A DNA stretch of 32,000 nucleotides from Candidatus Jordarchaeales archaeon (GTDB taxonomy: Archaea > Asgardarchaeota > Jordiarchaeia > Jordiarchaeales > Freyrarchaeaceae), in NCBI GenBank assembly GCA_038858525.1, contig JAWCFL010000010.1:31922-63921 (forward strand), in the 5' to 3' direction. This document shows positions 1 through 32,000 of the stretch, piece by piece. The position numbers and the translations under genes are program-made. Below the pieces are notes generated by a model that had not been told where the DNA came from, ran no database searches, and was given only the letters and a program-made list of their open reading frames with translations. The number at the start of each line of letters is the position of its first letter. The first letter of the stretch is position 1.

Positions 1-1
1 C

Positions 2-193
2 TCCATGCTTCAGGATATAGAAAAGGGCAAAAAAACTGAAATAGACTATATTAATGGTGCGATAGTTGCTTATGGTAAAAGGTACAATGTGAAGACACCC
101 GTAAACTTTACAGTAACCGCAATAATCAAAACATTAGAGACGAAGGCCCATCAAAGGAAAGGCGTGATCTCTAATGAAGCTGAGAGGAATTAG
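2..193 (+). CDS. panE: Ketopantoate reductase (PanE/ApbA), C-terminal part; gene starts upstream of the window
   Basis: SMLQDIEKGKKTEIDYINGAIV...GKRYNVKTPVN matches the KPR C-terminal motif SMxQDxxxGRxTEIDxINGxV. Its stop overlaps the start of mfnA, another CoA-precursor gene. Confidence 0.85.
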   Translation, partial: SMLQDIEKGKKTEIDYINGAIVAYGKRYNVKTPVNFTVTAIIKTLETKAHQRKGVISNEAERN

Positions 194-1370
194 TGCTAAG
201 GAAGTCCTGAGGGAGCTTGAAGAAAGACTAGTATCAGATATGAGCTATCATTCTGGAAGAATATTAGGGAGTATGTGTACTCTTCCGCACCCATTAGCAA
301 GAAAGATATTTTCTAGGTATCTTGAAAAGAATCTAGGTGACCCAGGCCTTTTCCCTGCAACCTTCCAGTTAGAGAGAGAAGTTATCAGCATGCTGGGGGA
401 GCTTTTAGGAAACTCTAACGCTTCAGGAATAATAACGAGCGGGGGAACGGAGGCGAACATTTCTGCAATGCGCATAGCCAGAAACGTTTCACGTAAAAAT
501 GGTAGAAAGGGGAAAACAATAATAGTTCCCGAGTCAGCTCACGCATCATTTGACAAGGCAGCAGACTTGCTTGACGTAAAAATAATTAAAGCTCGACTTG
601 ATGAGGAATACCGGGTTGATGTGGACGACGTCCAAGAAAAAGTGACAAGTGACACGTTCGCTATAGTTGGCATAGCCGGAACAACAGCTCTGGGGACAGT
701 AGACCCGATAGAAGCTCTCTCCGACATAGCAGAAGACAAAGGGATATACTTGCATGTCGATGCTGCATTTGGAGGGTTCGTATTACCCTTCCTAGAGAAG
801 GCTGGATTCAGAGTTCCAAGTTTCGACTTCAGAAACGAGGGCGTATGCTCTATAACAGTGGACCCGCATAAGATGGGAATGGCCCCCATACCTGCTGGAG
901 GATTATTGCTTCGAGACGAAAAGCTCTTTATTGAAAACAGCTTTGAAATACCATACCTAGCAGGGGGAAAATATAACCATCCAATAATACTGGGAACACG
1001 TTCGGGAGCAACTGTCATTGCAACGTGGGCCTTGCTTAATCATCTAGGAGTTGAGGGATACACTAAGATAGTTAAGAGATGCATGAGGAATACTAGGATC
1101 TTAGAGAGGGGAATCCAAAAAATAGACGGCCTAAGATTACCGGTAAAACCAACAATGAACATAATTGGAATTTTATCAGATATTGTCGACGTATGCAAGC
1201 TAGACTTAGAACTTAGAAAAAAAGGCTGGGCTCTAGGCAAGTTTCCAGAATTTCTAAGAATAGTCGTGATGCCGCATGTTAAAAAGAGACATATTATAGA
1301 GTTCTTAAGTGAGCTTGAAAGTGCCGTCCAAATACTTTTGGCGAGCAGAACACTCACAAGCTCAATCTAA
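174..1370 (+). CDS. mfnA: PLP-dependent L-tyrosine/L-aspartate decarboxylase (MfnA family)
   Basis: GRILGSMCT, NLGDPGLFP, TSGGTEAN, HVDAAFGGF and the PLP lysine motif DPHKMG; 398 aa. Confidence 0.92.
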   Translation: MKLRGISAKEVLRELEERLVSDMSYHSGRILGSMCTLPHPLARKIFSRYLEKNLGDPGLFPATFQLEREVISMLGELLGNSNASGIITSGGTEANISAMRIARNVSRKNGRKGKTIIVPESAHASFDKAADLLDVKIIKARLDEEYRVDVDDVQEKVTSDTFAIVGIAGTTALGTVDPIEALSDIAEDKGIYLHVDAAFGGFVLPFLEKAGFRVPSFDFRNEGVCSITVDPHKMGMAPIPAGGLLLRDEKLFIENSFEIPYLAGGKYNHPIILGTRSGATVIATWALLNHLGVEGYTKIVKRCMRNTRILERGIQKIDGLRLPVKPTMNIIGILSDIVDVCKLDLELRKKGWALGKFPEFLRIVVMPHVKKRHIIEFLSELESAVQILLASRTLTSSI

Positions 1371-1398
1371 GAAGAAAGATGAATAAAGAAACAAAAAA

Positions 1399-1935
1399 TT
1401 ACTTTTGGGTTGCAGTCCTATAGATTATCTCTGCTATTTTTTGGAAGGCTTCCTTTACCCCTGCTCCTGTAAAGGCACTTGTTTCGAAGTATGGCAACCC
1501 ACCGAGGCGCATGGCAAGTTCTTCTCCCATTTCATGAGTCACTTTACGGTGCTCCTCTAAATCGATTTTGTTGGCAAGGAGTACACCCGGCACTTCACCG
1601 CATTCCTTCACGAGCTCGTTTTTCCAGTTTACTAAACTGAGGTAGCTTTCAGGCCGGCAGACGTCATAAACATAGATTGCACCTGCAGCACCTCTATAAA
1701 AAGACGAGCGTACTTCTTTAAACTGTGGCTGCCCAGCTAAGTCCCACAATTGAAGTTTAATTATAACGCCATCTACTTCAACATTCTTAACGGCAAAGTT
1801 CGCTCCTATGGTCATTATGTAATCTGACTGAAACTTCTCTTCGGTGTACTTTTTAATCAAGCTGGTTTTTCCTACAGCACCGTCTCCCACAACAACTATC
1901 TTAAAAATGTACTTTGCTTGGCTCAAGTCTAACAC
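1399..1935 (-). CDS. Rab-like small GTPase (Ras superfamily, eukaryotic signature protein); true start may be TTG at 1926
   Basis: G1 GDGAVGKT, switch I YIMTIGANF, G3 WDLAGQ, RabF-like SSFYRGA, G4 NKID, G5 ETSA; no C-terminal prenylation cysteines. Confidence 0.92.
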   Translation of the reverse strand: MLDLSQAKYIFKIVVVGDGAVGKTSLIKKYTEEKFQSDYIMTIGANFAVKNVEVDGVIIKLQLWDLAGQPQFKEVRSSFYRGAAGAIYVYDVCRPESYLSLVNWKNELVKECGEVPGVLLANKIDLEEHRKVTHEMGEELAMRLGGLPYFETSAFTGAGVKEAFQKIAEIIYRTATQK

Positions 1936-2214
1936 CTTGTAACTTTAAAGTGAACCTTAACGTTTTCAGTAAGTAATTGCAAAGAGCGCTAAATAATAAT
2001 TTTCTGGTAAAACTTTTTAAATTTACTGGCAACAAATTATGAAAGCTTATAGATAAGTAGGATAGTGTTCAGAAAAAACGAAGCAAAATTGCCTATAACT
2101 AAATGACAGAACAGAAATGTTGAACATTTATTTTTGATAAAAACCAAATTTTAACAAGAAACATACAGATGTTTTCTATACGTTGTTAGACTTCCTTACT
2201 TTTAGAAGGTTAAC

Positions 2215-3258
2215 TTACTTTATTTTAGTAAGAGCCTTAACGAGCAATCTTATCGTATTTTCTATATCTGACAGGTCGGCTACTTCAACCGGTGAGTGGG
2301 CGTACCGTACGGGAATACAGAGTGGACAGGTTGCCACACCTTCTCTAGCAAGCTGGATTGCCGTAGCGTTAGTTGTCCCCATGACGACACCTATTTGGTA
2401 TGGTATCCCGTTTTCCTCTGCTACTTTAATTAGGAATTCTTTTACTGACCGGTCTGCAACAAACATTCGGTCAGCCGCCCTTATTACGGGACCTTTTCCA
2501 AGAACAACAGACGAGATGAAGGGTTTGACTCCAGGGTAGTCTGCTGCTCCCGTTGTATCGAGGGGAATAGCTATTGTAGGATTCACTCTGAAGGCGACAG
2601 GTTTTGCTCCTCTAAGTCCTCTTTCTTCTTCTACACTAAATGAAAAGAAGATGTCGGCGTTTAGGGGTTCTTTGAGGTTACGTAATTCGTATAACGTCTT
2701 TATTGCCACAGCACAACCTAACTTATCATCAAAGCCGTATCCACAAATGCGTCCTCCAACCAGCTCTTCTAACCCGCCCTCAAAGGATACTGGGTCAGAA
2801 ATGCGGATGCCCACTTCGTAAGCTTCCTCCCTGCTTGATGCACCGATATCTATGAACAAGTCATCAATACTAGGCATCTTTTCGCGTTCTTTCTCTGAGG
2901 TGAAGTGCGGGGGAACAGCTGCAATGACGCCTTTAATTTTCCCCTTCGACGTATGCACTACAACTCTTTGAGCCAATAAAATCCGGTTATCTATTCCTCC
3001 AAGAGTCGTAAAGCGGAGAAAGCCCTTTTCATCGATAGCCTTAATGATTAATCCAACCTCATCCATGTGGGCATCTACAAGAACCCTTTCTTTGCCTCCG
3101 CCTTCGACTCTCGCTACAACGTTTCCCACCCTGTCAACTTCCACTTCGTCGGCAAACTTTTCTATGAGCGACGTTATAACCTCGGAGAACTCATCCTCGA
3201 AACCGGAAACGCTGGAAACAGAAAGAAGCTGCCTAATTAGGGAGGAGGTCTCCATCAA
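2215..3258 (-). CDS. M42 family aminopeptidase (TET/FrvX-like)
   Basis: AHMDEVG, GGID, FDDKLG, VEEERGLRGA, DTT and RYAHSPVE metal-binding motifs. Confidence 0.92.
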   Translation of the reverse strand: MMETSSLIRQLLSVSSVSGFEDEFSEVITSLIEKFADEVEVDRVGNVVARVEGGGKERVLVDAHMDEVGLIIKAIDEKGFLRFTTLGGIDNRILLAQRVVVHTSKGKIKGVIAAVPPHFTSEKEREKMPSIDDLFIDIGASSREEAYEVGIRISDPVSFEGGLEELVGGRICGYGFDDKLGCAVAIKTLYELRNLKEPLNADIFFSFSVEEERGLRGAKPVAFRVNPTIAIPLDTTGAADYPGVKPFISSVVLGKGPVIRAADRMFVADRSVKEFLIKVAEENGIPYQIGVVMGTTNATAIQLAREGVATCPLCIPVRYAHSPVEVADLSDIENTIRLLVKALTKIK

Positions 3259-3353
3259 CCAGGATCAACCCCTGCCACTTGCTATCTACACAAAATTTAA
3301 CATAACTAACCCGTTTAAACTCTTTTGAATAACTGAAGGAAGGAAGAAGCCAG

Positions 3354-3806
3354 ATGGATGAAGTTGTTTTTAAGCCGATAGGCTACGTGAAAGTGATAAA
3401 CGAGAAGGAGGCGGAACTCGTCTTAAAACCAGAACTTAGAGACGCACTAGACGGCATAGATGGGTTTTCTCATGTTTTCGTGATATACTTCACGCATAAA
3501 CTTTCCGGGGCCAAAGTGCCAGATAAAGTTCACCCCAAGAGGGACACGAAACTCCCATTAATAGGTGTGCTGAGTTCGAGGTCTCCTCTAAGACCCAATT
3601 TGATAGGGCTCAGCGTTGTAAAACTAATTGAAAGAAAAGAGAATATTTTGAAAGTAACGGGGCTAGACGCATTGGACGGAACGCCCATACTTGACATTAA
3701 ACCCTACATACCTGAAAGGGACAGTGTACCTGACGCAACCATACCGGAATTCCTTAAACGTGCAGAAGGAAGCAATACAGATACCTTCAAAAAGCAATTG
3801 ACGTGA
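3354..3806 (+). CDS. tsaA: tRNA m6t6A37 methyltransferase (TsaA/TrmO family)
   Basis: KPIGYV, FSHVFVIYFTH, GVLSSRSPLRPNLIGLSVV, GLDALDGTPILDIKPY. Confidence 0.9.
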   Translation: MDEVVFKPIGYVKVINEKEAELVLKPELRDALDGIDGFSHVFVIYFTHKLSGAKVPDKVHPKRDTKLPLIGVLSSRSPLRPNLIGLSVVKLIERKENILKVTGLDALDGTPILDIKPYIPERDSVPDATIPEFLKRAEGSNTDTFKKQLT

Positions 3807-3865
3807 TTTTATTTTAGGATCGAACAGATTTCAATGGTATTTTATCAGACAAGGGAGGTTTTAAG

Positions 3866-5332
3866 TTGGTGGGACGTGAGGAGGCAATAGCTGTTTTTGA
3901 CGTGGGAACAACAGGTGTTCGTGCTTTGTTGTTTAACCTTGAAGGTTCCATCTTGGGAGGAGCTTACGAGGAGTACCCTACTATTTCTGAGCATCCAGGG
4001 CAGTCAGAGCAAGTTCCCGATGTTTGGTGGGAGGCTTCATGTAGGACTATTCAGTCTGCATTGAAGAACGCACATGTTTCTCCATCAGATGTGGTTGCCG
4101 TTAGCGTCTGCACACAGAGGGCGACAATTTTTCCTGTCGATAAGAGTGGGAGACCGCTTTACAGGGCATTAACTTGGATGGATACACGAATGTCTCCTTC
4201 AGCGAAAAAGCTAAAGAAGGTGATAGGGCAAAGAGAAAGCTTGAATAAGGTCCTCTGGATAAAGGACAATGTTCCTTCAGTCTTCGAGCAGACATTTAAG
4301 TTCCTTTTCGTTGACTCCTACTTTTACTTTAAGTTAGCAGGAGTTTTTGTGTCAGATCTTTCCAATGCGTTTTATGGTCCATTTGATGTTGAAAAACTGT
4401 CTTGGAATGAAAAATTAGCTGATGAGGTAGGAGTTCCCCTAGACAAGTGGGTTGAAGTTTACCCGTCGGGAAAGGTTGTCGGCGAGGTGACAGTGGAGGC
4501 TGCAAGGGAAACCCAGCTTAAAGCTGGAACACCGGTAGTCGTTGGTGGGGGAGACCAGCAGTGTTCATGCGTCGGAGTTGGGGCAGTGAGACATGGAATA
4601 GTTAAAGTAACCACTGGAACAGGGACGTTCGTAGATGCACTTATAGATAAGCCGATTTACGACCCGTTCGGCATACTTTTCACGTTACCCCACGTCCTAG
4701 AAGGAAAATGGGTTGTTGAGGGAGTCATTCCGGGGACTGGAAGCATTCTCAGGTGGTTCCGCGACAATTTTGGGCATCTAGAAAAGAAGGTGGCAGAAGA
4801 CGTCGGCGTGGACGCGTACAGCATACTTGAAGACGAGGCGGAAACAGTTAGCCCTGGATCTGACGGGTTGCTTGTAATACCGTTATTCAATTTCGGTAAG
4901 GGCGCTATTTACAATTTGTCTTTTGCACATAGCAGAAGACATATAATCCGAGCGATAATGGAGTGTAACGGGTTTGGAATAAGGGGACTCTTAGATATTA
5001 TTTCGGGAATGGGAATTGCCGTCGAGGAGCTTAGGATAGATGGAGGAGGCGCCAGATCCAAACTTTGGAGGCAAATACAGGCTGACGTAACGGGTAAACG
5101 GATTTCCGTGCCCTGCATTGAGGAAGCTGGAGCGCTTGGGGCGGCGATTCTAGCATCGAAAGGAGTTAAGTTGTTCCCATCTGTAGAGAAAGCGGTAGAG
5201 AGCATGGTTAAAATTTCAGAGGTAAGAGAGCCAAGACACGAGAACAAGAGGGTCTATGACGAAATGCACCCTGTCTTCATGAAGCTCCTGCTTTCTAGCT
5301 ACTCCGAGATTACAGGGCAAAGTCAAAACTGA
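3866..5332 (+). CDS. FGGY-family carbohydrate kinase (xylulokinase/glycerol-kinase-like)
   Basis: DVGTTGVR, TQRATI, WMDTR, GGGDQQ, TTGTG, DGGGARS..W.QI.ADV, EAGALGAA; TTG start with a GGAGG SD. Confidence 0.9.
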   Translation: MVGREEAIAVFDVGTTGVRALLFNLEGSILGGAYEEYPTISEHPGQSEQVPDVWWEASCRTIQSALKNAHVSPSDVVAVSVCTQRATIFPVDKSGRPLYRALTWMDTRMSPSAKKLKKVIGQRESLNKVLWIKDNVPSVFEQTFKFLFVDSYFYFKLAGVFVSDLSNAFYGPFDVEKLSWNEKLADEVGVPLDKWVEVYPSGKVVGEVTVEAARETQLKAGTPVVVGGGDQQCSCVGVGAVRHGIVKVTTGTGTFVDALIDKPIYDPFGILFTLPHVLEGKWVVEGVIPGTGSILRWFRDNFGHLEKKVAEDVGVDAYSILEDEAETVSPGSDGLLVIPLFNFGKGAIYNLSFAHSRRHIIRAIMECNGFGIRGLLDIISGMGIAVEELRIDGGGARSKLWRQIQADVTGKRISVPCIEEAGALGAAILASKGVKLFPSVEKAVESMVKISEVREPRHENKRVYDEMHPVFMKLLLSSYSEITGQSQN

Positions 5333-5387
5333 GAGCAGAAATAATGGAAAAATGGTAAAATATTGTTGTTAAATAAGGATTTTTGAG

Positions 5388-7031
5388 ATGGTGGTCATGG
5401 AGGATTACGATGTTATAGTTATTGGTGGAGGATCAACGGGTACCAGTGTTGCGAGAGACTGCGCTATGCGTGGCTTTAGAACCATTCTCTTCGAGAGAGG
5501 CGACCTTGCGTCGGGCGCTACGGGTGCATGCGCTGGCATGATTAGTGGAGGAACAAAGTATGTGCTCCAGGAGCCGGAGTTCTCGGAGATGTGCACAAGG
5601 GAAGTTGTAACGCTCTCCCGGATAGCTGGGCACATAGTTTTCAGGACACCCATAATAACGGCAATATTGACTGAGGAGGAAATTAAGCTTAGGGCTAGCT
5701 TCGTTGAGAAGTACGGTGCGTTAACAGAGAAGAGGCAGGCAAGCCCGATTCTGATTTTATCTCCTCAAGAGGCTAGGAGCCTTGAGCCCAAATTGAGCAA
5801 TAATATTATTCTGGCAGCTTATTTTGACGAGATGTTCATTGATCCATTTAGGCTGACTGTTCTCACAGCCCTCTCCGCTAAGCAACACGGGGCAGAGATA
5901 AGAACGTACACTGAGGTCGTCGATGTTCTTCATAGGGACGGAGAAGTTTATGGAGTTAGGGTTAAGGATAGGTTAACCGGCAGGGATGAAGAGATAAGAG
6001 GCAGAATTGTAGTTAATGCCGCTGGAGCGTGGGTTCCGGAAATCTCGAGAATAGTGGGAATCAAGCAGACGTTAAGGCTTAACAAGGGGGCGCATGTCGT
6101 CTTCGATAGGAGAATTACGAGGTTCGGGATAATATGCCGAGCATTAGATGGGAGAACAGTATACTTATTCCCCCACGAGACCGGGTCAATTTTGGGCACG
6201 ACCGCAATAGACATATTCACTAGCCCGGATGAAGCTGAAGCGACTTATGATGAGATCGAGTACTTGATTTCAAGTATGGAGATGGCTGTGCCGTCAGTGA
6301 GAGATGCACGCATAGTCAGAGTCATGTGTGGAGTTAGACCGCTAATAGCTCAATGGTGGGTGCCTGAGGGGGATGTAACAAGAAATTTCAGGGTGATTGA
6401 CCATGAGGAACGTGACGGTGTTAGGGGTCTGGTAAGCGTTGAAGGGGGAAAACTTGTTGTCTGCCGAGCTATGGCCGAGAAAATAACTGACCTGGTTTGC
6501 GAGAAGCTTGGAAGAGAAGCCGAGTGCAGAACTCACCTAGAGCCTCTGCCGGGGGCAGACGGAAAAGTTAACGTGGAAGAGATAGCTTCAAGGTATCACT
6601 TTTCACCGCACACTGCTGGGCGGCTTATCTCAAGGCAAGGCACTTTATCCAGTATTGTCCTATCGGAAGCAAGTAACGAAAGAAGTCTCCTTTCAAGTGT
6701 TTGTCTATGCGAGGCTGTTACTGAGGCTGAGCTACGACACGTCATAAGGAACGAGTGGGGGGTGACTCTAGACGCCCTGAGGAGACGAACTAGGATGGGT
6801 ATGGGTCCATGCCAAGGATTCTCCTGCGGATTTAAAGCTATGGCGATTCTAGCTGAGGAGAGGGGGATGGGAGTTGAAGAGGCTTTTAGAGAGCTTGAAA
6901 GGTTTCTAGCCGAAAGATGGAGAGGGCACATTGTTGTTTTAAGGGGAAGCCAGCTCAGCGAGTATGAGATGACGCAGGCGGCTTATGCCTGTGTTGGGTC
7001 AATCGACATGAAAGTCGGTGAGGAGGAGTGA
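5388..7031 (+). CDS. glpA: Anaerobic glycerol-3-phosphate dehydrogenase subunit A (FAD, C-terminal BFD-like Fe-S domain)
   Basis: IGGGSTG..ARD.AMRG, GATG, NAAGAW, GVRPL, GGKL, and C-terminal CLCE...RTRMGMGPCQGFSC. Confidence 0.9.
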   Translation: MVVMEDYDVIVIGGGSTGTSVARDCAMRGFRTILFERGDLASGATGACAGMISGGTKYVLQEPEFSEMCTREVVTLSRIAGHIVFRTPIITAILTEEEIKLRASFVEKYGALTEKRQASPILILSPQEARSLEPKLSNNIILAAYFDEMFIDPFRLTVLTALSAKQHGAEIRTYTEVVDVLHRDGEVYGVRVKDRLTGRDEEIRGRIVVNAAGAWVPEISRIVGIKQTLRLNKGAHVVFDRRITRFGIICRALDGRTVYLFPHETGSILGTTAIDIFTSPDEAEATYDEIEYLISSMEMAVPSVRDARIVRVMCGVRPLIAQWWVPEGDVTRNFRVIDHEERDGVRGLVSVEGGKLVVCRAMAEKITDLVCEKLGREAECRTHLEPLPGADGKVNVEEIASRYHFSPHTAGRLISRQGTLSSIVLSEASNERSLLSSVCLCEAVTEAELRHVIRNEWGVTLDALRRRTRMGMGPCQGFSCGFKAMAILAEERGMGVEEAFRELERFLAERWRGHIVVLRGSQLSEYEMTQAAYACVGSIDMKVGEEE

Positions 7032-8361
7032 AAAATTGATTGAGACAGAGATCCTCGTTATAGGTGGCGGAGTGGCTGGGCTACTAGCCGCAACCAAAGC
7101 TACAGACGAAAAATTGGAAGTGACGGTCATCGACAAGGGTTCAGGAGCCAGTTATCAGTCGTCTGGAGTAATTGACGTTATGGGGTGCCCTCTGGGAGAA
7201 GCCACCTTAAAACCCATTGAGGGGATCGCTCAGGTAATCGAGTGTTCGCCGTCGCATCCATACTCTGTTATTTCGAGTGAGAGGAACGTAACTAACGTTA
7301 TTAAGGACGCTATCAGATATCTAACGAGCATGGCTTCTAATCGTGGAGTCGAATTTAAAGGAGAAATTGAGAGAAACGTTGTTCTTCTAAATACCATTGG
7401 TAGTTTTAAGTTAACCTGTTTTTACCAATCAACGATGGACAGGGGAGTATTGCATAAATTGGAGGGGGCATCGTTACTCGTCACAGGCTTTAAGGGCTTA
7501 GTTGGATTTAACGCGCGCTTTTGCTCCTCTAGCTTCAAGCACTTCGCATCAAAATTTAACATTGAGCTAAGAAAGACGTCTAGTACTGAACTTTCGCTTC
7601 CAAGTTTAAGAGAATTCAACTTGACAATTATAGAATTAGCAAGAATGATGGATGAAGATGATTTCAGGAAAGATTTGGCTAAAAAACTGGAAACTGAAAT
7701 AGCCGTAAATGACGTCTCACATGTAGCTCTCCCAACACTTGGACTAAAGAAGCCCTACGAAAACATGAGGATATTTGAGGAGGAGACGGGTACTAGCGTA
7801 TTTGAACTTGTTTCGCCACCCCCATCGGTACCAGCCCAGAGACTAATGGAGGCGCTTGAAGAGGAAGCTATTGAAAGAGGCGTAAGAATTTTTAGAGGCT
7901 ACAAAGCGGTTGGGTTTGAAGGGGAAGGAAGAAGCATTAAGAGCGTTACACTCGCGTCAGGAGAGAAGCGTTTTCCTGCAAAAGCTAAAGCCTACATTTT
8001 GGCTACGGGAAAATTCATCGGAGGAGGAATAGTAGAGGAAAGAGACAAAGTAAAGGAGACTGTGTTCAACTTGCCCTTATACGATGAAAAAGGGGAGCCG
8101 CTCAAGAGACAAAATATTTCGCGGCTTCTCGCTAAGTCTCCCTTTCCACGAGAAGGACACCCCCTCATGGGGTGCGGAGTGAAAGTTAACGCCCAGATGA
8201 AGCCTGTGGTGAATGATGAAGTCGCATATGATAATCTTTTTGCTGCAGGATCAATAATTTCAGGCTACAATTACGTGAGGGAGAAAAGCGGTATGGGCGT
8301 CGCGGCAGTTACAGGCTACATAGCGGGGATGAACGCGGCAACACATGTAGAAGGCGGGTGA
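7018..8361 (+). CDS. glpB: Anaerobic glycerol-3-phosphate dehydrogenase subunit B; start may be TTG at 7036
   Basis: IGGGVAG, GASYQSSGVIDV, PPSVPAQRL, LATGKFIGGG, NLFAAGS, SGMGVA; directly follows glpA. Confidence 0.88.
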   Translation: MRRSEKLIETEILVIGGGVAGLLAATKATDEKLEVTVIDKGSGASYQSSGVIDVMGCPLGEATLKPIEGIAQVIECSPSHPYSVISSERNVTNVIKDAIRYLTSMASNRGVEFKGEIERNVVLLNTIGSFKLTCFYQSTMDRGVLHKLEGASLLVTGFKGLVGFNARFCSSSFKHFASKFNIELRKTSSTELSLPSLREFNLTIIELARMMDEDDFRKDLAKKLETEIAVNDVSHVALPTLGLKKPYENMRIFEEETGTSVFELVSPPPSVPAQRLMEALEEEAIERGVRIFRGYKAVGFEGEGRSIKSVTLASGEKRFPAKAKAYILATGKFIGGGIVEERDKVKETVFNLPLYDEKGEPLKRQNISRLLAKSPFPREGHPLMGCGVKVNAQMKPVVNDEVAYDNLFAAGSIISGYNYVREKSGMGVAAVTGYIAGMNAATHVEGG

Positions 8362-9584
8362 GTTCTATGAGGAGGAAGGAGCTTGAACATATAGACAAGG
8401 TTCTCGCCGAGGAAAAAATAGTAGTTTTTTCTCCTTATGAGGATGAAATTTATAGTGAAATAGAAAAATGCCAGAATTGCTCTTTGTGCCTTACGTTTTG
8501 CCCCGTCTTCGAAGCTACAGGCGAGTTTTACCCTGGACCGCGGGGGATAGCTGACGAACTTTCTAGAGATGTAAGAGAATTCTGGAGGGCGAGTAGTATA
8601 GTCTACATGTGCACTTTATGTGGCCGCTGCCAGGAAAGGTGCCCAGTTAACGTCCCAATACCTGAAGTAGTCATGCTTCTCAGGTCGAAAATATTCGTTC
8701 AGAGACCTGACCTTGTGCCAGAGGGACTTAAAGTTCTCCTAGAAAACGTTTCAAGGTACGGCTACATTTTTGAGCCCATGAATCCTGAGGAAAGGGAGGA
8801 AAGTCTTAGGGGGAGACTGGAAAGGATCGGTTTACCTTTAAGAGGCGATCCGCCTCTTAGGAGTGGACTGGTAGCTTACTTTCCGGGCTGTCAGGCTGAA
8901 ACTAGGTTGCTTGAAGTTAAAGAGGCTGGGAAACTTGTTCTAGAAGCCTTCGACGTGGATTATGGGATCCCTGAAAAGTGGAAATGTTGCGGTCTTCCTG
9001 TAAGGTTGATTGGTGACTCAGCAATGGCTGACGAGCTTCAGCGTAGCTTTCTCGAAGAAATGGAGAGAATGAACGTGACTGATGTTGTTGTTACTTGCGC
9101 GGGGTGCGCTTCGGAGTTAAAATCGGCAACTAAGCGGCTGGGTTCAGGCATCCGTGTAAGGCACCTAGTTGAGCTTCTTTTCGAAGAAGTAGGTGTTGAG
9201 ACTATAAGCAGGAAAGCTCGTGTTAGCGACAAAGTTAAAGTTACGCTTCATGAGCCTTGCCATTTAAGCAGACACATTGGAAGGTATACTATCGATTACG
9301 CGGAGGAAATACTCAGGGCTTTGCCGAATGTTGATTACGTCGGCATGCGGGGGGCTGACGAGTGTTGCGGCGCTGGGGGACTTCTTAAGTTTCACAATCC
9401 ATTCGTTTCTGCAACTATAAGGAACAAAAAACTTGAGAAAATTTCAAGATCTGGAGCTGAGGTTGTGGTGGCTCCATGCCCTCTTTGCTCGGTCAACATA
9501 TCCGAGGGGGCCGCTAGAAAAAGGGTTAGTGTTGGAGTGGATGACCTTGCAGTCTTCCTAGCTAGAAGGATATACTCGGAGTAG
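8358..9584 (+). CDS. glpC: GlpC-like Fe-S subunit (2x[4Fe-4S] plus two CCG domains)
   Basis: CQNCSLCLTFCP, CTLCGRCQERCP, YFPGC, CCG, HEPCH, CCGAGG, CPLC; 4-nt overlap with glpB. Confidence 0.8.
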   Translation: MSSMRRKELEHIDKVLAEEKIVVFSPYEDEIYSEIEKCQNCSLCLTFCPVFEATGEFYPGPRGIADELSRDVREFWRASSIVYMCTLCGRCQERCPVNVPIPEVVMLLRSKIFVQRPDLVPEGLKVLLENVSRYGYIFEPMNPEEREESLRGRLERIGLPLRGDPPLRSGLVAYFPGCQAETRLLEVKEAGKLVLEAFDVDYGIPEKWKCCGLPVRLIGDSAMADELQRSFLEEMERMNVTDVVVTCAGCASELKSATKRLGSGIRVRHLVELLFEEVGVETISRKARVSDKVKVTLHEPCHLSRHIGRYTIDYAEEILRALPNVDYVGMRGADECCGAGGLLKFHNPFVSATIRNKKLEKISRSGAEVVVAPCPLCSVNISEGAARKRVSVGVDDLAVFLARRIYSE

Positions 9585-9596
9585 GAGGTTTAAGTT

Positions 9597-11030
9597 TTGA
9601 GCAACAAGAAGTTGGGTGATTTCTGGAGGAACGTTGTCTATGAAGAGCTAGTCAGCATAGTGGGGCAAGAGAATGTTCACTGCGATGACGCAGATTTACT
9701 TTGTTATTCACGCGACACGTGGCAGCTGACTGTCCCCTGGATTAAGGGGGGAGGAAAGCTTCCCGAACCTGACTTTATAGTACATCCTGAAAGCGCGGAG
9801 CAGGTATCGGAAATAGTTAAGTTAGCTAACAGATTCAAAATACCTCTTATACCCTTCGGGGGAGGAGCTGGAGTCTGTGGCGGAACGATCCCAGTCTATG
9901 GAGGAATCATAGTTGACCTAAAAAAAATGGACAAGATAGTTAGGGTTGACCACAAATCGCTACTAGTAACTGTTCAGCCGGGCATCCTAGGGGAGATTCT
10001 GGAAAGAGAACTGAACAGGATGGGTTACACGTTCCCTCACTACCCTGCATCCATGTATTGCTCAACGGTAGGCGGCTTCGTAGCTTGCCGCTCGGCAGGC
10101 TCGCTTTCATCCAAATATGGAAAAATAGAGGATATGGTTGTTGGGCTTGAAGTCGTCATACCAACAGGTGAGATAATAAGAATAAAACCTGTTCCCCGAT
10201 CATCCACGGGGCCGGACTTAAAGCAATTATTCATAGGATCAGAAGGAACGCTTGGAATAATAACGGAGGTTACATTAAAGATAAAGCTTCTCCCAGAGGA
10301 AAGGAGATTCAGGGCATTCATATTCAAGGACCTTCATTCAGGGATAGAATCGGTCATTAAGATCTTCCGGAGAGGGCTGAAGCCATGTGTAATACGCCTC
10401 TACGACTATCTTGATGCGCAGTTCACCCTTAAAGGAAAAGCAGAGATCCCTGAGGGAGGCTCGTACTTAATATTGGGTTTCGACGGCATGAAAGAAATGG
10501 TTGATTTAGAGGAAAAAACGGCTACAAGGATTTGTTTGGATGAAGGAGGCGCCGAAGTGGACAGAGAACTAGCAGAGCACTGGTGGAAACACAGGTATGA
10601 CATGTACTACCCTGACGCTTTCAAGTCGTCTTATAGCATAATAGCCGACACTGTGGATGTTGCGGCACCATACGACAAGCTCGAAGAGCTCTACTGGACC
10701 ATTAAAAGGACTGTTGAGTCGAGGAATCCAGGTGTGACCATGATGGCGCATTTCTCACACTTCTATGAGGATGGAGGTTCGATATACATGATCTTCTTCA
10801 CTCAGCAGCAGAACCATGAAAAGGCAGTGAGAGTTTACAGCTCTGTTTGGAGAGACGCTCTAGAGGCATGTCTAAAAGTTGGCGGGACAATAAGCCACCA
10901 CCATGGTGTAGGACTAGTTAGGGCGGGATGGATGCACAAGGAGCACGGAGACGCTTTTAGTGTTCTGAAGGCAATTAAAAGGGCATTGGACCCAAACAAC
11001 ATTATGAATCCCGGGAAGCTTGGACTATAA
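9597..11030 (+). CDS. FAD-linked oxidase of the VAO/PCMH family, alkyl-dihydroxyacetonephosphate synthase (AGPS)-like
   Basis: PFGGG, STVGGFVACRSAG, KYGKIEDMV, PRSSTGPD..LFIGSEGTLGIIT, PCVIRLYD, GSIY and SHHHGVG. The HHHGVG motif is AGPS-type, not the GEHG of D-lactate dehydrogenases. Confidence 0.8.
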   Translation: MSNKKLGDFWRNVVYEELVSIVGQENVHCDDADLLCYSRDTWQLTVPWIKGGGKLPEPDFIVHPESAEQVSEIVKLANRFKIPLIPFGGGAGVCGGTIPVYGGIIVDLKKMDKIVRVDHKSLLVTVQPGILGEILERELNRMGYTFPHYPASMYCSTVGGFVACRSAGSLSSKYGKIEDMVVGLEVVIPTGEIIRIKPVPRSSTGPDLKQLFIGSEGTLGIITEVTLKIKLLPEERRFRAFIFKDLHSGIESVIKIFRRGLKPCVIRLYDYLDAQFTLKGKAEIPEGGSYLILGFDGMKEMVDLEEKTATRICLDEGGAEVDRELAEHWWKHRYDMYYPDAFKSSYSIIADTVDVAAPYDKLEELYWTIKRTVESRNPGVTMMAHFSHFYEDGGSIYMIFFTQQQNHEKAVRVYSSVWRDALEACLKVGGTISHHHGVGLVRAGWMHKEHGDAFSVLKAIKRALDPNNIMNPGKLGL

Positions 11031-11048
11031 GGAAAAGGGAGGCAAAGG

Positions 11049-12161
11049 ATGAGCGCAGACCCTATAGTTTTATGTGGAATAGAATGTATGAAGATGTGCC
11101 GCTTTGTTTGTGTCGCCGCGAACCAGCTTAAGCTTGAAACGGTAACTCCCTACGGGAAATGCTTCTTAGCATACTACTTACGCAAGGAAGCGATAACCGG
11201 AAGGGGAAGAGTTGCGGAGGCTATGTATCAGTGCGCGACTTGTGGTTTGTGTAAGGAGTGGTGTTTGCCGAAAGTTGATATTCCAGAAATAGTTAAGGAG
11301 GTAAGGGCGAAGCTAGTTAAAGATGGAAATGCTCCTGAGCCCACGCTCGAAATAGGCAAGAAGACGAAGAGCGAAAAGAACCCCTATGGTGAGCCGCATG
11401 AGAAAAGATTCGCTGCACTTAACAAGAAAGGTAAAAGTAAAATGGGAAGCGTAGCTTACTTTGTCGGCTGCACCTCGGCTTACAGGCAGCTGAACATAGT
11501 AAATGCTATGGCTAAAATACTTGAACACACTGAGGGAGAATTCACATTAATAGATGATGAGTGGTGTTGCGGGGCTCCACTTTTGTCGACGGGACATATA
11601 GAGCTGGCTAGTGAGCATGCTGAGCATAACAAGAAGGCGATCGAGGACTCAGGATGCAGCGTTGTCGTTACGTCATGCGCAGGATGCTACATGGCGCTCT
11701 CCCGGTATTACCCAAAAATGGGGTTCCCGCTAAAAGTCGAGGTCGTGCACCTAAGCCAGTACTTGTGGAGTGCGATAAGCGAGGGGAAACTTAAATTGAA
11801 AAAATCGGGGAAAGGTGGTGTGAAAGTGACTTATCATGATCCTTGCCATCTGGGGAGACACATGGGTGTCTACGACGAGCCGAGAAGCGTTCTGAGTAGC
11901 ATACCTGGCGTTCAGCTTGTTGAAATGGATTGGAACAGGAGAAATTCGAAGTGTTGTGGTAGCGGCGGAGGGCTCCAGCTGAACTTTCAGGAGCTGGCTC
12001 GAAGGATAGGCATAGAGAGGATTAGTGAGGCCGTGGCGACAGGAGCAGAATTTTTAGTCACGGCATGCCCGTTCTGCAAAAATCAGCTTGAAAGCGTAGC
12101 GGAAGGAAAAATAAGGGTTTACGACCTCGCCGAAATAGTCGTTGAGCACTTGAAGGTCTAG
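11049..12161 (+). CDS. CCG-domain Fe-S oxidoreductase (GlpC/HdrD-like)
   Basis: CGIECMKMCRFVC, CATCGLCKEWC, FVGC, WCCG, YHDPCHLGR, CCGSGGG, ACPFC. Confidence 0.85.
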   Translation: MSADPIVLCGIECMKMCRFVCVAANQLKLETVTPYGKCFLAYYLRKEAITGRGRVAEAMYQCATCGLCKEWCLPKVDIPEIVKEVRAKLVKDGNAPEPTLEIGKKTKSEKNPYGEPHEKRFAALNKKGKSKMGSVAYFVGCTSAYRQLNIVNAMAKILEHTEGEFTLIDDEWCCGAPLLSTGHIELASEHAEHNKKAIEDSGCSVVVTSCAGCYMALSRYYPKMGFPLKVEVVHLSQYLWSAISEGKLKLKKSGKGGVKVTYHDPCHLGRHMGVYDEPRSVLSSIPGVQLVEMDWNRRNSKCCGSGGGLQLNFQELARRIGIERISEAVATGAEFLVTACPFCKNQLESVAEGKIRVYDLAEIVVEHLKV

Positions 12162-13108
12162 GTGAAGAGGATTTCTGAAAGTTTCCTGAGCTTGTCTATT
12201 CCTCTTATTTCCGTTTCAAATAGAGGCACCTCAGTTATGTTAAAGTCGTCGTATATCTCTCTTATATCTTTCAAATTTTCCTGTTGCATCTGTCTTCTTG
12301 CACGGCAGAATGGACAGTTCGGCACGTCGGGATAGATCATGTTGACGATTATGTGATCGCATGGGATCTCGTATTCTATTAGGGAGGAGAGGAGACGCTC
12401 AGTTTCGTAGATCGCCATGACTTCTGGGATCATTACTATCACGAAGGCTGTTTCATTAGGATCTTTAAGTGTCTCCTTAGCCACACCTATAGTCTCTTTT
12501 AGTTTCTCTAGGACATCAAGTGTCCTATCTTCTTCATCTCCCCGCCCAATGAGTCGCTTGAAGAGGCCTGTTAGTTTGCTCATGTAAACTCTGATTTTTA
12601 TGAGGTTCACAACCCAGCTGTTCAATATGTCAGGCAGGCTTAGAAGACGCAGAGTGTGGCCCGTTGGAGCAGTATCGAAAACGACTAAGTCGTACTCAGG
12701 GTTTTCGATGAACTCGAGAACTTTCGCGAAAGCAATTGCTTCGTCGGTCCCTGGAGGAGTCATACTAGAGAGATCTCCGAGCTCCCGGAGAACCGATTGA
12801 GCCTGCTCTTCGAAATTCTCCGTCTCAGAGAGCTTTTTTCGATATTCTTCGAAGGCTTTTCTGGGGTCAAGCTCTAAAGCTGAAAGACCGCTACATCCTT
12901 CTACCTTCTTTATTTCTCCTCCTATTTGCTGGTCGAAACTATCACTTAAACTGTGAGCAGGATCAGTACTTATTATGAGGGTTTCTTTCCCATGCTCGGC
13001 TGCCCAGAGAGCTGACGCCGCAGAGCAACTAGTTTTACCTACACCGCCCTTCCCACCAAACAATAAGAAAGAAACACCCCGATCCTCCAAAAGGTCAGTT
13101 AAAGTCAA
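12158..13108 (-). CDS. Single-domain ArsA/Get3(TRC40) family ATPase
   Basis: GGKGGVGKTS, STDPAHSLSD, DTAPTGHTLRLL and a C-terminal CPFC; one ATPase domain only. Confidence 0.9.
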   Translation of the reverse strand: MTLTDLLEDRGVSFLLFGGKGGVGKTSCSAASALWAAEHGKETLIISTDPAHSLSDSFDQQIGGEIKKVEGCSGLSALELDPRKAFEEYRKKLSETENFEEQAQSVLRELGDLSSMTPPGTDEAIAFAKVLEFIENPEYDLVVFDTAPTGHTLRLLSLPDILNSWVVNLIKIRVYMSKLTGLFKRLIGRGDEEDRTLDVLEKLKETIGVAKETLKDPNETAFVIVMIPEVMAIYETERLLSSLIEYEIPCDHIIVNMIYPDVPNCPFCRARRQMQQENLKDIREIYDDFNITEVPLFETEIRGIDKLRKLSEILFT

Positions 13109-13199
13109 ACGTTACACCGCCAATCGAGTTTTTGACTTTACTTCAAAAAAACAAGTAGGCACTTAAGAATGTTTCTGGCTCGAGTTGGACTTCAACTTT

Positions 13200-13523
13200 T
13201 TACCAGAATATGACGAGCCAGAGTAGAAACAGCACGACGCATCCCCCTATAAGGAAAGTAACAACCACTATGCGTGAATACTTCGCTTTTAAAGCACCCA
13301 GCACTAGAAAGACCAACGCTAGGCCACATAAGGCCATAAGACCATAAGGGGATGCTAAAAGAACCATGTTCGCGTAGTTTATGTAAAAGGGGAACAAGCC
13401 GTTCCAGTATGATTCCAGGATGTACCCTATGACGCATACAAAGCCGAGAAAAAGCAACGTTGCAAGACCGCCCACTTCACTTCTTTGCTCTTCTTGATGC
13501 TCTTCTTGACTCAAAAACAGCAA
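13200..13523 (-). CDS. Small hypothetical membrane protein (about 3 TM segments); start may be TTG at 13514
   Basis: Acidic N-terminus QEEHQEEQ followed by three hydrophobic stretches; GGTGG lies 9 nt before TTG-13514. Confidence 0.65.
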   Translation of the reverse strand: MLFLSQEEHQEEQRSEVGGLATLLFLGFVCVIGYILESYWNGLFPFYINYANMVLLASPYGLMALCGLALVFLVLGALKAKYSRIVVVTFLIGGCVVLFLLWLVIFW

Positions 13524-13628
13524 CCACCGGTCACAGTCATCTCAGAAGGCTACTTCCGTATTCTTCGATAAAAACACTTCGCAAGCATCTTCAAAAAATG
13601 ATTTAAAGAAATTCGTGTAATTTTAGAA

Positions 13629-14366
13629 GTGGAAAAATTTTTAATGGTGGCTTTTCGGATGAGCGGGCTGATGACATTTCAGGGTTCGATGAGCCAAATG
13701 GCTTCCACTCTTTTAAGCGTAATGGGTATAGATCCACCTAGGAATATTCCGCCAAAAATTAATTTACCGGAAAAGTTCACTTCGAAGCGTATTGTAACCA
13801 TAATAATAGACAACTTTGGCCTGCTGGAATGCACATATTATAAGCCCCGTTTTATAATAGGCAAATCTGAGGCGATCATAACGCTTGAATCCAAAAATCC
13901 GTATACGCCTCACGTTCTCAAGGAGATCGTTTATGGAGGGGACAGCTCTGACTTTAACCTATTCAGCTTTCTATCGTCTCTTGGAAAACGAGCTGTAATG
14001 ATAGGTAGGAAGGAGGATCTCGCAGTAATAAACGGTAAGGGAGAACAGAAGGTGAGTGATTCAGACAACAAGAGCTACGTGGAAACCGTTAAGGTGCTTA
14101 ACAGGACGGATTTTCTCTGGGTTCACTTTCTAGACTTTGAAGAGCTTTACAAGCAATACAGCTTCCAGCCTCCTAAGGAGACAGCCCAGAAACTCATCCT
14201 AAGAACTGACAGCTGGATAAAGGTGCTCTACAGACAGGTGCAACCAGACACTCTCATAACGATAATAGGAACATACGGTAGGACAGAGGCACCAATTACA
14301 TATGAGGGAAAATACGCGACGTGGCAGAGGGCCAGTCTCCCTATAGCCCTCATAATCAAGAAGTGA
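13629..14366 (+). CDS. Alkaline-phosphatase-superfamily fold protein with degenerate active site
   Basis: SQMASTLLSVMG, RIVTIIIDNFG, FLWVHFLDFEE and DTLITIIGTYG follow the AlkP/NPP scaffold (IVDGLG; HFxxxDxxGH; TADHG) but lack most metal ligands. Confidence 0.6.
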   Translation: MEKFLMVAFRMSGLMTFQGSMSQMASTLLSVMGIDPPRNIPPKINLPEKFTSKRIVTIIIDNFGLLECTYYKPRFIIGKSEAIITLESKNPYTPHVLKEIVYGGDSSDFNLFSFLSSLGKRAVMIGRKEDLAVINGKGEQKVSDSDNKSYVETVKVLNRTDFLWVHFLDFEELYKQYSFQPPKETAQKLILRTDSWIKVLYRQVQPDTLITIIGTYGRTEAPITYEGKYATWQRASLPIALIIKK

Positions 14367-14371
14367 AAAGA

Positions 14372-15712
14372 TCAGCAGGAGAGATGGGAGAAGTCCTTTC
14401 TTCCAAGTGCTTCGGATATCAACTTCATCGCGCAATACTCACCACACATGGTGCATACCGATTCCTTTGGAGAGTAACGTTCACGGAGGGAACGTGCCTT
14501 TTCAGGATCAATCGCGAGGCTAAGCTGTTTATCCCAATCCAAGTTCACTCTAGCCCTTGCCATTTCATCATCCCATTCAACCACGTGACCACCGAGCTTC
14601 GCTATGTCAGCGACGTGAGCCGCTATCTTGGCAGCTATAACCCCCAGCTTGACGTCTTCTTCGCTGGGCAAGCCTAAATGCTCTGCTGGGGTCACGTAGC
14701 ACAGGAAGTCTGCTCCCTCTAGTGCCGCTATTGCTCCACCTATTGCTCCAACAATGTGGTCATAACCCGGAGCGACGTCAGTCACTAATGGTCCGAGAAC
14801 ATAGAATGGAGCTTCTTTGCACATGGCTTTTTGAAGCTTTATGTTTGCGGCGATCTCATGTATGGGCACATGGCCCGGCCCTTCAACTATAACTTGCACT
14901 CCTTTCTCTCTGGCTCTCTCAACTAGGTGTCCTATCGTTACCAGTTCGGATATCTGGGGTACATCTGTAGCGTCGTGAATGCAGCCAGGCCTTAAACCAT
15001 CACCTAAGCTTAGTGTCAAGTCGTACTCTTTAGCTATTTCAAGCAGGTAATCATAATTCTTGTAAAGTGGGTTTTCTTGGTCATGATGCAGTATCCAGGC
15101 AGCGTGGAATGTCCCGCCCCTACTCACCATCGGAATTATCCTTTTACTCTCAACAAGTTTTTTCACGTTTTCCTTAGTTACGCCGACGTGAACGGTCACG
15201 AAGTCCACGCCGTCATCAGCGTGTTTCTTTATGGTGTTGAACATGTCGTCTTCATCCATGTCAACTATCGCACCTTTCTTCTTAACGGCCTCTATGCCTG
15301 CTTGGTATATGGGAACGGTGCCTACGGGAACATTAACCAACTTTAAGATCATTCTCCTTATACGGTCTATATCACCTCCCGTGCTGAGATCCATCAAAGT
15401 GTCAGCGCCATAATCAACGGCCACCTTAGCTTTCCTGAGCTCTAACTCGACATCGTAGATCTTGGGAGAAGATCCTATGTTAGCGTTGATCTTAGTTCTT
15501 AATCCTTTCCCTATACCTAGAGGCTTCACTTCGCGAACCACATTTCTCACTATGACTACTTCTCCCCTCCCCAGCCTTCTCGCCAACTTTTCTGGTGAGA
15601 TTTTTTCCTCCTCAGCGACAGCCTTAACTTCATCTGTTAAAACTAACCGGTTCGCTGCTTCCATCCTTGTTGTCAAAAGCAATTCCTCCAGAAAGAGAGA
15701 CAAAGTCACCAT
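14372..15712 (-). CDS. thiC: Phosphomethylpyrimidine synthase ThiC family; likely start TTG at 15676
   Basis: TKINANIGSS, ADTLMDLSTGG, VGTVPIYQ, VSRGG, SLGDGLRPG, EGPGH, GYDHI, YVTPAEHL, CTMCGEYC. Confidence 0.92.
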   Translation of the reverse strand: MVTLSLFLEELLLTTRMEAANRLVLTDEVKAVAEEEKISPEKLARRLGRGEVVIVRNVVREVKPLGIGKGLRTKINANIGSSPKIYDVELELRKAKVAVDYGADTLMDLSTGGDIDRIRRMILKLVNVPVGTVPIYQAGIEAVKKKGAIVDMDEDDMFNTIKKHADDGVDFVTVHVGVTKENVKKLVESKRIIPMVSRGGTFHAAWILHHDQENPLYKNYDYLLEIAKEYDLTLSLGDGLRPGCIHDATDVPQISELVTIGHLVERAREKGVQVIVEGPGHVPIHEIAANIKLQKAMCKEAPFYVLGPLVTDVAPGYDHIVGAIGGAIAALEGADFLCYVTPAEHLGLPSEEDVKLGVIAAKIAAHVADIAKLGGHVVEWDDEMARARVNLDWDKQLSLAIDPEKARSLRERYSPKESVCTMCGEYCAMKLISEALGRKDFSHLSC

Positions 15713-15888
15713 TCATACTTCGACAGTCAATGTTTAAAAGGTTAACTTAGCTGGAGCTGCCAAAAGCACTCTGTTGAGTCAAGAATCGAGAAGTCTAGGA
15801 GAGATGTGACGGGCGGTTGGAGGGCAAGTTTTTTAAATGGTAGATATGCATTTTTTCGGTAAGCACGAGTATTAGAAGGGAGAATGTT

Positions 15889-16146
15889 ATGTCGGGAAGT
15901 CAGCCTCTCACAATATTACAAAAAGCGATTAATAACTTAATTTTAGTAAAATTGAAGGATGGAAGAACAATTCAAGGGAGACTTTCGAACATAGATGCCT
16001 ACATGAACCTGTGCCTAACCAACGCTGAAGAGCTGGATGAAGACGGACCGATCGCCAGATACGGGGAAGTCTTCATTAGGGGAAACAACATACTCTTTAT
16101 CAAGCCGGACTTAACAGAAGAATTCTCCTCCAAGGAAGAAAAATAG
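15889..16146 (+). CDS. Sm-like archaeal protein (SmAP/LSm)
   Basis: Sm1 VKLKDGRTIQGRLSNIDAYMNLCL and Sm2 GEVFIRGNNILFI. Confidence 0.93.
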   Translation: MSGSQPLTILQKAINNLILVKLKDGRTIQGRLSNIDAYMNLCLTNAEELDEDGPIARYGEVFIRGNNILFIKPDLTEEFSSKEEK

Positions 16147-16192
16147 ACGAATACAGATCGGACTGAGGATACCCTTCTTTCAAGTATGATGT

Positions 16193-18217
16193 TTAAGTTA
16201 ATCCTAGTTCTCTCTCCATTCGGTAATCTTCAAGTAGCTTTTCTAGTTGTCTTTTCCGTTTTTCTCGTTCAGCCTTCTCTTTTTCTTCAAAGTAACGCGA
16301 AAGTAGAGCGTCGAATTCTTTCTTGTCGACCACGGCAAACTCGTCGATTTGTTTCACGTTAACCTCGTCCGAGAAGAAAACAGGTATGTTTGCTTCCAAG
16401 AAAGCTTCAAGCGCCATGTGAGACATGGCGGTCTCGGAAATAACGGCTTTAACTCCTTTCTTTATTAGGAGATCCGCAGTAGCCCTACCGCCCCCGCTTC
16501 CATCCAGCAGGAACACTATATCACCTTTGTTTATTCCGACTGCTTCATCGGTTTTATGTATTTCATTCTGGGTGAATCGCTTTATAACCTTTAGAGGATA
16601 AACTACTCCTCTGATCTCCATCATTCTCATTCTTTTCATATTAGTAATTTCATGCCGAGCCTTAGAAAGCTCTTCTTTTAGATCGAAAATCACGCGTTTA
16701 AGAGCTTTAATTTCTTCCTTGTAACGTTCAAGTATTCTTTCAGAATCCTCTGGCTTAGCACAGACACTAACGTTCTCTAATACGTCTCTGAGACGCTGAA
16801 GCTCCTCTTCCAACCGACCCTTTTCTGCAGCCAAAGTAGCATTCTGTTCTTTAACGCGAATAAGGCTTCGCCTCAACTTTTTAATTTTAACCCTATACGA
16901 CTCCAATTTATTGAGCAAAACAGCTAAGTTTATTTGTTGCGGTGGCCGTTCCTCTTTAACTTCTTCTGTCGCTTTTGGTTGTGAAAGCGTACTTATTGCC
17001 TCCGAAACGGAGAGACCCTTCAACAGCATTATTTTTAATTGGTCGGATGGAACATAGTACCCCATGGACCTAGCTCTAGCCTCAGCCCTTTCAAACTTAT
17101 TTTTGAATGCTAAGAAAGCTTTAAGGGCGGAGGCTAAGGCATCCCTTTGATGCGAGTCTTGAACTTTAATATGTCGCTCTTCAACGAACTTTTGCACAAG
17201 CTCTCTTTTCTCGGAGATAGTAAGGCTTCTCGGTGGATAAAAGACTCTCGAGTTAAGGATGCCTGCTAGCTTATCAAGAAGGCTTGGAGGAGGATTCACG
17301 TCAGACGCAATTATAGTAGGCACGCCGAGGGAAGTAAGTTTTCTGACGAGAGCCATTCTAGATAGGTCTTTCTCGCTTTCTAGCAAAAGAAGGTTGCCGT
17401 TGAGGTCTAGCACAGCAATGCCACACGTAACTCCTGGGTCTAAGCCAACAATCAACCCTTTCTTTGGAGCGGGCGCGCTGGGGATTTGGGAAAGCGGGAT
17501 CCACTCCAGACGCTCAAGTAGTATAGGCTGAACAGCCACAATTACGTCTCCTCGATAAGACTTAACAAGCCGTTCCACAACGCTTCTTTCAGCGTAAACA
17601 GTAAACTTACTACGCTTAGCTCCACCCTCTACTTCCTCCACGTATAGGTCATACTCCAGTCCAGCATCGTCAAGCCGCTTTTGTATTTCCTTTGTCGTCT
17701 GGAGGACAAGGTTATACACGCGTCTTCTAAACCTCTCCGAGCTCCACCCCCCATGACCTGGACAGCGCCCCCTCGCAATTATTATTCTGGTTTCGTTCTC
17801 GAAAACGCGTACAACATACCCAACCCCTCTAGACGCTAGCTTAGCGCATATTTCAGCTGTTTTAACAGGTGAAAGCTCCCCTACTTGGATGCCGTTTTGA
17901 GAGGCGACCACGGAAAGAGGTAAAGTGCCGTTAACCGGGGAGCCAGTTACCTGCACCAGCCTTGTGAATGAAGGGCAGCTAGCTATGAAGGAAATGATGC
18001 CCTTCTGGTTTGAGGCGAGCTCAAACACGTTATCTAGGGCGACTACATCCGGTTTAATGGAATTTATGAGGGCTATCAGCTCTCGCTTACTAAGGCGATC
18101 ATAAGTGCGCTCTTCTCCGTTATTCAGTAAGAAAGCAGCGTATTTTGGGGGGGTCTTAGACGAGGGAGAACTCGTGGGTAGAATATCGACCCCAAGCACC
18201 CGCTTAAACATCTCCAT
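16193..18217 (-). CDS. DUF460-family protein (RNase H-like domains plus long coiled coil)
   Basis: N-terminal VLGVDIL, central IVGLDPGVTCGIAVLDLNG...IIASDV...HQRDALA, then a heptad-rich coiled coil. Confidence 0.8.
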   Translation of the reverse strand: MEMFKRVLGVDILPTSSPSSKTPPKYAAFLLNNGEERTYDRLSKRELIALINSIKPDVVALDNVFELASNQKGIISFIASCPSFTRLVQVTGSPVNGTLPLSVVASQNGIQVGELSPVKTAEICAKLASRGVGYVVRVFENETRIIIARGRCPGHGGWSSERFRRRVYNLVLQTTKEIQKRLDDAGLEYDLYVEEVEGGAKRSKFTVYAERSVVERLVKSYRGDVIVAVQPILLERLEWIPLSQIPSAPAPKKGLIVGLDPGVTCGIAVLDLNGNLLLLESEKDLSRMALVRKLTSLGVPTIIASDVNPPPSLLDKLAGILNSRVFYPPRSLTISEKRELVQKFVEERHIKVQDSHQRDALASALKAFLAFKNKFERAEARARSMGYYVPSDQLKIMLLKGLSVSEAISTLSQPKATEEVKEERPPQQINLAVLLNKLESYRVKIKKLRRSLIRVKEQNATLAAEKGRLEEELQRLRDVLENVSVCAKPEDSERILERYKEEIKALKRVIFDLKEELSKARHEITNMKRMRMMEIRGVVYPLKVIKRFTQNEIHKTDEAVGINKGDIVFLLDGSGGGRATADLLIKKGVKAVISETAMSHMALEAFLEANIPVFFSDEVNVKQIDEFAVVDKKEFDALLSRYFEEKEKAEREKRKRQLEKLLEDYRMERELGLT

Positions 18218-18253
18218 TTTAACCCATCCTTAACCTATCCGAGAGCGGATAGC

Positions 18254-19132
18254 CTAGCTTTCCGTGACATAGTTTAGAGCTTCTGACAGGCTTAATTTAA
18301 TACCGAACTTTCTTTTGAAGAAGGATAGGACGTTATGCAAGTCTCTTTCGAGCAAATAGCGTGACGAGACGTGCTTAACAGGAACATACTGTGGCCAATC
18401 GATCAAAAAGACGCCGGATTCAGGGGACACGATCACGTTGTACTCGCTTAGGTCTCCATGAATAACGCCGCATTGGTAGGCTAGCTTTACATTTTCAAGT
18501 ATCAATTCTAAGACATCATACGGTTCCGATAGTGACCTGCAACTGACCAGTTCTTCACCTTCTATGAAGCCCATAACTAATATGTGCCTGTTTAAGTAGA
18601 CTGGCTCAGGAACTGCAACACCGTTAGAGTGGAGTATTTTAAGGGCAGCATATTCTCTTTCAGCGGACTTACAAGAAGCCGGGAACCAATTTGACCTGGT
18701 AACTCCTCTCTTAACATAGCTCCGTGCTCTCTTCACATGTACGAAGCTCGTCCTACCAATCCTGTGGGCTTTAACGGCAACCCGTCTACCGGAGGGAGTC
18801 AAAGCTTCATAGACATCCGACTCTTTTCCAACGCCGAGTTTAGAGCCGAAGAACTCTATTGTGCCTGAGTCTGCGAGAACATTTAGAGCTAAAGCGTCGT
18901 AGCCGTGAACCGTTAACCTGTAGCCTACATAGTCAGCTATCTGCCGCGTGACAAGCTTAAAATCATGAAGTCTTTTAAGAATACTCGAAGCTCTCTCCTT
19001 ACGGAGAGATGAGTAACGAGCGATAAGGTCTACGGGAACAAACTCGTATGTTTTCATGCCTTTTTCGAGTGCATGTAAAACCTTGTAGTCATGTGCACTG
19101 AGGTTACGGAGACTTCTCGCCAGCCACTTCAT
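18254..19132 (-). CDS. rio2: RIO2-type serine/threonine kinase (N-terminal wHTH)
   Basis: GYRLTVHGYDALAL, GVGKESDVY, HRIGRTSF, IHGDLSEYNV, IDWPQ. Confidence 0.9.
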   Translation of the reverse strand: MKWLARSLRNLSAHDYKVLHALEKGMKTYEFVPVDLIARYSSLRKERASSILKRLHDFKLVTRQIADYVGYRLTVHGYDALALNVLADSGTIEFFGSKLGVGKESDVYEALTPSGRRVAVKAHRIGRTSFVHVKRARSYVKRGVTRSNWFPASCKSAEREYAALKILHSNGVAVPEPVYLNRHILVMGFIEGEELVSCRSLSEPYDVLELILENVKLAYQCGVIHGDLSEYNVIVSPESGVFLIDWPQYVPVKHVSSRYLLERDLHNVLSFFKRKFGIKLSLSEALNYVTES

Positions 19133-19346
19133 CTAGTCACCTAGAAGCTTATAGAATTCAGAAGCTTTTATTTTTTCTCACCGATTTACAATTTGAAGCT
19201 ACACTTAGCATCATGATTAAATTTTTTTCTTATTTAAATGGAGAAAAAGTTCTAATTTTCTTTTTATGTAAAACAGTATAGAAAAAATTTATAAGTTATT
19301 AATGTTTTATTCTTCTGCGGATTAACGCTGAAGGAGGAAGCGGACG

Positions 19347-19643
19347 TTGACTGTGGAAACAGGCGAAGAGGAGCTTGTGGTAAGCGATAAAAAAGCCATA
19401 GAGATAGCAAAGGCGCTCTCCTCTGAAACAAGATGGGAGATAATCAAGATCATATGTGAGAGGAAAATGGATGTGAGCAGAATAGCTGAGACCTTAAATC
19501 AGACAGAAGCCAACATATCGGCGCAGATAAAAATATTGGAGAAGGCAGGACTAATAAGAAGCTATTATTCTCCGGGCCAGCACGGCGTAAAAAAGGTCTG
19601 CGAACCTGCTGTTAAGCGCGTAGTAATAGTTTTATCTGATTAA
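19347..19643 (+). CDS. ArsR-family HTH transcriptional regulator
   Basis: KALSSETRWEII...VSRIAETLNQTEANISAQIKILEKAGLI; TTG start with a GGAGG SD. Confidence 0.85.
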   Translation: MTVETGEEELVVSDKKAIEIAKALSSETRWEIIKIICERKMDVSRIAETLNQTEANISAQIKILEKAGLIRSYYSPGQHGVKKVCEPAVKRVVIVLSD

Positions 19644-21145
19644 GTTTGCCGAAATGTTTCGCTTGCTTCAAAGCGTTTAGCTGCATCCTCCATAGTTTCC
19701 TCATAAGTTGAGGGAGATGCCTTTTTCTCTCTGACTTTTAGGAAGAGGGGAGCGTTAACTGCACTACCAACTATTAGTGCTTCTCCTACGGGGAGGTCTG
19801 CTATCATGCTAAGAGTCTCGCGGGTGATCATTTCGGAGGAGAGTTCTATGGCTTTCAGGTCATTTGGGTTGGTCACTCGCAGTATGATGTGGGTATTAGC
19901 CTGACTGAGGACGCTTGTTGCAAGCCTCACTGGGCGCTGAGAAATGAGGCAGAGTGAAAAGTGGAACTTTCTTCCCTCTCTCGCTATAGTTTCGATTATG
20001 CTTTTTGAGAGAGCTAGCTCCTGCTTCGCCTCGGGGCAGAATTGGTGTGCCTCCTCGAGTATTACGAGGGACGGTGGAATAGTGCCACGCCTCCTCAGCT
20101 CAAATAGTCTCTGGAGAACGTAGGCAACTATCATCTGCTTTTTCCTCAGGCTTAGGACGTCACTAAGGTCAAGTATTGCTGCTCGGCCGGGTTTGGCTTC
20201 TTCTGGAAGATACGGGTTTTCCTCTACTCCGAAGAGCTGCGTATCCTCCAGTTCATAGAGCCAGCCTAACAAAGCTTCCTTCGTTCTAGGATTCATTTTT
20301 TCATCTTCCTCAAGAAGCGAGACAACATCAGATAGAGAGTAAGTTTCACCTCTTGCCTTTCTTACCTCAGAAAGTAGGCGGCTTAGCTCACGCATTTGAA
20401 CAGGGCTCATCTCAGGCTGAAACATGGCTAACTGTCTCTCTGTGAATAGTGGCGTGGCGAATTGAACGTAGGAACCTTTTATTACAGACACTGCCCGAGC
20501 AAGCTCCCAGCTGCTATCTTGAGATAACGCCGTATACTCGCCGTGAACGTCAACCACCAAGGAGAATATTCTTCCTTTATCTCTACTTCTCGAGAGAACC
20601 TCCTCTAGAAGAACCGTTGCAAGGTATGACTTTCCGGAGCCGCTCATAGCAAGGATGGCCAAATGTTTTTGTAATAGACGCGTCATGTTGAGCTTAACTG
20701 GTACGTTATGATACCTCATGAAGCCTATCTCAAGCCCGTTTTCCTCGTCGAACCCGAAGAATCTTGAAAGAACGTTTCTTTCCGCCAGGTAAACCTTCTC
20801 TCCAGGGGAGGGGGGAAAGTTTATCTTGTCAAAACCTTCTTCTCTAAGAACGCCGAGAGGTTTGGCTGTTGCGATTAGCATGTCCCACCTATCACATGGG
20901 AAAATTGATGAAAGCATCCTCCCGCTTCTCTCAAGCTCTTTAACAGCCTCGGCATGATAATAGAAACGGTTTGTCTTCATTACTTCCTGCACAACTGCTA
21001 ACAGTAAGCCATCCTCGGTTTCGAGTTGGACAAGTTGCCCTCTCCTTACAGGAACTACTTCAGAAGACGTAACGACGAACGTAAACTCGGAGGTAGTCGG
21101 CCCCCGGTCGGTGCATATTACTGTTCCAACAGACTGCATTTCCAT
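19640..21145 (-). CDS. herA: HerA-type ATPase/helicase (HAS barrel, DUF87)
   Basis: HAS-barrel N-terminus, HLAILAMSGSGKSY, DVHGEY, LEEAHQF, AREGRKF, SQRP. Confidence 0.9.
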   Translation of the reverse strand: MEMQSVGTVICTDRGPTTSEFTFVVTSSEVVPVRRGQLVQLETEDGLLLAVVQEVMKTNRFYYHAEAVKELERSGRMLSSIFPCDRWDMLIATAKPLGVLREEGFDKINFPPSPGEKVYLAERNVLSRFFGFDEENGLEIGFMRYHNVPVKLNMTRLLQKHLAILAMSGSGKSYLATVLLEEVLSRSRDKGRIFSLVVDVHGEYTALSQDSSWELARAVSVIKGSYVQFATPLFTERQLAMFQPEMSPVQMRELSRLLSEVRKARGETYSLSDVVSLLEEDEKMNPRTKEALLGWLYELEDTQLFGVEENPYLPEEAKPGRAAILDLSDVLSLRKKQMIVAYVLQRLFELRRRGTIPPSLVILEEAHQFCPEAKQELALSKSIIETIAREGRKFHFSLCLISQRPVRLATSVLSQANTHIILRVTNPNDLKAIELSSEMITRETLSMIADLPVGEALIVGSAVNAPLFLKVREKKASPSTYEETMEDAAKRFEASETFRQT

Positions 21146-21151
21146 CCCCCT

Positions 21152-22333
21152 TCAGATAGGGAGCATCTTGTCCCTTGGCTTTAAGAAGCTTGGCGGGATA
21201 CCTATCTTGTGAGCAAGCTGGTCACATATAAAATCCATCTCTTTCTCGGCAAGCTTCGCCTGCGCGTGGGCTTCAAGCTGCACCGATGGAAGAGCATACT
21301 CCGGATGATGCATAGAGAGAGCCATTATGGCGGACGCCACCTTTCTAACTTCACCTGTAGGGTTTCCTGTAGCGAGAAACTCGACTCTTATCGGTCGGTC
21401 TAGCTCCGCCGGCTTAAGATAAGTTATGTAGAAACGGTCACGCCAATCCTTGCTCACGTCCTTTAATACGGGATGCACATTCGGGTTATCTGAGTACCTT
21501 AAGATCATGCTCCTTTCACCCTTATCCAGCAACCTGAAGAAAAGTTCTGAGTCAAGCAGGCTACGTATAAAGAGACGGTAATCAAAGGAGAGTATTTCCC
21601 TGAACGCCTTGTTTTTCTCCACTAGGGTGGGTATAACGCTTGAAAGTAGCTGGACGAAACGCGTACTACGTGTGTCCTTAACTACTCCGGCGAGCGATAC
21701 ACCGTTCTCAACACATGACCTGTAAAGCTTTTCAAATAACCCTAGAACCTTCAAGTACTTTGCTTCTAATCCGGGAGTGTAGGGTTTATCGCTCGCCTGC
21801 GGAAGTAGGCTTCCATCTAGGAGAAGCAGGTCTATGTCGTATTGTTTCTGTACATTGATGGCTACCTCTAATTCGTATGATAGCCTTTCGAGCCCCGCTG
21901 AAACATCAAAGTCCATCTGTGAGAAAGGGTCAGCGTTAAAAGTGATCTTTGGTGGAGGATGCTCTTCGGGATAATAGTAGGCGCTAACCCGGCCTCCGAC
22001 TTCGTATTTAAATATAACAGCGACAGCCCTCACGGCGATTACATCTATTAACCGAAGGCTCCTGCTAATCAGTCCTCCATCGACGCTAGCAACCTTTAAC
22101 CCCGTTAGGTCTGCCGGAGGGGATGGATAAGCAAGCTTGCTTTCAACTATGTCGTTGAAGGCCTTTTTTATTTCCTCGTCAAAGATCTCTTCTCCCTTAA
22201 AACGCCTAAGGACGCTTACAAGCATGTCTCTTCCCTTCTCTAGGCGTTTAACTTCAGAAGCTATGCTCTCCAGTTGCTTCTCCAAGTTCCAAGCAAAGCC
22301 CAACTTCTTATGTCCCCTCCGCAAATACGCCAC
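21152..22333 (-). CDS. nurA: NurA-family 5'-3' nuclease
   Basis: ASVDGG, LLLLDGSL, GVVKDTRS, EYALPSVQLEAH; directly upstream of herA. Confidence 0.85.
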   Translation of the reverse strand: MAYLRRGHKKLGFAWNLEKQLESIASEVKRLEKGRDMLVSVLRRFKGEEIFDEEIKKAFNDIVESKLAYPSPPADLTGLKVASVDGGLISRSLRLIDVIAVRAVAVIFKYEVGGRVSAYYYPEEHPPPKITFNADPFSQMDFDVSAGLERLSYELEVAINVQKQYDIDLLLLDGSLLPQASDKPYTPGLEAKYLKVLGLFEKLYRSCVENGVSLAGVVKDTRSTRFVQLLSSVIPTLVEKNKAFREILSFDYRLFIRSLLDSELFFRLLDKGERSMILRYSDNPNVHPVLKDVSKDWRDRFYITYLKPAELDRPIRVEFLATGNPTGEVRKVASAIMALSMHHPEYALPSVQLEAHAQAKLAEKEMDFICDQLAHKIGIPPSFLKPRDKMLPI

Positions 22334-22420
22334 TAAAAAGAGTGAACGAAAAAGAGAAATTCTTTTCTGATAAGCAACATTAAAAATAGAAAGAGCTGGA
22401 GGACAAAAAGGACGTTTGAA

Positions 22421-23437
22421 CTATGTGACTTCTCTTTTTTCCGTTATTATGCAGGATGCTGTTAATGGAACTACCGTAAGGAGGACGATTACTATTAGCG
22501 CCGTGGATGGGTCTACCATTCTTGAGATGATGAACTCCGAGAAGAAGCCGATCATTGTTATGATGTTCCAGAGGCTTTTGTAGTAGTTGAGGAAGCCGAG
22601 AGAGTGGTAATCTATCAGTTGGCTTGCCAGCCCGGGTATGTCGAAGAACCTTAAGTAGGAGGATAATCCTGCTCCTCCGAAGACGATTAACATGTTGGGA
22701 AGTATAGATAGTAATAGTAGAACTATGAGCGATGTTACTCCAGCAATTATTGACCTATCGATTAGTGAGGAGAAAAGTATGGTTATGGAGCCCACGGCAA
22801 GTATGAAGAGCCACGTGAAGAATATCAGTATTAGTAATAGATTGATGGTTTCTGAGACACCTGTGAAGAAGAGGGATAGAGGGGCAAGCAGCGTTGCGGC
22901 GTATGTGAAGTAGGCTAGAGAATATGTTAGAGCTGTTAAAGCCAAGCTCACTATGGCAAAGGCGAGAAACTTTGAGAGCACCAGCTGAGTCCTGTAAACC
23001 GGCTTTGAAACGTAGACGGGAAGTGTCCCCTTTTCCCTTTCGGACGCTATGAAGCCACAGGTGAGAAGGGTGACAATGGCTATTATTGGAATGTTCAGGT
23101 AGTATGTGGTGGCGCCTATGGTGTAGCTTATTACACCCCTTTGAACAGTCTGAACTCCCATAGCTGAAGAGAAAATGTCTCTGAACGTGTCAATGGCACC
23201 ATTTTCGAATATCCCATTTAAGAAAAACGCTTTTTCGATTTCAGCTAGGAGCTGAGGGTATTGCGTAGTCGCGTACGATATCAGTATTAGCTGCATGGGG
23301 AGGAGCATGAGGATGGAGAATATTACGAATGCTCTCGTCTTGTAAAGTGACTTTATTTCCTCTACCACTATGAAGGCTGTCTGGGAAAGTACTATCTGAG
23401 CCTTGTCTGTTAGGGAGAGAGACGCCATAATGGTCAC
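22421..23437 (-). CDS. ABC-2 type transporter permease
   Basis: Multi-TM protein with IASEREKGTL..YVSKPV.R...VLSKF; 4-nt overlap with the ATPase gene. Confidence 0.88.
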   Translation of the reverse strand: MTIMASLSLTDKAQIVLSQTAFIVVEEIKSLYKTRAFVIFSILMLLPMQLILISYATTQYPQLLAEIEKAFFLNGIFENGAIDTFRDIFSSAMGVQTVQRGVISYTIGATTYYLNIPIIAIVTLLTCGFIASEREKGTLPVYVSKPVYRTQLVLSKFLAFAIVSLALTALTYSLAYFTYAATLLAPLSLFFTGVSETINLLLILIFFTWLFILAVGSITILFSSLIDRSIIAGVTSLIVLLLLSILPNMLIVFGGAGLSSYLRFFDIPGLASQLIDYHSLGFLNYYKSLWNIITMIGFFSEFIISRMVDPSTALIVIVLLTVVPLTASCIITEKREVT

Positions 23438-24360
23438 CCACTACTGCTTTCAGAAACAAGCTGGAGAAAGACCTCCTGTAACGCCCCGCCGATCGGGGCA
23501 AACTTCACAATGCGTGCGTCCACCTCGGCGAGGACCTTAGGAATAATTCTTCCGACAGAGTCCATGTCGGAGGATGACACTATTATTCGTTCACCGTCGA
23601 TTGATGCATCCACACCATTTTCCTTCAGTAAGACGAGAACTTCATCTTTTTTGTCGACCACTAGCTCGTATCTTCCCGACTTGCCGTGGACAAGCTCCTG
23701 CACGATGTCCTTTAACTTTCCCTGCCTGAGCGTACGCCCTCTAAAAATGATCCCCACGTAGTCGCTCACCATTTCAACCTCTGAGAGAATGTGGCTTGAT
23801 AAAAGAACGGTTTTTCCGTCTCGGACGATATCTCTCACCTTGTCAAGTATTTCCTTTCTCCCGATGGGGTCTAGGTTTGTCGTAGGTTCGTCAAGTATTA
23901 GAAGGTCTGGGTCGCCCATTAACGCCTGAGCCAAACCGAGCCTCTGCTTCATGCCGGCACTCAGCGTTCCTATCGGCTGGTCTTCCCATCCCTCAAGCCC
24001 AACCCAAGCGAGGATTTCTTTCGCAGCTCTTTCAGCTTTAAGAGGCTTCATGTGGTTCAGTATGCCCACATACTTGAGAAAGTCAACGCATAAAACATGA
24101 TTATGGTACTCTATTCTTTCCGGGAGGTATCCTATCCTTCGCCTCACGTTGTAGCTTCCCGCCTTCTCGCCAAAAACACGCACTTCTCCTCCGCTAGGTT
24201 CTAGCAAACCTAGAATGATCTTTATGGTCGTTGTTTTCCCGGCGCCGTTAGGACCCAAAATGCCAAAGCAGACTCCTTCTGGAACCTCCAAATTCACGTC
24301 GTCAAGCGCCGTGAATTTACCAAAGACCTTTCTCAGCCCACTTATCGAGATAGCGCTCAT
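23434..24360 (-). CDS. ABC transporter ATP-binding protein (exporter type)
   Basis: GPNGAGKTT, LSAGMKQR, LILDEPT, SSH. Confidence 0.93.
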   Translation of the reverse strand: MSAISISGLRKVFGKFTALDDVNLEVPEGVCFGILGPNGAGKTTTIKIILGLLEPSGGEVRVFGEKAGSYNVRRRIGYLPERIEYHNHVLCVDFLKYVGILNHMKPLKAERAAKEILAWVGLEGWEDQPIGTLSAGMKQRLGLAQALMGDPDLLILDEPTTNLDPIGRKEILDKVRDIVRDGKTVLLSSHILSEVEMVSDYVGIIFRGRTLRQGKLKDIVQELVHGKSGRYELVVDKKDEVLVLLKENGVDASIDGERIIVSSSDMDSVGRIIPKVLAEVDARIVKFAPIGGALQEVFLQLVSESSSG

Positions 24361-25050
24361 CTACTTCTTCCTCCTGATTTTCGGTATAGAGAAGAAGAAA
24401 GCGACGAGAGACGGGATAAGGCTGAAGGGCAAAATAACTCTAAAATAGTAGTTCTTGGAAATGCTCAATTGCGCTCCCAGCACTGACTGTAAACGGTAGA
24501 CAGTCACAGAGTCTCCTTGCCTGACCTTTAAGTCCATCAGGAAACCGCTTCCCTTATCGTACTTAGCCACCGAAACAGTTTCCCCATCACCGTAGAAAAG
24601 TATGACCGCGCTCCTCGCAAGCTGGTTAACCCACTCATCGCATTCTCCAACTACAATGAACGAGTTTCCTTCAACGTCCACAGTAAACCCTAAAGGCAGC
24701 GCGGGAGGAACCCACCAAAGTATACCTCCCTGAGAGGCGTTATTCTCCCTCGTGAACAAATCCACCTCAACCGCCCGAACGTCGCCCAACCCATCCCTCA
24801 CCGAGAGAGTGATCGACGTGCCGTTGAACGAGGAGGACCAGACCGCCACATACGAAATGGAATTAAGCGTCGCTGTACCGTTCTCTTGAACCACGTAATT
24901 TTCCTTCAAATAGTAGAGAAGAAAGGGGCTAGTGGGTAAAGAGGCTGACGGGGAAGGAGAAACATAGACCCACATGCAAAGAGAGGCGACGACCACGCCT
25001 ATTACTGCAAGAGCTAAAAGGAGCTTGGCTGTCTCTCGAGCTGAACTCAA
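24361..25050 (-). CDS. Hypothetical exported protein with N-terminal signal/TM and C-terminal TM anchor
   Basis: Hydrophobic N-terminal helix, beta-rich middle, C-terminal VILPFSLIPSLVAFFF followed by KIRRKK; translationally coupled to its neighbours. Confidence 0.7.
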   Translation of the reverse strand: MSSARETAKLLLALAVIGVVVASLCMWVYVSPSPSASLPTSPFLLYYLKENYVVQENGTATLNSISYVAVWSSSFNGTSITLSVRDGLGDVRAVEVDLFTRENNASQGGILWWVPPALPLGFTVDVEGNSFIVVGECDEWVNQLARSAVILFYGDGETVSVAKYDKGSGFLMDLKVRQGDSVTVYRLQSVLGAQLSISKNYYFRVILPFSLIPSLVAFFFSIPKIRRKK

Positions 25051-25709
25051 CCATGAACCCTCCCACTAAACTTCTTCTTAACCAGCTTGTTAATAGACAC
25101 AACCACCAAAGGAAGAAGGAAAGAGCTCAAGTAGCAGGCAACCATGAAATTTCTCGCTTCAGGGGGCAGCTCCCCCGGGTTTGGCATTATGAAAGAAGAC
25201 ACCGCCTCATCAGACTTAAGGTGAACATCCTTTACACTCCCATTAGAATAAGTAACGGTCACTACCAAGTCAAAGGAAAAAGACACAGGCAACCCCGCCG
25301 TATCCTGCCAGACCACTAGAAGCTCGGAGACATAGATGGGTGAAAAACCAATAAGCGTAGAGTTGAACGCCTTATCAGACAAGAAGGCATCCCGTGCAGG
25401 AACCAAGAAGCCCCTTGAAACAACACTCCCATTACTCGTCCCTCTCAGCATCAGACTGTTCACTCCAGCTGTCGGAGCAGGTGAAGCAGTCATCATGAGC
25501 GACCAGCTTCCTATTCCTCCCTCGATCAGGATGCCAGTATCTACTGTGACGTTGAAATTAACGCCACTTCCATCAGCGTTAGGAAAAGTGTAGGTATGTC
25601 TCACTGGCTGAGCACTAACTGGGCCTGACGTGAAAACAGCGCATGGAGCAACCAATGCTAAAACTAAAAGAAAGACCAGCAGTCCAACAACGCGACGTTT
25701 GCTGAGCAT
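25047..25709 (-). CDS. Hypothetical exported protein with signal peptide and C-terminal TM anchor
   Basis: MLSKRR plus a hydrophobic signal, beta-rich domain, C-terminal TM followed by KKK. Confidence 0.7.
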   Translation of the reverse strand: MLSKRRVVGLLVFLLVLALVAPCAVFTSGPVSAQPVRHTYTFPNADGSGVNFNVTVDTGILIEGGIGSWSLMMTASPAPTAGVNSLMLRGTSNGSVVSRGFLVPARDAFLSDKAFNSTLIGFSPIYVSELLVVWQDTAGLPVSFSFDLVVTVTYSNGSVKDVHLKSDEAVSSFIMPNPGELPPEARNFMVACYLSSFLLPLVVVSINKLVKKKFSGRVHG

Positions 25710-25758
25710 GACGCCCCCGCCAAATATGTCGGTCTAAGATACATTCCGCAGCCACCCA

Positions 25759-25768
25759 TTTATATAAG
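25759..25768 (-). promoter_or_regulatory. Putative TATA box of the membrane-protein/ABC operon
   Basis: CTTATATAAA on the minus strand about 50 nt upstream of the ATG at 25709. Confidence 0.5.
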
Positions 25769-25996
25769 TGTTTTCATCATGGCAAGCCAACTAGCAACAA
25801 CCAAAGATCCAGAAGAAAAACCTGCGTCTAGAAAAAAATCGCGCCGTGCATTACCTCAAAAGCCAAGCTCCTATCCAGCCCATTTAATTCCATTCCTATT
25901 CCTTGAAAGTCTTCCCTTTACACCATCAACGAACGACACAAACACCCAAAAGACAAAGCAAAGCGACTAGAAAGGAGGAAAACAAGTTAACACGCC

Positions 25997-26023
25997 ACGA
26001 CAAGACTAAACGACAAGACTAAA
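25997..26023. repeat. 13-bp tandem duplication (CGACAAGACTAAA x2)
   Basis: Perfect copies at 25998-26010 and 26011-26023 in the divergent intergenic region. Confidence 0.8.
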
Positions 26024-26073
26024 AAATCGTGTAAACAGTAAAAGCACACGCAAAAACGCGGAGAAACCCAGAA

Positions 26074-26083
26074 TTTATTTAAG
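26074..26083 (+). promoter_or_regulatory. Putative TATA box of mat
   Basis: TTTATTTAAG about 75-85 nt upstream of the TTG start, implying a leader of about 55 nt. Confidence 0.45.
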
Positions 26084-26158
26084 GGCTCCGAGCCTGAATG
26101 AAGCTGAGGAAACCTATAGGAACAGATACCTCACACGAAACATGGGAGGGGCAACGCG

Positions 26159-27370
26159 TTGAACGTAAGAGTTAGCAGGCTATACAGTCAACCGGTTGAA
26201 ACCCTCGAGGTCGAAATCGTCGAGAGAAAGGGGATGGGGCACCCAGACAGCCTTTGCGATCACGCCGCCGAAGCTGCAAGCGTAAGCCTATCAAAGCATT
26301 ACTTGGAACAGTTCGGGGAAATCCTGCACCACAACGTCGACAAAGCGCTTCTAATCGGAGGAAGAGCCAACGTGAAGTTCGGCGGAGGAGAAATTCTCGA
26401 GCCGATAACGTTCATCCTCGCAGGCAGAGCCACAACGGAAGCAACCACAAAGGAAGGCGTAAAAACTATTCCAGCCGAGAAAATAGCGATTAAAAGCATC
26501 AAGGAAGAGCTCAGTAAATGCCTACGATTCCTAGACGTAGAAAAACACACCGTCATCAAAGCCATACTACGCCCAGGATCAACCGACCTACGCCACATAT
26601 TCGAGGAAGGAAAAAAAGAGGTGCCATTATCAAACGACACAAGCCTAGGCGTCGGATTCGCCCCCCTAACCGAAACAGAAAGAATAGTCTTAGAGGGAGA
26701 AAGATACCTCAACTCCAAAAAAACCAAGGAAAAGCTTCCAGAAGTCGGAGAAGACATAAAAATAATGGCCCTCAGAGAAAAAGAAAAAATAACGCTAACC
26801 GTAGCCGCAGCAATAATAGCCCCCCTCACACCCGACAAAGACCACTACATAAGCGTCAAGGAACAAGTAGAAGCAGAACTAGCTGACCTCGCCTCGACAT
26901 ACACAAACAAAGAAGTAGAAGTAAAAGTAAACGTAGGAGACAACTACGAAAAAGGGATATACTACCTCACACTAACAGGAACATCCGCTGAAAGCGGCGA
27001 CGACGGACAAGTCGGAAGAGGAAACAGATGCAACGGGCTAATAACTCCTAACAGGCCTATGAGCATGGAAGCAACAGCAGGAAAAAACCCTTACAGCCAC
27101 ATAGGAAAAATATACAACATCCTAGCAGGCTCCATAGCAAGCAGAGTAGTGATAGAAATAGGAGAAGTAAAAGAAGCGTACGCATACGTTCTAGGACAAA
27201 TAGGAAGAAAAATAAACGACCCATTAATGGTCAACCTGCAACTCATAGTAGACCCAGCCGCTCCATGGAACAGCATACAAAACGAAGCCCAACAAATAGC
27301 AAAAGAAGAAATATCTAAAGTGACAAACATAACAAAACTAATCCTAGAAAAACAAACACCACTATTCTAA
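26159..27370 (+). CDS. mat: Archaeal-type S-adenosylmethionine synthetase
   Basis: [70 protein letters not shown]. Confidence 0.95.
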
Positions 27371-27465
27371 CAACACACTAAACCACCCAAAAACAATAAA
27401 AATAAAAAGCAAAAAAAGACACTATAGCAATGTGCGGCCGTCGTCTAGCCTGGACCAGGACGTAG

Positions 27466-27482
27466 ACCCGACAGGGGCGAAT
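27466..27482 (+). other. 17-nt tRNA intron at position 29/30 (relaxed BHB)
   Basis: Bulge AG|A, inner hairpin CCC-GACA-GGG, central helix ACGU/GCGA (3 of 4 paired), bulge AU|G. Confidence 0.75.
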
Positions 27483-27505
27483 GCCCTCCAAGCCTGCGAC
27501 CCGGG

Positions 27506-27533
27506 TGACGCGCTACGACGGCGCGTCCGGGAA
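27506..27533 (+). other. 28-nt tRNA intron at position 53/54 (strict BHB)
   Basis: Central helix CCCG/CGGG, bulges GG|U and AA|U, inner stem GACGCGC/GCGCGUC, outer GA/UC pairs. Confidence 0.88.
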
Positions 27534-27571
27534 TTCAAATCCCGGCGGCCGCATCATCACTATTAATTGAC

Positions 27572-27580
27572 TTAATTTTT
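27572..27580 (+). terminator. Possible oligo-T terminator after the tRNA
   Basis: TTAATTTTT about 20 nt downstream of the tRNA end. Confidence 0.35.
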
Positions 27581-27839
27581 ATGTAAGCCTTTTTAACGTA
27601 GTGTCGTCCACATTTATCTATCTTTGAGTTTGTATGTTCTGTCGGCTTTTATTGTGACGGGTGCTCGTAAGGAGGTTTGCCATAGAGAAGTTTTTATGTT
27701 AAAAATTGAGAATTTAGAAGGAGGTGTGTTTTTTAGGGTATTATTATGCGGAAGTGTGAGGTTTAAGGGTTGAACCCAGAGCAGTTGGCTGTCGTGATTG
27801 CTTCTACACTCCAAATTATTGCCGAAGCGTGTTTTTCGT

Positions 27840-32000: not shown

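What the first reader, a model, noticed from the sequence alone, without database searches (positions are those of the whole stretch)
3866..12161. FGGY kinase-GlpABC-AGPS-like-CCG operon: possible ether-lipid (alkylglycerol) pathway
Seen: six tightly packed co-oriented genes. The flavoprotein keeps motifs equivalent to eukaryotic alkyl-DHAP synthase catalytic elements: xIRLxD Arg, xIY Tyr and HHHGVG. Known: AGPS exchanges acyl for alkyl on DHAP through a flavin adduct, GlpABC oxidises sn-glycerol-3-phosphate to DHAP, and archaeal lipids normally use G1P. Inference: a route of (alkyl)glycerol to phosphate ester, to (alkyl)-DHAP, to ether cleavage or exchange, with the extra CCG protein as electron acceptor. 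This would be anaerobic ether-lipid scavenging, or alternatively G3P-based ether synthesis, and is relevant to the lipid divide. Similar kinase/AGPS-like clusters exist in other prokaryotes, so the novelty is the function rather than the gene set.
Basis: partly seen in the sequence, partly recalled or inferred. Interest (0 to 1): 0.7.

Follow-up and report, generated by a model that had tools for sequence, protein, structure and literature searches.

The report
Asgard kinase, GlpABC, AGPS-like dehydrogenase operon
A hot-spring Asgard archaeon has a six-gene operon that joins an unusual sugar-type kinase and a glycerol-3-phosphate dehydrogenase to a relative of the ether-lipid enzyme AGPS with its own iron-sulfur partner. 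The relative is most likely an unstudied redox enzyme for a small phosphorylated glycerol-like compound, not an ether-lipid synthase.

Summary
Six co-oriented genes at 3866-12161 are separated by gaps of -14 to +55 nt. They encode an FGGY kinase, GlpA, GlpB, a GlpC-type Fe-S protein, an AGPS-like flavoprotein and a second Fe-S/CCG protein.

The flavoprotein lies on the AGPS side of its superfamily. R267, Y397 and H434-436 align with Arg419, Tyr578 and His615-617 of guinea-pig AGPS. The family profile scores AGPS 364-410 bits against 296 for D-lactate dehydrogenase.

It fails other AGPS criteria:
- it has no N-terminal AGPS domain;
- it has a dedicated 2x[4Fe-4S]+2xCCG partner, which is adjacent in 17 of 20 Asgard loci, fused in a Bacillota homologue, and predicted to bind (0.93, best control 0.00);
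- the genome shows no acyltransferase or fatty-acyl reductase, but does have G1P dehydrogenase and GGGP synthase.

The conserved core is kinase + AGPS-like + Fe-S. It recurs beside a G3P dehydrogenase of either type, and E. coli (ygcU/ygcE) and P. aeruginosa (PA3026-24) have counterparts. The kinase is not GlpK: it lacks Glu84 and the Tyr135 loop, and a GlpK-like kinase with a canonical GlpABC lies elsewhere in the genome.

Best reading (0.55): a flavin/Fe-S dehydrogenase for the kinase's phosphorylated glycerol-like product. Salvage of substituted glycerol or ether lipid is not excluded (about 0.2). This scan has met the same module before on other Asgard and bacterial DNA.

The parts
3866..5332 (+). 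FGGY-family kinase that is not a GlpK equivalog. It is the kinase of the conserved kinase/AGPS-like/Fe-S module.
   Evidence: FGGY_N and FGGY_C are present. The best NCBIfam scores are LsrK 279, XylB 275 and GlpK 212, all far below their cut-offs. Against E. coli GlpK it keeps R83, W103, D245, Q246 and F270, but has Ala for E84 and an 8-residue deletion that removes the Y135 loop. Thirteen Asgard orthologues lack Glu84, and twelve of them have the full 8-residue deletion. An orthologue lies in the cluster in 14 of 20 Asgard loci.
5388..7031 (+). GlpA-type FAD subunit of an anaerobic glycerol-3-phosphate-type dehydrogenase; the divergent paralogue in this genome.
   Evidence: DAO+DAO_C+Fer2_BFD. 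TIGR03377 scores 450 against a cut-off of 553. It is 38% identical to the canonical GlpA on contig C1, which passes the cut-off with 581. Orthologues of 47-87% identity are linked to the AGPS-like gene in other Asgards.
7018..8361 (+). GlpB-type subunit.
   Evidence: FAD_binding_2. TIGR03378 scores 195.9 against a cut-off of 174. It overlaps glpA by 14 nt and glpC by 4 nt.
8358..9584 (+). GlpC-type Fe-S subunit with a 2x[4Fe-4S] ferredoxin domain and two CCG domains.
   Evidence: Fer4_8 and CCG x2. It is 29% identical to the second CCG protein.
9597..11030 (+). AGPS-like flavoprotein of the VAO/PCMH fold, in the prokaryotic YgcU-type branch. Active-site equivalents are R267 (nt 10395-10397), Y397 (10785-10787) and H434-H436 (10896-10904).
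   Evidence: PDB sequence search: AGPS 230 and 212 bits, D-LDH 170. Family profile: AGPS 410 and 364, LDHD 296. AF2 model has pLDDT 95. Foldseek gives AGPS TMq 0.90 at 30% identity. VIA gives LDHD Z 43 and AGPS Z 41, the latter aligned to guinea-pig residues 156-658 only. GlcD-type E, H..H and GEH are replaced by R, H..Y and HHH. E. coli YgcU is 33% identical over the full length. An orthologue occurs in 165 of 301 Asgard genomes.
11049..12161 (+). Dedicated Fe-S partner of the flavoprotein, GlcF/GlpC-like. Its N-terminus has Cx3Cx3Cx3C and CxxCxxCxxxC motifs, followed by two CCG domains.
   Evidence: CCG x2. All 18 cluster Cys except C65 are invariant in 19 orthologues. It is adjacent to the flavoprotein in 17 of 20 Asgard loci. 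It is fused to the flavoprotein in Bacillota P0160/P0272. Predicted complex: ipSAE 0.93, best control 0.00. The interface is partner residues 1-74 on the FAD domain.

Best explanation
The operon encodes two separate flavin/iron-sulfur dehydrogenases and one kinase. GlpABC oxidises sn-glycerol-3-phosphate, or a close analogue, to DHAP.

The AGPS-like flavoprotein forms a heterodimer with the downstream 2x[4Fe-4S]+2xCCG protein. The substrate reduces the FAD, and electrons leave through the two ferredoxin-type clusters that sit against the FAD domain. They then pass to the CCG clusters and on to an unidentified acceptor.

Its substrate is most likely the phosphorylated product of the operon's own non-GlpK FGGY kinase. 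That would be a small glycerol-like polyol or ketol phosphate, bound as AGPS binds the DHAP moiety, so that both branches deliver DHAP-type carbon and electrons.

Shown here: the gene set, the AGPS-type active-site residues, the Fe-S partnership (adjacency, fusion, predicted complex), the conservation of the module, and the non-GlpK pocket of the kinase.

Inferred: the direction of electron flow, the phosphorylated C3-like substrate, and the link between the kinase product and the flavoprotein.
For: 1. AGPS-type site rather than a 2-hydroxyacid site. R267, Y397 and HHH replace the E / H..H / GEH metal site of GlcD and D-LDH. The family profile prefers AGPS by 70-110 bits. The genome's GlcD-like paralogue shows the reverse preference. 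The tree split has SH-aLRT 100.

2. Redox wiring.
- The Fe-S/CCG gene is adjacent in 17 of 20 diverse Asgard loci.
- It is fused in a Bacillota protein that keeps SHHHGVG.
- A deltaproteobacterial locus has a GlcE-like/Fer4 gene plus a CCG gene next to it.
- ETF and ETF-QO-like genes lie in the E. coli ygc cluster.
- The cluster cysteines are invariant.
- The predicted complex scores ipSAE 0.93 in three runs that share at least 96% of contacts, with partner pLDDT at least 90 and best control 0.00. That mark was reached by 58 of 80 solved complexes and 2 of 110 mismatched pairs. The cluster-bearing N-terminus lies on the FAD domain. Fused forms exist, so this pass resembles that of a split gene.

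3. Kinase link.
- The FGGY orthologue is in the cluster in 14 of 20 loci and abuts the pair directly, without GlpABC, in 6.
- A PfkB kinase is fused to the flavoprotein in P0193, inside a sugar operon.
- E. coli YgcE lies near YgcU.

4. Soluble-substrate hints. E. coli has MFS transporters, an SDR and a GlpP-like regulator in its cluster.

5. Not the plain glycerol route. A GlpK-like kinase with all the glycerol ligands, and a GlpA that passes its equivalog cut-off, lie elsewhere in the genome. Deleting the P. aeruginosa counterpart PA3026-24 gave no growth defect on glycerol (PMC8151288).

6. Link to glycerol-phosphate and DHAP chemistry. A G3P dehydrogenase of either the GlpABC type or the DAO-BFD/Pyr_redox_2 type sits beside the module in Asgards and Bacillota.
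Against: - No substrate has been tested for any member of this branch, so 'small and phosphorylated' is inference.
- Persistent co-occurrence with a G3PDH-type enzyme fits a sequential pathway on one substituted-glycerol substrate (the rival reading) as well as two parallel branches.
- The kinase has lost exactly the ligands of glycerol's distal hydroxyl. That would also suit a bulky, possibly lipidic, substituent.
- In P. aeruginosa the module is co-regulated with a lipid kinase and a phospholipase.
- The Loki-type module carries an alpha/beta hydrolase.
- The final electron acceptor of the CCG proteins in this archaeon is unknown.
- No bona fide AGPS sequence could be put into the tree, so whether this branch is sister to true AGPS or contains it was not resolved.
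Confidence: 0.55

Rival explanations
1. Anaerobic salvage of a substituted glycerol. The kinase phosphorylates a 1-O-substituted glycerol (alkyl, acyl, prenyl or glycosyl). The GlpABC-type enzyme oxidises it to the substituted DHAP. The AGPS-like enzyme then uses AGPS-type enolate/flavin-N5 chemistry to release the substituent and give DHAP. The Fe-S partner keeps or resets the flavin redox state, or carries off electrons from an oxidative variant of the cleavage.
For: - The AGPS catalytic trio is conserved.
- The kinase keeps the catalytic Asp and the proximal ligands but loses E84 and the Y135 loop. This opens the distal end of the pocket, and the loss is conserved across orthologues.
- The trio kinase + G3PDH-type + AGPS-like persists even where the dehydrogenase type is replaced by a non-orthologous one. 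That is what a sequential pathway predicts.
- A canonical glycerol operon exists separately.
- P. aeruginosa PA3026-24 is co-induced with a lipid kinase and a phospholipase, and is not needed for growth on glycerol.
- Loki-type loci add an alpha/beta hydrolase and a protein with weak likeness to prenyl-binding alpha/alpha toroids.
Against: - AGPS chemistry is redox-neutral, yet the Fe-S partner is nearly obligatory and sometimes fused.
- There is no counterpart of AGPS residues before about 156 (guinea pig) or 89 (Dictyostelium). From my own knowledge of the AGPS structures, that part contributes to the lipid entrance.
- The E. coli and PfkB-fusion contexts look like soluble sugar or polyol pathways.
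- No lipase, transporter or lipid-binding gene lies in this window.
Confidence: 0.2
2. A glycolate, D-lactate or other D-2-hydroxyacid dehydrogenase of the GlcDF type, which is what pipelines call it. On this reading it sits beside the glycerol genes only by co-location.
For: - The fold is as close to D-LDH as to AGPS: VIA Z 43 against 41.
- The best NCBIfam model is GlcD, at 261 bits.
- A GlcF-like Fe-S partner is typical of GlcDEF and Fe-S-linked lactate dehydrogenases.
Against: - The GlcD score is far below its cut-off of 568.
- The metal and base residues of that family (HxGD, GNxH, GEH) are replaced by SHxY, xxY and HHH.
- The profile prefers AGPS.
- The genome already has three GlcD-type paralogues with the canonical motifs.
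- Linkage to the kinase and to G3PDH is conserved across phyla.
Confidence: 0.07
3. A true alkyl-DHAP synthase that makes G3P-type ether lipids in an Asgard archaeon.
For: The AGPS-type residues and the closest PDB sequence matches point this way. DHAP supply from GlpABC lies in the same operon.
Against: - No PF01553 acyltransferase and no FAR-length reductase were found in a genome that is 92.7% complete.
- G1P dehydrogenase and GGGP synthase are present, which indicates ordinary archaeal lipids.
- The N-terminal AGPS domain is missing.
- The protein has an Fe-S partner.
- E. coli, which is not known to make ether lipids (my own knowledge), has a homologue.
Confidence: 0.03

Closest known systems
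Alkyl-dihydroxyacetonephosphate synthase (AGPS/ADPS, EC 2.5.1.26; PDB 2uuu, 4bby)
   Same: It has the same VAO/PCMH two-domain FAD fold, with Foldseek TMq 0.90 at 30% identity. Arg, Tyr and HHH sit at the positions of Arg419, Tyr578 and His615-617. AGPS is the best PDB sequence match, both for the single sequence and for the family profile.
   Different: It is 477 aa against 584-658. Nothing aligns to guinea-pig residues 1-155 or Dictyostelium 1-88, and the cap insertion is shorter. It has a dedicated Fe-S/CCG electron-transfer partner. The genome shows no GNPAT or FAR partners. AGPS catalysis leaves the substrate's redox state unchanged (Nenci 2012, as cited in PMC13019191).
E. coli K-12 YgcU (b4463) and the unassigned ygc cluster (ygcNOPQRSUW, yqcE, ygcE)
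   Same: YgcU is 33% identical over the full length, with RLYD, the Tyr and HHHGIG conserved. An FGGY kinase (YgcE) lies in the cluster, and so do electron-transfer proteins. It falls in the same clade against GlcD-type enzymes.
   Different: E. coli has ETF (YgcQR) and an ETF-QO-like pair (YgcNO) where the Asgard operon has a CCG Fe-S subunit. There is no G3P dehydrogenase in the E. coli cluster. YgcE is only 23% identical to the Asgard kinase. No paper giving YgcU a function turned up in the search.
P. aeruginosa PA3026-PA3025-PA3024 operon of the GliR (PA3027) regulon (PMC8151288)
   Same: According to the paper, it holds an FAD-binding oxidoreductase assigned to the AGPS step, a GlpD homologue and an FGGY kinase in one operon. 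The function is unknown, and deleting the operon does not affect growth on glycerol.
   Different: The dehydrogenase is GlpD-type, not GlpABC. No Fe-S/CCG subunit is reported. [quoted passage not shown] I could not fetch PA3026 to confirm its similarity myself.
GlcDEF glycolate dehydrogenase and Fe-S-linked D-lactate dehydrogenases
   Same: The architecture matches: a flavoprotein of the same superfamily paired with a GlcF-type 2x[4Fe-4S]+2xCCG subunit.
   Different: The active-site metal and base residues are replaced. There is no GlcE subunit here. The GlcD model scores below its cut-off.
GlpK-GlpABC anaerobic glycerol pathway (E. coli; predicted for Atabeyarchaeia and Freyarchaeia in PMC11291895)
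   Same: It has the same GlpA/B/C architecture and an upstream FGGY kinase.
   Different: The kinase lacks two of the glycerol ligands. GlpA and GlpC score below their equivalog cut-offs. This genome has a more canonical copy elsewhere. The published prediction does not mention the AGPS-like/Fe-S pair in the passages I read.

Membership tests
AGPS (EC 2.5.1.26) | VAO/PCMH-type FAD-binding domain plus cap domain | tested here: met
   Pfam FAD_binding_4 and FAD-oxidase_C. The AF2 model has pLDDT 95. Foldseek TMq is 0.90 to 4bby and 5ae2.
AGPS (EC 2.5.1.26) | Catalytic Arg419, Tyr578 and His615-617 (guinea-pig numbering) | tested here: met
   R267, Y397 and H434-436 align to these residues. R267, Y397 and H436 are at least 90% conserved in 63 homologues. 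The middle His is Gln in 93 of 282 collected homologues.
AGPS (EC 2.5.1.26) | N-terminal domain preceding the FAD domain (about 155 residues in guinea pig, about 88 in Dictyostelium) | tested here: not met
   The profile alignment starts at Dictyostelium residue 90 and guinea-pig residue 168. VIA aligns the model to guinea-pig 156-658 and Dictyostelium 89-586. The protein has only about 55 residues before the FAD domain.
AGPS (EC 2.5.1.26) | Redox-neutral catalysis with no dedicated electron-transfer partner | tested here: not met
   The Fe-S/CCG partner is adjacent in 17 of 20 loci, fused in P0160/P0272, and predicted to bind with ipSAE 0.93 against a best control of 0.00. The catalysis itself cannot be tested with these tools.
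AGPS (EC 2.5.1.26) | Pathway partners that supply acyl-DHAP and fatty alcohol (GNPAT-type acyltransferase, FAR) | tested here: not met
   PF01553 was not found. PF07993 hits are only 326-348 aa SDR-size proteins. The genome is 92.7% complete.
AGPS (EC 2.5.1.26) | Hydrophobic tunnel for the alkyl chain | not testable with these tools
GlcD / D-lactate / D-2-hydroxyacid dehydrogenases | Metal and base residues in HxGD, GNxH and GEHG, and Glu in the E(L/M)xD motif | tested here: not met
   The alignment with E. coli GlcD and three paralogues from this genome shows SHFY, SIY, HHHG and RLYD at those positions.
GlcD / D-lactate / D-2-hydroxyacid dehydrogenases | Reaches the curated GlcD equivalog score | tested here: not met
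   TIGR00387 scores 261 against a cut-off of 568, and NF008408 scores 142 against 897.
Prokaryotic YgcU-type AGPS-like flavoproteins (uncharacterised) | Full-length similarity with the R/Y/HHH motifs, forming a clade apart from GlcD-type enzymes | tested here: met
   It is 33% identical to YgcU across residues 11-475, 239 bits. The clade is separated from the GlcD group with SH-aLRT 100.
Prokaryotic YgcU-type AGPS-like flavoproteins (uncharacterised) | Linkage to a sugar-type kinase and to electron-transfer proteins | tested here: met
   Asgard loci, E. coli, the PfkB fusion and the Bacillota Fe-S fusion next to a G3PDH.
Glycerol kinase GlpK | Curated equivalog score and the glycerol ligands R83, E84, W103, Y135, D245 and F270 (E. 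coli numbering, from my own knowledge of the GlpK structures) | tested here: not met
   TIGR01311 scores 212 against a cut-off of 590. E84 is replaced by Ala and the Y135 loop is deleted. R83, W103, D245, Q246 and F270 are kept.
Anaerobic G3P dehydrogenase GlpABC | Three-subunit architecture: GlpA with DAO and a BFD 2Fe-2S domain, GlpB, and GlpC with Fer4 and 2 CCG domains | tested here: met
   Pfam. GlpB TIGR03378 scores 195.9, above its cut-off of 174.
Anaerobic G3P dehydrogenase GlpABC | GlpA and GlpC reach their equivalog cut-offs | tested here: not met
   GlpA scores 450 against 553, and GlpC 88 against 280. The paralogue on contig C1 passes for GlpA with 581.

The most novel reading that the evidence does not exclude
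The operon is an oxygen-independent route for breaking down glyceryl ethers, such as alkylglycerols or archaeal prenyl-glycerol remnants. A dedicated kinase phosphorylates the substituted glycerol. A GlpABC-type enzyme oxidises it to the substituted DHAP. An AGPS-type flavoenzyme, wired to an Fe-S subunit, then cleaves the ether bond through a flavin-N5 adduct. This would be a first anaerobic ether-lipid catabolic pathway. It would also mark AGPS chemistry as ancient, and as present in the archaeal relatives of eukaryotes.
Probability: 0.12. Interest if true: 0.85.

Novelty: new variant of a known kind. Interest (0 to 1): 0.55.

Why it matters
The AGPS active site is known only from a redox-neutral ether-lipid synthase. 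Here the same residues sit in an enzyme hard-wired to iron-sulfur clusters. That enzyme occurs in about half of the sampled Asgard genomes (165 of 301) and has counterparts in E. coli and, by annotation, in P. aeruginosa. None of these has a known function.

Pipelines call it GlcD or 'alkyl-DHAP synthase'. Ancestral-gene reconstructions have counted that KEGG label as evidence of ether-lipid synthesis: the LUCA study lists the enzyme among recovered lipid genes (PMC11383801). The features found here argue against reading the label that way for this branch.

Solving its substrate would fill a recurrent gap in glycerol and glycerolipid metabolism. It would show what Asgard archaea do with glycerol-derived carbon. 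It would also show whether AGPS chemistry arose from a dehydrogenase.

Tried and rejected
1. Phylogeny with bona fide AGPS. No tool gave me eukaryotic or myxobacterial AGPS sequences as usable records. The best 150 representatives all score above 319 bits, while this protein scores about 230 against AGPS, so true AGPS cannot be among them. P0207, which has an N-terminal extension, is less AGPS-like than the query. I used PDB profile scores and a tree rooted on GlcD-type sequences instead. A preprint reports that AGPS carries too little phylogenetic signal.

2. Tunnel analysis. Model coordinates are not exposed to scripts.

3. Literature.
- A search for AGPS tunnel and HHH residues returned irrelevant papers.
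- The DOI of the 2012 AGPS paper is not held.
- 'ygcU' returned no functional study.
- 'AGPS + archaea + G3PDH' returned nothing relevant.

4. The idea that the AGPS-like/Fe-S pair is merely a substitute G3P dehydrogenase. I rejected it as the sole reading, because the pair co-occurs with a G3PDH-type enzyme in Asgards and Bacillota, and genomes without GlpABC next to it still hold a GlpA-like gene elsewhere.

5. The idea that the operon is the organism's ordinary glycerol operon. I rejected it for this genome, because a more canonical kinase-GlpABC set lies on contig C1. In Atabeyarchaeia and Thorarchaeota, however, the AGPS-linked GlpABC is the only one found.

6. Co-absence check. In 12 Asgard genomes without the flavoprotein, only one had a GlpA above 40% identity and only one a kinase above 40%. 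The groups were defined by the feature itself, so I give this little weight.

7. RNA-library contigs leave 12 of 30 bins uncovered. Contigs cannot show absence.

8. A contig joint 6876>12098 in run X10 has only 22 letters on its shorter side. I treated it as unreliable.

Full report
**What is there.** The + strand of the window carries six ORFs at 3866-5332, 5388-7031, 7018-8361, 8358-9584, 9597-11030 and 11049-12161. Their junctions are +55, -14, -4, +12 and +18 nt, and a convergent ArsA/Get3 gene follows.

Pfam and NCBIfam give the following:
- an FGGY kinase;
- GlpA (DAO + DAO_C + BFD-type 2Fe-2S);
- GlpB;
- a GlpC-type protein (ferredoxin dicluster + 2 CCG);
- an FAD_binding_4/FAD-oxidase_C flavoprotein;
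- a second CCG protein.

The closest homologues of the flavoprotein are from Candidatus Jordarchaeales and other Asgard archaea. Near-identical DNA occurs in hot-spring metagenomes from several studies. Contigs from one RNA library, 95-99% identical to the window, cover 18 of 30 bins. They bridge the kinase-GlpA and GlpC-flavoprotein junctions. That is a hint of co-transcription, not proof.

**The flavoprotein is AGPS-like, not GlcD-like.**
- By sequence, its best solved relatives are alkyl-DHAP synthases: 230 bits to Dictyostelium 2uuu and 212 to guinea-pig 4bby. D-lactate dehydrogenase scores 170 and a glycolate oxidase/D-LDH 163.
- A profile of 63 family members widens the gap to 410 and 364 against 296.
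- A GlcD-type paralogue from the same genome behaves the opposite way: LctD 301, LDHD 273, AGPS 130.
- R267, Y397 and H434-436 align with Arg419, Tyr578 and His615-617. The Tyr578Phe entry differs from wild type at exactly the Y397 column.
- I aligned it with E. coli GlcD and the genome's three GlcD-type paralogues. The family replaces the Glu of E(L/M)xD by Arg, HxGD...GNxH by SHxY...xxY, and GEHG by HHHG. The metal/base site of the D-2-hydroxyacid dehydrogenases is therefore gone.
- In a maximum-likelihood tree, all AGPS-like prokaryotic sequences separate from the GlcD group with SH-aLRT 100. These include E. coli YgcU, the Fe-S fusions and the PfkB fusion.
- The fold itself does not discriminate. 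The AF2 model (pLDDT 95) matches mammalian AGPS at TMq 0.90 and mouse LDHD at 0.85. VIA gives Z 43 for LDHD and 41 for AGPS.

**It is not a bona fide AGPS.**
- The alignments begin at guinea-pig residue 156-168 and Dictyostelium 89-90. The N-terminal AGPS domain has no counterpart, and the cap insertion is shorter.
- The genome (2.09 Mb, 92.7% complete) has a G1P dehydrogenase that passes its equivalog cut-off, 518 against 413.
- It also has a GGGP synthase, so ordinary archaeal lipids are expected.
- No PF01553 acyltransferase was found, and no reductase of FAR length.
- AGPS leaves the redox state of its substrate unchanged (Nenci 2012, as cited in PMC13019191). This protein, in contrast, has a dedicated electron-transfer subunit.

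**The Fe-S partner.**
- The 370-aa product of 11049-12161 has an N-terminal Cx3Cx3Cx3C motif, a canonical CxxCxxCxxxC motif and two complete CCG domains.
- All these cysteines except C65 are invariant in 19 Asgard orthologues.
- In 20 loci taken from diverse Asgard families, the gene abuts the flavoprotein gene in 17 and lies 3 kb away in one more.
- A Bacillota protein (P0160/P0272) fuses the two and keeps SHHHGVG.
- A deltaproteobacterial locus has a GlcE-like/Fer4 gene and a CCG gene after it.
- The predicted heterodimer scores ipSAE 0.93, 0.94 and 0.93, against a best control of 0.00. At least 96% of contacts are shared between runs, and the partner's pLDDT is at least 90. That mark was reached by 58 of 80 solved complexes and 2 of 110 mismatched pairs.
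- The interface is partner residues 1-74, the part that carries both ferredoxin-type clusters, on the FAD-binding domain.
- Fused forms exist, so this pass is akin to that of a split gene. It shows likeness, not measured binding.

**The conserved module and its company.** An orthologue of the flavoprotein (E <= 1e-90) is present in 165 of 301 sampled Asgard genomes, and in 60 of 90 high-quality ones.

In the 20 loci:
- an orthologue of the window's kinase is in the cluster in 14;
- GlpABC lies between the kinase and the flavoprotein in 8;
- the kinase joins the flavoprotein/Fe-S pair directly in 6 (L032, L037, L038, L039, L041, L044).

Two families (L037, L042) carry the other type of G3P dehydrogenase next to the module: DAO+BFD, a Pyr_redox_2 protein and a small ORF. 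The same arrangement flanks the Bacillota fusion. The core is therefore kinase + AGPS-like + Fe-S. It keeps company with a G3P-type dehydrogenase even when that enzyme is replaced by a non-orthologous one.

Outside the archaea:
- E. coli YgcU is 33% identical over the full length and keeps all three motifs.
- YgcU lies with the FGGY kinase YgcE, ETF (YgcQR), an ETF-QO-like pair (YgcNO), a GlpP-like antiterminator, an SDR and two MFS transporters.
- A metagenomic protein fuses a PfkB kinase to the flavoprotein, inside a DeoR/aldolase/isomerase/ROK/ABC sugar operon.
- P. aeruginosa PA3026-PA3024 is described as an AGPS-step oxidoreductase, a GlpD homologue and an FGGY kinase. It is co-induced with a lipid kinase and a phospholipase, and its deletion does not affect growth on glycerol (PMC8151288). 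I read the paper but could not fetch the protein.

**The kinase is not GlpK, and the operon is not the only glycerol system here.**
- No FGGY model reaches its cut-off.
- Against E. coli GlpK, the kinase and its module orthologues keep R83, W103, D245, Q246 and F270. None of the 13 orthologues has Glu84, and an 8-residue deletion removes the Tyr135 loop in all but one of them, which has a shorter gap. From my knowledge of the GlpK structures, these are the ligands of glycerol's distal hydroxyl.
- Another kinase, at G000:C1:53020-54561, keeps every one of these residues. It is followed by a GlpA that passes the equivalog cut-off (581 against 553), a GlpB and a GlpC.
- This matches the 'extra GlpABC operon' reported for Freyarchaeia (PMC11291895).
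- That canonical GlpA was found only in the two Jordarchaeales genomes among the five searched. The one Atabeyarchaeia and two Thorarchaeota genomes have only the AGPS-linked GlpA, but they do have an unlinked GlpK-like kinase.

**Interpretation.** The best-supported reading (0.55) is a two-subunit flavin/Fe-S dehydrogenase. It would act on the phosphorylated product of the module's own kinase, a small glycerol-like compound bound as AGPS binds the DHAP moiety. It would work beside GlpABC. The Fe-S wiring, the kinase fusions and the soluble-substrate contexts support this reading.

It explains why kinase, G3PDH-type enzyme and AGPS-like enzyme always travel together. It also explains why the kinase pocket is opened at its distal end. 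It fits the lipid-flavoured company in P. aeruginosa, and the alpha/beta hydrolase in Loki-type loci. It does not explain the Fe-S partner or the missing N-terminal domain.

A plain 2-hydroxyacid dehydrogenase (0.07) and a true biosynthetic AGPS (0.03) are unlikely. The remaining probability covers functions not considered here.

**Limits.** No substrate is known for any member of this branch, and the electron acceptor is unknown. No true AGPS could be placed in the tree, and tunnel geometry could not be examined. This scan has met the same module before on other Asgard and bacterial DNA, with similar conclusions. Those notes are not independent evidence.

Noticed in passing
G000:C1:53020-58261 (locus L049:6021-11262): A second, more canonical glycerol operon lies in the same genome. 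It holds a GlpK-like kinase with all the glycerol ligands, a GlpA that passes TIGR03377 (581 against 553), a GlpB and a GlpC, with no AGPS-like pair. Among five genomes searched, the canonical GlpA was found only in the two Jordarchaeales.
   Followed up: partly
L038:6820-13645, and likewise L039 and L041 (Asgard family f9): In this family the module reads: unknown 498-aa protein, AGPS-like, Fe-S/CCG, FGGY kinase, alpha/beta hydrolase. The order is conserved in three genera. The 498-aa protein has no Pfam hit. It has a weak Atlas likeness to prenyltransferase/squalene-cyclase alpha/alpha toroids (feature score 0.91; TM 0.46 by query and 0.68 by hit). This is a lead only.
   Followed up: partly
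P0193 / L022:2556-5033: A PfkB sugar kinase is fused to an AGPS-like flavoprotein that keeps SHHHGVG. The gene lies in a DeoR / DeoC-type aldolase / cupin GPI / ROK / ABC-transporter operon, followed by a 432-aa ORF with no Pfam hit.
   Followed up: partly
P0122, P0123, P0137 and other representatives of 750-1000 aa: Many of the closest representatives are fusions of a full AGPS-like flavoprotein with a second FAD_binding_4 domain, which is GlcE-like. I did not look at their contexts.
   Followed up: no
Window residue H435 (nt 10899-10901), and homologues such as P0029: The middle His of the HHH loop is Gln (SHQHG) in 93 of 282 collected homologues, for example the Thorarchaeota sequence P0029. 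The full HHH triad is therefore not required in this branch.
   Followed up: partly
window 11823-11860: A 38-nt stretch inside the CCG gene also matches a second, unrelated 40-kb contig of run X7. It gives loose ends in two DNA runs. It is probably a short conserved piece shared with a paralogue.
   Followed up: no
G000:C35:3752-5161, C14:2654-4096, C2:18629-20080: Three further FAD-oxidase_C paralogues are present. Two have canonical GlcD/D-LDH motifs. The third (C2) is divergent and lacks both the GEHG and the HHHG motifs.
   Followed up: partly
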